This document shows positions 1-64,000 of a stretch of 64,000 bases of DNA, one piece after another. The position numbers were made by a program, and so were the translations under genes. The notes under the pieces were generated by a model that saw only the letters and a program-made list of their open reading frames with translations, was not told the origin of the DNA and made no database searches. Numbering within the stretch: position 1 is the stretch's first letter; every line of letters starts with the position of its first letter. The stretch is taken from assembly GCA_904063045.1 (NCBI GenBank), contig CAJFCJ010000006.1, forward strand, positions 1,651,601 through 1,715,600, written 5' to 3'. Origin of the DNA: Dimorphilus gyrociliatus. Its lineage: Eukaryota > Animalia > Annelida.

Positions 1-15
1 TTTGTGTAAAAATAG

Positions 16-498
16 GTAATCTCACCACCTTCAGAAGATCAGTTAAAAGATTCTGAAGTTTGTTGCGTGAAGATAGAATCACCCACACCACCTTCTAATT
101 CACCATCTCCTCAACCTCTGGATAAATTGACAACTGTTTCAAAGCACAAGCCAAATCCCATTGACCTCGGTCCAACAATCTTACAATCAACTTTCTCTCA
201 TACGAACAGCCCTCATATAGTTGTCTCACCAGTTCCTGGAGGAGTAGGGGCACGAGGTACACCAGTTGGAGGTCTTCATTTTTGGAGTCAAATGAGTTCC
301 ATTCTAAGTCCTGCTGCCGGCATTAGTCCGCACTTGAACATTCATAGTGGCGGAAATGGTCTGAACACACCGTCGTTTCAGTTTCCTGCTACATCAGGAA
401 GCTTAGTAACGTCAGCTGCTGCAAGCCTATCTGTAGACGCTTTGAAAACGCCAGTCGTACTCACGTCGCCGAAATCTAGACAAGTACACTCGAATTGA
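16..498 (+). CDS. ELK: Last coding exon of an ETS ternary-complex factor (ELK1/3/4 family); 5' part lies outside the window
   Basis: Acceptor aaaatag at 14-15. The translation contains the D-domain-like KHKPNPIDL, LHFWSQMS (cf. IHFWSSLSP) and the FQFP MAPK docking motif typical of ELK C-termini. Stop at 496-498. Confidence 0.8.
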   Translation, partial: VISPPSEDQLKDSEVCCVKIESPTPPSNSPSPQPLDKLTTVSKHKPNPIDLGPTILQSTFSHTNSPHIVVSPVPGGVGARGTPVGGLHFWSQMSSILSPAAGISPHLNIHSGGNGLNTPSFQFPATSGSLVTSAAASLSVDALKTPVVLTSPKSRQVHSN

Positions 499-1031
499 CC
501 GTACTGTTTTTCTCGTCTATTTTCATTCGTTTGTTTGTACATCTTTTTTTCAATGTACAAAGACTAGAAATGTTTCTTCTAATAGATAAAATATAATCGG
601 ATCAAAATTATATTTGACCCAATTTTTTAATTCTTTGGGACTTTTTTATTGGAATAAAAAACAAATACATGTCATTAAAAATATTTACCTGTTTGTTTCG
701 AGCTAATATTTTTCATGGCTATCGAACTGGTTTTCGGCCAACCTTCAAAATGTATAGTGACATCTGGTGGGAAATTACGCAACACAATAGATAGAGTGTA
801 TTTTCGAGGAGAAATACCTGCGCAGCATTCTAATTAATTCTATTTATATTATTAATGTTTACTAGGAAAAGTCTGTTTGCATGATGATAATTTTATTTAC
901 ATTTATCTAGTAAAAACAAGGCGAAAAATATTTACATATTGTACATTTTTCGCAGCAGTTTGTCGCAAGAATTAAACGAACAGCACCAATACGAACAATT
1001 CATGAGCAAGAGAAGTGAATTTCGTCACCAT

Positions 1032-3228
1032 TTAATCATCGCAATCCAACGAATCGGGATATAAATGCTTGCAGGCTAAGTATACGACTGCCTCATAGGT
1101 AGCCATCATTATGGCCGTGTTAGGTATTTGACGAATTAATTGCGTAGTAAGTCCTCTATATAATCCTTTTGGCCCTTCTTCTCTACCCACTAAGGCTAAC
1201 GTTTGCCAAAAACTTCTATATCTATTACCCTCTTGTCGGAGTCGAGTACGAGCAACTTCGTGAGGATAGGCTAAACAAGTAGCTATAGTTTTGGATACTG
1301 CGCCGGCAGCCATGAATTCCATGAAATCCATTGTTGATCTATCTTCCTCATGAATAGATTGTCCTTTTATTTCACGTAATCTCGCTTTAATGGCTTCATA
1401 TATGACGAAATGAATAACAGTTTCACTGATTCCGTAATAAGAAGCAGTCATTCCCTTATAAAAACCTTGAATACCAGTCGTTCTCATTACATTTAATACA
1501 CACTGACGAACAGTAAGCTTCCCGTTACCTTTCCTGTAAATACAAAGTGCACATGTAAACATCTACGTTGTAAAGTAGAGCAGACAATTGGTGTCAATAT
1601 AATTGATTTTTGTTCGCCTTGACAGGATTCGTCTTAGTAAAAAGAAGTTACATAAACGAGTTTTTAAAAGCTAATTATAATTTAGCACCGTCGTTGCTTC
1701 TGGATTAATATTTATAATAAAATATCAATACCAGTTTAATGGTGCATGCGTAATTTTACTTTCTTTCAGACATAACAAGAATAAAAATTCGATTAGTTAG
1801 GCCTAGTCTCATCAATGTCGGCCACGTTTTCATCACGTGATATCTAAAACAGACATCTTCTAAGTATGGTATACAAAAAATGATTTTCATAGATAGAACA
1901 GCTTCTTACTAATCATTATCAACTGAAAAGTCCAAAAAAATATAACAAAAACTGGCCTACGTGCAGATTTGAATGTATTTCTATTTTTAAAATGTAGGTG
2001 CAGCTCAAAATATTTTAACAAATATTATCTCCCAAGTAGTAACCAGTATAAACTGGAATAATTCCCAATGAAGCAGTTTCTTAGGGAAACTTAACAATGA
2101 CCTTAACCGAAGATAAATCGATGTTGTTTACTGTTTACTTTTAAGCGTTTAACAGACCCTCGGCCGCCTTTTTTAAAAGCGAGGCACGAGAACTAACAAA
2201 TGTTGTATAATCGATTAAATATATGCCTACTTACTTCTGATCTAATTGTAATCGTGTTTTAATGAACCATATAGGATTAGTGGCAGTCGAGGCTGTAAAA
2301 CCTGAAATCATAGAAGGACAGACGTTAGATAACGTTCACGATAAACAACTTGGTAATCTTAATAGAATCGTTCGTTATGATAATAAGTTTAAGTACGGTT
2401 AAAATGATGATCTTACCTGCGCAAGCTGCCGATAGGATATGCACAATTGGGGTTTCGGGATCAAAGATGTCGTTTAAGAAGGCTTTGCTTTGAGCATAAG
2501 CACAAAAATATATGGCTCTCGATGGGGCAACGCCAACCAAGTTAGGTCCTAATCCTTTAAATAGTCCGCGTCCACCCTCGTGTTGTATTATATACCTAAT
2601 AATCAAAATATTATATGTTGAAATGATCCTGCTACCAACGAACTTACTTTATGCAAGTTGTCAATCCGATGGAACTTCGCGTTGTAGGGGAGTTGTGAAG
2701 GGTCTCTACGCCGGCCTGTACCACATTCAATCTGCTGTGAGTTGAAGAAGTAATTGCCGTGCTGAATCGAGCACTTGCAAAATGATGCGCTGGGTAAAAG
2801 GTCACCTGACTAACATATCCGTTTGCTGAAGGTTTAAAGGAAGCGACGCTGGACTGCAAACGTGTCTTCACCACTTCTAGAGGACATGTTAATACTGCTC
2901 CAGCTGTACCGCCAGCACTGTGTGGTAAAATTTCATGTAAGTGACACTAAATCATACATTCTTAATGTATTATGAAATAGCTGTATGTTCAACCAGTGAA
3001 GGTCATGGAACTAAATTTTAAAATAATGTTATACCTCCATAGAGGTAATTATTTAAGAATTACGTGTATTTCAGCGAAAATTTATCATTAATCATAAATC
3101 GACATTAGGTAATATAATTATTAAATATAAAATATAATTCAGACTAATATATCTGTAGAATGTTCTGGATAACTTAAAGTTACTCACCCGCCAGCGAGCA
3201 AATGTACAATTGTTCTTTCTTGAGCCAT
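1032..3228 (-). CDS. SLC25A36: Mitochondrial pyrimidine nucleotide carrier SLC25A33/36 (Rim2-like); exons 3228-3188, 2917-2648, 2595-2417, 2301-2235, 1533-1032
   Basis: Three carrier signatures ([30 protein letters not shown]), [17 protein letters not shown] and [13 protein letters not shown]. All junctions are GT-AG and in frame. Confidence 0.93.
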
Positions 3229-3755
3229 TAGGCGATGTATTTTGCACCATCTAAGTTGGTGTATAATACTCGAATAACAACGAAATTAATGAAGGAATAT
3301 GCGCCAAAGCACCCGGTAAGGAAAAAAACAAAAATATGGCGGCTTACTTATTTCATATAAAAGGCTTTTTGATTCGCAGTCACAAAAATGAATATTTATG
3401 ACGTTGATAGCTGCCCTTCTATTGGTTTATAGTTTTCGGTGTATTCCTCTTACTTGTTTCACGTGGGTGATAGGCATATTCATTCGTAGTATCACGTGCA
3501 AAGATAACGGTGATTGGTCAATTAAGATACTGTGAATGAAGGAACATTTGGGAAAAGTATGAAACAATTGTTTATTATTTTATGTAAATATGTAGTTTAA
3601 ATGATTAACCAAAGCACTTCACGTGCTTCGTACGAAAACGCGGATAGGACGCCATTTTGATATTATCGAGAACAAGAATAGCCGGGTTGTGTTCGAGGTC
3701 ATATTTCTAATAATATCATTCTCTATCCATATATTTTAATCAAATTATTCAACAG
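3229..3755. promoter_or_regulatory. Divergent promoter of SLC25A36 and SAP18
   Basis: Head-to-head start codons 527 bp apart. TCACGTG E-boxes at 3460, 3493 and 3620, ATTGG boxes, and YY1-like ATGGCGGC (~3335) and CGCCATTTT (3650). Confidence 0.7.
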
Positions 3756-4707
3756 ATGACTGCTCCGCAATCAGTAGTTAAGGATGACGTTCAGCGCGAA
3801 ATTCCTAAGCCGATAGATCGTGAAAAGATATGCCCACTGCTTCTGCGTGTATTTTGCTCTACAAGTTTGTATTACATAATATAAATGTGATATTTTATAA
3901 TTTTTACATACTAAGCAATATAATTTCTTATCCTCATTATGAGTAATATTATAAGCAATAAGCTTCAGTTATTCAGCATGAAAACATTCATAAAGTTTTC
4001 GAATAGTTTTCTAACAGAAAAACAAAGATATTTTTAATTTGTTTAACAGAAGCACTTTTCAAAATATAACCCGATTAATAGACATATGGAAAAACAACAT
4101 TTATTTAATAGACTAGAAATACTAGATAGGTTGCTTAAAAGCAAAACAAACTTAACAAAGTTTAACATCAAAAGAATATATAATCAGTAAATTGACCTTT
4201 GCCATAGATAGGCTGTTTGTCATTCGTAACATGCATTTTACATGTGATACATACTTAGACAAAATCAGATTAAAAACTGTACTTTAACTTTGTTTTTTTC
4301 CGTAGGACAATTTAATGTGTACTTCCATAAAATAATAGTGAAACTTTTTGCATGTAGGTCGTCACAATCCCCTCAGCGAATATGACAGAGGAAGAACTCC
4401 GAGTAATGAACTTCAAATTTATACTTGGATGGATGCTACATTAAAAGAGCTAACAGCCTTAGTAAAGGAAGTGAATATCGACGCTAAAAGAAAGGGGACA
4501 TTTTTCGATTTTGCGATCGTTTTTCCAGACACAAGATCACCAGTTTATCGTATGAGAGAAATAGGAACTACTTGTGCGGGTAAACGAGGTGCCGATGATG
4601 AGCTCACATTGGCAGGGAAAAGATTTCAAATTGGTGATTATATCGATATCGCTATTACTCCACCAAGAGGAGATCGTCGAGACATGGGACGGGATAGAAG
4701 ATATTGA
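3756..4707 (+). CDS. SAP18: Histone deacetylase complex / ASAP subunit SAP18; exons 3756-3864, 4358-4707
   Basis: IDREKICPLLLRVF, ELQIYTWMDATLKELTALVKEV and FQIGDYIDIAITPP, with the typical RD-rich tail. The phase-1 intron is GT-AG. Confidence 0.96.
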
Positions 4708-4798
4708 ATCATATGACATAAAAATCTGTTTCTTTTGATACTGAGTCTAAATATATATAATATATATATGTCTTATTTGTGTACATCATATTTGTTGG

Positions 4799-4814
4799 TA
4801 GCGCCATCTAGTTG
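4799..4814 (-). promoter_or_regulatory. CTCF-like motif at the SAP18/PXYLP1 boundary (representative of about 11 copies in the window)
   Basis: TAGCGCCATCTAGTTG resembles the reverse CTCF core GCGCCMYCTAGTGG. Confidence 0.6.
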
Positions 4815-5705
4815 TTTCATTGAGAGGGCTCTGTTATCTCAATGCAGTCAGATTACCCATAGTTGTCGGCAAGTAAGCACTAAATCCAGGGATATGAAAA
4901 TTTTACTGTGATTATGTCGAAAAAATACAGGAAATTAGCTGGTACTGTAATAGTCGTATGGCTCTTGTCAGTTTTATGTAAGTTATAAAGGTTTTTATCT
5001 TAATGGATAAAATAAAAATTTGAAATTATGAATTTAAAAAAGCCTATTCATTATCAATATCAGTAAAAGGGCACTTTATGTAAAATTGTATTAAAACTAT
5101 GAACAGAAGCAGAGAAAAGATATCTACTAAATATTTTATGTTTAATGAAAGGTGTATTGTGTCTAGGCTCCTGTCAGCTAATTTTAATCATGTACATTTA
5201 TATTTGAGTTATGTTAACTGAACTGGTTAGGAGTAAATAAAGTCGCCTCTGAATAGTATTCAAAATTTATACTAAAAAGTATATAACGAAGAAGCAGGTA
5301 GATATAGATATACATGATATATACTTGTATATATCGAACATCTATCTATACTATATTCTTTTGATATCAATCTATCCTATTCTAAATTTTCCTTAGTGTT
5401 CTCCCTCTTTTATTATTGTTACATACTAACATTTGTAAAGCTCTACTATTATAGACATTTCTTAATATTTAAAATATCTTTGTCACAATATACTTTGTAC
5501 TGTTATTATTTATTATTTTTTTCTGTCATGATGCTTTGCAATACCTTTTTAAAGGGGGATTCTACATTCTTTTTCCATATGCTATATAGCAAGATCATTG
5601 GAGTGAAGTATTTTCGTTTTTCCTTTATTCTGCTATTTGAAAATGCGCTTATATAAATGAAAGAAATCTCTTAAGATGATATAGAAAAAGAATTTTTTTT
5701 GCTAA

Positions 5706-5729
5706 TCTCTCTCTCTCTCTCTCTCTCTC
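5706..5729. repeat. (CT)n microsatellite
   Basis: Direct read. Similar CT/GA tracts occur at ~6705-6728, ~20952-20978, ~33162-33188 and ~51496-51542. Confidence 0.9.
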
Positions 5730-5973
5730 CCTCTGTCTCGCTTTCTTTCTTTTCTTAATGTTAAAACGTTTCATCTTATTTAAATGATTTCTAGGTATAG
5801 GAGTAAAATGACTATATTAGAAATTAGGTGAGAAAGTTTTAAATATACCGAAACAGAATTATTAATTATAGAGAAATAGAAATATTTTCGGAAATCCAAG
5901 AAACAGAAAGTCAAATTACTGTACAAACTTCTCGTAGTGCCCAATTAAAGATGAGAAGTATTTTGAAAGAGTT

Positions 5974-5976
<3 letters not shown>

Positions 5977-6036
<60 letters not shown>
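5977..6036. repeat. (GA)30 microsatellite
   Basis: Perfect GA dinucleotide run, read directly. Confidence 0.97.
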
Positions 6037-6040
<4 letters not shown>

Positions 6041-8504
6041 GAAGAAAAGAGGAAAATAGCTTAAACTCTATACTGATGATTTGCTTATCTCTTGCTATGA
6101 ACTGATCCTTTCTATATTATCAAATAAATCCTGATTTTATCTTTTACATAGAATTGACTTTCAGAGTTAAATATGAAATCTGCAAAATTCTCTATGACCT
6201 TGATAAAATACTAACTACTAATATCTAATTACAGCAAAAAAAGTGCGTATCCAGCAACAATTTCTCAATACAGAAATACAATTATGTTGTTTATACACTG
6301 TAATACAGTCTGTATATACTGTATACTGTATACTGAATGCAGGAGATGTTTTAAAATAATTTGCTGTATACGCAAGAAAATATATTAATGCTAAAAATAG
6401 CTGCAGTGTTTACTAAACATGTTCAATAATTGTTAAATCCGAATTATGAATAAGATATCGTAGGTTTATTATACATTAAGGTGAATGAAAGCTGTAGAAT
6501 ATAAAAAATGCTTGTATCGTTACACAAAGTAAGCGAGCTTATTTTAAGGTTAAGGCAAATGTAAGACTTTATGACAGGTAATAAAGTGTAGTTTAATTCA
6601 TGGGAATATTGACTCAGTTGTGTTATTGATGGGAGGTGCTAATTGCTCTTTTGTTAATTATTTAATTTGTAAGTAATCGAAATATTTCACCGAGAATTCT
6701 GCGTTGAGAGAGAGAGAGAGAGAGAGAGGGAGGGGAGGGGAAGGGGGGAGGAGAGAGAGAAAATTAAGAACGAAGAACAAAAAAAAGAAAAAGCTCACTT
6801 TTTTACCGAATACCTAGGTAGTTTTCTAACTTTCTAGCTTTCTATCTAACTAATCTCGTTTACCAATCAACGTCCAGTTTGACTTTTATCAAGTGCAGAT
6901 GTTGAGAAAGAAAGAGAGAAGGAAGAAAATCGGATGCGTGTAAGCCTACAGATTGCGGATAGACGCCTGTGGAAAAGGTCGGCAAGATAATATTGGCAAT
7001 ATCTCTGGCACTACTAAATTGATAAAAAGCCATGGTATTTAGAGTAGGAAACGCATTTTCTCTTATTTCCGAAGTACTATACACTTTTGCAAGTTTTTTG
7101 TATGGCTTGTTTCATTCTCTCAATATGTTTAATGCTTATTGTTGTCTGTCACGTGCTAAGTGAATTGGTCGTCTCTTCACATACTATTTATACGCTTTCG
7201 ATGCTGTCTCGTATACTGGAAGCTTATACTCTCTTCAGTTAGAGCTTTTTTTTATCTTAACAATATGTAATATTGGTAAAGATGACTGAAATGAAAGGCA
7301 AACTATAAGGTTTCCTGTATGGTGCTAGACGCAATTGATACTATTGAAGTTTGTTCTTTTCACACATTTAAGACTTAAATAAGACGTTGTTGATAAATGA
7401 GGAGAAACGGGAATTTTACATGTCTGGCTGTCTTAAAGGCCTATTACGTTCCAACTGTAAAATCGTTCAATTTTCTTTCATGCGTGTCATTAGGCAGCAA
7501 TCTCGGCGATAAATTGCTTTTGTTATTGGATTTTCCCCTCACGGTGTGATTTATAATAAAGTGTAGGACGATAGAGGCAAGATGAAAAATCATAAAGGAT
7601 AATAAATGTTGAATAAATTATGTAAATTAAGGTAGAAGAATTAATTTTGTTTTCTTACACATATATTTTACTTACACTATCTAGTTTATTTCATAAATTA
7701 GGTTAGGAGTTTTCTCTCAGGGAAAGAAACTCCATTGATGGAATGAGCGAGAGATAAATTAAGAAGAGCGTAGACTGTATATTAAATATAAACAAATATT
7801 AATATTAATGTATCTATAGCATTGACTGTAACTAATGGGCAAAACCAGGCATTATTATAAACTAAGACATTTTCATCTTGGGTTTATTCCAATAAGTCTT
7901 ACGCACTCTTGATATTTCCGTTAGTTCATTAATATTCATATATCATTCCTGTTGTTGTTAGAAAGTCAACGAGAAAAAGTAGAGTCAGCAATCCTTTAAG
8001 GCGTCCATAGCCAAATCGAAATCCCATCGGTACCGCTTGTTTTTAGAGAGATAATGAATGATTTATAACAAGCTGTTATGCAAATAAGAGTTAAATGTCA
8101 CTGCGGGTATTACCCAAAGTTCTTGGTGTACTCATTTTATTTTTTAAAATCCTCCTACGCTATTTATTATTCCTACTACTTCATTATAGATTCACTTTTG
8201 CATCGTCTAATTATTCTAATATTTCAAAAACTAACAAAGCTAAAGAAAGATAATGAGAGAAAGTAGGAAAAGTAGAAAAATGATGGCACTAGACCGTAAA
8301 TTCGATATTTTAAATCCGTAAAAGGATCAGAGAAAAAGAAACACCTGTTACAAGCCTCTTGGCTAGAATACTCCTTAAGCCCTTCTCTTGACAGATAAGA
8401 AACTGAGAGCGTCAATTTTTTTCTTTAATAAAAAATATGAGATTTTCTGCTGTTGTTAATTTTTTATCTCGTGTTAATTCTCTATTTTTATTCTCTTACA
8501 ACAG

Positions 8505-9744
8505 ACTTTTTAGTTAGAGAAGGAGGAATCACAGTTAAGGATGACGCCACCTCTGGAACCTCATCAAAAATAGGTTAATTAATATTTCAATTTCTAACTT
8601 GATTGCCGTATTGAGGGACTCACGCGATTTTACAGATCGTCACAGAATAGACAGCTATTGCAATTCACCGCAAGAGTTTATTGCGCAAGAAGGAATCACC
8701 CCTGGGCGTCTACTCCAAGTAAACGTTATTCTTCGCCATGGGATTCGTAATGTCTTTTCCAAATCTAAAAAACTTCCGTTTCCTTCCATCCCATGCACAC
8801 TCGACAACACAACACAGATGGTGAAAAAACTAACGTCAATGTATAGGAAATTAGACGCCGGAAGTTTACTGCGTAAATTTGGTATTATGCCCAACAAAGA
8901 ACTCTGTGCAATCACGCAATTGACGCCAGCGGGATTTTTACAAACGATACGAATCGGAAAGCTTCTTCGTTCAAAATATTCATCTTTTTTATCAAATATT
9001 CGCAAACAAGACATTTACGTAAGAACAACGGAGAGGTCACGGACAGTCCAGAGTGCTGTGGGCTTCTTATATGGCTTATTAGACGAGGTAGAATTACCTC
9101 CATTCAAAGTCAGTGCTTCTACGAATTTTTGCAGCACGAAATGGACACTGATAGATAAATGCTTCTGCAAGAAAAGGAAAGTTTTACAAAAAGCATCGAA
9201 ATTAAACGAAACACTTCGCAACATTCCGGAAATAGTCGATAACTTAATGGCTCACAAATGCAACGACGTCAATTTCGATCATCCAGTTAGTGAGCGTTTA
9301 GCTGACGAGTATTGGACGCTACTAGACGACACGGGCGCAGCGCAATTGAAGAATGAAGAATTTTTTAAACTACACAAACTCCTGGCTCATCCTTTTCTCT
9401 GCGAATTGTCCCTTAGGATGTTCAACGCTACAAAAGACTCTAAATTAACGCCTAAAATCGCCCTTTATTCTGGTCACGACCTAACTATAAAATCTGTATT
9501 GACTGCCTTAGGGCTTTTCGACGGACGTTGGCCGTCCTTTGCCGCCCGTGTCGTTTTTGAATTGTACGAAACTCCAGAAGGACGCCATCAAGTAAGAATT
9601 TTATACAATGGGATTGACATTAGCGATAAGGCGTTTTTCTGTCGACCAAACTGCTCACTGAATAATTTTGTCAAGTTTTGCAAAATTGATAATCTTAAAC
9701 AGTTCAGAAGTGCCAAATCTTATAGAGACGCTTGTGATTCTTAG
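8505..9744 (+). CDS. PXYLP1: 2-phosphoxylose phosphatase 1 (ACPL2), histidine acid phosphatase; exons 8505-8573 and 8636-9744, with a probable transmembrane exon upstream at 7075-7159
   Basis: RHGxR (LRHGIRN), SRTVQSA, LYSGHD, RWPSFAARVVFEL, VRILYNG and YRDAC match PXYLP1. The upstream hydrophobic exon (..MACFILSICLMLIVVCHVL) is phase-compatible, but the start codon is uncertain. Confidence 0.88.
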
Positions 9745-9926
9745 GATTCTCATTTTAAGGAATACATCTAAAATTGATAGTAAATAGAGTGCAACCCAAG
9801 TGACATACATTACTGAAATATTGTTTATTTTTGTTTTCCTTTTTGTTACAAATATCTCAATTTTTTGTCCTTTTGATAAAATATACAAAACAAGATAAAA
9901 AGTACAAGGGATCTTTTCTACCACTC

Positions 9927-11180
9927 CTAATCAGCCTCTTCGGGAGCATCGATAACCTCCTCGGCAGTCTGTTAAGTAAGTTTGGCATATTAATTGAATT
10001 TATCTGTAAGTATCTGGGATTAATAGTTAGAGCGTAATTTGATTGTTACCTCGTTGTTCATCTCTTCTAACCTTCTTTGCTCGTAAACCTCTTCTGCCTC
10101 TTGTTTTTCCTCTTCGCTATATTCATCTTTATCGAGCCGCTCAAGGCGTCTAAGCGTCACCAAAACTTCCAATCGATAATCGTCTTCGCTCGCAAGCGGG
10201 GTGCTGCTAAGTACAAGAGCACGAATCATAGGTAACGATTGCATTTTCTTCAACTCTTTAATATCTGCGAGTTTTTCGCATTCCCTAGGGAGGAGAAGTC
10301 ATTGAATTAGTTTTTTATTGGTTTACAGTCTAATTTTGTAATAACGAAAAGAGACAGTTTTCTATCATTCAACTTACCTAAAATTGACGTATTGCAAATT
10401 TTTCATACTTTCGGAGAATCCGTCTAAATTCTCAATTGGATTAAATCTTAAGTGTAACGTTGTCAACTGCTCAAGCGTATGCAAACCCTCCAAACTGGTA
10501 ATTTCGTTATGGGCTAAAAATAAATTCCTCAAAGTAGGTAATTCTAGACCAGCAGTTGAAGTTAATTTATTGCCCCGTAATTCTAGAGTATGCAATCTAC
10601 TTAACCCGGTTGCTACCAAGCCAGATATCTTTTCCAACCTATTATCTTGTAGAATTAGGTGTTCCAAATGAGGATGACTGACGCCCTCTAGCGTTTTAAT
10701 TCTATTCTTTGAGAAGGAAGCTACTTGTAAATAGGGACGCTCCTCTAAAGCTGCTGTTGTCAATTTATTATCATCAGCTTTTAATGTTGACAAATGTGTT
10801 AAATTTGACAGGACGGAAATATCTTTCAACTTGTTGTTGCTTATATCAACATATCTTAAATGTATATATGAAGCCAAAATACTGATATCTGTCAACTCCT
10901 TCTCATGTACGTCCAATTTGACGTAAGCGTGAGAAAGGCCATCACCAGTTTTACACAACAGTGATAATCCATTGGATATCATATCATCTGAAAGAATAAT
11001 TTCAGGATCCGGCTCTTCAACCTCTTCCTCCTCTTTCTCTTCTTCCTCTCCCTTCTCTTCCTCTTCGGCCTCTTCTTCACCCGTTTCTTTATCACCCTCC
11101 TCTATATCTTTTTCTTCATCTCCCGCAGTTTCCTCTGCATTTTCAGTTTCATCAAAGTTTTCCTCTTCTTGATCACTCAT
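9927..11180 (-). CDS. LRRC23: Leucine-rich repeat protein 23 (radial-spoke associated); exons 11180-10379, ~10284-10050, 9968-9927
   Basis: Acidic N-terminus, LSLLCKTGDGLSHAYVKLD, tandem SDS22-like LRRs and the LRR cap YRLEVLVTLRRLERLDKDEY. Confidence 0.93.
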
Positions 11181-11206
11181 ATTTTCAGTTTGAAATGGCT
11201 ACTACG

Positions 11207-11221
11207 GTTACCAATAGCAAT
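11207..11221. promoter_or_regulatory. RFX X-box upstream of LRRC23
   Basis: GTTACC-AAT-AGCAAT is one mismatch from GTNRCC(N0-3)RGYAAC and lies 27 bp upstream of the ATG of a ciliary gene. Confidence 0.65.
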
Positions 11222-11370
11222 GCGAACGTAACGCCATCTACTTGATATTTATTTGTAAAAAAAGATTGAATAAAAACGCGAGACTATACAATAACAAAAA
11301 AATCGAACTTTTTTATATTAAAGTACAACGATTTATTATTAAAACATAAAAAAATAACGTTTTCATCTTT

Positions 11371-12739
11371 TCACATATCCTCCATAACTGGTAACCAAAA
11401 CGACTGAAAAGAAATGTAACAGATAAGTAAATGTTTGTCACTAATGAGAATATTATTTACAAATATATATATACATAGTATATATATAAATACACAAAAA
11501 TTAAATTATTATTACCATATTTGAACATGCTGAGGCTAATAGCATGTATTTAGGATTAAACTGAACTCTATTGACTGGACCTTTATGTTCAGAGTTGAGT
11601 ATAACAACGCGATGACCAGTTAAGGCATTCCAGCAATGGATTTTTCCATCAGCAGAACCTAGATGAGAATTGCAAATATCAATTATAGCTATAATAGTCT
11701 ATTTGCGTATAAATTAATTACATACCGCTTAAAACGAATTTTGAATCTGGTGTAAACGACGCTTCTAAATTTAATCCTTTATTCTGGATTCCATCAAAGG
11801 TTTGTAGGGGACCGCCTTGATAAGCGTCAATTAAACGTATTACTGTTCCATTTGTAGATATGAGAATCGTTTTTCCGTCGGGGCTAAATTTTAAATTAGT
11901 CCAATCGCATTCACATTCTTGAGGTAGTTTAAATGTGGCGAATGGTCCTTTATCGAAAGATCTCAAATCATATAATTTCACGAATTCTGAGTTAATTCCA
12001 GCCGCGAAGATTAAACCTTCAGGGTCAAAAGCTGCAACAGGACGTCCAGGAAGGTGCATTACACCTTGACAATTTGGTGATCTCAAATCCCATAATCTTA
12101 AAGTTTTATCTAGAGACCCTGAGAGGAATGTATCATCTACTGGAGACATGCTCAGTGTTACTACCCTGAAAATGAATGAATTATTTAAATACGCAATAGA
12201 AATGTAACAAAAATAAATAATTGTTTCAGTGCAATAATATAATACATATATGCTTCAAAGACTAATTGCGATAAGAGAAATAATTGTTACTTCTGATTAT
12301 GTCCGTGAAAGTATCTGATGTATTTATTGTCATGAAGGGAAAGGTATCTAATTGTATCTGGAGTAATAAAAAAGCTGTAATTGAAGAGAATAATAAGAAA
12401 AGGAAAATATTTACCATCAACTTTAGTTGATCCGTGAATTGCTGTATTGGCTGCGTGGGTAAATCGGATCATATCTACACCGTACTTTTTGCTATTAAGT
12501 TGTCTTTTTGGTCTGAAACAGAAAGCATTAGACAGAATCATTGATAAGCTATACACTACTTACTGTCCATTCTGACAATCGTAAATAACAATTTGATCAT
12601 CATCACTACTGCTTATTAAACTAGTACCCTGCAGATCGAAATCCATTGAGTTTATTGGAGCCGAGTTCTCCTTAAAAATTTTCGCGACTCGGAAATTTCG
12701 AATCGTCTGTTCATTTAACTTCAGTTCTTTCGGAAACAT
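11371..12739 (-). CDS. WDR82: WD repeat protein 82 (SET1/COMPASS Swd2), multi-exon
   Basis: Starts [25 protein letters not shown], contains [31 protein letters not shown] and [29 protein letters not shown], and ends FWLPVMEDM. Confidence 0.96.
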
Positions 12740-13182
12740 GGCGATGTTCTGCTATCGAAAACAAGGCAGATATGTTGATAATATAGCAGGTGTCGCGGTA
12801 ATATTACTATTTCTACGAGCGCCGACAATGTTGAACCCAACGAAATTATACGAAAATAATCATATGCCAATTTAGCGGGCGGTCAATAGGCTAGTATTTT
12901 TCTACAAAATACTATTAAAATCCAATAGAAGAATTAAAAATATATATTTGAAAGATATTTTTTGCAAATATTCAATTAGAAAATACTTAATTCGAGCTCA
13001 AGATTCTCTTTGATTAAAATACGAAAATTATAATAGTTTCGCAGTTAATTATTTCGAAAGGCAGTACAGATCTCAATGACGATGTGATGCTTGTAAATTT
13101 AGATTTCTATATTCGACATAGGCATACATGTATTTATAACACAAAAATGACACTAAAATTACAAAGCGATTCAGTCATCTAT

Positions 13183-14006
13183 TTACAAATTGTTTTCAAA
13201 CAGTTCGGTCTTTTTCCTTCTCAAAGTTTTCGAATGCTGGATTTCCTGACTGAAAAAGAAATAAAGTAAAGCCAGATACATTGAAAATTTATTTTTAATG
13301 TTGGTATCTATGAGCACGTACGCTTTACTACCATCTTCTACAGGATCAGTGCATGCGTTCCAAATTTTTTCACGTAAAATAGAAAGACAGTCTGCCTTAT
13401 TGAGAAACTGTTTCCTACTTTTATCAGAAGATATTATCAAATATCCATCCTTTGTTATATTATATTTCTCCTAAAATTATATATCTTTTAATACTTCCAA
13501 ACAGTCGTATATTTAAAATAAACTCACAGTTTTTAGCAAAACTTTTCTTGCTCTTTCAGGAATCCATTCGGCAGATTCCAAATGAAATTTTAATTCAACT
13601 TTTGTGTTTAAAAGTACTACATGCTGTTTTCCCAGACCACTTGACTTTTTAGTATTTATTTGAATTTTATCTGAATGCAGTATATTAATCAAGTGTCGTA
13701 AGCTACAAATTTAATCAAGATTAATTGCTAAATAATTACCTAGAGGTATAAATCCAGAGAATCGGTCATTAGTACTTTTCTGAAAAAGCAAGCATTCGAT
13801 TGAAATGATCCCCTTTTATCACTCGTTATATTTACCTCATACTCAATCGTTTGTAAGAAATCCTGATTGCTATTTGGATAAACATTATCTAATGAGTAAG
13901 CACTTTTGAATGAGCTCTTTGTCACAGTTGTACATAGTTGTCGCCTTAAACAGATGCTATTGAACCGAGAAAGAGCGATAAATGATGATCTTAACATTGA
14001 CGCCAT
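13183..14006 (-). CDS. MRPL58: Mitoribosomal mL62 / ICT1 peptidyl-tRNA hydrolase family, with the GGQ motif replaced by GKQ; exons 14006-13836, 13779-13740, 13670-13528, 13470-13322, ~13249-13183
   Basis: Mitochondrial presequence, FKSAYSLDNVYPNS (human FKSIYSLDKLYPES), FIPLDKIQI, KVELKFHLESAEWI and SRKQFLNKADCL. All junctions are GT-AG and in frame. Confidence 0.9.
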
Positions 14007-15085
<1,079 letters not shown>

Positions 15086-15298
15086 GATTATTCCGTTTAG
15101 TTCTATCTTTATTTTACTAAGTAGAATTATGTCAACAAGTTTGGAGGCTTATGTACTTAAAGTGTAAAGAAACATTTTTAAATAAACTTTTTTATGATTG
15201 ATATGTATTGTTTTTTCTTCTATATTATAGAACTATTCAAGCAAAATTATATTTTACCACAAGTTTGTATTTCTTTGTCACACTATGCGGTAGAGACG

Positions 15299-18290
15299 TT
15301 ACTTTTCCAGTTTATTTTCAGCTACCTGAGGCCTACTAATTCCTCTGCAAGCCTTCTCTAGTTTAATGAATGGTAATTCGATGAAAGTCGTTAAAACAAA
15401 GGCAACCATAAGTGAATAAATCAAAAAGGCAGGGTAGAGAATAACCTAACAATACATAATAGAAATTGCATAATTGAAAGTAAACAAACTCACATGCTCA
15501 CCCAGTAAATTTGATGAAAGAAAAGTGGCTTCGGAAATGATCGTAAGAATAATCTAAAAATTGTTAGGTGAACTAGATAGAGACTATAGGTAAGTCTGCT
15601 AATTGGTAGCCATATATTCAAACTCAAAATGCCATTAATTGCCCAACCATAACCATGCCAACATGCAAATATAGTCCATGCTATGCAACATGACCAGATT
15701 AGTCTATAGGTACTCTCGAAAAATATTTTTACACCCCTTGACCATTTATCTTGATGATATCTCACATAAAGAAGGGCGAGTGCCACTGAAATTGTGACTA
15801 TCCAAATGATGAGAGCAATAACCTTTATTTGGATAATAAAATATTACAAAATGACAACAACGTTGCAATGGATGTTCACCCGTGCCAAACATTTTCTTTT
15901 AAACGACGTTACTCCCCTCGTCTTACTTCCGAGAAATCCTATTAGAACTCCAATTGCATAAGCTCCAATCCTACACCATGGCTTTATATAAATCGACTGG
16001 AAAGTGCTAAATGGTTCTGTCCTGTTTTTGCTAATTAATGAAACACTTATACTTAATAGTAATAGGATATAATCTATTATTTATTCCTATCTCTTAAAAT
16101 GATCATTTATAAGGCTCATTTAGCATCTTTCAAAATGTTAACTGACTACTTTTAATATAAAAAATCTATAATTGACTTAAATGGATTGTTAAAGTTATAA
16201 AATCAACTGTAAAGGTTAATTATCTATAATACATACTCTGTCGCTTTATGCCATAAAACGATATTAGCCACAAGATTACCTATAATTAGACCTATTGTTA
16301 ATATTATTCCGAATATCTTGTTTCTGAAAGAGTTCAAAAATAAAAATATATTTTTGTTAATAAGGTCAACGAACTGTAAAAGACAAAGGCTAACCTTTTG
16401 TATGCAATGAGGAAAATAGGCAAGATGGCGAACATTTGAAAGTCGTTAGGTATATACCAAGAATGACTGAGACACTTCATTTGAAAGAGATGAAAATAAT
16501 AAAAGTAATGACGACACTTGTATATATTCAGGATTAGTTTAATTATTTCTTTACCTCTAGTACTTTTGCCGAGAAAAAATTATGAATAAAGAGTAAATGT
16601 TTCCACCATGAACTTTCGCAAGTTTTAACAAAATCATCTCGCTCAACACTATAAGGACCGTATGGTATGAATTTAACAAAGCATATCTCTATCATAAGAA
16701 CAATTGCAAAAACAGGTGTCAGCCGTATAACTCTATGAAGGTAGTAGAGTATAAATACTTTTGGTCTCAATTTCTGAATGTTGATTAAAAATAGAAGAGT
16801 TGTGAGGAATCCACTAAAGGAGAATAAAACGAAAAATTGCTTTTTACAGTAAAAAAAAGAGAAATGAGTTTGGTCCTTTTTATTCGTAAAAATTTTAAAT
16901 AATTAACAAAAATAGGTGAACTATTTTGTAGAGAAAGCTCACCTAAGTACAAAAAAAGTGTCGACGGATACTGTTGCAGCGCTGATAGCTTGAAATGCGA
17001 GATTATTAATTGTTGTCATTTTTTGAAGGATATTGGCTGCAAATTAGTATGGAAATATTATTATACATTAAGATGAAGTTGAGAAAAAAAACTTTACAAA
17101 TGTATCCAGGTGTATCCGAGTATGTATGGCCTAAGACAACCCACATAATTGTAATAGCCCTTATACCGTGTAAGCATTGTATTGAATTTTTAGAATGTTG
17201 AGTATTTAGGACATTATTAGCGTTGGTTTTAAATGAAAAGCATATAAAAAATTTTGCTGCAGTCTCCTCAGCACTGATATTGTGGTAAAATAAAGATATA
17301 TATATATATATTTTTTTTACTATATTTAAGCATATCTTACCCGATGAGGTCCAAGAATGTTCCAATTAGAACGAGGAGAAAAAAGATACACGAAACGACA
17401 CTAAGAAGAATATTATAGATAATTTTTTTAAAGAAATGATAATGTATAATAATTACAATGCTGCTATGGCGGCTTTGCTCTTCCAGAACGGTCTTTCGAA
17501 CTCGCATTCAATTTTGCTGGAAAAAATATCGGAGATATTATACGGTGTCCTTAATAATTCATTATTTTTAGGCGTAGTACAAGATGACGGTAGACAGAGT
17601 CCTAAACTCAAAAGAGCTGGATTGTTACCAAGTTGCTTTTGAGATAATTTAAATGTTGTTATAAACATTTAACATTTCTCTTCCATAAGTAAAGAACACA
17701 CATACCATTGAAAATCTACAAAATTTCGGTTCCAAATCTGTCTTGTTATTTACAATTTCCATTTTGACATCTTTACATTGGGCAAAATTTCCAAAATCTT
17801 TTTGCATTAAATAGTAACCGATCTCTCCATCTTTAAACCACGAATCGGTCACTAAAATAAGTATTTTAGTATAGTATATGCAATATAAAGTACAAATACA
17901 CATATATTAAAAATACAGTATAATTTAATCAATATAATTAGTTTTTTTCCATTCTAGTTTTGCAAGATTAATTATCTAATTAGATATTTTTCATTTAAAC
18001 AATGCTATGTAAAAATTCAAAGAATTTAAAATGATAGGAATGCAAAACTTCTTACTTTTATATGCCCAATCGACACCAACTGCCGACAATGCATATATAG
18101 CTTGAACATCTTCTACACAGCTGGTTAAAGTTTTACTTGAATTAATATTGCTGTTGGCCAAGGTATTTAGTAGGCTCCTAACTTTTTCTCTTTTAATATA
18201 TTTATTAAGGATTTTCTTGTTATTAGCATTAATATCATATTGAATAGTGATTCCAATTATCGCTATTAAAAATAGCAGTACTACTTTCAT
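15299..18290 (-). CDS. Nose resistant to fluoxetine 6 / O-acyltransferase-like (NRF domain plus acyltransferase-3), about 10 exons
   Basis: Signal peptide MKVVLLFLIAIIG, NRF-domain DFGNFAQC, CLHGIRAITIMWVVLGHTY, YLHRVIRLTP, WLPISRLTYSLYLVH and FIELPFIKLEK. Confidence 0.88.
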
Positions 18291-18630
18291 CCTTGTTTAA
18301 TTTTGAATAAGTCACAATAAGAGAATGGACAAGTTTTTATAAATATTGCATGATTCATATAACTTGAAGTTTAATCTGTGCTTATCTGGTAGTTAGTGTT
18401 AATAAAGCGATCTTAATCTATGAGTAAATCTATTTTAGTTGAAGGCATCTAAAAGACTTTTAAAAAATCTATTTTGAATGAATAATATATCAAGAAGCAT
18501 AAAATCAAACGATTCACAAATACTATCACAAAGATAATGAAGATAATAGGTAGTGACTAGTAATATTATTAGATAATATTTCCAAATAATGTAAGAAAAC
18601 ATCGTTTAAAGTCTTATTCAAAGTAAACCG

Positions 18631-19399
18631 AAATAACCAATTAAAACGATGCACTACTATTTAATTAATATGTAAATGAGTGTGAATTTAAAACCATAAC
18701 AGGTTTTAAATAACTTTTAGCCTTGCATTCCACCATTCGATTTGATAGGATGAAAGCCGTTCAAAAAGTTTTCCCTCTTTACGGGGAAGAAGCGGAAAAT
18801 AAGTTCGTATTCTTGTCTTCTATTCTTTTCTTACAAATATATAAATATATTTTCGTAATTTGAAAATACAAATACTCTATGACTAATCTCTTTAGGCATT
18901 TCGTTTATGTATATCTAAAACAAGTGATTGTTTTACAATATTTACTAGTCTCAATCTATTAGTAAGTTTACTTTATTAATCTCTTTTGATTCAGTGGTTC
19001 ACCGTTAAAACTTTTAATATCTTGAGTGAGTCACATTTTGAATTTTATAGATTAAATCCAAAATCCAAAGGTATGTATACTGTATACATGTGTGTGTATG
19101 TATACTGTATACATGTGTGTGTATGTATACAATATATTAGGAAAACATTAAGAATAGCATATATTGGCAAATATGTCGGAAAAAATCTCTTCTAAAGCCT
19201 TATTCGACATGAACTTAAATAACCAATTAAAACAATGCACTGCCGTTTAATTAATATGTAAATAAGCGTGAATTTAAAACCGTAACCGGTCTCAAATAAT
19301 TTTAGTTCTGTATTCCACCATTCGATTTGTTAGGATGAAAGCAGTGCAGAAAGTTATTCCTCTTTACGGGGAAGAAGCGGAAAACAAGTTCGTATTCTT
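18631..19399 (+). repeat. Tandem ~184-bp direct repeat (copy 1 18631-18814, copy 2 19217-19399), each containing a short intron-like segment and a coding first exon
   Basis: The copies align almost without gaps. Both contain gtaaat...ttttag followed by an ORF MKAVQKV(F/I)[10 protein letters not shown] ending at a phase-2 GTTCGT donor. Confidence 0.9.
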
Positions 19400-20945
19400 C
19401 CCTTCTTTTCTTTTCTTTGCTTTCTTTTGCTTTCTTGTTTTTTTTTTATGTTATTTTCTTCGGATCCTTCGTTGCGCTATAGTTAAAGATTTCAATTTTC
19501 AATATAGTTTGATTTTTAATAGATATAGAATTGAAAACAGGGGAGGAAAGTTTAAGAGTCAACTGCGTGAAATTTTTAATATGCACTGTAGTCTAATATA
19601 TATATTTGTATATTATATATATTACAATATACAATATATATATTAATATATATATATATAATTAAAAAATGCTGTATAGCAACCTTCTGAGTTGGTAAGA
19701 ATTGAAAAAGGTGTTTGAAATCAATATATTAGAAAGAGTAACACAACAATTGTTGAATTTTATTAAAAGTATGAACAATTTTTACAGCATTCGAATAGAA
19801 GAAACTGAAATTTCGAAAGAATTTCGAGATATAAAGTAAGAACTGAATAAGCTAATTATTCTCACCTACAACGCGTTAGATTGAGCTAATTTGTAGAAAT
19901 TCCTTTTAAAATATGTTTTTATTATATTATTTATTTAGTTTATATATAGTTGGCGTCGTTGCCGCAAAAATCTGTAGCGCCGCCATTTATCGACATGGAA
20001 CAGTCGACGACGCACGAATGTTCAGCGTTTCTTAATGGAACGCAACCAAATTTTAATGAAGATCAGGTCTACATTTCAAAGAAACGGTTAAATGTTTTTT
20101 ATTGAATTTTTTAAAATTAATCTATTAAGTATGGTTAATTAATTAGTATTTTCCAAGTTTGTTCTATAGAAAATGTTCTTTTTCTTTTTTTGTTTGTTCT
20201 ACCATGAACTAGTCAAATATTATAAAAAATATCAAAAATTACATAAGTAATTAATAAAAAAGAAAATTTTATACGTTTTCTTATTCTTTCTTTCTTTTCC
20301 CGTTTATGCTCAACAGAACGGATCGTAAGAAGAGTAAATTTTGGTGGTTTAGAAGAACTTTTTTGGAGCGTTCTCTTATTCTGATTGTTCTATTCTTCCT
20401 TCTCGCTCTTATTGTTACGGTAATAGTCGCTGCTAGAAGATCATCAGGTAAACAAATTTTATATATACATATATATGTTTATATATAGATATGTATATAT
20501 TTAATAAAAATCAATAATAAATATATTTAAATGTATATTTTAGGGATAAATTATATATAGATGTATATTGTATTTAATTGCAGTATATATATTTAAATCC
20601 TTTTAGACATATATTGTACATATAAACTATATCTATACGGCATACAAATTTACATAAATTATGACATATTAGTATTTGTAAGTAAAATTATTATCACAGT
20701 ACCCTGGATACGATGAGGTGCTGTATAAAAACAGTAGAAATATCAATAGGCCTAACTGTTGATATATATGAAAGATATAATTTTTTTTGCAATTATTCAA
20801 AGATTATTACGTACATTACTTAAGATTTTTACAAAATAGTAAAAAGTTTACCGCCCAAACTAATTCTTGACTGGTTTTACGTTATATAACAAGAATCGTT
20901 CTACTTTTTTCTATAATCTCTCTTTTTCGCTTAGTCACTTTCCCT

Positions 20946-20981
<36 letters not shown>

Positions 20982-23900
20982 TCTCTGTCTGTTTGTCTAT
21001 TTATCTCTTTCTCTAGTATTTCCCTAAATTTTCATTTTTTATGTCATTTATCGGACCCAAAACATATTTTTTCATAAAGAGATAACTCATAAAAATGATT
21101 CGCAAAAATTTCTGTTTCAGATATAAATTACAGTAGGTGTGGCCTATTTTTCGTTCTTTATGAGATACAGTACAATATATACTAAATAATACTTTAGCAG
21201 TCAGAGTGTATAATTTACGTTGGTAAATGTATTTAGTAACAAAAAGGTACATTTCCATAACTTACATTGTTCAGTTTAGCACATACAGGAAATATATTGA
21301 TATTAGTAACTTGAGCTTTGTTTATTAGCATAATCTAGGAAAAGTTAAATGTCTTTTATTTTTTTTTGACATTTAATTTATCCTGTTTTTTCGTCATAGA
21401 AAAGAAAACAATGTATAGAGCATTGTAGTAATATTTATTCTCATACAGTTTTATACGTTAAACTATATAATTTTAACTTGTATCTGCTTTATTTTCTCTC
21501 TTTATAAACTGCATTAAGAAAGTAATCTTAGTTAGTATTTATTATTTATCTTTCTTTTCTGGAGTGAGTGATGCTAGAGTGTCATTTTTTATTAAAATAT
21601 ATATATATATATATATAACAAATATAAAAAGTGTATGAGGGATGTCTTTATCTTGAGTACTCGTTTTTATTATAGTCATGAATTTAGGCTGCCTTATTAT
21701 TAGACTATAGAAATATAAAGAATAAATTTGTTATACTAATTAATAGTCTAATCCCTATTAATTTACACATTTTCAAGGTAAAGTAAGAACATTGTATGTA
21801 TCTGTATTATATGTTTATGTACAGTATTATGTATGTATGATTACACTACATCGCTAGGTCTGTGTATATATATATATATTTATTTATAAAATATTATTAT
21901 AATTAAATATGCACACGAGTATACAATAAACCGTAAGCAATATACACTGGTAAGGTTATGAGTTCGTATACCTTACATAAAGGTGTAAGTCTTACTCTCT
22001 TCAAAAACACATGTTATATACGACATATTCTGTATGCATTTACTTCTTTCGTTACGCGATTGTTTGCCGCCTCTTTGTAGTTTTCTACCTATACGGATTA
22101 AAGCGTGCATTTGCTTTTTCCCATCCTTTTTTTTACCAATTCCTTAATTAGTCAATTTTCACAGGCTCAGATTACTTCGACCCAAGTGGAACTTGCTTAA
22201 AAGAAGAGTGTGTCAGCGCGGGTAATGTATCGTCTTAATTATTTTTTCTGTTCTTTCTCCACCTTCTCCCCCCTTCCTCTAACCCTTTTCTATTTTAGCA
22301 CGAATTAGTTGACCTTATTTTTTTTAACATAGCGGCGAGAATAATTGAAGCCAGAGATTTGACTGTCAATCCCTGCGACGACTTTTACGAATATGCTTGC
22401 GGTAATTGGAGGAAAAGGAATGTCGTACCGGAAGACCAGTCCAGTTATACGATGTTTACGGCGTTGAATGAACGCCTTGATAGGCTTTTGAAAGGCAAGT
22501 CAATTTCCTGTATCCTTTTTTTCCAGTTTACAATTCCGCATTGGTAGGTTGGCGTTGGCGTTTGAATGTCATAGAAAACTTTTAGTAAATAGTAAACCGC
22601 CTACGAACTTTTTCTAATGGTCCGAAATAGTTTTTTTTATATTTTTTTAACGGATTTTTTATGATAATTGCATACGAACTACTTGTAACCATGACCATCT
22701 TTTTGACAGAACTGATAGAAAACAACGAATATTTAAACACGCTAGCACCTATCCAAAAAGTACGAACACTGTATAATTCGTGTTTAAACACGACGAGAAT
22801 AGAAGATCGGGGTCTTCAACCTTTGACCGATCTCCTATCAGATCTCGGCGAATGGCCTGTGCTGAACCCTCACTGGACATCACAAGGGAAAAATTGGATT
22901 GATACTTTGGTTAAACTTCGTCTGTTTAATAACCAACCTCTATTCAAAACCTGGGTTCATGCCGACGAAAGAGAGCCGCTTAAGAACATTCTTCAGATTG
23001 ATCAAGCTGAGCTGGGTTTACCAACTAAAAACTTTTTCAAACAAAAATCGAAAACGGACGCCTATTTGAAATTTATGAAGGATGTTGCAAATCTGCTTCA
23101 AGCTTCGCGAGAGAGAGCGGACGAGCATCTCGGCGAAGTTCTTCGATTTGAAAAACGACTTTCGGGATTCTTGGCAGAGGAAGCATCGAGGCGTGACCTT
23201 AAAAAGATGTATAAGAAGATGACTTTGAAGGAATTGTCAAGAAATACGACGGTAAGCAATTTGTTAGGCTCTTTAGGCTTATTTTTAGCAGAGATCTACA
23301 TAGAAATTAATTATAGAATTATATGTTAATTATTTCCGCGAAATAAGCTAACTTTATATATTATTATTTCCCGTTGTAAGACTGTCTAATACGAGATTAT
23401 TATTATTATCCAAGTTTGCAAGGTATTCCCTTTGACAATACGTTTAATAAACGTCTTATAGGTAAGTATTATTATAAATGCTGCTCTATTCTTTTCAAGT
23501 TTCTTTAAAAGTAAGATGTATAATGGGAATCTAATTTTTTCTATTTCCATTACAGAACATAGACTGGATGAGATTCTTTACAAAAGTTTTTCAAAGTGTT
23601 AATATCAACATAACACAAGAGACCGAAGTTGTTGTATATAACTTAAAGTATCTAATCGATTTGGATTCTCTTATTGCGGAAGAAAAGGCCAAGTAAGTTA
23701 AAAGACGATTCAAAGAAAAATCCTTTTTTCCTCTTTTTTCTCTTTCTTTGCTTACTTTATTTAAAGAGATAAATAGATTTATATTTCTGGCAACGCCATC
23801 TGATGATTCTTACTGTTTAAGGAACTTTTGTAATTTATCATTAAAATGATTACACCATCAGAGGGCGCTTTAACTCAATCTATTTTATTCGATAAGCTCG

Positions 23901-26900
23901 TATACAGTTCCAATCGTATCATATTCGACTATTTGATATGGATAACGCTAACGAAGATTTATCCGACTCTACCTCAAAAATTCTTCGAAATCCGAAAACC
24001 TTATACGCAGGTAATTTCTTGACTGGAAAATATTAAAAGTTCTTTCCACTTCCCGTACAGTACCGATGCCGAACCATTATTTGAGACCACCATTCAAAAT
24101 TACGTAGTATGGTTAATGGTTAAGAATCGTTTAAAAAATATGGGTAAAAAATATTCCTCAGCCAGACTACCATTTCGCGAGGTATTCAGTAGGCCTATAA
24201 AATCAAATTAATGGGAGCTATATTTGATTCAGACGATTCAATTGATTATTCTTCATAATTTTTTAATTTACTCAGTAGTACCACTAATTTCACTAATTCA
24301 GGTATTAGATTGTAACCATGGGCCATACAAAATTTCACGCATGCCAAACATACTGTTTCGTTTTGTTTTTTTTTGCATATTTATCGAATATCGAACTTTT
24401 TCTTTCTCAGGTTATGTTTGGAACGACCCAAGAACAGGCTAGGTGGCGAGATTGCGTAACCGTAACAAACAACTTTTTGGGTTTCGCAACAAGTCGCCTA
24501 TTTGTTGATAGATATTTTGATGAATCGTCTAAAAAAGTTGCCCTGGAGATGATTGGAAAAGTTCGCGACTCTTTTAATGAGATCCTGAAAGAACTTGACT
24601 GGATGGACGATGAGGCCCGTAAAACTGCAAAAGAAAAAGCTGATGCTATTAGGGATAGTATCGGGTATCCGGAGTTTATTCAAAATAATACGGCTTTGAA
24701 TAATTATTATAAAAGTGTAAGCGTAAACCTCACAAATTGAGTTTATTTAATTAGAAAAAACCCATTCCAATAACATTATAGAGATAGGAGAGGAAATATC
24801 ACACTTATGATGTTTATTTACTTTATAGGTAACCGTCAATGAATCTAATTACTTTGAAAATTATCTGGAATTCCTAAAATTTACAACAAGAAGAGATCTA
24901 AGTAGATTAGATAAACCAGTTGATAAAACAATGTAAAACATCTTTTACTATATTTCAAATTTCTCTAATGATATTGTTTCCCTTCCCGTCATACAGCTGG
25001 CACACACCACCGACCACTGTAAACGCCTTCTATAATCCTATGTTTAATATGATAAGTTAGTTTCTTTTAAGAAAAAAATATTAAAATATCAAAGAGAAAC
25101 GGAAAAAAATTAACTTATGATGTCTTTTATACCTTTTCAATTTTCAGCTTTTCCTGCTGCCATACTGCAACCGCCTTTTTATAATGAAAACTTCCCAAAG
25201 TAAGTGAATTTAATTCTATAAATATTGGAAAAATGAAAATTCATCTTCTTATTTCCTTTTTATAATGCTTCTAACGCTTTTAATTAGCCTAACCGAGACG
25301 TTTCTGGCTTTTAGCACCGCAAATTATGAACAAAATATGCACTTCCTCTGTTTTTCCTACAAATATATATACACATATTCTATAGACTCTCTACTCAAAT
25401 TACAAATCAAATTATTTTCCTTTTACAACAAAAGAGTGAGAAAGAGATACTAAAAACATATTATATATACAGTATATATACATATATATATAAACATTAA
25501 TTGATTAATTAATTTTAAAAACAAAAACATACACAAAAAAGGTATTTAAATTACGGTGGAATCGGTTACGTAATCGGTCACGAAATATCTCACGGATTCG
25601 ACGATGTTGGTGAGTAGTAATTAGGTGTATATAAATTCTTGTACGGAAAATAACAAACAAAGGAAGGAACGCCCCTAAAAGGGCGTATCTTTTGCGATGC
25701 TTTGAAAAGCGAGATACGCCTCGAAGGTATAACAAGTTTGGAATAAAATTCGCGCTTCAGGTATATTAACTATGGAGGCATAGCAACCGTCATCGGTCAT
25801 GAAATCACTCATGGTTTCGACGATCGAGGTAAAAAGTTACAAGAGCATGAAGGGTTGATTTTAGTTTGATGCCCTGTAAACATGTCTGTAAACTACAAAT
25901 GTCAAGTACGAACTTTTACGTCTGTTTGTTTTTCAGTTAAGACGTCGACGTCACTAGTGTAGAATGTTGATCCCTAGACAACGCCATCTGACGATTACTT
26001 TAATTTTTTTGTTTTAGTTTGTTAAATCCCTGATTAGACCCCTGAATTTTGTATAATTAATAGACTGTAAAGTCGAACAGTTAGTTAAATCGTATCAGAG
26101 AAATAGAACATTAGTTAATATTCGTTTGTAATCCTCCTATGAAGGTTATTAAGGAGACTAATTAACTTGTGTACAAATTAAGGTCGGTTATTTGATAAGG
26201 ATGGAAAAATGAGAACATGGTGGTCTGACGAAGTTGTAAAAAAGTTCGAAAAAAGGGCTAGCTGCATAATAAACCAATACGGAAATTATCTGGTCGAAGA
26301 AGTCAATAAAACGGTAAATTTCTTCTAACCTTATCTAAGAAACCCAATTATTCTTGATTTAATGCTACAATTGAAAACTATTCCTAGAGAGAATCAAAGG
26401 AATAATTCAAATAAATATTCTTTTTCCAACAGATTAATGGAGTACAGACTCAAGGGGAAAACATTGCTGATAACGGCGGTTTAAAGCAGGCTTTTCGAGT
26501 AAAATTCACTATTAAAATAATTAATCCTCTTTTAGCTAAATTATGCACGAATAAATTAATCTAAATTTAATAGGCCTACAAGAAGCTTGTGAGGGAGGGT
26601 TTAAGAGAGCAAGTTCTACCAGGTATTGATTTGAACCCTGATCAATTATTCTTTTTAAATTTTGCTCAGGTAATTATAATTAAATGAGTGAGTGAAATAT
26701 CCCAAAAGAATTTTATCATTGATAAATATCTTCACAACAGGTCTGGTGTGGTTCTGAACGAAAAGAGTATTCTATGCAGACACTAACCAACGGAAAACAC
26801 AGTCCTGGAAGATTTAGGTTTGTATATGCGTATATTTTACTTTGTAATCATACTATATTTCATTATAGGGTTATTGGAACTCTACAAAACTCTGGAGACT

Positions 26901-26968
26901 TTGCGAAAGCATTTAAATGCGCCAACGGAAGTCCAATGAATCCTGAAAATAAATGTTCTTTATGGTGA
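18750..26968 (+). CDS. M13 neprilysin/endothelin-converting-enzyme-like type II membrane metallopeptidase with alternative first exons (18750-18802, 19335-19387, 19995-20086) and two mutually exclusive exon pairs (23908-24010 / 24061-24181 and 25542-25609 / 25761-25828)
   Basis: Transmembrane anchor (20317-20448), [40 protein letters not shown](S/T)[32 protein letters not shown] and C-terminal CSLW. Splice junctions were checked by hand and are phase-consistent. Confidence 0.95.
19071..19130. repeat. 25-bp minisatellite, 2.4 copies (gtatgtatactgtatacatgtgtgt)
   Basis: Direct read; it lies between the two duplicated first-exon modules. Confidence 0.9.
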
Positions 26969-28674
26969 CTGCGCTCGACTTGAATGGTCCCTTACAGCTT
27001 GCTTTTTCCTCCCTCAACCAAATCTACTTCTGCTCCTCCTGTTTCTCCATCATGGTTTTCTCCCTTCTTCTCTATTGCTCTTCAGATATATTAAAAATAT
27101 AGTTCAACCTTAAGAAATCGTCGCTACGTCACCGAAGAAAAAATTTCTGCTGTTTTACTAAAAAGAGAATTAAAAAAAAAACATAAAAAGAAACAAAAAA
27201 ATCATTAATTTTTTCAATAAGTTTCCAAATATTTTTTAGTTGAGAAATTTGAAAGTTTGCTTGAATTTCGTTTATTTTCTCTCCTCCTTTCTCTCCTTTT
27301 CCATTGCTATCTTGTATAAAAACAGATTTAAAAAAAACAGAAAAACAGAAAAAAAAAATCCAAAGAGACTAATTCTTTTGGTATTAATGTTTAAAAAAAT
27401 ACTATATACTAATGAACTAAGTGTAATGATATAAATAATATATATTGTATATATATAGTGTTTTTTAAACAAAGATATTTCATTGTCTCTAAACTTTGTA
27501 AATATAAAAAAGGCTACATTGTAATTTGTGTGATTTAATTAACTAATTAATAATTTCATAAAAATTCTTTTTTCATATATTCTATAAAAATTTAGTTAGT
27601 TAATTCCATGTTTTATTGCGTGTTAAATAGAATTCTTTATAATAAAAAAAACTACTAATTTTTTAGAGAGAGAGAGACTGATATAATGTAAAAGTTAATT
27701 CTTTATATGCTCTATTTTGTCCCTTTAACTTCCGTATTAATATTTTTCATGATTGTGAACAAAAATTTTAATACAACTTTAAAATAGATTGTAAATGATT
27801 TATTCAAATTTTATATAGTATAAACTATGAAAGAGGATTTTTGGAGAAGAGGAAAGGAATAGATAGAATATAATATTTACACAAAGAGGCTAATAGTAAG
27901 AAAGGAAAATGGAATAGCAGGAAATAGATAAAAGAAAAAAAACACCGCTCCATATTTATTGAATCAATGACATTTATTTATTAAATATTTTCTATGCTTG
28001 TTTATTCAAGATTTTTACAAACTAAAACTTTCTTTGAAAGGTAAAACTACATCAAAAAAAAAAAAAGAAGCAACAAAACAAACCTTACAATCTCTACTTT
28101 CATCTGAAAATTATCCTTCTTCCTTTAGTTCCGTCTACTATATAGTTTATAAATGATAACTATTGTGGATAAAAATCACGTTACGTTAGTCTCATAGAGT
28201 TATATACACGTATGATAATACTAGATTTTTCTAAATACTCCTTCCTTACTATATATCCTAAAAAAGAGAGAGAGAATTGAAAAACTCCAAACAATATTAG
28301 TATTATTATTAAAATTTATAATAATAAAAAAAAATAAAACGTGACAAGCATAAAATCAAAGAAAATATAATAAAATAAAATAAAAAACAAGCAGATCTTT
28401 GAATATATAAATAGTTAAAAAGTATATAAAAAAAAACTTATTAGGTTGAAGGTGTAAAGATTGTTAATAAAAAATGTTTATTATATAGATAATATCTTCT
28501 AAATTCGATGATATTTGTTTATTCTTGTCTCCCATTAACCGAGTAAATAGTTATAGAGTGTTGTTCGTTTTTTTTTTTTGTTTTGTTTTTTCAATTTTTG
28601 TTTACTAATCTAAGAAAGATTTGAGTAGTTTTCCCTCTTTTTGCCTGTCTGCCTGTCCCTCTGAGCAGATGACT

Positions 28675-29543
28675 TTAAAATCCTTTTCGGGATCTTGCTC
28701 GGCTGGAATATTGAGAATAATCGGCGAAATGGTCATCGGAAGCCGTGGCTATTCTTGGTTGAATAAGAACTGAGGGTTTACCGATCGATTCGGCGTAGTC
28801 GGCTGTTTTATTTACAAAGGGATAAAATTGTTTTCTTCTATTAATAGATATTTATAACTAAACTTACATTTTGCAACGACAGGTATAGTCTCATTTTTAA
28901 GTAAAACTCTAGATCGCCTCGGAACTTGTCTAGAACCTAGTACAATTGCCAAGAGAGCTAAAACGATTCCGTCGAATATAGCTATGACGGCTAATATCAA
29001 AGCCCAACGAATTTCACAATCTGCCCTATCAAACTTATCCGAATCTTTACCACAAACTCTTCTGACGTCTTTGTCATCCCACCCATTAGGATAAACTAAA
29101 CAACCGATTGCCAGAAAGATAGCAGCTAGTATCAAAAGCATAGCTATACTGTAGTATACTCGCTTAGGTGATACGAAGAAAAAGAGGAGGAGAGAGATTA
29201 CACAGAAGAAGATAATTAGCACAGAGATTCCAACAAGAACAGTAGCAGCTTTAAAGTTCCCATTGAGTATTGATGAAAAATTATCCAATCCACCAAAACA
29301 CTTTAATTCACCAGATGTATCCTCAAGGAGAATGCAATATTTAAATAGACCAAAATATCCAGTTCCTGGTGAACTTTTAGAGTCACCCAGCCATTGTGGC
29401 TGAGCGAAAACGACTACTTCGATAATAGCCAAACAGATAACGAATAGAGCCCAAATAACGCCGACAACTCGGGCGTTTCTTACGTATTTATAATAATATA
29501 TTTTTGTCGCCTCCGCGGCACTTTGATAAGACGAACGATCCAT
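28675..29543 (-). CDS. LHFPL: LHFPL tetraspan / TMHS family (LHFPL3/4/5-like); exons 29543-28868, 28802-28675
   Basis: AAEATKIYYYKYVRNARVVGVIWALF, QPQWLGD, GYFGLFKYC, YPNGWD and CEIRWALILA, with four transmembrane segments. Confidence 0.92.
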
Positions 29544-30108
29544 ACTGAAATAAGAATTTTCACTTTTAAAATACCTGTTTAAATAATCAACTTTTCAAGA
29601 CACTGCAAATAGTAAATATATGTGGAATTTTTCACATAGTAGCGGTATCCTACGTACCTATATTTAATCATATGAAACAGGTTTAGACAGTACAATAAGG
29701 CTATTATTCATACAGCTTGAACGATTAAACTTAAGGAATTTTGTGTTGCTTTGACGCACTAATCGACCATATTAATTGCATTTCTTATAGGAAAGTATAT
29801 GTAAAAGTTACTCACACTGATTAATAATGTTCAACAATTTGTATAAAATGAAAAAATTGAAGATTATAATTACATTATTGACTCGCTTTCGAGCGTTCAA
29901 TATATAGTGTGGTTCGTGCTTTGTTCTCGTTTAAAATAAATAATTTTATTCATTATTTTTACATCGATATAAATGTTTAGATATTTACAATTTTCTGTGA
30001 GGTAATAAATAGAAACACAGTTTTGTTTTTCTTTTAACAGGTAAATGCAAGGGAACCATACTTTTCAGGTGGTTTCCGGTCAGGTAAGACAAATACAAAT
30101 CGGAAAAG

Positions 30109-30540
30109 ATGGCTCGAAATGTTCTATCCTTTATTACAAACCTATTTTCTAAAGAAGAGGAAAATAACGAAGAAGAAGAAGATATTAAGGCGGCCGAGGA
30201 ATTGGCGATGAGAAAATTTCGGCAGAATATTGCAAATTATCGCGCACAGTCCTTTAACGTTCGAAAAGCTCCAATGTTTGACTACGTAAAGTGGATGCAA
30301 AAGAACAATGTTAGAACTGAAGGATCACCTGATGAATACATACTCCAAGCTTCTGCCTTGGCTCCATACGTTAGAACTACCTTACATACTGGCTGTTTGG
30401 GAGAAGAAGAAAGAAAATGGGCTAAATTAACTGGTGTTGCATATGAAGAAAGTATAACGAAATCTGCTCATCATCATCATTTGACAAGCTTGTCAGCTAG
30501 CTTAAGAGCTAGTCGATCAAGCAGAAATAGACTTGGTTGA
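30109..30540 (+). CDS. Unrecognised 143-aa single-exon protein
   Basis: ATG-initiated ORF with an in-frame stop 24 nt upstream, protein-like composition and plausible 5'-UTR splice signals. No family recognised. Confidence 0.6.
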   Translation: MARNVLSFITNLFSKEEENNEEEEDIKAAEELAMRKFRQNIANYRAQSFNVRKAPMFDYVKWMQKNNVRTEGSPDEYILQASALAPYVRTTLHTGCLGEEERKWAKLTGVAYEESITKSAHHHHLTSLSASLRASRSSRNRLG

Positions 30541-30776
30541 GTCTATTATACTCGTTTTAAATATCTGCAATAGTTTTCCCTATTAGATATCGAGATTAAA
30601 AGAAAGAAAGAATCTCTGTTTTAGATGGACTTTTTAAAATATTAAATATTTTTTTTCATTTTATTAAGTTGTAAAAAAAAAGCAAATGAATAAACAATTC
30701 GTTAAAGTTTTTGATTTAGAACTGTTTTGTCATTCTTTATACTTTCAGCCTATACTTGACTTGGTGACTTAATTGG

Positions 30777-30793
30777 TAGCGCCATCTTGTGCC
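30777..30793 (-). promoter_or_regulatory. CTCF-like motif between the orphan gene and SMAD1/5
   Basis: TAGCGCCATCTTGTGCC. Confidence 0.55.
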
Positions 30794-31240
30794 GCGTAGC
30801 CTTAAAATATAGTTCTCATCAAAGTATGATAAAAAGTTAAAACAGGCATTATATTTCGAATTCATAATTCATTAACGAATCAGGTTCACATACTGCATGG
30901 GACAGCAATGAGAAGAGTTTAATTGGGTACTTTTAAAAAGTCATGAATGCGCGTAGTAAAAAGGGCTACTTTTGTTGGTATTCATCCGCCCATATACCAG
31001 TAGGACAGCAGACCAGTCGTCGCCGAAATGATCAATTGAGGTAATTTAAGCCGTTTTTCTCTCGTTATCAACTAATTACTTCAGTCACCACGCGCCGGGC
31101 TTCTATTTGAATCTTGTATTTATGAATTTATCTATACGGATTACTTATTATTTTTAAAAAAAAGAGTAAAAATTCCTCTATCCTATTGGCAAATGGCGGC
31201 TGTTGTTATAATAGGCCTACAATAGGCCCGCGGCTGTTAA

Positions 31241-32533
<1,293 letters not shown>

Positions 32534-33155
32534 TTTCAATCGATCTTTACTTTCTGTATATTTTTTTTTTTGTATTATTATTTGACTGTCTTTCCCGTTT
32601 TTCATATCCTTCTGTTAGTAAGTTTTTTTTTGTTTGTTTCTGCTTAATCTTATGCAATTGAATGGCTAAAAATATGCCTAAAAGTACCTGCCTATCGAAA
32701 GACGGGAAAAGAGACCGGAGATCTATTCAATAGAGCAAATAATAACAACGTGTCGTTTCTACCGTGTATTAAAAGACAGAAATAATCAAAACGATATATA
32801 TATATATATATATAAATTTTTGCGGTTGACTCTGACTCAAATAATATGTGAATAAAACGGACTTGCACCGTTTACCTGTCTCTTATCCTCTCTTTCTCTC
32901 TTCCATTTTTTTCTACATTTGTATACAAAATATAAAATTGTATACTCAATGTAATTTATACAATTGCGTATTTTCTATTTCTGTTTTCATGCTCCAGATC
33001 TCTTTTCTATCTATCCGACTGCTACTTAGAACAATTGGTTGTTAAAAAATTTGTTTATTTCTTTACCGGTGTTCAATCATGTATATATATATATATATAT
33101 ACTATGCAAGATAAAACGGAAAAAAAATTAAGTTCTTATGTATGCTCTCTTTCTT

Positions 33156-33190
<35 letters not shown>

Positions 33191-33370
33191 TTTTTTAGAA
33201 AGAAAAGAATGTATTTTTTTTGTATTAATGAACAATGCGTAAAAAAAAGAGAACAATTAAGAAAATAAATAAATAAATCTTTTTTCTGACATGTTTGTAC
33301 ATAATTTTTTAGTTTGTCGTTACGTTTTTCAATTATTTATGAATCATTCAAAAAAAAAGAGGAAAAATCT

Positions 33371-36300
33371 ATGGATTATTTAATTTTATTGTTTATTTCA
33401 GTTGATATCTATTTAATTAGTTTAAGGTGTTCCGCTACTGAAAATAAGACTGGCTATACAGTATCAGTTAGTGTTAATTGGACGTTATCATCTGTATATT
33501 TTGAAAGGGAGAGGTATCGGTCGTATTACGTTTGGTGGGAAAAGATACTCAACGAGCCCTCTTTAATCGACAGCCTTGTTTTGGTGAATAATAATGGATT
33601 TAACTGTGAACAATTGTTCACAGTCGTCGCCGATGACACGTATATACTAGGGACGTGTCGTGGGCGAAAGTTATCTAACCTTAGTTGCCTGACCGGTAAC
33701 TTCATACCCGTAAGGAAATTGACACTGTTGGAGACTAAAGGGAAAGTTTCAAACCGATCGGAAACTTTACATCTTACTATAGTAATTAACGCAATAAACA
33801 ATAATAAAAGTAAAAAGATGAAAAGGGGGGCTAGCGAACAAAGTGGAAGAGAACGTAAACTTTTCTTTGAGAACAGTATAGAAAAGATAGATAGATATTG
33901 CACGAAAGCGGAACGGGATGAAATAGTCAGGGGAATTGATAGTAAGTGCTTTATCTATACGTATTCTTCTTTATTTATATTTAGCTAAACTCTAACAATT
34001 TATAAAGCAAACAGTAACCGCTCGAAGTGATATTCTTATAGCCAAAAATACATGTAAATAGTTAGAAGATAGTTACATTTCCTATTAAGACGATAACCTT
34101 GAGAATGAATAGTATTTTATGAGTAAAATACAGTATTTATATATAAGCTGAAACTGTGTATAGCAAAGAACGAGGTCATAATACATTAAACAACTATATA
34201 GTTATTCCTTATCACAAGATTAAATCACAATTTTATTACTAAAAATGCCTAATCCTGATTATTTTTATGATGGATTATGTCGTAAAACGGAAATCCTTAG
34301 GTAAATAGGAAGTGCATTGATATACACACATACAAAAATTGAGAATTAAGAATACTTTATTCGTTCATTTTACAGTAATTAAACGGTCTGAAAGGATGAT
34401 TTCATTTAATTGACATTCGAACGAATACCGTTGGAATGCCCGTAGCTAATTAATTTGAATACAATTAAACAGATTTAATACATCAATCATACTTAATGAT
34501 TAAATTCTAATTTTTAGGTATTGTTGATCAAGTGTCAGACAGTTTAATCATAATTAAATAAAGATACATGAACTTTTGGTTTTTATCTATTTTTTCATGT
34601 TTTTCTTTCTATCACTGTCCCTTTTATTATCATCAATTTTCCTTCTTATTACTTATAGATATATATATATATATATTTTTTAGATAAAATTGACATTATT
34701 TCGGGGAATGTGAAAGAGGAGCACAGACCGTCAAACACTACTCAAATACGTATCGATCTCCCAATCGAGAGAGAGATAACGGCTGTTGTAGTAAGGGGTC
34801 ACAGGCTATCGGAAATTGCCGTTGGCGTCGGCGCAGATATCGAAAAGAAGCTAATCCAAGATACAAAGAATAACATGAAAGAATGCGGCACTCTTACAAA
34901 TTATCTTTCAACAGAAGTTTGTATTCTATGCGAAACAAAACTCGAGTCGTCAAATATTGTGCTTCTCTCTTTTGTCGAGTCTCGAATGACTATTACCGAA
35001 CTATACGTAACGTCTAAATCGTATAACGTTCAAGATCACAGCAGGAGCTTAGCTAAAGGTGTAAACGTTATCAATTCCCAGAAATCAGCGGATACTTATA
35101 AAATGGTCGATAATGATTTGATGAATACCTGTGTCTATAATTGGGGACAACCATCTTACGTTATTATTGAATTATTAGATGTTTCTTATATAAACAGAGT
35201 AGTATTATTATCGAAATTTAATGGATTAAGAACATTAATTGTAGCTGCTGTACTTGGTAAACATTCTAATATAAATAAATATAAGAATGTAAACTATTGT
35301 TACTCCTACGTGAGACGATCACCGATAACGAGAATCGATAAATATTGCGCAAGAGTTCTAAAGACGAGGGGCGTAGCTATTATATCAGAAGAGAAACAAT
35401 TCCAATTATGTTCGGTTCAAGTGTATTTTGATAAAGAATTTGGAAAATTACAACCAGAACGAAAAATTCTGACTAATTACAGCTGGGCTGTTGAAAATGC
35501 ATTAAGGGATAGGGAAATATTAAATAACGATACAGAATTGGCATTTTTGACAAACGATGCCGCATTTAAATTGAAATTATTTAGAAAATCGAATTTGAAT
35601 GATGGCGATATTAGAACTTGTATACCAATTATAGCCACAAGACTTATACATCTTGACTCGATATTAATCAAGATATTTCTTAGAATAACTAGATCTTTCA
35701 AGTATTTTTTCATCTACGGTTATGACATATGCTCTCTAAAAGGAGGAAAAGTGTCAACTTCCTTTCGTATTGGTGCAATAACAACGATAAATCCAAAGAA
35801 TAAACTATCGGATTCGGTATTTTGTAGACCTAAATTTTCCGATTGCGATGATGAATTCAATATGAACGATGCTGATATGTAAGTTAATAAGATAAAATAG
35901 AAATACTTTTCCTCTCTTTCATATCAGGTTTTCATATCGTATCAGACTTGGGTCGTTTTCAATTAAGAGATACAGAGTTATCTGCCAAACTCCCGTGAGA
36001 GGCAACGTAGTTATTTTACAATTAAAACACCGTGCAAATGATTTTTCTATTTGCGAAGTTGGATCTTTCGTTGAGCAACCGGAAGTTGCAACTTTTGACA
36101 AGAATTCGTATCATTTTCAAAAATTATTAATTAAAGCTAAACATTTAACGCCTTTCGATGTTGACGATGTGATATCTTCGAGACTACTTGATACCGGAAG
36201 TAATCAGACTATGAATTTAAGGAAGACACTTATACCCAGAATCGGTTTAAAATCAGATTGGATGATAACAGACCCTAATTCATGTTTAAGCACTGTCATA

Positions 36301-39300
36301 CTAACAGATAAGCCTTCCTATGTGGGCGTTAGATTTACGAAAACGAATATTGGAGGAGTTAAATTATTGTCCGATGCAAACTCTTTGGGACCATTAAGGG
36401 TAGAAGGTGGAAACGTTCCTAAAACAGCGTTTTATAGGGGACCGGCAGACAATTCAAATACTGAAATATGCTTCTATCTATATATAGATGAAAGGAAGGC
36501 TGCTTCTCGTTATAGCGTCGTAGATAGGAGATGCTATAGGTCTATAAAAAGAGCTACTACACTCTACGTAATATCATCTATAGGTTACGATTTACGTGTA
36601 TGCAAAATTTTTATATACGAGCAGAAAACTTTGGCACCTGATAAGAAAAAGGTGGGAGGTTACGGTTTATCGCTCGGAAGGAACGAAACATACTACATCA
36701 ATAATGGACCTAATTTGAATACTTCTTTAAAAAACTATGAAAGATTTAGACAATCGGATAGCATCTCTAAAGGTCTTCTAGCCCGTATTGAAAATTACAA
36801 TTATCAATCTTATTATAATTCACGTATTACCAATTCGCCAAAAGTAACATTTTCCTTTGGTCCAAATGTCACGGCTGTTTCCCTTGACCTTAAACGAGTT
36901 TTTCGCTTAATAAATGTTTCTCTTGGTGTTGAAACCCCCTTAGAACCAAATCGAACATTATACATATGGTACGACTACGCCTTACAACCGGAAATCTTTA
37001 CTTTTTCTTCAAAAGGTCCCAATTGTTGGTCTAGAAGAACTATTGGTAGAGGATTTTTTATTCTAACTTGTACGTTATTTAAAGTAGCAGGTAGATTCAT
37101 AAGAGTAGAACTTGAACCAAGCAGTAGGAAGCATACGATAAAACTATGGAAATTGGACGCAGTTTCAGACCAAATAGGTGGCATTTGCTATCAATTAGAA
37201 AGAGTTTATTCTCAAGTTTTAGAAGAGATGGGAAATCCAACAGTAGCCCTTACGCTAAATATCTGCAAATACCGATGTTGGTCTATTACGAACTGCAATT
37301 ATTTTAAATACCATAATTCAATATGTAATTTATATAAGAAAAAGTCCAAAGGAACGATTGGTACAGCAATTAAATCGGCCTATAGAAAAAAGAATTGCTC
37401 TCAGAACGAGTATAAAGCGTCTTATGATCAATTACCCATAACTGAAAGAGAGAAGGCTATGGAAGGTTATAGAATCCTCCTGGCGTCAACAAATACAGAT
37501 GGTTTTACAAAATTATCTGCAGTTTTTGAATCTAGGTCCGCTATTGATTCAAATTTTGGAGAATTCAGCTGCACGAATACAAGAAGGTCATCTTGGATAT
37601 CCATAAAATTAAGGGAAAGAAATAAATTGGGTAGAATTCGGATAAGATCAGTAGGAGGCAGCTTAAGTCATTTGAATACTGCAGTTTTCTCTGATGATTC
37701 TATTCTTAGATTAAGTTCTTTTGATAAGTTCTTATCGAATGAGCTTGAACATTGCTATACTCTTTCTGAGAGCCTTGATGAAGCCATATATCAATATGAG
37801 GATAGGTGCTGGAGAGATATTGAAGGGGAGTATATACTTATTTATACTGAGATCCTTCCCTCGCTACACGTTTGCGAAGTAAAGGCCTATTCTGTTAATA
37901 TGCCTGATCCCTGTTACGATCACAAATGTCCCATGGATTTGTCTAAATGTGTTAAGTTTAGAAGCCACTATCATTGTCAATGTTACGATAGTAACCTTAT
38001 ATTCGGTAATTTGTGCCAAATGAGAGCTTCCGGTAAATTTTTACTGAATTCTAATGTATCAATTATTGATTGGCGAAGATCTAGACATCATTATTTAGTC
38101 GATCTTGCTAAAAAAAAGAGATCTTTTATTTACGGCTCTTACGATCAACAACCTATTTATTTAGGATTAAACCTGACGGACGGAGACTTAAGGACTTGTG
38201 TAAATATGGATGATCGTTTCTTTGTATCTGTCTACCTTGAGACGCTATTTCCCGTTGGTAGAATAATTTTAGGGGGAAAGAATATGAATAAGACGTCGGG
38301 GAATGCCTTGATAATTGAGGTCCGTACAAGTCGATCATATTTCCAATTTTCATCTTTAATCGAGTTCGAAAGAGAACGATCAAAGCGAACAACTCTTTGC
38401 TACGAAGGTTTCTATTCGACACCTTCAACACCTTTTATAAACGCAACGTGCCGTACATATGATAAAGGTAGGAAGAGCGAAGTTCAAACTCCACAAAATG
38501 CCCGATTAATCTATGTTTATGTTGGAGGTGTGACTTCTGTTTTTGAATTATGCGAAATAGAAGTTTACAAATTGCCTGAGAGAAGACAGAGTTGCCTGAG
38601 AACGATTTGGTCATCAAAACCAGATGATCAATTCGATAAAAGTCATCTTATTGAGAGGAAAGTTTTAAAGAACAAGGACGATTGTGAACTTCTCTGCAGG
38701 AGCTTAAGTAATTGTAAAGGCGGCGAATTCGGAGGGTCAGCATGTCTATTATTCGATTACCTAGTATTCGATAGATCTTTACGAAGGAGGAGTTCGGCAG
38801 GTGGAGTAGTGCACTTGTTCGAATTGGTCAATTGTAATATAACATCCATAGAAAATTACGGAAAAGGACCAAAAAGTATTACAAAGTGGGTTTCAGCCAC
38901 CACTAGTAGTCCTAAATCGGAAACCGGTAAGGAGATTGAGGGATTGAAGGCTTCAGGAAAAATAAGTAACATGTGTACTTGGATAGACTGTAGTCAGTCA
39001 CAGACAGATCGTTATTGCTATTGGCTCGTTAATCTAGGCACGAAGAAGTATATCTACGCCGTAAATATAAAAAGCGATATAAATATCCTTAGTAACCTGG
39101 CGGTAGAAACTATTAAAGAGGGGGATCAGGAGAAGGACTTTGACGCAATCTTCAGTAGCACTGCCCATAACCGAACGGATTTAGATAAGAAGCTTTGTTA
39201 TCATTATACAGGAGTATTGACTAAAGAGGTAACTACGATATTAATAATAAGTTAAATCTTAATGTTAATAATCCTTTGTTGATATAAAAGATACGTGGTT

Positions 39301-42300
39301 ATTGCGAGGAAGTCGCTTTATCAACATATGTTTTAATAACGAAATTGGCTACTGATAAAGAATTTCTTTGGCTATGTTCTATAAATATAATAGAATGGAG
39401 ATTATCGTCAAAGGAGATGGATCGTTATCTTTATGGTTGTGAAAATGGTCATAAAGGTAAACACGTTAGGGGGCAATTAAAATGCAATTGTTCAAAAAAT
39501 TCTGGCTCCTTCTGTCAATCTGTCAATTGCTCTAGTTCACTTAGCAAATGTAAAGGTAGAAAGTGCAAAAAAAAGCCCTATTCTGTTCTCAAACCATTGG
39601 ATTTTTTTAAAGAAAGTTGCCACTGCAAAAAGGATGAGTATGGCAAATATTGCGAATATAGCCGACCGTCGAACCAATGCATTTCAAATCCGTGCCAAAA
39701 CGGTGGAACTTGTCAGGCCAATTCAGATAATGATTGGCCTCTAGGTATCAGATGCAATTGTCATTTGGGCACTAGAGGCGATTTTTGCGAGGTTAACAAT
39801 GACGACTGTTTAAAAAAACCTTGTTTGAATAATGGAACTTGTATAGATATGGTCAACGGTTTTCTTTGCACTTGTCCACAGGGTTTCACTGGTAAAAAGT
39901 GTCAAGATTCTATCAATTTTTGCCAATCTCATTCATGTTTAAATTCTGCAATTTGTTACAATAGGCCCTCTTCCCACGTCTGTCACTGTTCCAAAGGCTA
40001 TAATGGCACTAATTGTTCCATGGTCGTAAATACATGTAGCTGGTCTTCGACAATGTGCTTTAATGGTGGTACATGCATACCGGAGGTTGGAAATTTTTCT
40101 TGCGCCTGCAGGAAGGGATATTTTGGTAATAGATGTCAATTTTTTGAAAATGCTTGTTCCAACGATACATGTTTGAATGGTGGAACTTGTAACGAAGTAC
40201 GTCTAGCCGATACACTTCCGATTCCAACTTGCGCTTGTAAAGTAGGATTTAGCGGTAACACCTGTGAAATTATACTGAATCCCTGTCAACCGCCTTCTCC
40301 TTGTCTAAACGGAGGTATTTGTAGGCCTAAAAATACGTTCTATGATTATTTTTGCGACTGCCCAGAAGAGTTTCATGGAAAGAATTGTGAAATAAAATTT
40401 ACTGCTAAACAATGCAGTTCATGTCCTTGTATGAATAATGTATAACGCGATAAGTCATTCATTAATGTACCCAATTAATCACGTAATATTTCAATTTTTA
40501 ATAATGGATAGGCTACCTGCCAGGAACATCCTTTAAATCCAAAGGATTATATATGCCTTTGTTCTAAAGGATTTACTGGAAAACGTTGTGAAAATGATAT
40601 TGACGAGTGCTCAATAGAGGAAAGCTGCCAGAATAGTTTCCCACCTGCATATACTCAACCGCCCCTAAAGAAAAATTGCACTGAAACCTCCTTTATAAAA
40701 AAAGTAACATATCCGATAGATGGCATTAATTGTCTACGGAAAAAGAATAGCAAAGAAGCAGCATGCGAAAGTACTGCTTGTATAATGGGACTGTGTTCTA
40801 TAAACTTAACTTTTGGTCGAGGTCTGCGAATGCTCTTTCTCTTTATCTTTACAATGTTTCTTATCTGTTTGCAGGCGATAATATAACTAAACTGGAATGC
40901 GGAAAGAGGGGAACTGTAAACCAATGTATAAACGCTAATGCCATAAACATAACCTGCTTGGGAAGAAAATGCAATTTGGTTAATTTAACTGATAATTATT
41001 ACTGCGAATCGGCTAATTGTACCGGATACATGCGAGAAACCAAAGTTGCATGTAGTTTAACTCCTATTGAACCAAAAACGCCTTGGGTTTGTCTTAATTT
41101 AATAGGAAGGTCAGAATGTTCTTGCCCGTGGAATTCAACTGGAACGTATTGTAATGTTTCAAATATTCCAAGTCCGTGTAATATGATGGGCATTATTTGT
41201 TCTAATCACGGAGTATGTCATGACAATGGAACAAAATTTTATTGCCAGTGTGATCATGGTTATCAAGGTATGATTCTAATAATATATGCTCCTATAAAAA
41301 AAGGAACTTTTTGAAAATAGGAAATTTTTGCGAGTATCAATCAAGAAAATGCATTCCAAATACATGTAAAAATGGCGGAATCTGTAATCCAGTTTTAACT
41401 AATATGACCTGTAATTGTCAATGCCAGAAGGGTTATGAGGGCACCTCTTGCGAAAGAGATACTGATGAGTGTTCCTCCTTAGATTCTAATTTATGCCTAC
41501 ATGGACAATGTGTAAATGTACCTGGGTCGTACGCTTGTCTTTGTGATGATGGTTTCCATGGACCAACATGTAGTAATTCAATAAATGAATGTTCTTCAAA
41601 TCCTTGTGGTTTAGGCGCCATCTGTCATGACTTGACTGCTACCTATTCTTGCTCCTGCCCAGAACATGCTTTCGGTTTACCAAACTGCAAACCGATTCCA
41701 TTTTGTCAAAGTTCGAATGCTAGTTGCGATCCTGTAGGAACAAAGTATTGTCAATCTGAAGAAGCAAATCCGGCTAAAGGAAAATGCGAATGTAAACCTG
41801 GTTATATTGGTGAAACTTGTTCTACAGAACTAGATACTTGCTCCCCAAACCCGTGTTTAAATGGGGGTACCTGTAGGAGATTGACAAACGATTATCTCTG
41901 CGAATGCCCTAAAGGTTTTGCTGGTGATAATTGTATCAGAAAAATTAATCCGTGTTTAAGCAATCCTTGTTCCCTTGAGAGATCCGTTTGTGTTCCTTTA
42001 GCAAATGGATCATATATATGTGATTGTTTACTTGGCTTCAATGATCCTCCAGATTGTCAAAAGTATGTAGATCCTTGTACTATGAATGGCCGTAAAAATA
42101 TTTGTAAAAACGGTGGCACTTGTGCTCATCGACCTGGTTCAAATCAAACTTTTTGTATTTGTTCTAACATCTTTTCAGGGGATCATTGCGAAATCTGGAA
42201 TCCAGCTTGCGATAGTAACCCCTGTATGAATAATGCAACGTGTAATTCAACAGGAATTGCTGGCTTTAAGTGTATTTGCCACTGTTTATATGAAGGAAGA

Positions 42301-45199
42301 TTATGCGAGAAAACTAAAGATTTTTGTGATACTTATCCAAAGCCTTGCTCGGTTGGCTTTGCTAAAAAGTGCGTACAAATTTCAGGAGTTTGTCAAGCAA
42401 CTTGCATTTGCGAAGATGGATTCTATGGTGAAGAATGTATTTTTGACATGGATGAGTGCCAATCGGGCCCCTGTGGAATAGGAACGTCCTATTGCGAGAA
42501 TACGCCTGGTTCTTATCGGTGCATTTGTAAAAATGGTTGGGGCGGCAAAAGATGCGATGTCAACGAGGATAGATGTCTGTCCTGTAGGACTATTAACTGC
42601 GTCGATCCGCCAGAGACTAATAAATGCTATTGCTTACCGGGACAAGCCGGATTCAACTGTGAATACGAATCGTGTAGACCGAAGGAAGATTATCTTGCAG
42701 ACTGTTTAAATGGGGGATTATGCATTAGGAAGAATCCGCATAGTCAGCCTACTTGCGAATGTCCCGAAAATTTTTCAGGCGTCAAATGCGAACATAAGTT
42801 GGCAAATGAAGCTTGTTCTTGTCACCCTAATAGGGGTTTGGGTTGCCTTAACGGCAAGTGTATTTGTAAGCCAGGATATTCGGGCGAATATTGTGATATA
42901 ATGATTAGGGAATGTCACCTAAAACCTTCTTGCCCTTCCAATTATTCATGTATAGATGATTTAAACTTTATTCGTAGGAAGCGAAGTACAATAAGATATG
43001 TTGATTTTACATGTAAAGTTCCAACTCAGCCAGGTAGCGATAGACACTCGGTTTCGTGGTTTAGAAGAAGAATGGGAACGAATGAAAGAATTTTCAATGC
43101 CGAATTCGGAATTTTTAAGAGTTTACCATCCAAACATGGTTATCTTTTTACTGCTGATGGTAAACGTGCAAATATTACTTACTACAATTATTCTGTTAGA
43201 CTAGATACACCCAATGTCATGAGCCTTATTAACTATGAATATTCATGCGTATCAAGTTTTCAAAATTCATCGGTAACGAGCCTTGAATTTAAATCTTCGC
43301 TCCATTAATAGCATAATTTATAATTTTTAGGGAATATTTAACCTTCTCATTAGTCACTTTATACTAAAAAGGGAGGGGAAGGTCGTCTACGTGTCTTTAT
43401 ACGAGGGGAATAAGAAGTGCGTAAAAAATTCATGTTTACAACTGTTACCGGATTTGACCTTCCCACCATGTTCAAATGGTACTTGCAAGACGGATACAAG
43501 AATAAATTCCCTAAAGCAGATAAAAAACGTCTTCTATACTGATTATCGTTGTCATTGCGGTCCTTATTACACTGGTAGGAATTGTGAAACATTAATTAAT
43601 ATATGCTCCTACGTTCATTGTAAAAATGGGGGCACTTGCATTCAAAAGGGAACAAATTTTAAATGTCTTTGTTTGTCAATCTTTGAGGGGGAATTATGTC
43701 AATATTACATCAGACCTTGCGACAGTAATCCCTGTTATAATGGCGGTAGTTGCATCGGTGCGTTGCATCCTGTTGATAAAAGAAAAGTTTGGGGGTGTAA
43801 ATGTTCACCTAAGTTCTATGGCGAAAGGTGTGAAAAGAAATCTACCGCGTGTTTAAGTAGACCTTGTTTTAATGGTGGAAAGTGCGAACCCATGGGAATT
43901 TCATATATGTGTAACTGCCCACCCGGTATAAATGGCACATTTTGTGAACAATTTACACCATGCTATTCGTTGCCTTGCAGTAATGGCGGAACTTGCAGAA
44001 CTATGTCAGATGGAATTTCATACACCTGTTTATGTCCCGAAGGGTATTTTGGAAGGACTTGTTTATTTACTCGACCCTGTGACGCGTTACCTTGTCAGTT
44101 TGGGGGTAGTTGTAGTGAGAAAAAAGGGAAAGTAACATGTACATGTCCTGATCATACAACGGGAAAATTTTGCGAACACACACCGTCTAATTGTTTTGGT
44201 ACCATTTGTTTCAATGGAGCCAAATGCAGGGGTACAGTAGAGAGTCCGAAATGCCTATGCCCTCCGGGAATTTATGGAGATGGTTGCGAAGTATCAAATA
44301 GAAGGATGGAAGAAGGGGAAATAGGTAGTTTGGGTGTTTGGCAAGGGCCAGAAGTACCTCTTTTACCAGGTGAATTGGCGAAAAAGAACTTCTCGAGAGA
44401 ATATGATGAAGAACTGAAGAATTCAACGGATTGCTATTACTTCAATTGTTTTCATCAAGGAGCATGTACGCTAAAATACGGAAAATTATCATGTAACTGC
44501 CCCCATGGATACACTGGGGAGAATTGCGAGGTTGCTATTTATGATTGTCCTAACAAGACTTGTAGCAACTCTGGTCGTTGTAAGATATACAAGTCAATTG
44601 GAGAAACTGCATCACTTGTGTGCAAATGCCCTACTGGTTGGAAAGGCGATTATTGTACAATTGCTTATCCTGATGACCAGTGTCAGTCAACTGATTGTAA
44701 ATGGGGCGGTACGTGTACATTATTACAGAGCGGAGGCTATAAATGCGATTGTCCCCCACTAACCACGGGCCCTAGTTGTCAGACAGTTCTAAGTTCCTGT
44801 ATTGGACAGCCCTGCTGGAATGGGGGTGTATGCGAACCGCTACCTGATCTGGGTATATATTCATTTCGGTGTCATTGCCCTCAGACATTTTCCGGTAATT
44901 TTTGCGAAGACAAAGCTGCTGAGGAAAACTTGTTTGAAGTGCTATTTACCGCAATGATATTTTTATCCATTGGGTTAATTTTGTTATTAACTGTCAAGGC
45001 TGTCGTCAATTTGACCGCTTCTAAGAATCTTATGCGAGGTTATTATTTCTGTGAGAAGAATTCGTTGATTTGGTCGAGATTGCGCCGTATAAATAATAAT
45101 ACAGAAAATAAAAATAACATGAAAAGATTTTTAGTGGACATAGAAAGTGATAAACGAAATTTGTTTCAAAAGAATATTAAAGATCATAAAATCCTATGA
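33371..45199 (+). CDS. Giant type I membrane protein (~3,580 aa): signal peptide, about six degenerate F-type-lectin/F5-8-like modules, two PAN/Apple domains, ~35 EGF repeats, RRKR furin site, Ig-like domain, TM and ~65-aa tail; exons 33371-33941, 34684-35878, 35928-39228, 39291-40439, 40512-40821, 40875-41267, 41321-43272, 43331-45199
   Basis: All seven GT-AG introns join the listed ORFs in frame, and the summed CDS is 10,740 nt (divisible by 3). Domain motifs were read directly: LCEIEVY-type ends, PAN cysteine spacing, CxNGGTC repeats, and C..W..YSC. Confidence 0.88.
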
Positions 45200-48093
45200 C
45201 GTCATTTTCGAAGAAGTCGTCTTTTTTTTTACTGCTCTAATAAAACGTTATTTTTTTATATTTTACCTTTTAAGGAACAATTTTGTACAGTTTTGTTATA
45301 TCGTTTGTTGAACAAATAAAGCGGTTTACTAATCTAATATTGATTGTCCCTCAGGGACTAAATAATATTACCAGTTTTCGTGAAGAATTTTTTACTTTTG
45401 TCTATGAAAACTTTGATTGACATGTATTTATTATGATTAAATTACGTAATATAATAAAAATGGCTAAATTGTTGTAAACTTTACGTATTTACCATATTTT
45501 GACTTTTTTTCTTAAAGAACATACAGATCTTTCCCAGATCATTAAGTAATACTGCAGGGTATTTTTACAAATCAAAAGAGGTTAATGTCCTAAAAGACCA
45601 AGGGTCCCAGGGCAAAATCTCCCATCAATAGAAGATGCATGGGAAATTGACAAAGAAACTTTAAAGGAGAGAAAACCTCAAATGTCCCCTAATGTTGTGC
45701 TTCATCTGTCTGTTTGAGTCAGTTCGCTTCTCTCTCATTTACTTCACTCTACTGCTTTAGCCTAGTTGTTTTTCTTTTTTATGGCCAAAAGTCGACATAC
45801 TTGTCTAAACCAGACAATGTTGATCTACTATACTTTACTCGTTATACGTAGTAGTCCTATGTCAATGAAAAAGGATTTTCGATTTATTTACTTACTTGCA
45901 TTATAGAATTATCTACTTCATCCTCTAAAAACCTGAATGTATCTATTTGGAAATCCAATAAATATATCTCTATCAACATTCTCTAAGTTCTTCAATTTAT
46001 GGGGGGGCTATATAGAAATGTTCTCTAGAGATGCAACTTTTCCATGTGTCGTCTAGCATGTCCTCCGGAAATTCTTAATATTCTGGAAGAATATTTTTTT
46101 TAAAAGCATTTCTTAAAAGAAAAACATTCTCGTAGTTGAAAATGCTTGGTGATAAGTTTGATATTGACTGATAGCAGTTTTATGCTGTAAAAACGCTTCA
46201 TATCTTCGTGTAAGATGATAGAAATAAAGCGTTTGCGGTAAAGATTAAATAGGTTCATTTTTATAGCATTAAAAGAATTTTTGTGTGGCGCCCCCTTTGT
46301 CTGGGTTTGAAAGAAGATACGAGAAGAAGGTGTCTAAAGCATGGAGTCTTTTGTCATATCCAGGAAACGGCGTCGACAGAGAAGAAAAACGTGGCTAAAG
46401 GGGTGAGGGGAAGTGAAAATTCTCCGGAGCAAACAATCAAATTCCACAGTAAATGCAGAATTACCGTTTTTCTCCAAATATTTACTTATCGCCACTTTTA
46501 TCGCTTCAAATAAGTCGGCTAGAATTGAAAAAAAATAAATAAATAAGAAGAAGTAGACGAAAAAGAAGAAGAAGAAGAAGAATAAAACTTTATTAAATAC
46601 AAATATATAATAATAAATCCATTATAATAATTTAATATTCAATATTTCTTTCTTCTTCGTATTTTATTATTTTTCTTTTATAGAATTCTATAATTGTTAT
46701 TTACAATTTTAAAGCCTTTTAAAATAGAAACAAATTCACATAAATCGGTTAAATTCTTATCGATTTCTATTTGCCTTTCTAAACAATATAAACAAAGAAA
46801 GGGAAACTTGAAACACCTGTAAATATTAACTAAGAAAACAATTGTTCCACAAAATTTATTACTTTGCTTATAGACCTAAGTGCATAGCTTGTTTTAAGAG
46901 ATGGAGAGAAATTATTGTCTTTCATATATGTAAGAAACTGTAAGTTGGCAACATTAAAAGAGATATAAGATAAAAAAAAACAACAGAATTTTCTCTCTAT
47001 TCACTTTGATTGTTAATACTTCATGAACTGTTGTTTAAAATGAAAAAAAAGACACCGTAGAAAGATATCGAAGGAATGAAGGAGAGAGGGAGGGAGAAGT
47101 GCAAGAAAGAGATCTTTACTTTCGAACATCAATAAGCTCGATTGGGTACAAACGCTTTATATAAGTTGTGTATATTGTACATTTATTTATTTTGATTATA
47201 GGCTGATGTTTATAATTTATAGTTTAATCTCTATTAAAGGTTATTTTGTGACAGAAAATCTTTCTTTGAGATTATAAAAGCGATATCAATGGATTTACTA
47301 TGCCAAACTAGCGCTTGTTTGTTTGATTTCGCAAAAAGAATTCTTCTGATATTTATTTTAATAAGCTATTTATTAGATTTCGTAGAAATTCCTTTTACTG
47401 AAACTATTCACCTTTATGTATTATTTTCCGCGTAGTAATTTTTTTCTTTTTCTTACTTTTCTTTTTATGCACAACAAATAAAACTGAACATGGCACACAA
47501 TTTCAAAAAATCCCTCTTTTGTTCAACTATTTATATATATATGTGTATATACATATATATATATATATATATATCTATATATATATATCAACATATGTAT
47601 ATGAATATACATATATATATGCATAAAAGAAAACCACTGGATTCCTTTTCAAATAAAGAAAAAACTTCTTTAACAAATATTTTACAATTTTTTTAAAACG
47701 AAAAAAACAAACAGCCGGTCGATTTCGTCCTTCTTTCTGCCTTGTAAATAAATGTGAGCGCTTTAAGTCTTTCAATATAACGAAAGGACCGGAAAGAGGA
47801 GACAAAAATAAAACTGTATAATAATGCATCACAGTCTTATTCGACAAATTAAAGAGAAAACTTTGTTAAAACAGGTAAAATGCTGTTTTAAGGAAAAGAT
47901 ACTCTTAAGCGTAATCCTTTATCTTTCTTGTAGAGAGTTTCTTGAAGAGAAGATATGTACAATTTCGCTTCCTTCACTTTTTCAATTCTAGTTTTTGTGA
48001 AACACAGAGAAGAAAGATAGACAGAGATAGAAAGAAAGAGAGAGAGAGCGATGTGAAGAGCAACTGTGAGATTTAGATATAAGCACTTTTTTT

Positions 48094-51000
48094 TCAATCA
48101 CCATCCGTAGAGTTGTCGCCAAATTTTGGAGACGAAGCTGAATTTTCTTTGATGTCGTCATTTTGAACTGATTTTTCAGGCTCACCCTCTTCATCAATGG
48201 ATCTTCGAGGGAAGACGCTGTTGGACGATTCAGATGGAGAAGAACTGAATGAAAAGACGAACAAGTTGAAAAAGCGTAGATTAAACATGAAGATTTATTC
48301 ACCAATGATCATCTGGAATATGGCATCTCTCCGGAACCATTGTGGGCCTAATAGATAGATCTTCCGCTTCGTCATCTTCTTCACCCTCCGATACCATATG
48401 CGTAGAATTATTTAGAAGAGAGGAGGTGATATTATTTTGTTCTAAAACAGCCTTGAAAAGAGAAAACAACCATTTAATAAAAAATTTAGATAAGGCTTAT
48501 TATTCTTACTTTCAAATTCGCTGTTAAATGTTCACCATACAGTCCTGGTTGCAAAGGTAAAGACGGGTTTATAACAGAATTGGTATTGTTGCTTTTTTGA
48601 CCATTAGCTTTTTGGGGCCGTCGTTTATAAAATTCTTCTTCATCTACTGTCCAGACAGCCCCTTTAATATTTTCTACTCTCATAAAGCACTTGTGCAGGC
48701 TAAGATTATGCCTAACGGCATTCTTCCATGTAGCTTCATTTCTCCTAAAATAGCAAAAGTTGGTTTGGAACCATTGATAGATCTCGTTTAATGTCAATTG
48801 TTTATTAGCTGATTCGATGATCGCTTGTCTAATTAATGATGCGTAAGTAAAAGGCGGTCGCATATCATTGGTTCGATAATATTCACGGTTCTTTGTTATC
48901 TCCTGGGATATTGAGGCGTTACTAGTCTTATCCGTAATACGATTGCGTCTCGATTGTGACGAAGGAGGTGTTACGGGACTGGTAGCTAATTGCAGTTTAG
49001 GATTCATATGAAGCGATTCGCTTTTGATGGGTGTCGGAGACGGCGGTTTTCTAGGAGAGTTCAAATGCATTAGCATTGCGTGCAATCTTTCTTTTTCCTT
49101 GGATAGCTATAATAAAAACAAAAAAGAGTGAAACAAATATACTTTGTAACTAGAAAGCTTGTACTTAAAAAAAAAAGAAAACCTTCTGTTTCAAAAGTAG
49201 TATAACCTTAGAGTCACGATACATGTCTACATATTATAAAGTTTAGATTAAAATATGACTTTCTATGCTACTATTTACCAACGGAACTCATAACGAGCTG
49301 ACTCATTGAATATCTATAAGTATACAATCTTTTTTTTTTCACAAAATTAAACGGCAGTAGCATGAGCTCGTTGTTATTCTTTAATTGAGGATGTGTTTGC
49401 TTTTCGAGGGCTGGCTCCTTTCAATGTACAATTGGTAAAGAAAGAGAAAGTAGGATTAAGGAATGAGCTATAAAGCTGATTTACATACAGCATATATACA
49501 GTATATATATATATATATAAGCATATATACAAGCATATATACTCTACATACAGTATATATTCGATCGCGTCAATTGGCAACAAATTGTGGAGTAAGTAAA
49601 CACAAGTCAATTAAAAAACCAATGACAACTTGTGAAAAAAGGAATAAAAGAAATTCTTTCAAATTAAAACATAGAAAAGCAATATTTATTCTAAATTACT
49701 GGATATTCGAAGAAAAGTAAAAGAGAAAAAGACGAAAACTTTTTTAGACTCTTTCTTTATATTTTTTTTTTTAAAAAGAAAAAAATGGTAATGTTAGGAT
49801 TGGGGAATAGGAGAGAAAGAGCGAAAATTCTCCAAAAAAAAATCTATAGCAAACAAACATTTCAAAAACGAGGCCGTCATTGTTTATCGAGCTTGCTCAG
49901 AATGTTTGTACAAGCCGCGCTGCCTTGTTTACCTAAAGCTGTTTGTTTACCACTCTTGTTTAGTTGCCCATAGGTCCTGCGTTCTCGCTTATTTTCCGTG
50001 CAAACATTCCATCCATCAACCACTATACCTCGCTAAACAAGTGCCGCGCCCCTTTTTTATACATTACACAATTTTTTAACGGTATTTAGTTTTGTTTACG
50101 TTTGTAAATTTGATGAGGAATGAAAAATTACAAGCGCAATTGTTAAATGACTAAATATTATAGGCCGACGAAGCACTAGTTGATATCGCTTTATATAATT
50201 TCTTTAGAGAATGTTGGGAAATTTCATATTTACATTAATAACTTAATCTTTGTCAATATTTAACCAAACTGAAACCTTACCTGAACTTCTAAATGTTGAA
50301 TAATTTGTGTTTGAACGCGAACTTGAGCCGTACTCCTGTCGTCGAGTGGATGTTCATCGCAGAGGTGTTTGAGGAAAGCATTCGAATCCTCGCAACTTTG
50401 GTCACATCCTGGCCATTTGCAGACATTACTCCGAAATAATGCATGGTTTCTATTGCTTGAATCTGAATGTCCATTTTCTTGCTCTTTTTCTTCCTTATTC
50501 CAGATTTGATGATTAAGCGCAGCGACTGCCGGATGCATAAAGTGAGCTCCCGCAGCCATCTGCAGTCGCAACTGCAACTGCTGTAGTATCTGCTGTTGTT
50601 GAATTTGCAATCCATGCATTTGGAGTGCAATCGGTTCGGCAGCATTTTTATTTTGTTGTTGCAGTAATTGGGATTGCTGAAACGCAACCAGTTTCAATTG
50701 ATCTTGCAGTTGGTTTATCTCAGAATTGATAGTATGATTTGCCACGGCCTGTTGCTGAAGAATCATGGAATGTAGATCCGTTGAAGTCGGCGGAACGTTC
50801 GGAATAGGCATGAGAGGAGGTGGAGGAGTTCGTTTTCGTTTAGCAGGTGGTGGAGAGAGTGAATCTTCGTCCATTTCACCGTTTGCCTTCAAATAATGCA
50901 ATACTTAATTAAAATATCTGTTGAAACGTCTCCGGTATAATCATTATTAATATATTAAACTAAAATCATTTATTCAGATGTCGCCCTAGGCCTACTAACC

Positions 51001-52174
51001 ATCCGGTGACCAAACGCCGACTGCAAATCAACAAGCCTCCCCGTCCAGATGGCGTTAGCGCCTTTTTTGGCGGGAAAATAAAAAATAGAATGGGGGGCTG
51101 TTTAAAGAATAAACAATTGCAGCGGCGTTACTATGGCTACGGAGCATAAACTCCAGTACAGATACGTAAACTAAACAACTCTCTCTGGCCTTGTACACAC
51201 ATCGGGCGAAAATAAACAAAAGTGATAAAAGCATTTCGCTTCGCTTTTATTTACACGCTGCCGCTCACTGACACTTTTCGAATTGTTTGACGACCGATTT
51301 TTTTCCACCGACGTTAAAACGACGCAATCGGACGTGTAAACAATTTTAAACAAACACCTTTTCTATAGCATTTTAACTGTTCTATAAAGTTTCGACCGAT
51401 GTTCATTCAATAGAAATTTTTCCCCATATCGCTTTCCTATTCGAATCTTTCTTCGTTTCTATGTTTTTCTATCTAGCACTCTAGCACACACACACTCTCT
51501 CTCTCTCTCTCTCTCTCTCCCTCCATCTCTCTCTCTCTCTCTGTCTTTCTTTCTGGCTGACCCTTTCCGTCCTTCACTCCCTTAGAACATATCTCCTCTT
51601 TCCATATTTACTCTTTTGAGCAGAAAAACTTTTCTCTTTTTGATATTCAAGGCTTTGCGCCCTCCTAACAATACGAAAATCAACGAATTCTTTATATATA
51701 AATATAATACAGGCAAATAATTGTCATAGGCCTTCATCATTGACAGACTTTCACTACTTAACTAATCTTTTGTTAAGTGCTAAAAAGTAATCGCAAAGAT
51801 AGTCGAAGCATCGTAGACCAAAAAAATATTAGAGATTAAGATTAATGGAATAAATCAGATGAAGAATGATAAAGACCATAGGGATTCGTCAGTTGAGGCG
51901 TAAATATAGAATTGTTTCTATTTACGAATCGATAAACAATAAAAATTCACGCTCAAACATAATTATAAATCGGTTACAGATTACGAAACTTGTTAATTTT
52001 ATCTAATTGCTCACTCATGGTTGATCATAAGGTTTACGAATTAAATAGGGCAACAACACATTCAATACAACCAGATGTCGTTAGTGTACTTACATCTGGA
52101 GACGTTAAATTCCTCCCGTGACCGTTCAAATGACCACCGGACATGATCTTCTCAATAGTAAGATTTGAAGCCAT
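48094..52174 (-). CDS. FoxP: Forkhead box P transcription factor; exons 52174-52094, 50886-50281, 49106-48510, 48451-48303, 48244-48094 (further upstream exons possible)
   Basis: Q-rich region, zinc finger CKWPGC..HLCDEH, leucine zipper [12 protein letters not shown], and forkhead [14 protein letters not shown]...[15 protein letters not shown]. Confidence 0.96.
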
Positions 52175-55100
52175 ACACCGGCGTTTCTGTTAGGATGAAG
52201 AAAAAAAAAACGTGTGAGCTAAATAAGGAAAGTGTGTCAAGGTCGGATAGTGATTCGGTTTCGCCGAGGCTAATCCAAGAAGCCCTAATTAAATAACTTT
52301 ATTTATATTATGTACTCTCTAGACGCAGATTCTAACAGGGTAGATAAAAAAGCAAATCACTCTCCCTTCCTCCAATATATCATAGAGAAAAATAAATGGA
52401 ACAAATAATATTTTTTCTCGCTAAAGGGCGCAGATTAATTTAGACGCCTATGACGTCATTATTTCTCTTGAAAAGGGTGAGGTCGTACTCGTACTTGATA
52501 TACTTGCCCTTAACAATACATTTTTTTTAATCAAATTTTATTTATTTTTAGCAGCTAGCAATTGTTCTTAACGACGTAAACTGGAACAAATAGGACTACA
52601 CTCTAACAGATTAATCAGTCACTCAACTCTTGTTATCGACTGCACATAAGTGAACTCTTTCCTTTTACTTTTCTTTTTTTGTCTATTCTATCACATTATA
52701 TAAAAAGTCAACTAAATAAAATGAATAAACAATTTAATAGTTTATAGTTTAGAATAGGAGGTCGCCTTAAAATCTATAGATATGAAAAATAAAAAAAAAA
52801 AGATATATAAGCCTATAGATAGTATTTTCCGCGAACTATACAAAACTCATGTCTTTGTAGAGAATTGGCCAAACAGACACATTTCTATAAGTGTTTTTTT
52901 TCCCTACCTATTTTTTCTATGTATTCAAAGAACTTCAAGTTCGATTCTATATATAGAAAATTATACTTGATTGACTTGTATACTTTAGTACACACGTGTC
53001 TATGATAATATAATGAAAAATGCTCATTTACAATTCGCATAAGTATTAATAATTTCGATTTCTCTAAGCTAATGAATATTCAAAGTACGTTCCTACTTAA
53101 TACACTCAAGGTCATAAAGATCTAACAGATTTCACTGGATTTACAGCATTCAGAAATATCTTTGATCTTTCTAAAAATAATAGTCGTTACATACGAGCAT
53201 AAGATGGAATCACGCAATAGAGAATTTATTTCCGGTTAACGAAATAGAAAATAATAGGCTAAAAAATGCTAAGAAGAAAAAAAAAAACGAATTCGTATGA
53301 TTGAAAAATTACATTATCAAGTCACTTCCGTCTAATTTAAAACAGCTATAGACAATACATTTTTAAATACATATGCTTGCAATGTTACAAAACCACAGGA
53401 TGTAATCGAACAGTCTGTTTCCGGTTCGAAGGATCGACAAGTGATAGGCTGTCAATACTCGTAAAAGAATACTATAAACAAAAGTAACATTTCTTCTAAG
53501 TGATTTCAAACAATTAACGATATCAAATATGAAGAAAAGAAAGTTTTGATTATTGATACAATATTATAAAATTGGAAGCATCCTCTACCGCTCTTCTCTC
53601 TAGTATCTATATCTACCTAGACTTTGCGAATAGGTTTGCTTTGTAACTTGAAGAAGCCATACTTAAATCGCAAGATATATGATTATTTTTTTTTGGTTAA
53701 TTCCATCATTCAATAACGTTTTTTTTTCATAATTTGAATTAAAGTACACCTCTAGCGTAAAGCGTATATAAAAGATATATATACATAAAATTTCTATATA
53801 CTGTATATATATATATATTTATAAGTATAGATGTATACATAAATATAATTATATAAATATTTAACCGGGTCAGAAAAAAATATTGCACAGATGAGAAACA
53901 AAAGATAAAAATTTACCTGGAGAGGAAAGCTTGCTTTTGCCTTTTCACATGCGGCTGTCATAACTAGTAGCTTCATGACGTCACAAACGCCAGAAGCCGA
54001 ATGAAGAGCAAGCGCAGCAGAATGTTATACGTCACACGACTAAGAACGTTCCTATAGGCCTAGATAAAATCGGCGCGCCGATAAAATAGGCTTAGGTCAC
54101 TTTTTTTTATTGCGCACTTCGCCAGTAAATAAACAACACAACAATCCGCGTGTCTCATTAATATTCAGTTTGGCCGATTAGGTTATTGCACCCGACGATA
54201 CGGGGCCTGCGTTTCCAAGAATATATCTTATTTCGTGGGGGCGTCTAATTTTAATTTGCTAGTCACGTTTAAAAAGATTCTGTTACTATTTGATATTTGC
54301 AACCATATAGAAAGAAAGAATAACTTTTTTAATTCCATAAAATTGAAAGAAAAAAAGAGAGCGAACATTTTTACAGGCGACATCTATTGGAGAAGTAAAA
54401 AATTAGAAGACGCTCTAACACACGCCCTTTAAGAAGCAAAAACGATAATTAGCAAGCGCATCGACGCGCGCCATTTTCACGGTCATCAATAATTCGATAG
54501 CATCCCAACATAGCTGGACGGGAATATATTTATCAAAAGCGAAAAAGTTAATGTAAATATGGGAGATGTTTTTGCACGGCAAAATAAATAAACAAATGAT
54601 AAGTTGTCTAGATAGCGGCAATTTTTCGTCTAAAGTCTGTGTAATTATATATGGAAGACGACGTCTAAGTACAATGACGTCATCTTAAACGCCAAACTTT
54701 GAAGGAGACTCATAATTACTCATATATATAAGCTTAATTGCCCTTAATTCAAGAAACCTCGCATGGCACGGAAGTTCGTTTTTATATGCATAATTTCTGC
54801 AGGGGTCGTTGCACTGTGAATTCTGCAAATTTTGCAGGATAACCTTGAAACGATGTAAAAAAGGAAAACCAAGAAAACAAAGACGCGCGTGGCAAACAAC
54901 TTCACAAATAATGCTTTGCTAACAACGTCGTAACCATGGAAACGTTCATAAAATCTCTTTTTGTACTGAGACAAACAAACAAAAATCGCGTCTGCCGGAG
55001 TAACGCTGTGTTGAAGCGTCAAGTCGTTCTTTTATATTATTGCACTTCTAAAAATATAAGCTATAATTATGCGTTATTTTTATATATGCAAATATTGAAA

Positions 55101-56387
55101 ACGCAATAATATGCAAAGTCTATACGCTAATACAAAAATACACATTTATATGCATATACGATTTAATGAATATATATATTTATATATATATGTATACATA
55201 TATATATATATAGTATTACAAGTACTAAATTCTATATAAACTATTCGCTTTCGGCAATTAAGATGGTTTATATATGTCTTTCGGTAAATTTTGCCAAAGA
55301 TGCCTACCAGTTTTTGCAACAATTGTATAAACCACGAAAAAAAGAAATATCTATAAAGCAACATATATAAGTGAGTGATATTTGCATAACGACGCAAACA
55401 AACAGAAACATTTGCAAACAATGTGTTGTCTTTACCAACAAACCAATAAAATAGACTTTATTAAAAATTTTCGCGCTCAGCATACACCTGCGTCACTTTA
55501 TGAATCGATCTCGTTATATATATTTTATTGAGATAGATTGTTTACCGTCGTTATTTACCGACTGAAAAAAAGAACGAATGCGTTATTAACGAGCTCGTTT
55601 TACACGCTGTCGTGGTAAACAAAATGTTTATTAATAACGCAATTGCTCATTTCTCTCTGATCAAATTACTATATCGATTATTCTCCTTAGTGTTTATGTA
55701 ACCTCCATTTTTTTCATTTTTATTATATACTGTTTATTCTCCGCTGAGTAGAAAGTTGAATAGGCCTATGTAAGAATTTAGACTTCATTTTTTTTCCAGC
55801 CAAATTTTCTAACGCTTTCTTAATTATTTAACGCCTTACTCTTTTCAATTTTTAATGATTCGACATATTATGTTTTAAGTTTTCCTTTCATTTCCTTCGT
55901 TGATTAAACGAATTAAAGTTACTTCCCGCCAAAGCGCGCGAAAGAACCTTTTTAAAAAGTAGATAGTTTTTACATAGACATTTATACAAAACGAACCTCA
56001 GATTAGTGAAACGTCGAATATTTTACAGGCGTCCGTCCAGACAACGACCTCTCGGCAAACTTGCAATCCCGGCTCAAACAAATGTAAACAAAACGAATTC
56101 GTTCGCGGACTACTTTTTGTAAACAAAAACAATAATCGATGAATGACTTAAAAATGTGCCGGTCTTTTGACAATTCAACTCAAGGCTAAATTTGTGCTAT
56201 TTAACCACCTACTTTTATAAAGCCGAAAACTTTTTTTTGATGTTAAGAATAAATGAAAACGGATCTATTTTCGCGCGTAAGAATAAATTGTAATCAGGTC
56301 ACTGGAAACCGGTAATTAGCTAGACTATTTCGTAATTATCGCCTATCCTCTATTATCGTTAAGTAAATTAATATTTGGCCTATAGAC

Positions 56388-57667
56388 ATGTCTGAACACC
56401 AAAATTTATCCTCAGTAATAAAAGAAACGCATGCAAAATTGAGAAAAATGTTTAATGAAAAAGATAGTAAAAGTCATGAACTATTGTGGGCTGAACACTG
56501 CTCAAAAGAAGAAGTGCTTAATGAATACGCAACCGCTATGAAAGACTTGGCTACTAAGCATTGGTCAAAGTCACCGTATACGCGTATTAATTGGTGTATT
56601 GACAAAATGAAAGAGTACTTTTTTGAAGGTGGCCTTGAGAAACTGCGAATGAAAGATGAGAGAAGATTAAAACATCACGGCATGACCCAAGACAATGAAA
56701 ATATCCTTATAGAAAATTGCTTGTAAGTAAATTTAAAGGAAAGTTGTAAAAATCAATTACTTTTACAAAAAAAAAGGGTATTTGAGATGGGTCAATTATA
56801 AATAGATAGAGGATTCTATTGATGATTGATGATAGACTCTCTAAGTGTGTGTTTGAAACAGATCTTTTCCATTAAAGAGTGATACACTTCTCTAAATCTT
56901 TACTAAAAAAGAAAAGAAATAGTCTAGTTTATCTTTTATAGGAAACTACCACTGGAAGAAAAAGTACGGTTACTGGATGTCGGAAGTTGCTATAATCCAT
57001 TTGAGAGTTACAATTTTGTTAACTGCCTCCCAATAGACCTATGCCCAGCATCGCCGGTATGTTACCTTATTCGTATGCAAACTGGTTTTTTAGCTTATTC
57101 ACTGACTAATATGTTTGTAATCCTATATCAAGCTGTTTATTTCGGCTATTAACCGGTTTCATCATTAACCAGAGACATCTGTTGTTTATTTCGTAATTTT
57201 TATCACAGACAGTACGACGTTGTGATTTCCTTCAAGTTCCAATTTCTGAAGGATTAACTGAATATGAGGATACTATAAGTTGTTTATGCAAAGAGAATTT
57301 CGACGTCGTGGTATTTTCATTACTTTTAGAATATTTTCCAAGTTCCGAACAGCGTCACATTTGCTGCGAAAAAGCATACGAAGTATTAAAAGGAGATGGC
57401 TTATTGGTTATTATTACTCCCGATTCAAGCCATCAGAATAAGAATATGAATATGATAAAATCTTGGAAATTAGCTATGGAAAATCTAGGATTCACTAGAT
57501 GGCGTTATGAAAAATTGCAACATTTGCATTGTATGGCTTATCGTAAATTTGGGAAGAAACGAGTCTTCTCAGATAATTACAAACTCTTGTTTATTCCTCA
57601 AGATTCCAGAAAAGAAGAACTTTCAAACAGTAAACCAAATTTATCACTGGCTATTTCAACGGGATAG
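56388..57667 (+). CDS. SAMTOR: S-adenosylmethionine sensor upstream of mTORC1 (C7orf60/BMT2-like); exons 56388-56722, 56942-57056, 57209-57667
   Basis: WAEHC..EYATAMKDLATKHW, RLLDVGSCYNPF, VVFSLLLEYFP, ITPDSSHQN and LFIPQD. Confidence 0.94.
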
Positions 57668-57778
57668 GAATTAGACGGCACTTGATCCCAAACGTCCACC
57701 AGACGTCTCCAGCGAACGAATTTTTTTTGGCTGGTAAATGAACTTAATCAATGAACGACAGACTGTAGAAGATTTCGG

Positions 57779-60373
57779 ATGCGTCTGGTATCGGAACTTC
57801 GCTCTAAAACAGAAGTTCGTCGTTCAAAACTACGATGGTGCTTAACTCTCCTCCTAGCAGTAATAGTTTGCGAGACTATTATTGTTCTTCTTACTGTTTG
57901 TCGGACCTACATAGCTAAAAAGAACAGGAAAGGAATAAAGCGTGAACAAGTCGAGAGCATAACCATAATTCGACAGTCTTTTGACAGTCCTGATATGAAA
58001 AGTTTTATGAACCAATTGGAAACAGACTGCCGTTTAATGACGGAGAATGAGAGCAAAAATCATTGCAAATGTTTTTCTTCGGACCTAGGTTTGTAACTAT
58101 AAAGTCAATCAACTATCTATTGTTATAGATCAGTGCATGATAACTTTTTGGATAAAAAAAAATTGAATAATTTCTTATATGGAAAAAAAGCGGATAATAA
58201 TACAGGGGATAGTATTAAGAGATAGAGATTTACGTTTGTCTTGTAGAAAGTAATCATAATAACAAAAAGAAATTTTGACCTTCTTTTCCGACTCTCGTAC
58301 ATAAATAGCCTATCGCAAAAAAAAATCGGTTCCCATAGAAACCTGCCGGCCATCAATCTAATCCCGAGATATTTCATCCAAAACAGTAGGCAGAATTGGA
58401 ATACGCCTTCGAAACATACCGGAGATTGGTGAAATGGAGCTACAACACAACGAACTGGGCGCTGGGGGAACGTGGGGTCCTAATATTTGCCAGGCTCGTT
58501 TCAGAATCGCCATAATTGTACCTTTCAGGGATAGAGCGGAACATTTGAAAGTATTTCTCAATCACATGCATCCTTTCCTTCAACGACAAAAATTTTATTA
58601 TCGAATAATCGTCGTAGAACAAGTAGGTTTTCCTTCACTTCCAATAGAAATCTATTGATTGAAACTTTCCAATTTTTTTCTTTCTATATCACTGTTCTCT
58701 GTTCCCTAACCGCCTGCAGGAAGGTTATGGAATTTTCAATAAAGCGTCTATGATGAATATTGGTTTTAAGGAGGCATTACGGATGGGAAAATTTGACTGT
58801 TTCATATTCCATGATGTCGATATGCTGCCTGAGGATGACAGAAACTTATACATTTGCTCCTCAGCACCTCGTCACGTAGGAAGTCACGTGGATAAGTGGA
58901 ATTACACGTAAGTTCATTGATGTATAATTATACAGTGAGTAGATTTAGAGGCAATGAATTGTCTAATTACCATGCGTAAAGTCATTATTTCGAGGAAAAA
59001 CGTCGAGTAGCGATAATAAAACTCTACGTTTGCGTCTTCTTTTGCAATAAAGGGTTAATAAAACGCTTTAAATAAGTCAACTGCTGTCTAATATGAGAAT
59101 TTATAGTGAATGAAAGTCGAAATTATCTTATGTAGACTTCATTACAGAGAAATAAACTTCTGTTTAGAAAGTTTTATACGAAATCTTTACATTTATTTTT
59201 TGGGCAAAGATTATATTTGTATGGCGTCTATTTGGGGAAGAAAAACGTGACATATAATTCGGATTTCATGAATCATATAGCTTCGGTTACCGAATATAAT
59301 GCCCATCGGAATTTTGTAGGCCTCATTTTTTTTGCAATCTGAGGAGCCAAGAAAATTTCGCTTCCTCGTTTTATTCAGGCGAAAAAGTAAGGTTATTATT
59401 TATATATTATATATCTATATACTATATACTGTAAATATATATATATATATATATATACTGTATATATATACTGTATATATATATATATAAATTTATATAT
59501 ATATGCAGAATAACTCTGTATGTATTAGTTGTTTGGGAAAAAAGCCGCCTATCTTCCATTCAGACTAGATTCTCATAACAAAAAATTAGAGCATTATCCT
59601 TTTTCTTTAAGGCGTTTTTATTCTAATGAGAAATATGAATATCTTACTTTAATCCTCAAATAAATCATTAGGGTCGTTATCGTTATATAATACTTTTGTA
59701 TTTTAGGCATTTTTTTCTTCACAGTCCTGCTCCGATATAATATGACTTTAGATCTCTTTTAGCAAGAGAGATTTTGTAAAAAATCTGATATATAAACTTC
59801 CTTAAATACAATTGATGAAATTGGGTTGCAATTGAAATGTTACCTAAATACTATAACCAATTACTTAGTTAGTTTCTTCTTTTATGTAGATTACCCTACC
59901 AAGATTTATTTGGTGGAGCGACAGCTTTCACTAAGAAGCAATTCGAGTTCGTCAATGGTTATTCCAACGCTTATTACGGATGGGGTGGTGAAGACGATGA
60001 CATGTTTCGCCGAGTCAAATTCCGGAAGTTCAATATAATTCGTTATCCAAAGTTCGTTTCCAGATATACTATGATCCGACATACGAGTGACGCCGGAAAT
60101 CCGCACAATACTTTAGGCAGTTTGGCGTGGCGTTACCGGCCTCATTCTTACACTAGAGATGGTTTAAATTCTTTAGTTTATAAACGGGTTGCGCTGGAAG
60201 AGAGACCTTTATATACGTGGGTATTGGCCAAAATCGCCACTCACAGAAATAGGTTTTATTGGAGGCACAGAACACATACTGTAGAAAAGAGGATTACAGA
60301 AACGAACTCTCCGCAGTTGGGTCGAACAATTGTAGCTTTTATTAGTTGGCTGTTCTTTTGTATTGGTTTATGA
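57779..60373 (+). CDS. GT7 beta-1,4-galactosyl/N-acetylgalactosaminyltransferase (bre-4-like); exons 57779-58088, 58387-58622, 58720-58907, 59890-60373
   Basis: Type II anchor, IAIIVPFRDR, FNKASMMN, FHDVD, PRHV, LFGG and YGWGGEDDD. Confidence 0.92.
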
Positions 60374-61327
60374 CTATGTCGCCTGGGTAGAATGTTCGAC
60401 GAACCTCTACGTGATCGCCGTGTTGTTTACTATTAGTTGAAGATTAACTAGTAAGTATAATTAATAAGACACACCAGTGTTTTATTAAGCGGCTATTGGC
60501 GTAAAGTTTCATTCGGGGCAGAGGGAAAAGTTTCCTTCTGAAAGACACATTCTACTCAGGCGGAACGCATTGAGGACAAACTTTATCTGATTTATTATTT
60601 TCGAATGGGAGAGGAAAGAAAGAGCGTTCAACTGACAAGCTATGTTTTCCATTTTACGTTACACTTTTTTATTACTACCCAGTTTGTACTCAAATCTTTT
60701 TAAATGTTAAGTAACGAATGATTTGTTTTTATAAGAGAAATCACAATAAACATTCGAGCGCTGATACTAGAATATTTGAAATGTTGTTTTGTAAATCCGT
60801 TTTTTATACTTGCTAAATTGATTAAGAGAATGAGGCATCCAAGCTCTTGTATTTTTTATTAAAAAATAGAAGATTACATCATTCCGGTAACTTTAGAAAA
60901 GCTTTTGACACTCGTAAATTAATCGAATAAGGGCTCGAGAGCGTCTTTTTCTATAAAAAAATTTATTTTCCCTCATGCTATGGTTCCTCTAAGAGAAAAG
61001 AAGGGTAATATTATTATGGAACTTATTACTCAACGCTGTGCACGTAGGCTAACAAAGAAAATAAAACTCAATTAGTTTGTCATTCTCTGCGTTATGTGGG
61101 ATGGCACGGAGTTGAAGAGGAGAAAAGAAGTGTACACTAACGTCAAGTGCTTATTATAATTGTCGTATCACGTATACGTTTTCCTCTATAACCTGGGTAG
61201 GCACGTCTAACCAAAGCAATTACGTGATCAGATTATATTATATATATTCGTATAAACAGGGAAACAAAATGCAATTCTCAGCTTAACAACAGAAGAAAGA
61301 CTTCGGAGAAAAGAATCACCTTGGATG

Positions 61328-64000
61328 TCAGCTATTCTTTTTGTTCGCAGAGTAGGTAATACTTTTCTTTCCTCTTGACCTATGAAGTGATCTTTTACCC
61401 TGGAAAAGATGGTAAAGAGATACAGAGCAATGTAATTGCAATCTTTACTTAAAGTAGAAACAAACCTGCTTGCCAACAGTTGGTGTGAAGTCTACGCTTT
61501 TATTTGGATTGAAATCATTCGACGTGGACTGGCTTTCAGGAGACTGCCTTAATTTTGCATTCCTAACATAATCAACAGGTGTCATATTAGCTTTCTCGAC
61601 ATCTGCGTATGTCAGCTTTTTCTTCTTAGAAATTTTCTTGTCTCCATCCGCATCTTTCTCCTCTTCCGTAGTCTCTTTGTCGGTTATTTTCTTCTTCCGT
61701 TTCTTTTTTAGCTATGTATTATAATCTGCTTGTAAAATAGTTTCAGGGACGATTAAACATTGTATTACCTGGTAGCTCAAGGGTATGACGTCAGTGGGTA
61801 AAACAGGATCCTTTATAGGTAGCTCTTGAGTTTTCGCGATCTCTTGATCATTTTCTGTTGGCTTCGTTGCCTCTTTCAACTTCCATACGATTGTATCTTT
61901 TGGCCGAACAACAGTAACAACAGGCTTAGGCAAAAACTGTTACCAAAAAAAAAACAATTTTTTGCGAAATTAAACATAAGTGAATCAATACGTTTCTTAT
62001 AATAATAAATTAGATAAATTAGTTCTTGAAAAAGTGAATCAATATTCCATAAAAGGGGCAAAAAGGGCTTTCTATCCAAATTTATAAAGGCAAATTAACA
62101 GAGTGACTATTGTTGCTTTGTAAAAAATTTTAAATAGAAATAAAGCTTACCATATAGAAAGGACTAACAAATGTTTCACGAATCTTTTTTATATCGGATG
62201 TTGGTGTCTGTGATGATAGAGATGACAAGCAACCAGATAGCTTGCGGACAGCATCTTCGACAGTAAAAGGAGTTTCCAAATCTTTTAGAGGCGTCTCTCT
62301 CTCATCACTCAAATCATGCGGACAACAAGTCGCATTATCGTATTCCTGGTATTTTGGTTGATCGCTAATAACGGGGGCATTTGTCTCTGGCCTATCGACT
62401 TTCTCCAATTTTCTCGCATCTGATACAATCTTGTAAAGATCCATCAAATTTTGCCTGACCAGAGGCGGCATGGGGTTACAACAAGCTAAAATGCCTTGCG
62501 CCTCCTTTGGTAAATATTCGGCTATTTGTAGTAGCATGTGATTTGGTAAAACATAACCAACAGATTCATCTTCTATCCTTGCTATGCCATCTCTCCATCC
62601 ATACAAGCCTTTTAGAGCCGCTAATTGTCTGTTGTTAAAGGTTTTCGTGCTTTTTGTGTAAAGCGTTTTGTAGCTATTCTCATCGAAAAGAGGCTTTTCG
62701 TAGGTTTTACCGCAAACGTTACGACTTTTGTCTAAGACGGACAACAGTAAATTTTTGTTTTCGTTTCCTCTGCTCAAAAGCTCATTTCTCATAATATCAT
62801 AGATATATAACAAATAGTGCGAATCTTCTCTTGCATACTTGATCAATCCACTAGGTAAAGGTCGAATACGCCAATCAGCCAATTGGTACTGTTTGTTTGC
62901 CTCTACTTGACAATAATGCTTTAGAAGAAATGCCAAACTATAGCGGGCTAGTCCTAACTGCTTAGACGCTGGGAAGGTATCGAACATATTTACGACATAC
63001 AATCCTAAATCTCTCTGCAGCCATTCAATATCATAATCTGCCCCGTGAAAAACTTTCACAATATTCGGATCGCTTAATACAATATTCAGATCCTGGAGAT
63101 CGCAACGCAACTTTAGAGTGTCAACAATATAATCATGGGAACGAGTAGAGATTTGTACTAGGCAAGTCAACCCTAAAAATGTTCTAAATGAATGTGCTTC
63201 TACATCCAGTGCAATCTCTTTCTCCCTTCTCAAAGCGGAAATCATTTCAACTACTTGTTCTTCAGTCTCGACGAACGTATAAGGCGTCTCGCTTAAGATT
63301 AATGGTTTCTGAGGCTCCCGGAACTCTAATTGATAATCCGTGTATTCTAAGTGGTCTAATTCGTATTTGTACGGATGTGGTGTCCTATAACTGCACATGA
63401 AATTTCAATGTTTAAAGAGACTGCTTGTTAGTCTTGTATAAAAAAAAAGAAACAAATGGGAAAGTTCTTTTCCTCCCACTATTAAATACTCAAGTGTAAA
63501 GCATAAAATTAATTAATAATTAAAAAAAAACCAACCGTTGATTCTCACAGTCATCATTTGGTAATCTTAAACTATCTGTTAACATGACATACTTTAGTAC
63601 AATATATATAAATATAGATATATTAATATAAGCTTATGTTATATAAGTTGAACATATGTACGTCTTGTAAATACCTTCTAAAGAAATTTTTGCATTCGGT
63701 TTAAATTTAATTAATGGAACAAAAGGTCTATTTCCATTGTCGACCTTTTCCCGGAATTGAAGTTGCGGCCTTGTTATATTTCTAGCTGTTAGCAATTTTG
63801 CAGTCGTTGGGGAAGAATTATCCGTCTAAAAAATATCATTTATTTAATTATGATAAGTATTTTGTATTTGACTAATCAGCTAGTCAATATAACAGAATAA
63901 TTACAATCTTATTCCAACTTCCAGAAATATGATGGCGTGGTGAAGATGTTACTGATACTACAACTGTACTTTTATCATTCTTAAGGCCAGCAGCTTCATC
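61328..64000 (-). CDS. EXOSC10: Exosome component 10 (RRP6), DEDD exonuclease plus HRDC; 5' end lies beyond the window
   Basis: TPHPYKYEL, IALDVEAHSFRTFLGLTCLVQIST, KVFHGADYDIEWLQRD, YQLADWRIRPL, YAREDSHYLL, WRDGIARIEDES and a basic C-terminal tail. Confidence 0.96.

Follow-up and report, generated by a model that had tools for sequence, protein, structure and literature searches.

The annelid Dimorphilus gyrociliatus possesses a gene for the mitoribosomal protein mL62, also designated ICT1 or MRPL58, in which the catalytic GGQ motif reads GKQ. Its product is probably a spiralian mL62/ICT1 orthologue, or a lineage-specific copy, that has lost the hydrolase and rescue function and is maintained for a structural role in the large subunit of the mitoribosome (mtLSU). 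ICT1 has two jobs, one as an integral mitoribosomal protein and the other as a free rescue hydrolase. Which of them is essential was long hard to say; work on human cells, in which the hydrolase activity is reported to be essential, favours the latter (PMC2845271, PMC4814080). A paper from 2025 stated that GGQ is fully conserved in the ICT1 of all eukaryotes (PMC12319706). An earlier note on this DNA had proposed a pseudo-enzyme that persists as a ribosomal protein, and we found support for this proposal in the degenerate catalytic loop and C-terminal tail, in the conserved fold core, predicted presequence and docking motif, and in the expression of spliced transcripts.

The gene lies on the minus strand of the window, by which we mean the whole stretch of 64,000 nucleotides that was analysed and to which all coordinates refer. 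The gene model was made from the sequence, its four introns are confirmed by contigs that skip them, and its parts are as follows.

13183–14006, minus strand: ICT1/mL62 coding region from ATG to TAA; five exons, a CDS of 570 nt and a product of 189 aa.
13836–14006, minus strand: exon 1, aa 1–57; encodes a predicted mitochondrial presequence and, after it, the mtLSU-binding motif.
13740–13779, minus strand: exon 2, aa 58–70 and the first base of codon 71; contains the conserved FSGFIPL.
13528–13670, minus strand: exon 3, aa 71–118; RF-1/GGQ domain, first half, with the AEWIPE helix region of the ICT1 type.
13322–13470, minus strand: exon 4, aa 119–168; GGQ domain, second half, and a linker of reduced length; aligned to residues 125–171 of human ICT1.
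13183–13249, minus strand: exon 5, aa 168–189 and TAA; the C-terminal tail, truncated and depleted of basic residues.

The four introns are bounded by GT and AG and measure 56, 69, 57 and 72 nt, sizes that fit the published median intron of 66 bp in this species (PMC7854359). Logan contigs from four public runs were compared with the window over positions 13000–14300; one genomic contig among them may be the source of the assembly. Intron-skipping contigs were obtained from three of the runs (X2, X3 and X4), which belong to two studies (2017 and 2020), and all four exon joints were seen. The joint between exons 4 and 5 (13322/13249), which sets the reading frame of the tail, was seen in X2 and X3, with a matching loose end in X4. 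Over the gene, the comparison of the contigs with the window reported no letter differences, insertions or deletions. GKQ is present in both the DNA and the mature mRNA. An assembly error as its source is ruled out by the same letters in the spliced contigs of three runs from two studies, and RNA editing by the agreement of the DNA with these contigs. The earlier note had held a base-call error to be unlikely and had suggested a check on reads or cDNA; it had also regarded the frame and splice sites as otherwise intact. The contigs agree with it on both points.

Translation was taken to start at the ATG at 14006, whose context is strong (A at −3 and G at +4), rather than at an upstream in-frame ATG at 14081 (14081–14007, minus strand), which has a weak context and would add 25 residues, including acidic ones. 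This upstream ATG sits where the contigs of a divergent PCNA-like gene begin, and one X4 contig reaches 14098. Intron 4 (13250–13321, 72 nt) preserves the reading frame and contains no stop codon, and its retention would put 24 mostly hydrophobic residues into the linker. An unspliced contig across it (13220–13351) occurs in X2 at a depth of 32, as against 144 for the spliced form, and may simply be pre-mRNA. The full-length protein of the worm itself was not found when the 113-aa ORF of exon 1 was used to search for an annotated protein, nor among 1.84 billion representatives, where the best match had 62% identity, nor by a profile search in which half of the profile was built from the worm's own exons.

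On its upstream side, the ICT1 gene is arranged head to head with the PCNA-like gene (14194–15085, plus strand), from which it is separated by the following spacer.

14007–14193, no strand: head-to-head spacer of 187 nt from the ICT1 ATG to the PCNA-like ATG, taken from the ORF list and the contig ends.

At 14067–14098 the contigs of the two genes meet or overlap at their ends, and the genes presumably share a very compact bidirectional promoter. Directly downstream of ICT1, a WDR82-like WD-repeat gene (11718–12739, minus strand) was recognized by eye from the ORF translations, as was the next gene, which encodes a leucine-rich-repeat protein with an acidic N-terminus (10374–11180, minus strand). 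In Capitella (L003) and Paralvinella (L002), a gene for a dual-specificity phosphatase (DSPc) lies on the opposite strand just downstream of ICT1. No DSPc gene was found in the 64-kb window; this annelid ICT1–DSPc microsynteny is not kept in D. gyrociliatus and is uninformative for orthology.

The family identity of the protein was examined by several searches. In a phmmer comparison with PDB chains, exon 3 best matched the ICT1/mL62 of mouse, human and pig (E about 1e-6), and ICT1/mL62 was also at the top for the second piece (E about 2e-4). The Pfam RF-1 model gave 17.4 bits for the exon 3 piece and 21.1 bits for the exon 4 piece, both below the cut-off of 35 bits because the exons split the domain. 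When 1.84 billion representatives were searched exhaustively by phmmer with exon 3, 108 matches were obtained, the named ones being mL62/ICT1 of a horseshoe crab, molluscs, Capitella, a sea spider and a bug. Two profile searches added further relatives, all named ones of which are mL62 or ICT1, and blastp with the spliced protein matched Tachypleus mL62 (2e-45, 50% identity). MTRFR was rejected as an identity, given that no MTRFR chain occurred among the PDB matches and that all database relatives are mL62/ICT1. Among the 37 proteins compared in a maximum-likelihood tree, that of D. gyrociliatus fell inside a clade (95/92) of annelids, molluscs, nemerteans and a rotifer, with no finer placement, on an end branch of 1.87 compared with a median of 0.76 (approximately 2.5-fold). 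These sequence comparisons identify the protein as a long-branched spiralian ICT1/mL62 (MRPL58).

Introns occupy the same positions as in the Paralvinella and Capitella ICT1 genes, except for one Paralvinella intron in the loop region. This extra intron lies right after GGQNVNK, and the D. gyrociliatus gene does not have it. Since the ancestral intron positions are kept, the gene is not a retrocopy. No close relative of the protein was found among the retrieved sequences. The best match to exon 3 was a Logan locus (L001:59–321, protein P0001) with 62% identity and an intact GGQ; its exon borders are the same as those of the D. gyrociliatus gene, an intron of approximately 56 nt follows an exon-2-like FSGLVP, and its GC content is 32%. 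No DNA similarity of L001 to the window was found, and L001/P0001 may stem from another small spiralian or represent a paralogue.

The phylogenetic and genomic data bear on an alternative in which the gene is a subfunctionalized duplicate: a canonical GGQ-bearing ICT1 elsewhere in the genome would carry out rescue, and the present copy would be specialized as a ribosomal protein. The role of this gene would be the same as in our preferred explanation, and only the consequence differs. The earlier note had named such a second GGQ paralogue as one possible consequence, the other being a rewired rescue or termination. There is a precedent in Ixodes and other chelicerates, which have an extra GGQ-less ICT1 beside the canonical one (PMC3472500); a GGS variant among our sequences, P0108, groups with chelicerates, and the long branch of the D. 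gyrociliatus protein fits a diverged duplicate. However, the gene has kept its ancestral intron positions and the canonical N-terminal motif of mL62, and gene families in the published genome are on average the smallest among annelids (PMC7854359). The 64-kb window contains one ICT1-like locus, a count that leaves room for a copy elsewhere. We consider a duplicate possible but rather unlikely.

The altered motif lies in a catalytic loop that is changed at several further positions.

13609–13638, minus strand: degenerate catalytic loop, G-L-G-K-Q-H-V-V-L-L compared with G-P-G-G-Q-N/H-V-N-K-V; GKQ occupies 13632–13624.

On the minus strand, positions 13638–13624 read GGT CTG GGA AAA CAG and encode G82, L83, G84, K85 and Q86. 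In the phmmer comparison of exon 3 with the PDB chains, SSGLGKQHVVLLNTK aligned residue for residue with SSGPGGQNVNKVNSK of mouse and human ICT1, which places the lysine on the second glycine. The replacement of GGQ by GKQ in exon 3, from which the earlier note had started, is confirmed by the codons, this alignment and the spliced contigs, and the flanking Pro and Asn that it had reported as lost are indeed replaced (P83L and N89V). The second glycine is invariant in the 216 relatives with full loop context, in which L83, K85, V89 and L90 each have a frequency of 0; V91L is rare among the relatives (about 5–6%). G82, G84, Q86 and V88 are kept, together with the surrounding SSG. Among the 292 retrieved ICT1-family sequences, 289 have GGQ and none has GKQ. 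A survey of the motif in annelids, which the earlier note had called for, found GGQ in Capitella, Paralvinella and Helobdella, and the other carriers include two nemerteans and one rotifer. The exceptions are P0108 and P0111, both with GGS, and P0049, a 63-aa fragment with STQ. With the second glycine and four more loop residues replaced, the D. gyrociliatus protein appears, by its sequence, to lack a GGQ loop that could catalyse hydrolysis at the peptidyl-transferase centre.

The C-terminal tail is likewise affected. MAFFT gave two different alignments of this region, and we used gene structure to decide between them. In D. gyrociliatus, Capitella and Paralvinella alike, the last intron interrupts the codon that lies exactly nine residues ahead of a conserved Leu; because this position is common to the three, L177 was equated with human L188, and the gap-free alignment from MAFFT L-INS-i was rejected in favour of the intron-anchored one. 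Kogure et al. showed that human ICT1 depends on each of four residues, R187, K191, K198 and R201, to hydrolyse peptidyl-tRNA on stalled ribosomes (PMC3950681). Of these, D. gyrociliatus has kept only the equivalent of K191 (K180). Thr stands at the position of R187, where other annelids already have Ile; Asn replaces K198; and the reading frame closes before the R201 position. Other annelids still have three of the required basic residues, of which the early-ending tail has lost two, and neither alignment matches more than one of the four residues needed for rescue in human ICT1. In addition, the conserved Ser195 position is Leu, and the linker is 7 aa shorter than that of Capitella. The short tail noticed earlier (QEIQHSKTLRRKKTELFENNL) is genuine, the exon 4/5 joint being confirmed in the contigs.

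We aligned the protein with 121 non-redundant full-length relatives and obtained 30 columns conserved at 85% or more. The D. gyrociliatus protein differs at 10 of them, namely five in the GGQ loop (P83L, G85K, N89V, K90L and V91L), four in the C-terminal tail and the conservative R98K. Of the 17 such columns that lie outside the loop and tail, it retains 16. The clustering of the changes in the loop and tail gave a Fisher p of 4e-4, to be read as an indication and not as a strict test, since the regions were picked from the literature but after the data had been seen. As judged from this alignment, the damage is localized to the two elements that define rescue activity, and the fold core is conserved.

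Such a distribution would not be expected if the gene were decaying, that is, a transcribed relic without function. The branch of approximately 2.5 times the median length, the loss of motifs essential for the known activity and the truncated C-terminus are compatible with decay; however, neutral decay would not spare the conserved columns outside the loop and tail and the docking motif on so long a branch, and the reading frame is open over five exons with canonical splice sites and spliced RNA in three runs. We therefore regard a relic as very improbable.

The docking motif belongs to the N-terminal part of the protein.

13875–13910, minus strand: YSLDK-type motif FKSAYSLDNVYP, the counterpart of the human mL62 motif that binds uL15m.

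Human mL62 contacts uL15m through its N-terminal YSLDK motif and through Tyr142 and Phe144, its Leu188 touches uL18m and mL38, and its GGQ makes no contact with the mitoribosome (PMC12319706). In D. gyrociliatus, FKSAYSLDNVYP agrees with the published consensus F/Y-K-S-x-Y-S-L-D-K/R-L-Y-P at 10 of 12 positions (PMC12319706); the mismatches are N for K/R, where N is found in 24% of the relatives, and V for L. F140 aligns with human Phe144 and L177 with Leu188, and both hydrophobic contact residues are retained. The first 39 residues include six K/R, no D/E and 12 S/T, a composition as expected of a mitochondrial presequence, which this N-terminus probably is.

The conserved parts are those for permanent binding to the mtLSU, which argues against a newly acquired non-catalytic function at some other place than the ribosomal-protein site, such as that of an A-site binder or regulator. 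GGQ-less relatives of release factors with other or unknown roles exist, for example plant mtRF2b (PMC3472500), but entry into stalled ribosomes requires the tail, which is degenerate in D. gyrociliatus, and we judge such a function to be slightly less probable even than decay. The least credible alternative is a hydrolase still active with a non-canonical GKQ site, for which the retained Gln, first Gly and surrounding SSG could be cited, but changes of either Gly abolish the activity of release factors and leave approximately 1% in the GSQ or AGQ forms of ICT1 (PMC2845271), and four further loop residues and most of the rescue residues of the tail are gone as well.

The structural, hydrolase-dead mL62 that we favour could operate as follows. 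The N-terminal presequence would direct the protein into mitochondria, where, by homology, FKSAYSLDNVYP and the equivalents of Phe144 and Leu188 would attach it to uL15m, uL18m and mL38 at the site used in human mitoribosomes, the base of the central protuberance. The mature protein would be built into the large subunit as a structural brace, with peptidyl-tRNA hydrolysis gone. ICT1 mutants with GSQ or AGQ still assemble into mitoribosomes (PMC2845271). The former catalytic loop, which would have no ribosome contact at this site, has drifted from GPGGQxVNKV to GLGKQHVVLL, and the C-terminal tail, which senses the empty mRNA channel in ArfB and in free ICT1, has degenerated and comes to an early end. 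Hydrolysis of stalled peptidyl-tRNA would then have to pass to another factor, be it MTRFR, mtRF1a or an unseen ICT1 copy. The long branch could in part reflect general relaxation.

Given that the hydrolase of ICT1 is reported to be essential in human cells, a dead copy that is the sole one would need compensation. We rate as about even the chances that this gene is the animal's only ICT1/mL62, catalytically dead, with non-stop rescue left wholly to other factors, MTRFR or mtRF1a for example. In that case ICT1 can persist as a ribosomal protein without its hydrolase role, and the gene would be a natural allele in which the two functions are separated, in exact mirror image to teleost Ict1. It would also be a counter-example to the published statement on GGQ conservation in all eukaryotic ICT1, a natural test that the structural role alone maintains the gene, and a system for finding the substitute rescue factor. 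If a canonical copy exists, D. gyrociliatus would provide a second, independent case of the tick-type split, suggesting that the two functions separate easily.

Comparison with known systems places the protein closest in architecture to mammalian ICT1/mL62 (MRPL58), with which it shares the predicted presequence, the YSLDK-type uL15m motif, the RF-1/GGQ fold with the ICT1-type helix region, and the equivalents of Phe144 and Leu188. Unlike the mammalian protein, it has GKQ, replacements of the loop P, N, K and V, no equivalents of K198 and R201, and an early end. MTRFR/C12orf65 is likewise a mitochondrial protein with only an RF-1 domain; unlike it, the D. gyrociliatus protein has an N-terminal motif of the ICT1 type. 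Bacterial ArfB (YaeJ), a marginal match in the PDB search (E about 0.7), has a homologous GGQ domain and a C-terminal extension, but it is a free rescue factor that needs GGQ and R118, L119, K122, K129 and R132, most equivalents of which are missing in D. gyrociliatus.

The extra ICT1 of chelicerates (ticks and mites; Duarte et al. 2012, PMC3472500) is, like the D. gyrociliatus protein, an expressed member of the ICT1 family without GGQ, and was reported beside a canonical ICT1. The Logan sequences P0108 and P0111, whose nearest relatives are spider and Limulus mL62, are probably this chelicerate protein, and their GGS variant is the closest precedent for the change in D. gyrociliatus. P0108 reads GPGGS, with only the Gln lost, and unlike the D. 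gyrociliatus protein it has kept the loop VN and a full basic tail. In the tree, P0108 groups with arachnids and Limulus, and the D. gyrociliatus protein with spiralians; the loss of GGQ in D. gyrociliatus is therefore independent, and its protein does not share ancestry with the chelicerate paralogue. The 63-aa Logan fragment P0049, an exon-3-type ICT1 ORF with GPSTQ for GPGGQ, may be another independent loss of GGQ or a pseudogene. In teleosts, too, the two functions of ICT1 have come apart naturally within an animal lineage, but as a mirror image: teleost Ict1 has lost the YSLDK docking motif, has kept GGQ and is proposed to act in rescue only (PMC12319706), whereas the D. gyrociliatus protein shows the opposite combination.

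What the first reader, a model, noticed from the sequence alone, without database searches (positions are those of the whole stretch)
18631..26968. Synthesis: a compact combinatorial peptidase locus (3 x 2 x 2 = up to 12 isoforms)
The three switches act on separate functional layers: location (cytoplasmic tail), substrate gating (helical lobe) and catalytic specificity (HExxH exon). In a genome with minimal intergenic space, this could substitute for the neprilysin gene-family expansions seen in other invertebrates, acting like a small Dscam-style cassette system for neuropeptide inactivation. The exons are read from sequence, but the functional logic is inference.
Basis: inference. Interest (0 to 1): 0.85.

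Follow-up and report, generated by a model that had tools for sequence, protein, structure and literature searches.

The report
Peptidase gene with swappable exon pairs
One neprilysin-type peptidase gene of a small marine worm carries two pairs of either-or exons, one of which rebuilds the zinc catalytic helix, plus several alternative first exons; it could therefore make several enzyme versions, but only two were seen in the one RNA data set available.

Summary
The locus is a single 21-exon M13 (neprilysin/ECE-like) type II membrane peptidase gene. It lies on the + strand and its stop codon is at 26966-26968.

**Exon pairs.** Both tandem exon pairs exist.
- Helical-lobe pair: hA 23908-24010 and hB 24061-24181.
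- HExxH pair: zA 25542-25609 and zB 25761-25828.
- Including both or neither exon of a pair shifts the frame.

**RNA evidence.** Spliced contigs of one public run show hA and hB both in use, at depths of about 127 and 76.

**Conservation.** A related species' 10-kb contig (about 76% DNA identity) keeps all four alternative exons with intact splice sites.
- zA differs at 5 bases, all third-position and synonymous.
- The zA-zB intron is 95% identical, against 41-78% for ordinary introns.
- That intron can pair (-36.5 kcal/mol) with an invariant block upstream of zA, which would loop zA out.

**Function.** zA and zB differ at the residue matching human neprilysin Met579, which lines the S1' pocket.

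**Verdict.** The architecture is real. zA is selected but was not seen spliced. The "3" is really four candidate first exons, two of them nearly identical. The figure of 12 combinations is untested. This scan has noted many exon pairs in this same genome, including one in ACE.

The parts
18576..18832 (+). N1a module: about 174 nt of upstream sequence plus candidate first coding exon N1a (ATG 18750 to donor at 18802, 53 nt, phase 2)
   Evidence: Tandem copy of the N1b module, 84% identical over 257 nt. The ORF joins the TM exon in frame. No RNA evidence.
19161..19417 (+). N1b module: duplicate of N1a; exon N1b 19335-19387
   Evidence: N1a vs N1b coding: 6 nt differences, 5 at third positions, pS 0.49, pN 0.02, one F/I change. 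No RNA evidence.
19771..19835 (+). N1c: the 5' coding exon seen in RNA (22-residue tail); it could also act as a 66-nt in-frame cassette starting at 19770
   Evidence: The loose end at 20317 ends with the 30 bases of 19806-19835. Contig record 1 runs unbranched from 255 nt upstream through the TM exon to e5. Frames checked.
19995..20086 (+).
   Evidence: Frame-compatible with the TM exon. No RNA evidence.
20317..20447 (+). Common exon with basic juxtamembrane stretch and type II signal anchor
   Evidence: Translation. Covered by RNA contig record 1.
22165..23692 (+). Constitutive exons e3 22165-22221, e4 22333-22494 (GC-AG intron follows), e5 22710-23251, e6 23556-23692
   Evidence: Joints. 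Pfam Peptidase_M13_N on e5, E 2.8e-38. Conserved in L002.
23792..23868 (+). Conserved intronic hairpin upstream of hA: 17-mer arm 23792-23808 pairs with 23855-23868 (-18.6 kcal/mol)
   Evidence: Both arms are identical in L002 while the loop between them varies.
23908..24010 (+). hA, helical-lobe alternative exon (103 nt)
   Evidence: Joints 23692->23908 (depth 127) and 24007->24408 (depth 100). Conserved in L002, pN/pS 0.28.
24061..24181 (+). hB, helical-lobe alternative exon (121 nt, 6 extra residues); separated from hA by a 50-nt intron
   Evidence: Joints 23692->24061 (depth 76) and 24179->24409 (depth 73). Conserved in L002, pN/pS 0.29. The intron is also exactly 50 nt in L002.
24411..25199 (+). 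Constitutive exons e8 24411-24716, e9 24829-24932, e10 24997-25055 (NAFY motif), e11 25148-25199
   Evidence: A single contig (record 4, depth 217) spans them and runs into zB. Pfam hit on e8.
25233..25323 (+). Intronic block 100% identical in the related species; 25286-25323 is the 5' arm of the predicted long-range duplex; contains TATAAT at 25261-25266
25542..25609 (+). zA, alternative HExxH exon (HEISH; Tyr at the NEP Met579 position); weak A-rich acceptor, GTGAGT donor
   Evidence: Intact in the window and in L002, with 5 differences, all synonymous third positions. zA vs zB: pS 0.86, pN 0.15. No splice joint seen.
25610..25760 (+). zA-zB intron, 95% identical between species; 25690-25729 is the 3' arm of the long-range duplex; local hairpins at 25664-25690 and 25678-25724 compete with it
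25761..25828 (+). zB, HExxH exon used in the RNA sample (HEITH; Thr at the NEP Met579 position)
   Evidence: Joints 25199->25761 (depth 217) and 25826->26181 (depth 147). Two synonymous differences in L002.
25829..25997 (+). Conserved intronic stretch downstream of zB, containing the second copy of the 17-mer (25980-25996)
26183..26968 (+). Constitutive exons e13 26183-26313, e14 26433-26498 (ENIADNGG, third zinc ligand), e15 26574-26669, e16 26741-26817, e17 26869-26968 (ends CSLW, then stop)
   Evidence: Pfam Peptidase_M13 hits. Conserved in L002.

Best explanation
This is one neprilysin/ECE-type (M13) type II membrane zinc peptidase gene that diversifies its product by alternative splicing at three places.

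1. Helical-lobe pair (shown). Two old tandem exons, hA and hB, are used one at a time, at roughly 60:40 in the sampled RNA. They replace the domain-2 segment that leads into the interdomain contact equivalent to human NEP Gly399.

2. HExxH pair (zB use is shown; regulated use of zA is inferred). Two 68-nt exons, zA and zB, each encode the HExxH zinc helix. They differ at five positions, including the equivalent of S1' residue Met579 (Tyr in zA, Thr in zB). zB is the default. zA is a regulated minor or cell-specific choice.

3. Default mechanism (predicted). An invariant block upstream of zA (25286-25323) pairs with the invariant zA-zB intron (25690-25729). This loops zA out and brings the e11 donor next to the zB acceptor. 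Local hairpins or a bound protein would free zA.

4. Enforcement of exclusivity (sequence shown; decay of the shifted transcripts inferred). Including both or neither exon of a pair shifts the frame and creates an early stop.

5. N-terminus (N1c shown; the rest inferred). Several alternative 5' coding exons supply different cytoplasmic tails. N1c is dominant in the sample. N1a, N1b and N1d are candidates.

How many of the possible combinations are made, and whether the choices are independent, is unknown.
For: Gene model and family:
- All combinations give 748-758 aa ORFs; including both or neither exon of a pair gives a premature stop.
- Pfam Peptidase_M13_N and Peptidase_M13 hits.
- 41-44% full-length identity to mollusc and nemertean neprilysin-like proteins.

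RNA contigs:
- Both hA and hB joints are present.
- Only zB joints are present.
- N1c is joined to the TM exon in an unbranched 1148-nt contig.

Related-species contig L002:
- All exons and splice sites are kept.
- zA has 5 of 5 changes at third positions and synonymous, which has a chance of about 0.004 if there were no coding constraint.
- zB has 2 of 2 synonymous changes.

Other evidence:
- zA vs zB: pS 0.86, pN 0.15, so this is an old duplication with both copies under purifying selection.
- The zA-zB intron is 144/152 identical, against 41-78% for the other introns.
- The duplex 25286-25323 x 25690-25729 is -36.5 kcal/mol, the best of 4254 windows across the 64 kb. It is -38.2 kcal/mol in L002. 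One U-A pair changed to U-G is tolerated.
- Residue mapping to human NEP. The Met579-equivalent is the most variable position of this motif among 66 homologues.
- Met579 lines the S1' pocket (PMC11997989). G399V changes selectivity and moves the helix preceding it (PMC4121237).
Against: - No contig shows zA spliced to e11 or e13. zA lies in a contig that runs unspliced into zB.
- Only one RNA run, kept as contigs, was available. It gives no strand, no ends, no rare variants, no tissue or stage information.
- zA sits in an ultra-conserved stretch, so part of its conservation could serve RNA structure or a promoter rather than protein.
- The duplex arms do not vary between the two species, so there is no covariation test.
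- The zA-zB intron alone folds no better than shuffles (z -1.19), and whole-block duplex scores were not significant.
- N1a, N1b and N1d have no RNA support, and they could not be examined in the relative because the contig starts downstream.
Confidence: 0.65

Rival explanations
1. zA is a retired exon. It is no longer spliced in and is kept only because it lies inside a conserved regulatory RNA or DNA element. On this reading the gene makes just two proteins (hA or hB, each with zB), apart from any tail variants.
For: No zA joints in the RNA contigs. The acceptor is weak and A-rich. zA sits in an unspliced contig of depth 55. The flanking intron is as conserved as the exon.
Against: All 5 interspecies changes in zA are synonymous third positions, while the flanking intron changes show no such pattern. 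Both splice sites, the exon length and the HExxH motif are intact in two species. pS of 0.86 against pN of 0.15 relative to zB shows long purifying selection. Contigs drop rare variants.
Confidence: 0.2
2. The conserved block upstream of zA is an internal promoter, or the end of an antisense RNA, rather than a splicing docking element. An RNA starting near 25288 runs unspliced through zA and zB, and the complementarity to the zA-zB intron is incidental.
For: Contig record 5 starts at 25288, 27 nt after a conserved TATAAT. Depth is zero at 25200-25287, and the e8-to-zB contig does not branch at the e11 donor. The unspliced depths of 55 and 74 are far above the 8-16 seen in other introns.
Against: The tool warns that holes in contig cover prove nothing. 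Contigs are unstranded. The duplex is the strongest partner of the arm in 64 kb and is kept in the relative. The two ideas are not mutually exclusive.
Confidence: 0.25
3. The choices are coupled, so only a few isoforms exist rather than 12. A shared regulator acting on the 17-mer present in both clusters, or promoter-dependent splicing, would link the tail, helical and catalytic choices.
For: The exact 17-mer AACGCCATCTGAYGATT occurs upstream of hA and downstream of zB and nowhere else in the 64 kb (0.36 matches at up to 3 mismatches expected by chance). Both copies are conserved in L002. Only one tail and one z exon were seen alongside two h exons.
Against: No data link the exons along single molecules. 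In the h cluster the 17-mer forms a local hairpin, so it need not be a protein-binding site.
Confidence: 0.4

Closest known systems
Endothelin-converting enzyme-1 isoforms a-d (human M13 peptidase)
   Same: One gene. The isoforms differ only in the N-terminal cytoplasmic tail, through alternative promoters and first exons joined to a common exon. In ECE-1 the tail sets subcellular location (PMC2567069). Oyster and clam homologues also have annotated isoforms that differ only at the N-terminus.
   Different: ECE-1 has no alternative catalytic or lobe exons. Here only one tail exon has RNA support, and two of the four candidates encode nearly the same peptide.
Mutually exclusive exon clusters controlled by competing RNA pairings (insect Dscam1, 14-3-3 zeta, human ATE1; named from general knowledge)
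   Same: Tandem homologous exons, conserved intronic elements and a long-range pairing that loops out one alternative. Frame incompatibility acts as a backstop.
   Different: Each cluster has only two alternatives. One duplex plus local hairpins is predicted, not a docking site with several selectors. There is no covariation or experimental support yet.
Human neprilysin structure-function data (Met579 in the S1' pocket; G399V engineered variant)
   Same: The zA/zB swap changes the Met579-equivalent. The hA/hB swap replaces the helix that ends just before the Gly399-equivalent, where a single mutation reshapes substrate selectivity (PMC11997989, PMC4121237).
   Different: In human NEP these are fixed residues or laboratory mutations. 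Here the variation would be produced naturally by splicing. No enzyme data exist for this protein.
ACE active-site exon pair in the same genome
   Same: Another zinc peptidase gene of this genome is said to carry two either-or copies of its active-site exon.
   Different: It is a different family (M2) and a single cluster. I did not test that note.
Closest homologous genes in Patella, Lineus, Mytilus and Haliotis
   Same: 41-44% identical full-length neprilysin-like proteins. The HExxH segment is encoded by a small exon that starts and ends at the same residues in the translated DNA.
   Different: Each has a single HExxH exon and a single helical exon. The duplications were therefore not found outside the lineage of this worm and its relative.

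Membership tests
Peptidase family M13 (neprilysin/ECE) | Peptidase_M13_N and Peptidase_M13 domains | tested here: met
   Pfam PF05649 on e5 (E 2.8e-38) and e8 (E 2.6e-30). PF01431 on e13 and e17 above the cut-off; e14 and e15 score below it only because they are short.
Peptidase family M13 (neprilysin/ECE) | HExxH zinc motif, downstream ExxxD third ligand (ENIADNGG), NAFY substrate-binding Asn, C-terminal CxxW | tested here: met
   All are present in the translated model. HExxH is present in both zA (HEISH) and zB (HEITH).
Peptidase family M13 (neprilysin/ECE) | Type II topology: short cytoplasmic tail, single signal-anchor helix, large ectodomain | tested here: met
   The TM exon encodes a basic stretch followed by about 22 hydrophobic residues after an 18-31 residue tail. 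This was read from the translation; no topology predictor was run.
Mutually exclusive exon pair | Adjacent homologous exons with the same phases; including both or neither breaks the frame | tested here: met
   hA is 103 nt and hB 121 nt (both 1 mod 3). zA and zB are each 68 nt (2 mod 3). Premature stops result in all four wrong combinations. Both members of each pair align to the same family columns.
Mutually exclusive exon pair | Transcripts contain exactly one member of the pair, and each member is used | tested here: inconclusive
   Met for hA/hB: four joints, and no both-in or both-out joint. For zA/zB only zB joints were seen. Contigs cannot exclude rare zA use.
Mutually exclusive exon pair | Both members kept under coding selection in a related species | tested here: met
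   L002: zA 0 non-synonymous and 4-5 synonymous changes; zB 0 and 2; hA pN/pS 0.28; hB 0.29. Splice sites are intact.
RNA-pairing (docking/selector-type) control of exon choice | Conserved intronic elements that are complementary and bracket an alternative exon | tested here: met
   25286-25323 x 25690-25729, -36.5 kcal/mol, top of 4254 windows. Both arms are invariant in L002.
RNA-pairing (docking/selector-type) control of exon choice | Compensatory changes, or mutational proof that the pairing sets the choice | not testable with these tools
   The arms are identical in the only relative found, apart from one U-A to U-G change. A minigene experiment is needed.
ECE-1-like alternative cytoplasmic tails | Several first coding exons, each with its own ATG, spliced in the same phase to the common TM exon | tested here: inconclusive
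   Four candidates are frame-compatible. Only N1c is seen in RNA. N1a and N1b show a third-position substitution bias.
ECE-1-like alternative cytoplasmic tails | Tails direct the enzyme to different compartments | not testable with these tools
   No recognised sorting motif was established. Tagged expression is needed.

The most novel reading that the evidence does not exclude
In this gene-poor, compact annelid genome, a single M13 peptidase gene would stand in for a family of paralogues. It would combine alternative tails, a swappable interdomain helix and a swappable catalytic HExxH exon that resizes the S1' pocket. The catalytic choice would be set by a conserved long-range RNA duplex, and the two clusters would be co-regulated through a shared 17-mer. 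Together with the ACE, GH27 and p38 exon pairs noted elsewhere in this genome, this would point to either-or exons at active sites as a general way of keeping enzyme diversity after gene loss.
Probability: 0.2. Interest if true: 0.8.

Novelty: new variant of a known kind. Interest (0 to 1): 0.6.

Why it matters
Mutually exclusive exons and alternative M13 tails are both known. I found no report of an M13 peptidase that swaps the exon carrying its HExxH zinc site, or that stacks two either-or clusters with alternative tails (searches found nothing relevant).

If zA is used, one gene would make peptidases with different S1' pockets. That can be tested directly with four recombinant ectodomains.

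The invariant intron and its predicted duplex give a compact natural model for RNA-structure control of exon choice outside insects and vertebrates.

The case also bears on how a miniaturised animal with a reduced gene set (PMC7854359) keeps functional diversity.

Tried and rejected
- **N-terminal exons in the related species.** Searches with the TM-exon ORF and with the upstream neighbour's first exon found nothing. The relative's contigs all start downstream of the TM exon. N1a-N1d conservation is therefore untested.
- **Known RNA families.** An Rfam scan of 23600-26300 gave only a sub-threshold SAM-III hit, E 0.57, which I treat as noise. The conserved intron blocks are not known RNA families.
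- **Whole-block duplex and fold scores.** Duplex z-scores between the three conserved z-cluster blocks were not significant (z -1.6, +1.2, -0.9). The zA-zB intron alone folds no better than shuffles. Only the specific arm-to-arm duplex stands out.
- **Partners for other elements.** No outstanding partner was found for the z-cluster 17-mer or for the hA-hB intron.
- **Steric block in the 50-nt hA-hB intron.** I considered this but did not adopt it as established, because a constitutive 51-nt intron exists in the same gene (26818-26868).
- **Trans-splicing at AG sites just upstream of the N1 ATGs.** Rejected. The RNA contig extends 255 nt upstream of the TM exon, and the genome paper reports no spliced leaders (PMC7854359).
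- **Further hidden exon copies.** None were found in the gene, and there is no second M13 gene in the window.


Full report
**What is there**

Stop-to-stop translation of 18000-27300 shows, on the + strand, the pieces of a neprilysin-like protein. I fixed the exon borders by hand and checked them by assembling the coding sequence. The gene has:
- a 5' coding exon;
- a common exon with the signal anchor (20317-20447);
- e3 to e6;
- one of hA or hB;
- e8 to e11;
- one of zA or zB;
- e13 to e17, ending with CSLW and a stop at 26966-26968.

All tested combinations give open reading frames of 748-758 residues. Pfam places the pieces in Peptidase_M13_N and Peptidase_M13. The full model is 41-44% identical to neprilysin-like proteins of mussels, limpets, abalone and a nemertean. 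HExx[13 protein letters not shown] and the C-terminal CxxW are all present. There is no second M13 gene in the window and no further hidden exon copy in the gene.

Earlier notes of this scan name the genome as Dimorphilus gyrociliatus. I did not verify this. The low G+C content, the 50-120 nt introns and the lophotrochozoan best hits fit the published description (PMC7854359).

**The two exon pairs**

- hA (23908-24010, 103 nt) and hB (24061-24181, 121 nt) share phases and are separated by a 50-nt intron.
- zA (25542-25609) and zB (25761-25828) are both 68 nt.
- Including both or neither member of a pair shifts the frame and gives an early stop.
- Both members of each pair align to the same columns of a 66-homologue alignment.

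**RNA evidence**

Only one public run holds this locus. It is kept as contigs, and its GT..AG joints show that it is RNA.

Helical pair:
- There are joints from e6 to hA (depth 127) and from e6 to hB (depth 76).
- There are joints from hA (depth 100) and from hB (depth 73) to e8.
- No hA-hB joint and no skipping joint was found.
- The two depths add up to roughly the depth of the flanking constitutive contig.
- The helical pair is therefore a working either-or pair, used at about 60:40 in that sample.

Catalytic pair:
- Only zB is joined: e11 to zB at depth 217 and zB to e13 at depth 147.
- zA lies inside a 503-nt contig (25288-25790, depth 55) that runs unspliced into zB, with no branch at the zA borders.
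- The apparent cut of that contig at 25542 is a masking artefact. The bin depths match contiguous cover from 25288.

5' end:
- One 1148-nt contig (depth 139) runs unbranched from 255 nt upstream of the TM exon through e5.
- Its last 30 upstream letters are 19806-19835.

Contigs can lose minor variants, so the absence of zA, N1a, N1b and N1d joints is weak evidence against their use.

**Comparison with a related species**

A search with the e8 exon found one 97%-identical ORF in Logan assemblies. Its 10-kb genomic contig, L002, is collinear with 20.8-30.1 kb of the window at about 76% identity, and the downstream neighbour is the same.
- Every exon from e3 to e17, including hA, hB, zA and zB, is present without gaps and with intact splice sites. 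Both isoforms read through to the stop.
- zA differs at 5 bases, all at third positions and synonymous. The chance of this is about (1/3)^5 = 0.004 without coding constraint.
- zB differs at 2 bases, both synonymous.
- hA and hB have pN/pS values of 0.28 and 0.29.
- Within the window, zA against zB has pS 0.86 and pN 0.15. This is an old duplication with both copies held by protein-level selection.
- The closest homologous genes of Patella, Lineus, Mytilus and Haliotis have single copies of both exons.

**Conserved introns and a predicted mechanism**

- Ordinary introns of this gene are 41-78% identical between the two species. The zA-zB intron is 144/152 identical.
- A block upstream of zA (25233-25323) is 100% identical, and 25829-25997 downstream of zB is also conserved.
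- RNAalifold pairs 25286-25323 with 25690-25729. This duplex is -36.5 kcal/mol, and -38.2 kcal/mol in L002.
- It is the best partner of the arm among 4254 windows across the 64 kb, where the mean is -11.8 and the SD 4.4.
- The duplex would loop out zA and bring the e11 donor close to the zB acceptor. That fits zB being the default.
- Two local hairpins in the same intron (-11.7 and -17.7 kcal/mol) use part of the 3' arm and could compete with the duplex.
- There is no covariation, because the arms do not vary. Coarser tests were not significant. This step is therefore a prediction.

In the h cluster, a 17-mer (23792-23808) forms a conserved -18.6 kcal/mol hairpin with 23855-23868, 40 nt before hA. 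The same 17-mer recurs at 25980-25996 downstream of zB.

**What the swaps would change**

- Aligned to human neprilysin, zA and zB differ at positions 572, 578, 579, 586 and 592.
- Met579 lines the hydrophobic S1' pocket (PMC11997989). Its equivalent is Tyr in zA and Thr in zB, and it is the most variable position of the motif among homologues.
- hA/hB correspond to about residues 356-395 of neprilysin, in domain 2. They end 4 residues before the Gly399 equivalent.
- In human neprilysin, G399V at the domain interface changes substrate selectivity up to 250-fold and moves the helix preceding it (PMC4121237).
No enzyme data exist for this protein.

**The N-terminus**

- N1a and N1b sit in a 257-nt tandem duplication that is 84% identical and includes about 174 nt upstream of each ATG.
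- Their 18-residue peptides differ by one residue. Five of the 6 coding differences are at third positions. They look like real coding exons, but they would add regulatory choice rather than protein diversity.
- N1d (19995-20086) is frame-compatible with the TM exon.
- N1c is the exon seen in RNA. It could also serve as a 66-nt in-frame cassette after N1a or N1b. Which of these holds could not be settled.
- Alternative tails are the known pattern in ECE-1 (PMC2567069) and in annotated oyster and clam isoforms.

**Verdict**

The architecture is real, and one switch is proven. The catalytic switch is strongly supported by evolution but was not seen in RNA. The tail switch is miscounted and mostly unsupported by RNA. 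The figure of 12 freely combined isoforms is untested, as are the roles in neuropeptide inactivation and in replacing a gene family.

Literature searches found no report of an M13 gene with either-or HExxH exons.

This scan has noted many either-or exon pairs in this same genome, including an ACE active-site pair. It has not noted this one on other DNA.

Noticed in passing
window 25200-26210: RNA cover seems to begin at about 25288, inside the e11-zB intron. This is 27 nt after a TATAAT (25261-25266) that lies in a block invariant between species. From there it runs unspliced through zA, zB and the next intron at depths 55-74, against 8-16 for other retained introns. The e8-to-zB contig does not branch at the e11 donor. 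Possible readings are an internal promoter, the end of an antisense RNA, or an assembly hole.
   Followed up: partly
window 23792-23808 and 25980-25996: The exact 17-mer AACGCCATCTGAYGATT occurs upstream of hA and downstream of zB and nowhere else in the 64 kb. Both copies are conserved in the related species. The first copy is the 5' arm of a conserved hairpin. No convincing partner was found for the second copy.
   Followed up: partly
window 22495-22709: GC-AG intron (donor AAG|GCAAGT) after e4. It is used in the RNA contig and conserved in the related species.
   Followed up: yes
window 25542-25828, 23908-24010, 26433-26498: Synonymous divergence from the relative is much lower in zA, zB, hA and e14 (pS 0.07-0.29) than in most constitutive exons (0.4-0.8). 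This suggests extra RNA-level constraint on these exons.
   Followed up: partly
window 17337-18290, minus strand: The upstream neighbour, transcribed divergently, starts with a signal peptide. It has Cys-rich ORFs that resemble the N-terminal domain of nose-resistant-to-fluoxetine-type acyltransferases; that resemblance is from memory and was not tested. Only about 460 nt separate its start from the N1a ATG.
   Followed up: no
L002 8780-9556 (window about 28674-29915), minus strand: The downstream neighbour carries a Pfam L_HMGIC_fpl domain and is syntenic in the related species.
   Followed up: no

Follow-up and report, generated by a model that had tools for sequence, protein, structure and literature searches.

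A tandem pair of catalytic exons with the layout of a mutually exclusive cluster in an M13 peptidase gene of Dimorphilus gyrociliatus

The window considered here, that is, the entire 64,000-nucleotide stretch of Dimorphilus gyrociliatus DNA that was analyzed, holds one gene encoding an M13 peptidase, the exons of which, other than those of two alternative pairs, are each present once. The exon model of this gene was built from tblastn alignments with homologues and from joints seen in RNA contigs. The latter (Logan contigs, which lose rare variants) were drawn from four runs and aligned to the window in pieces of at least 90% likeness, with a repeat mask over positions 25462-25541 cutting aligned pieces there. 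Two of the runs, X1 and X2, correspond to a close relative, termed here the sister taxon; of 40 listed exon differences between X1/X2 and the window, 36 are synonymous, while divergence at third positions is about 15%. The features of the gene, all read from the forward (+) strand, are the following.

About 18.6-20.5 kb, upstream of the core: putative transmembrane and N-terminal exons
22312-26968, +: M13 peptidase gene core, running from the exon with PCDDFY through the stop codon (Pfam, tblastn, RNA joints; start of the first exon approximate)
22312 (approximate)-22494, +: exon with a GC donor (exon model)
22710-23251, +: exon (exon model)
23556-23692, +: exon (exon model)
23908-24010, +: exon B1, 103 nt (joints 23692>23908 and 24007(+3)>24408(+3) in X1 and X2)
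24061-24181, +: exon B2, 121 nt, alternative to B1 (joints 23692>24067, across 6 diverged letters, and 24179(+2)>24409(+2) in X1)
24411-24716, +: exon (exon model)
24829-24932, +: exon (exon model)
24997-25055, +: exon (exon model)
25148-25199, +: constitutive exon upstream of C1/C2 (joints 25055>25148 and 25199>25761 in RNA contigs)
25542-25609, +: exon C1, 68 nt, aaaaag before the exon, G at both exon ends and gtgagt after it; Gly578/Tyr579 in human neprilysin numbering
25761-25828, +: exon C2, 68 nt, cttcag before the exon, G at both exon ends and gtaaaa after it; Ala578/Thr579; the form seen spliced in RNA
26183-26313, +: constitutive exon downstream of C1/C2 (homologues, RNA joints, translation)
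26433-26498, +: exon with GENIADNGG, which supplies Glu as third zinc ligand and, from the M13 ExxxD motif, Asp (translation, Pfam, joints 26312>26432 and 26498>26574)
26574-26669, +: exon (exon model)
26741-26817, +: exon (exon model)
26869-26968, +: last exon, ending in CSLW and the stop codon (exon model)

Nearly all of the other introns of the model were confirmed by contigs from X1 and X2. The exons are matched by the Pfam profiles Peptidase_M13_N (PF05649, profile positions 1-381, E-values down to 4e-39) and Peptidase_M13 (PF01431), and the PDB sequence matches of the gene are to ECE-1 and neprilysin. In the spliced translation, the catalytic set is seen as VNAFY, HExxH, the third ligand Glu of GENIADNGG and the C-terminal CSLW (CxxW). 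By these domains and motifs, the peptidase is a predicted M13 zinc endopeptidase, sharing with human neprilysin (MME) and ECE-1 (PDB entries 1dmt and 3dwb) both Pfam domains, HExxH, the third ligand, the Asn of VNAFY and CxxW. The best database homologue shows 46% identity, a value compatible with orthology to either neprilysin or ECE. Further upstream, the open segment 20258-20485 contains a hydrophobic stretch that is a candidate type II membrane anchor, as predicted from the sequence. When a 41-residue peptide spanning the C1 junction was compared with a collection of 5.8 billion proteins, no candidate was returned, and the best match in a search of 1.84 billion representative proteins showed 42-43% identity; as such, these collections appear to contain neither the source species nor the sister taxon, and so offer no source of C1 transcripts. 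The second alternative pair of the gene, B1 and B2, is used in both forms in X1 RNA, and all four combinations of a B exon with a C exon remain open, encoding 673 or 679 residues.

C1 and C2 are the only HExxH-coding segments of the M13 kind in the window. Each encodes a segment of the form NYGGIxxVIGHExxHGFDD of this one neprilysin/ECE-like gene, with HExxH and GFDD being intact in both (HEISHGFDD in C1 and HEITHGFDD in C2). The two exons, separated by an intron of 151 nt, are identical at 48 of 68 nucleotides and at 17 of 22 amino acids, and each is preceded by a phase-2 and followed by a phase-1 intron. Homologues match C1 and C2 at identical protein positions (tblastn, E-values of 3e-9 and 4e-7), such that the homology of the pair lies far above chance. 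The splice sites of the two are reciprocal: C1 has a weak acceptor, A-rich and devoid of a pyrimidine tract, and a strong donor, GTGAGT, while C2 has a good acceptor and a weak donor.

The upstream exon ends two nucleotides into a codon and the C exons end one nucleotide into a codon. When the transcript was spliced in silico with C1 alone or with C2 alone, the frame remained open through to the TGA at 26966-26968. By contrast, inclusion of both exons or omission of both led to a premature stop within a few codons. Reading of the window together with this in silico splicing thus bore out the coordinates, 68-nt lengths, phases and intact motifs that a first-pass annotation of this DNA had assigned to the pair, as well as its assertion that taking both or neither breaks the frame. 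That annotation had placed the start of the downstream exon at 26182; this was corrected to 26183, the acceptor AG occupying 26181-26182. Adjacency, equal length, shared phase, homology and a frame open upon single inclusion, all features of a mutually exclusive exon cluster, are hence present at this locus.

The divergence of the two copies speaks to their history. The proportion of synonymous differences between C1 and C2 (pS) is 0.86, that is, saturated, while that of nonsynonymous differences (pN) is 0.146 (Nei-Gojobori). In a simulation in which 20 random nucleotide changes were introduced into C2, none of 20,000 trials gave five or fewer amino acid changes without a stop. Saturated pS in the presence of low pN, together with this simulation, indicates that both copies have long been selected as coding sequence, and the simulation argues against C1 being a decayed duplicate. 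By these measures, the copies are old and under purifying selection. Degradation of C1 in a close relative, named in the first-pass annotation as the sign of a dead exon, was not what the sister taxon revealed: over its final 18 nt, the C1 of this taxon shows three differences, all at third positions and all synonymous (in His, Phe and Asp codons), and these nucleotides are followed in an X2 contig by a consensus donor, GTAAGT. Taken as sequences, the catalytic exons C1 and C2 constitute a genuine tandem pair with a long history of selection.

A 68-nt exon of the same phases is found in single copy in all five homologue loci considered in other animal genomes (L001, L002, L003, L007 and L008). 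The pair itself, for which the first-pass annotation had looked to relatives, is thus seen in none of the five, in contrast to the two copies of the catalytic exon in the present gene. The single copy in these loci points to the C1/C2 duplication being lineage-restricted. X2 contig 11 shows this two-copy layout for the sister taxon as well, and, as judged from this comparison, the duplication is older than the split from that taxon.

Alignment with human neprilysin across the C exon is ungapped. The five residues that distinguish the two encoded segments are, in human neprilysin numbering, the following.

Position 572: Leu in C1, Ile in C2
Position 578: Gly in C1, Ala in C2
Position 579: Tyr in C1, Thr in C2 (S1' pocket)
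Position 586: Ser in C1, Thr in C2
Position 592: Val in C1, Arg in C2

The counterpart of Met579 is accordingly Tyr in C1 and Thr in C2, as originally proposed. Likewise, the premise that Met579 and Val580 of the human enzyme line the S1' pocket agrees with the literature, where the two are assigned to the hydrophobic S1' subsite (PMC11997989). Across 66 motif-bearing homologues, position 579 is the most variable of the segment, being occupied by 12 different residues, Tyr and Thr among them, while Gly578 is invariant (66/66). C2 also replaces this invariant glycine, a point absent from the first-pass annotation. C1 retains it, and the single exon of the homologue at L003 shows 95% protein identity to C1; by its residues, C1 is the more consensus-like copy of the two. 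Given that position 579 belongs to the S1' subsite and is variable and that position 578 never varies, it is reasonable to assume that P1' preference could differ between the two forms. A change in P1' preference or in inhibitor sensitivity upon swapping C1 for C2 is plausible on these grounds.

As to the RNA, both X1 and X2 contain the C2 junctions 25199>25761 and 25826(+2)>26181(+2), the latter corresponding to 25828>26183. Of the junctions to which the first-pass annotation had pointed, those of C2 were thus observed, that joining the upstream exon to C1 (25199>25542) was not, and that joining C1 to 26183 appeared solely as a string within a chimeric X2 contig. Indeed, no clean joint of C1 with either neighbor is listed in the four RNA runs, with the 3' end of the sister taxon C1, being less than 90% alike, falling below the alignment threshold and so failing to align. 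Two of three sampled C1 words are present in each of RNA runs X2, X3, X4 and X12, and none in X1. These words may stem from unspliced RNA, since X2 contig 11 and X4 contig 14 (25542-25791, unspliced) read without a break from C1 across the intron and on into C2.

The chimeric X2 contig carries 33 loose letters before position 25148, the reverse complement of which reads as the end of the sister taxon C1, GGATTTGATGATGTTG, and then GTCGGTT, the start of the downstream exon, of which seven letters are visible. In X2 contig 11, the same C1 end instead runs into the intron (GTAAGTAAT). The contig bearing the string is strand-switched, probably a cDNA artefact arising at an ATGA microhomology, but the junction between C1 and the downstream exon that it contains can only derive from a molecule in which the two were joined. 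The position at which contigs of the downstream exon begin is consistent with such a junction in X2. There, the contig starts at 26182, as would be the case were the merging paths to share the final G only, as do C1 (..GTTG) and C2 (..CGAG); in X1, it starts at 26181, with the shared suffix AG fitting C2 and the unspliced intron. Productive splicing of C1 in the sister taxon is considered likely.

Several other candidate signals were set aside. The start of an X4 contig at 25542 does not reflect splicing of the upstream exon to C1, as the mask over the preceding 80 positions cuts pieces at that point. An apparent Ser-to-Tyr change in the HExxH motif of the sister taxon C1, seen in the X2 loose end, was traced to letters of the preceding exon end (ATGATAA) at the chimera breakpoint. 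A 26-letter side of the X1 contig joining the upstream exon to C2 is explained by a clipped first letter (cf. X1 contig 4) rather than by a branch into C1. Finally, two matches in JGI metagenome contigs to a spliced junction of the upstream exon with GTAT both proved to be unrelated chance matches.

The introns around C1 contain two conserved segments.

25200-25367, +: conserved block in the intron preceding C1 (seen in unspliced sister-taxon RNA contigs)
25621-25760, +: conserved stretch within the C1-C2 intron (retained in contigs from three RNA runs)

In the upstream region, X1 differs from the window at 6 of 194 nt (25174-25367) and X2 at 2 of 129 (25239-25367), while across the C1-C2 intron, X2 differs at 1 of 170 nt (25621-25790) and X1 at 0 of 131 (25659-25790). 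Over 25239-25367 plus 25621-25760, 3 differences were counted in 269 positions (about 1%), as compared to 55 in 957 for exons (Fisher p = 0.0006) and to a divergence of about 15% for third positions. The comparison takes in only pieces at least 90% alike, such that similar blocks may exist in other introns. By this comparison, the two blocks flanking C1 are far more conserved than neutral sequence. Alternative exons under regulation are typically marked by such conservation of the flanking introns. The depth of unspliced contigs over these blocks, one-third to one-half that of exons, suggests that the C1/C2 cluster is spliced slowly.

Possible bases for exclusivity were also considered. The C1-C2 intron contains a G+C-rich, hairpin-forming sequence at 25669-25722, although when folded, the intron as a whole was no more stable than shuffled versions (z = -1.19). 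The AT-rich inverted repeats on either side of C1 may be a matter of chance, and a search of the introns against Rfam for a hosted small RNA gave no match above noise. As both donors are of the GT type and the intron measures 151 nt, steric hindrance is unlikely to be the mechanism. The frame shift in the double and skipped forms makes nonsense-mediated decay a possible safeguard, and the simplest one. In sum, the mutually exclusive arrangement put forward in the first-pass annotation is supported by the frame logic, long-term purifying selection on both copies, intact splice sites and conserved flanking introns, and the use of C2 is seen in RNA junctions. The splicing of C1 and C2 is very probably mutually exclusive, with C2 dominant.

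The reading that we favor, and hold to be rather probable, is that C1 and C2 form a mutually exclusive tandem pair giving rise to two isoenzymes, a common one containing C2 and a minor one containing C1, with introns steering the choice and the exchange at S1' altering specificity or inhibition. According to this proposal, a single exon of the one M13 gene would have been duplicated in tandem, with each copy encoding a strand-plus-helix segment predicted to supply the two zinc-binding His residues, the catalytic Glu and one of the walls of the S1' pocket. With a length of 68 nt, only transcripts containing exactly one C exon would be in frame, and those containing both or neither would presumably be lost to nonsense-mediated decay. 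The two predicted isoenzymes would present Gly578, Tyr579, Ser586 and Val592 (C1) or Ala578, Thr579, Thr586 and Arg592 (C2). In the RNA sampled, C2 would be the prevalent version, with C1 being minor or condition-specific. The choice between them would probably be governed by the two conserved intron blocks flanking C1, together with the reciprocal splice-site strengths. Tyr or Thr at the S1' position, along with the adjacent Gly or Ala, would most likely shift P1' preference or sensitivity to inhibitors.

The strongest of the rival explanations, itself somewhat unlikely, accepts that both exons are used and holds that the swap leaves substrate specificity as it is and affects another property, such as stability, pH optimum, sensitivity to inhibitors or the binding of partners, or else that the cluster mainly sets the level of expression by way of unproductive products in which both C exons are included or skipped. 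Four of the five differences (572, 578, 586 and 592) do not involve known pocket residues, the 151-nt intron is long enough to be spliced, so that out-of-frame products are possible, and intron retention is conspicuous in the cluster. Nonetheless, the remaining difference falls at 579, an S1' residue and the position of the segment that varies most in homologues, and replacing Tyr with Thr represents a large change in side-chain volume.

A further explanation, which we judge to be improbable, is that productive splicing of the C1 duplicate has ceased or all but ceased, in which case only the C2 enzyme would be made and C1 RNA would be precursor or noise. The saturated synonymous divergence accompanied by only five amino acid changes, reflecting long coding selection, is difficult to reconcile with this view, as are the retention in C1 of Gly578 and of all catalytic residues and, in the sister taxon, the kept donor and the restriction of C1 changes to synonymous ones. 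The listing of C2 junctions only, the continuity of the C1-bearing X2 and X4 contigs with the intron, the A-rich C1 acceptor and the lack of C1 words in X1 would all fit this explanation; the X2 string joining the C1 end to the start of the downstream exon, together with the matching contig break, runs counter to it. A very recent loss of C1 use is possible. That C1 and C2 belong to two overlapping or adjacent genes, or reflect a collapsed or duplicated segment of the assembly, is barely conceivable, as nothing was found in favor of this, and against it stand the single M13 gene in the window with its other exons present once, the 20 differences in 68 nt between the copies, the contig of an independent run (X4, RNA or DNA) spanning C1, intron and C2, and the same layout in the sister taxon.

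Returning to the favored reading of a mutually exclusive pair encoding two isoenzymes, several known systems offer points of comparison. Mutually exclusive exons are found in Drosophila Mhc, 14-3-3zeta and Dscam1, and in human PKM (exons 9/10). Such exons, when derived from tandem exon duplication, can be predicted by length, phase and homology (Pillmann et al. 2011, PMC3228551; Hatje et al. 2017, PMC5740500). C1 and C2 resemble the known clusters in being neighbors of equal length and same phases, in their homology, in a length that is not a multiple of three and in the conservation of flanking introns. They differ in that what is exchanged is the part of an M13 peptidase with the zinc-binding HExxH and one side of the pocket, and in that no docking or selector RNA structure emerged at this locus.

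A literature search combining mutually exclusive exons with neprilysin, M13, ECE, metalloprotease or HExxH returned nothing relevant within the scope of the one library covered, and in the accessible portion of the supplements to a human catalogue of mutually exclusive exons, MME, MMEL1, ECE1, ECE2, ECEL1 and PHEX are not listed. Within these limits, this agrees with the earlier supposition that no M13 peptidase had been described as switching its catalytic exon. To our knowledge, the isoforms of vertebrate MME and ECE1 involve alternative promoters and N-termini, as well as an exon for a soluble form, and not the catalytic exon. A further parallel lies in the insect serpins Manduca serpin-1 and Drosophila Spn42Da, which employ alternative exons for the reactive-center loop. 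By analogy, the M13 gene would, like these serpins, swap one specificity-setting exon within a constant fold. The serpins, however, are inhibitors in which the last coding exon is exchanged among many copies, whereas the M13 gene encodes an enzyme in which an internal pair lies in the catalytic core. C1/C2 is as such a new instance of a well-known splicing mechanism, in a family for which no description of it was found.

A broader proposal, offered tentatively and with the odds somewhat against it, is that one gene retunes its active site through regulated choice between ancient catalytic exons that would line S1' with Tyr or with Thr/Ala. When combined with B1/B2, a pair placed in the helical domain, this choice might yield several neuropeptide-degrading specificities for which other animals rely on separate M13 paralogues, with the introns flanking C1 acting as the switch.

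M13 peptidases bring peptide signals to an end, acting on enkephalins, tachykinins and natriuretic peptides in vertebrates and on many neuropeptides in invertebrates, and the S1' pocket is the main determinant of which targets these enzymes cleave and which drugs inhibit them. C1/C2 still represents one more example of a well-known mechanism, with a functional consequence that is plausible from the residues exchanged. With two 68-nt exons, a 151-nt intron and near-invariant flanking blocks, the cluster is small and well suited to minigene work. If the pocket is indeed exchanged by splicing, then the pair would amount to a two-state experiment, provided by nature, on the way in which residues 578 and 579 determine M13 specificity, and the turnover of peptide signals could be adjusted to tissue or stage with no need for a duplicated gene.

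The M13 (neprilysin/ECE-like) peptidase gene contains, in the region encoding the helical domain, a second pair of alternative exons in addition to the 68-nt catalytic exons C1 and C2. The exons of this second pair, together with an intron of the same gene that departs from the usual donor sequence, are as follows.

23908-24010, + strand: exon B1, 103 nt (1 mod 3)
24061-24181, + strand: exon B2, 121 nt (1 mod 3)
22495-22709, + strand: intron 3' of the PCDDFY exon, with a GC donor (AAAG/gcaagt) and an AG acceptor

Both routes through the pair, namely 23692>B1>24411 and 23692>B2>24411, are present in RNA contigs of X1, an RNA run from a sister taxon. As for the GC-AG intron, it is solely with this intron that the frame of the peptidase closes.

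X1 and X2, the second such run, present identical differences from the window and, judged by sequence, look like runs from one taxon. Their isoform content is, however, not the same. X1 offered B1 and B2 without C1 words (i.e., short strings of C1 sequence, which can also derive from unspliced RNA), whereas X2 offered C1 words and, of the B pair, B1 alone. This contrast could reflect regulation by tissue or stage, or else sampling.

Two further contigs were considered. In an X2 contig at 25148, the end of C1 and the start of the downstream exon, both antisense, are fused to the sense upstream exon, with ATGA microhomology at the fusion point; this strand-switched chimera is probably a cDNA fold-back artefact. 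Contig 8 of X12, another RNA run, matches 20-22 nt on each side at 26457-26818, with 186 non-matching letters in between. The contig comes from a more distant organism and probably represents either a paralogue or an orthologue whose divergence is too great for alignment to the window.

Adjoining the peptidase gene, positions 31313-32530 encode a SMAD1/5-like protein of 406 aa in one unbroken frame, for which a letter-identical entry exists in the ESM Atlas. 3' of this gene, open frames of 407 aa and 1119 aa, both very long, lie at 34659-39252 on the + strand and are parts of a large receptor-like gene.

Around C1, the intron blocks at 25200-25367 and 25621-25760 diverge from the sister taxon by about 1%, as compared to about 15% at third codon positions. 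Both blocks were found in unspliced RNA contigs, at one-third to one-half of exon depth, and are possible candidates for splicing control elements.

Follow-up and report, generated by a model that had tools for sequence, protein, structure and literature searches.

Evidence for a tandem-duplicated, mutually exclusive exon pair in the non-catalytic lobe of an M13 peptidase gene of the annelid Dimorphilus gyrociliatus

Two adjacent exons of an M13 (neprilysin/ECE-type) peptidase gene, here called A and B, are very probably a tandem-duplicated, mutually exclusive pair, of which each mRNA takes one, giving two enzymes from a single gene. Their backbone would be common, and each would have its own version of some 32 core residues of the N-terminal helical domain. 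The gene lies on the + strand of the window, by which we mean the whole stretch of DNA analyzed (64,000 nucleotides). Its features are collected in Table 1.

The peptidase was recognized by an exon-by-exon Pfam search, in which exons were searched singly; exon strings were joined solely for counting to the first stop in the four splice outcomes. PF05649 (Peptidase_M13_N) is matched by four exons with E-values from 5.8e-15 to 2.8e-38, and more weakly by a fifth (4.6e-4). Both exons that contain the HExxH motif, together with two C-terminal exons, match PF01431 (Peptidase_M13) above its curated cut-off, and the alignment partner of the HExxH exon is the His583/His587 region of neprilysin. The open frame 20258-20485 contains a hydrophobic stretch, a putative N-terminal transmembrane anchor. 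The gene is read as that of a putative type-II membrane M13 peptidase resembling neprilysin or ECE. It is of note that the intron at 22495-22709 is of the GC-AG type (donor GCAAGT). Its joint is present in RNA contigs of X3 and X5, and the GC donor is kept in the related genomic contig L007.

Table 1. Positions of exons and intron elements in the window, with supporting matches and the comparison with L007, a genomic contig of a more distant relative
Feature	Position	Strand	Splice sites, RNA and profile matches	Comparison with L007
Upstream constitutive exon	23556..23692	+	Pfam M13_N 224-261; RNA joints 23250->23555, 23692->23908	
18-nt element (hairpin 5' arm)	23791..23808	+	two matches in the window vs 0.11 expected	invariant (run 23792-23808)
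Hairpin upstream of A	23794..23867	+	ends 40 nt before the A acceptor	
3' splice-site region of A	23854..23907	+		invariant; runs 23854-23876, 23877-23915
Exon A	23908..24010 (103 nt)	+	AG 23906-07, GT 24011-12; spliced in X2, X3	92% identity, no gaps; pS 0.18 (0.179), pN 0.05 (0.050), dN/dS 0.25
Spacer intron A-B	24011..24060 (50 nt)	+	from sequence	86% identity; 50 nt in both species, no indel
Spacer, 3' part	24031-24062	+		invariant
Exon B	24061..24181 (121 nt)	+	AG 24059-60, GT 24182-83; joined to 23692 in X2 contig	83% identity, no gaps; pS 0.38 (0.383), pN 0.11 (0.112), dN/dS 0.23
Intron block with two ACUAAU	24283..24299	+		17 identical bases in an intron otherwise 64% identical
Intron block with GCAUG	24330..24344	+		15 identical bases
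Downstream constitutive exon	24411..24716	+	opens with VMFGTT; Pfam M13_N 297-381	
HExxH exon pair	25542-25609 and 25761-25828	+	68-nt twins	
18-nt element, second copy	25979-25996		downstream of the HExxH pair	invariant
Constitutive exons, pooled				79-98% identity; pS 0.61 (0.613), pN 0.045
Ordinary introns				41-78% identity, many gaps

The coordinates, AG/GT ends, phases and open frames that the initial annotation had given for A and B are borne out by the sequence, as is the distance of 50 nt between them. Only the end of the upstream exon, placed there at 23693, needed correction to 23692: the donor GT occupies 23693-94 and the RNA joint leaves from 23692. The last two bases of this exon belong to a split codon, which is completed by the first base of either A or B; both exons are stop-free in this frame and exit in phase 0. 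Joint inclusion of the two (224 nt), which had been predicted to shift the frame, does so, with a stop reached 8 codons into B; when both are skipped, a stop follows 17 codons into the downstream exon. We infer that mRNAs mis-spliced in either way, with both exons or with neither, would be removed by nonsense-mediated decay.

Are both exons spliced into RNA? Assembled contigs of four public runs were placed on positions 21900-27100; these runs come from relatives, and the contigs are not raw reads of this strain. Thirteen joints fall exactly at GT..AG boundaries and one at a GC..AG boundary, which indicates that the contigs derive from spliced RNA. A 1663-nt contig of X3 has the joints 23692->23908 and 24010->24411 and so represents the A form, the only form among the X3 contigs. 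X2 has two short contigs with common flanks, one of 160 nt containing A (29 + 103 + 28) and one of 178 nt containing B (29 + 121 + 28); in the latter, 23692 is joined to exon B, with six variant letters in place of 24061-24066. Since A and B share their first T and their last AG, each arm overlaps the flanks by 30 bases (k-1, where k = 31), and the two contigs have the signature of the two arms of a de Bruijn bubble at k = 31. The joint from B to 24411 is not itself printed but is deduced from the length of the 178-nt contig. The depths of the arms, 6.66 and 5.9, are close to 1:1 and sum roughly to that of the flank (13.9), contig depth being a rough measure. No A-B joint is found among the listed contig joints and the arm contigs run unbranched into the flanks, although contigs cannot prove absence. 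The two single-inclusion forms that mutual exclusivity calls for are thus both present in RNA contigs of a close relative, and, of the junctions named beforehand as diagnostic, 23692->23908, 24010->24411 and 23692 to B are there while B->24411 is deduced. Within the intron before A, a CT-rich low-complexity tract (23723-23753) draws unrelated contigs at high depth (150 in X3) with loose ends on both sides; contig depth over this tract is not evidence of intron expression.

The matches of the flanking exons to Pfam M13_N leave a hole of about 35 profile positions (262-296), which is filled by A or by B. When the A or B peptide alone was used in a Pfam search no threshold was reached, the peptides being too short. 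A local profile was therefore made from 78 homologues found in an exhaustive protein search, taking the 48 residues ahead of their GTT..RW motif, and each peptide was scored on it separately. A scored 19.0 bits (best of 1000 shuffles, 9.5) and B 34.5 bits (best of 1000 shuffles, 9.4), and the two align to the same profile columns, with 6 of 32 residues identical in register. The earlier proposal that both exons correspond to this M13 segment is accordingly supported at scores above chance, and the alignment to an M13 profile, in the form of this local profile, puts both exons in the same columns. Exon A is the more diverged copy of the helical-domain segment, whereas the core of B is nearer the family consensus; B begins with six extra residues, a variable extension. 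Structure matches obtained with B alone were chance matches to ribosomal proteins (E about 0.4-1) and were discarded. In that exhaustive protein search, for which the query was the 180-residue exon of the gene, the nearest match was 43% identical, so that close kin are absent among the cluster representatives; a metagenome scan returned a single relative at 36% identity.

When the downstream exon was used as query, one Logan-derived protein was found at 97% identity, and genomic contigs of this more distant relative (L007 to L009) were aligned to the window. L007 is 76% identical to the window overall, and synteny between them reaches at least position 30098. By eye, the neighboring open frames at 14191-15082 (+) and 28815-29594 (-) resemble PCNA and a SMAD, respectively; another at 31241-32530 (+) encodes a membrane protein, the L007 counterpart of which matches PF10242 (L_HMGIC_fpl). 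No exon is gapped in L007 and every splice site is kept. In A and B taken together, synonymous exceeds nonsynonymous divergence (Fisher p = 9e-4), and a smaller share of synonymous sites has changed in A (p = 1.6e-4) and in B (p = 0.03) than in the constitutive exons. Lowered synonymous divergence is usual for regulated alternative exons. The nonsynonymous rate of B is above that of the constitutive exons (p = 0.007), about half of its changes lying in the first 8 residues. The X2/X3 lineage has different substitutions in A (three are visible, all synonymous), and over the whole gene 27 of its 28 visible codon changes are synonymous. The pair is therefore kept in three lineages: the window species, L007 and X2/X3. 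The nearest homologues are distant (35-43% identical); at five of their loci there is no second copy but a single exon with the same end boundary. The duplication is thus not shared at that depth, with the reservation that the orthology of these loci is uncertain, and from sequence comparison the pair looks lineage-specific rather than ancient across phyla. The original suggestion of an old duplication under selection holds to the depth of L007, at which synonymous sites are near saturation; the dN/dS values against this relative, which the annotation had proposed to compute, are about 0.25 for each exon (Table 1).

Could A and B both be spliced and yet be functionally equivalent, a neutral leftover of duplication in which the loss of either copy is not favored? 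The near 1:1 depth of the two arms in X2, with no obvious switch, would fit such equivalence, as would the freedom with which the N-terminal extension of B evolves. Nevertheless, two copies that have come to share only 6 of 32 residues now change slowly (pN 0.05-0.11, against a pS of 0.61 in the constitutive exons), the synonymous sites and the flanking intron blocks are themselves constrained, and the presence of A only in X3 and of both forms in X2 hints at regulation, so that we give neutral equivalence a slim chance. Slimmer still, to the point of being hardly credible, is the chance that either A or B is a pseudo-exon in decay, spliced only as noise. In favor of this, the match of A to the family profile is poor (19 bits), its pyrimidine tract is weak, and B is absent from the X3 contigs. 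Against decay stand the lack of indels and the kept splice sites in L007, where ordinary introns are 41-64% identical and rich in gaps, and also a dN/dS near 0.25 for each exon and the similar depth of the two X2 arms.

A different question is what prevents joint inclusion in a mutually exclusive pair. Instead of reading frame and mRNA decay, the 50-nt spacer might simply be too short to be spliced. In both species it measures exactly 50 nt, the listed joints include none from A to B, and short spacers have this effect in C. elegans and in mammals (PMC4165533). That said, a 51-nt intron of the same gene (26818-26868) is spliced, this being the only form seen, and for this species a median intron of 66 bp is reported, along with an adaptation of splicing to short introns (PMC7854359). 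It cannot therefore be assumed that a 50-nt spacer is unspliceable, and we regard steric exclusion as possible but on the whole doubtful. It concerns mechanism only and is compatible with the reading of A and B as a mutually exclusive pair.

If A and B are indeed chosen between, the introns around them contain candidates for the control of that choice, and we infer that it may be regulated through a hairpin beside the branch region of A and conserved blocks downstream of B. For the hairpin the predicted folding energy is -21.3 kcal/mol (z = -3.2) in the window and -18.9 kcal/mol in L007; the two sequences are identical in both arms and differ in the loop. When some 5600 positions are ranked as duplex partners of the 5' element, the 3' arm comes first or second in both species. 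The invariant 3' splice-site region of A, with its weak, purine-rich pyrimidine tract, probably includes the branch site. With respect to docking/selector control by competing RNA structures, as in Dscam or 14-3-3 zeta, the observations are this conserved hairpin upstream of A and the 11-bp pairing described below; the comparison consists of two sequences with invariant arms, in which no covariation can be read. The fold of the whole cluster RNA reached a z of -2.05 only. The 18-nt element can also form an 11-bp pairing with exon B that both species retain; energetically unremarkable and not among the strongest partners, it was dropped as evidence. The short inverted repeats of the cluster are at chance level by our own estimate, and the idea that the hairpin, which contains UGAUGA, is a box C/D snoRNA was abandoned after an Rfam search of the introns found nothing. 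As for the blocks downstream of B, the ACUAAU copies resemble STAR/Quaking-type binding sites, and GCAUG is the core of RBFOX-type sites; both are leads at the level of the motif.

The same gene has another pair of twin exons, which carry HExxH and follow the same logic as A and B, with a copy of the 18-nt element nearby. The two pairs differ in what they exchange: in the HExxH pair it is the catalytic domain's zinc-binding helix, in A and B a diverged segment of the non-catalytic domain. The protein sequence of the HExxH pair is unchanged between the window species and L007. The listed RNA joints involve copy 2 only (25199->25761 and 25828->26183). An X3 contig has a loose end at 25148 whose letters, read on the other strand, give the end of copy 1 (HGFDDVG, with synonymous variants) fused to the start of the exon at 26183-26313, which is RNA evidence for the use of copy 1 as well. 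Against 41-78% in ordinary introns of the gene, identity to L007 is 95% in the intron that separates the copies (25610-25760) and about 90% over the first 170 or so nucleotides after copy 2 (25829-25996), and RNA contigs of X1 to X3 cover parts of these two stretches at 97-100% identity. Beyond the second 18-nt copy the sequence can no longer be aligned to L007. Position 14 of the element is T in one copy and C in the other, in both species alike. That the common element might coordinate the A/B and HExxH choices is a speculative idea to which we give a small chance. Were it true, a given variant of the helical lobe would be paired with a given variant of the catalytic helix, and co-adapted domain interfaces would be built into splicing.

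Where do A and B lie in the protein? Alignment places the downstream exon on chain positions 344-443 of 1DMT and 320-418 of 3DWB. The HExxH exon fixes the offset to neprilysin numbering at 53, which with the 1DMT alignment identifies the G of VMFGTT as neprilysin G399. The A/B segment corresponds approximately to neprilysin residues 360-395 and ends one residue before the LYG399 motif. The annotation was right, then, in locating the exchange in the non-catalytic lobe, since it falls in the N-terminal helical domain just before G399. In neprilysin this glycine belongs to domain 2 and lies where that domain meets domain 1. With the G399V substitution alone, kcat/KM for bradykinin falls 250-fold and inhibitors bind less well; in the variant structure the helix preceding residue 399 is shifted (Webster et al. 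2014, PMC4121237). Selectivity for substrates and inhibitors is controlled at this site, away from the zinc (PMC4121237). By analogy, the exchange of A for B may change interdomain geometry, and the isoforms may for that reason differ in substrate or inhibitor selectivity. Human neprilysin G399V/G714K is altered at the same structural spot, the domain interface beside the A/B helix. It is, however, a laboratory point mutant of a vertebrate enzyme, whereas the worm makes a natural splice choice over about 32 core residues, and in the worm the conserved glycine itself is in the shared downstream exon, A and B being upstream of it.

The splicing mode is ordinary and found in textbooks. In C. elegans there are 29 clusters of mutually exclusive, tandem-duplicated homologous exons, and mRNA decay has been reported for 14 of them (PMC4165533); exon substitutions of this kind have also been catalogued in human (PMC9741552, PMC5740500). 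A and B resemble these clusters in being adjacent homologous exons of the same phase of which only single inclusion stays in frame, and also in their reduced synonymous divergence, conserved flanking introns and, probably, fidelity through mRNA decay. The host gene family differs. The supplements examined of the two human catalogues contain no M13 gene symbols (PMC9741552, PMC5740500), the C. elegans catalogue makes no mention of peptidases (PMC4165533), a literature search for 'mutually exclusive exons' with 'neprilysin' found the two co-occurring in a single paper and only as independent terms, and among the papers listed for 'mutually exclusive' with 'endothelin-converting enzyme' none contained both. 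Mutually exclusive exons therefore seem to be undescribed for the M13 family. ECE-1, which in the form of 3DWB is the best match of the downstream exon among solved structures, resembles the worm gene in that one M13 gene gives several proteins. Its isoforms a-d stem from alternative promoters; they differ in the cytoplasmic tail and are not known to differ elsewhere, the ectodomain included, whereas A and B vary the ectodomain.

Taken as a mutually exclusive pair, A and B would represent a natural diversification of an M13 ectodomain at a spot where one engineered substitution in neprilysin reshapes selectivity, and the two worm isoforms would form a natural experiment in how the non-catalytic lobe tunes access and specificity. 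With its A/B and HExxH pairs, the gene may offer a compact model for the co-regulation of distant mutually exclusive clusters, and its invariant intron blocks are candidate regulatory elements in an annelid with very short introns.
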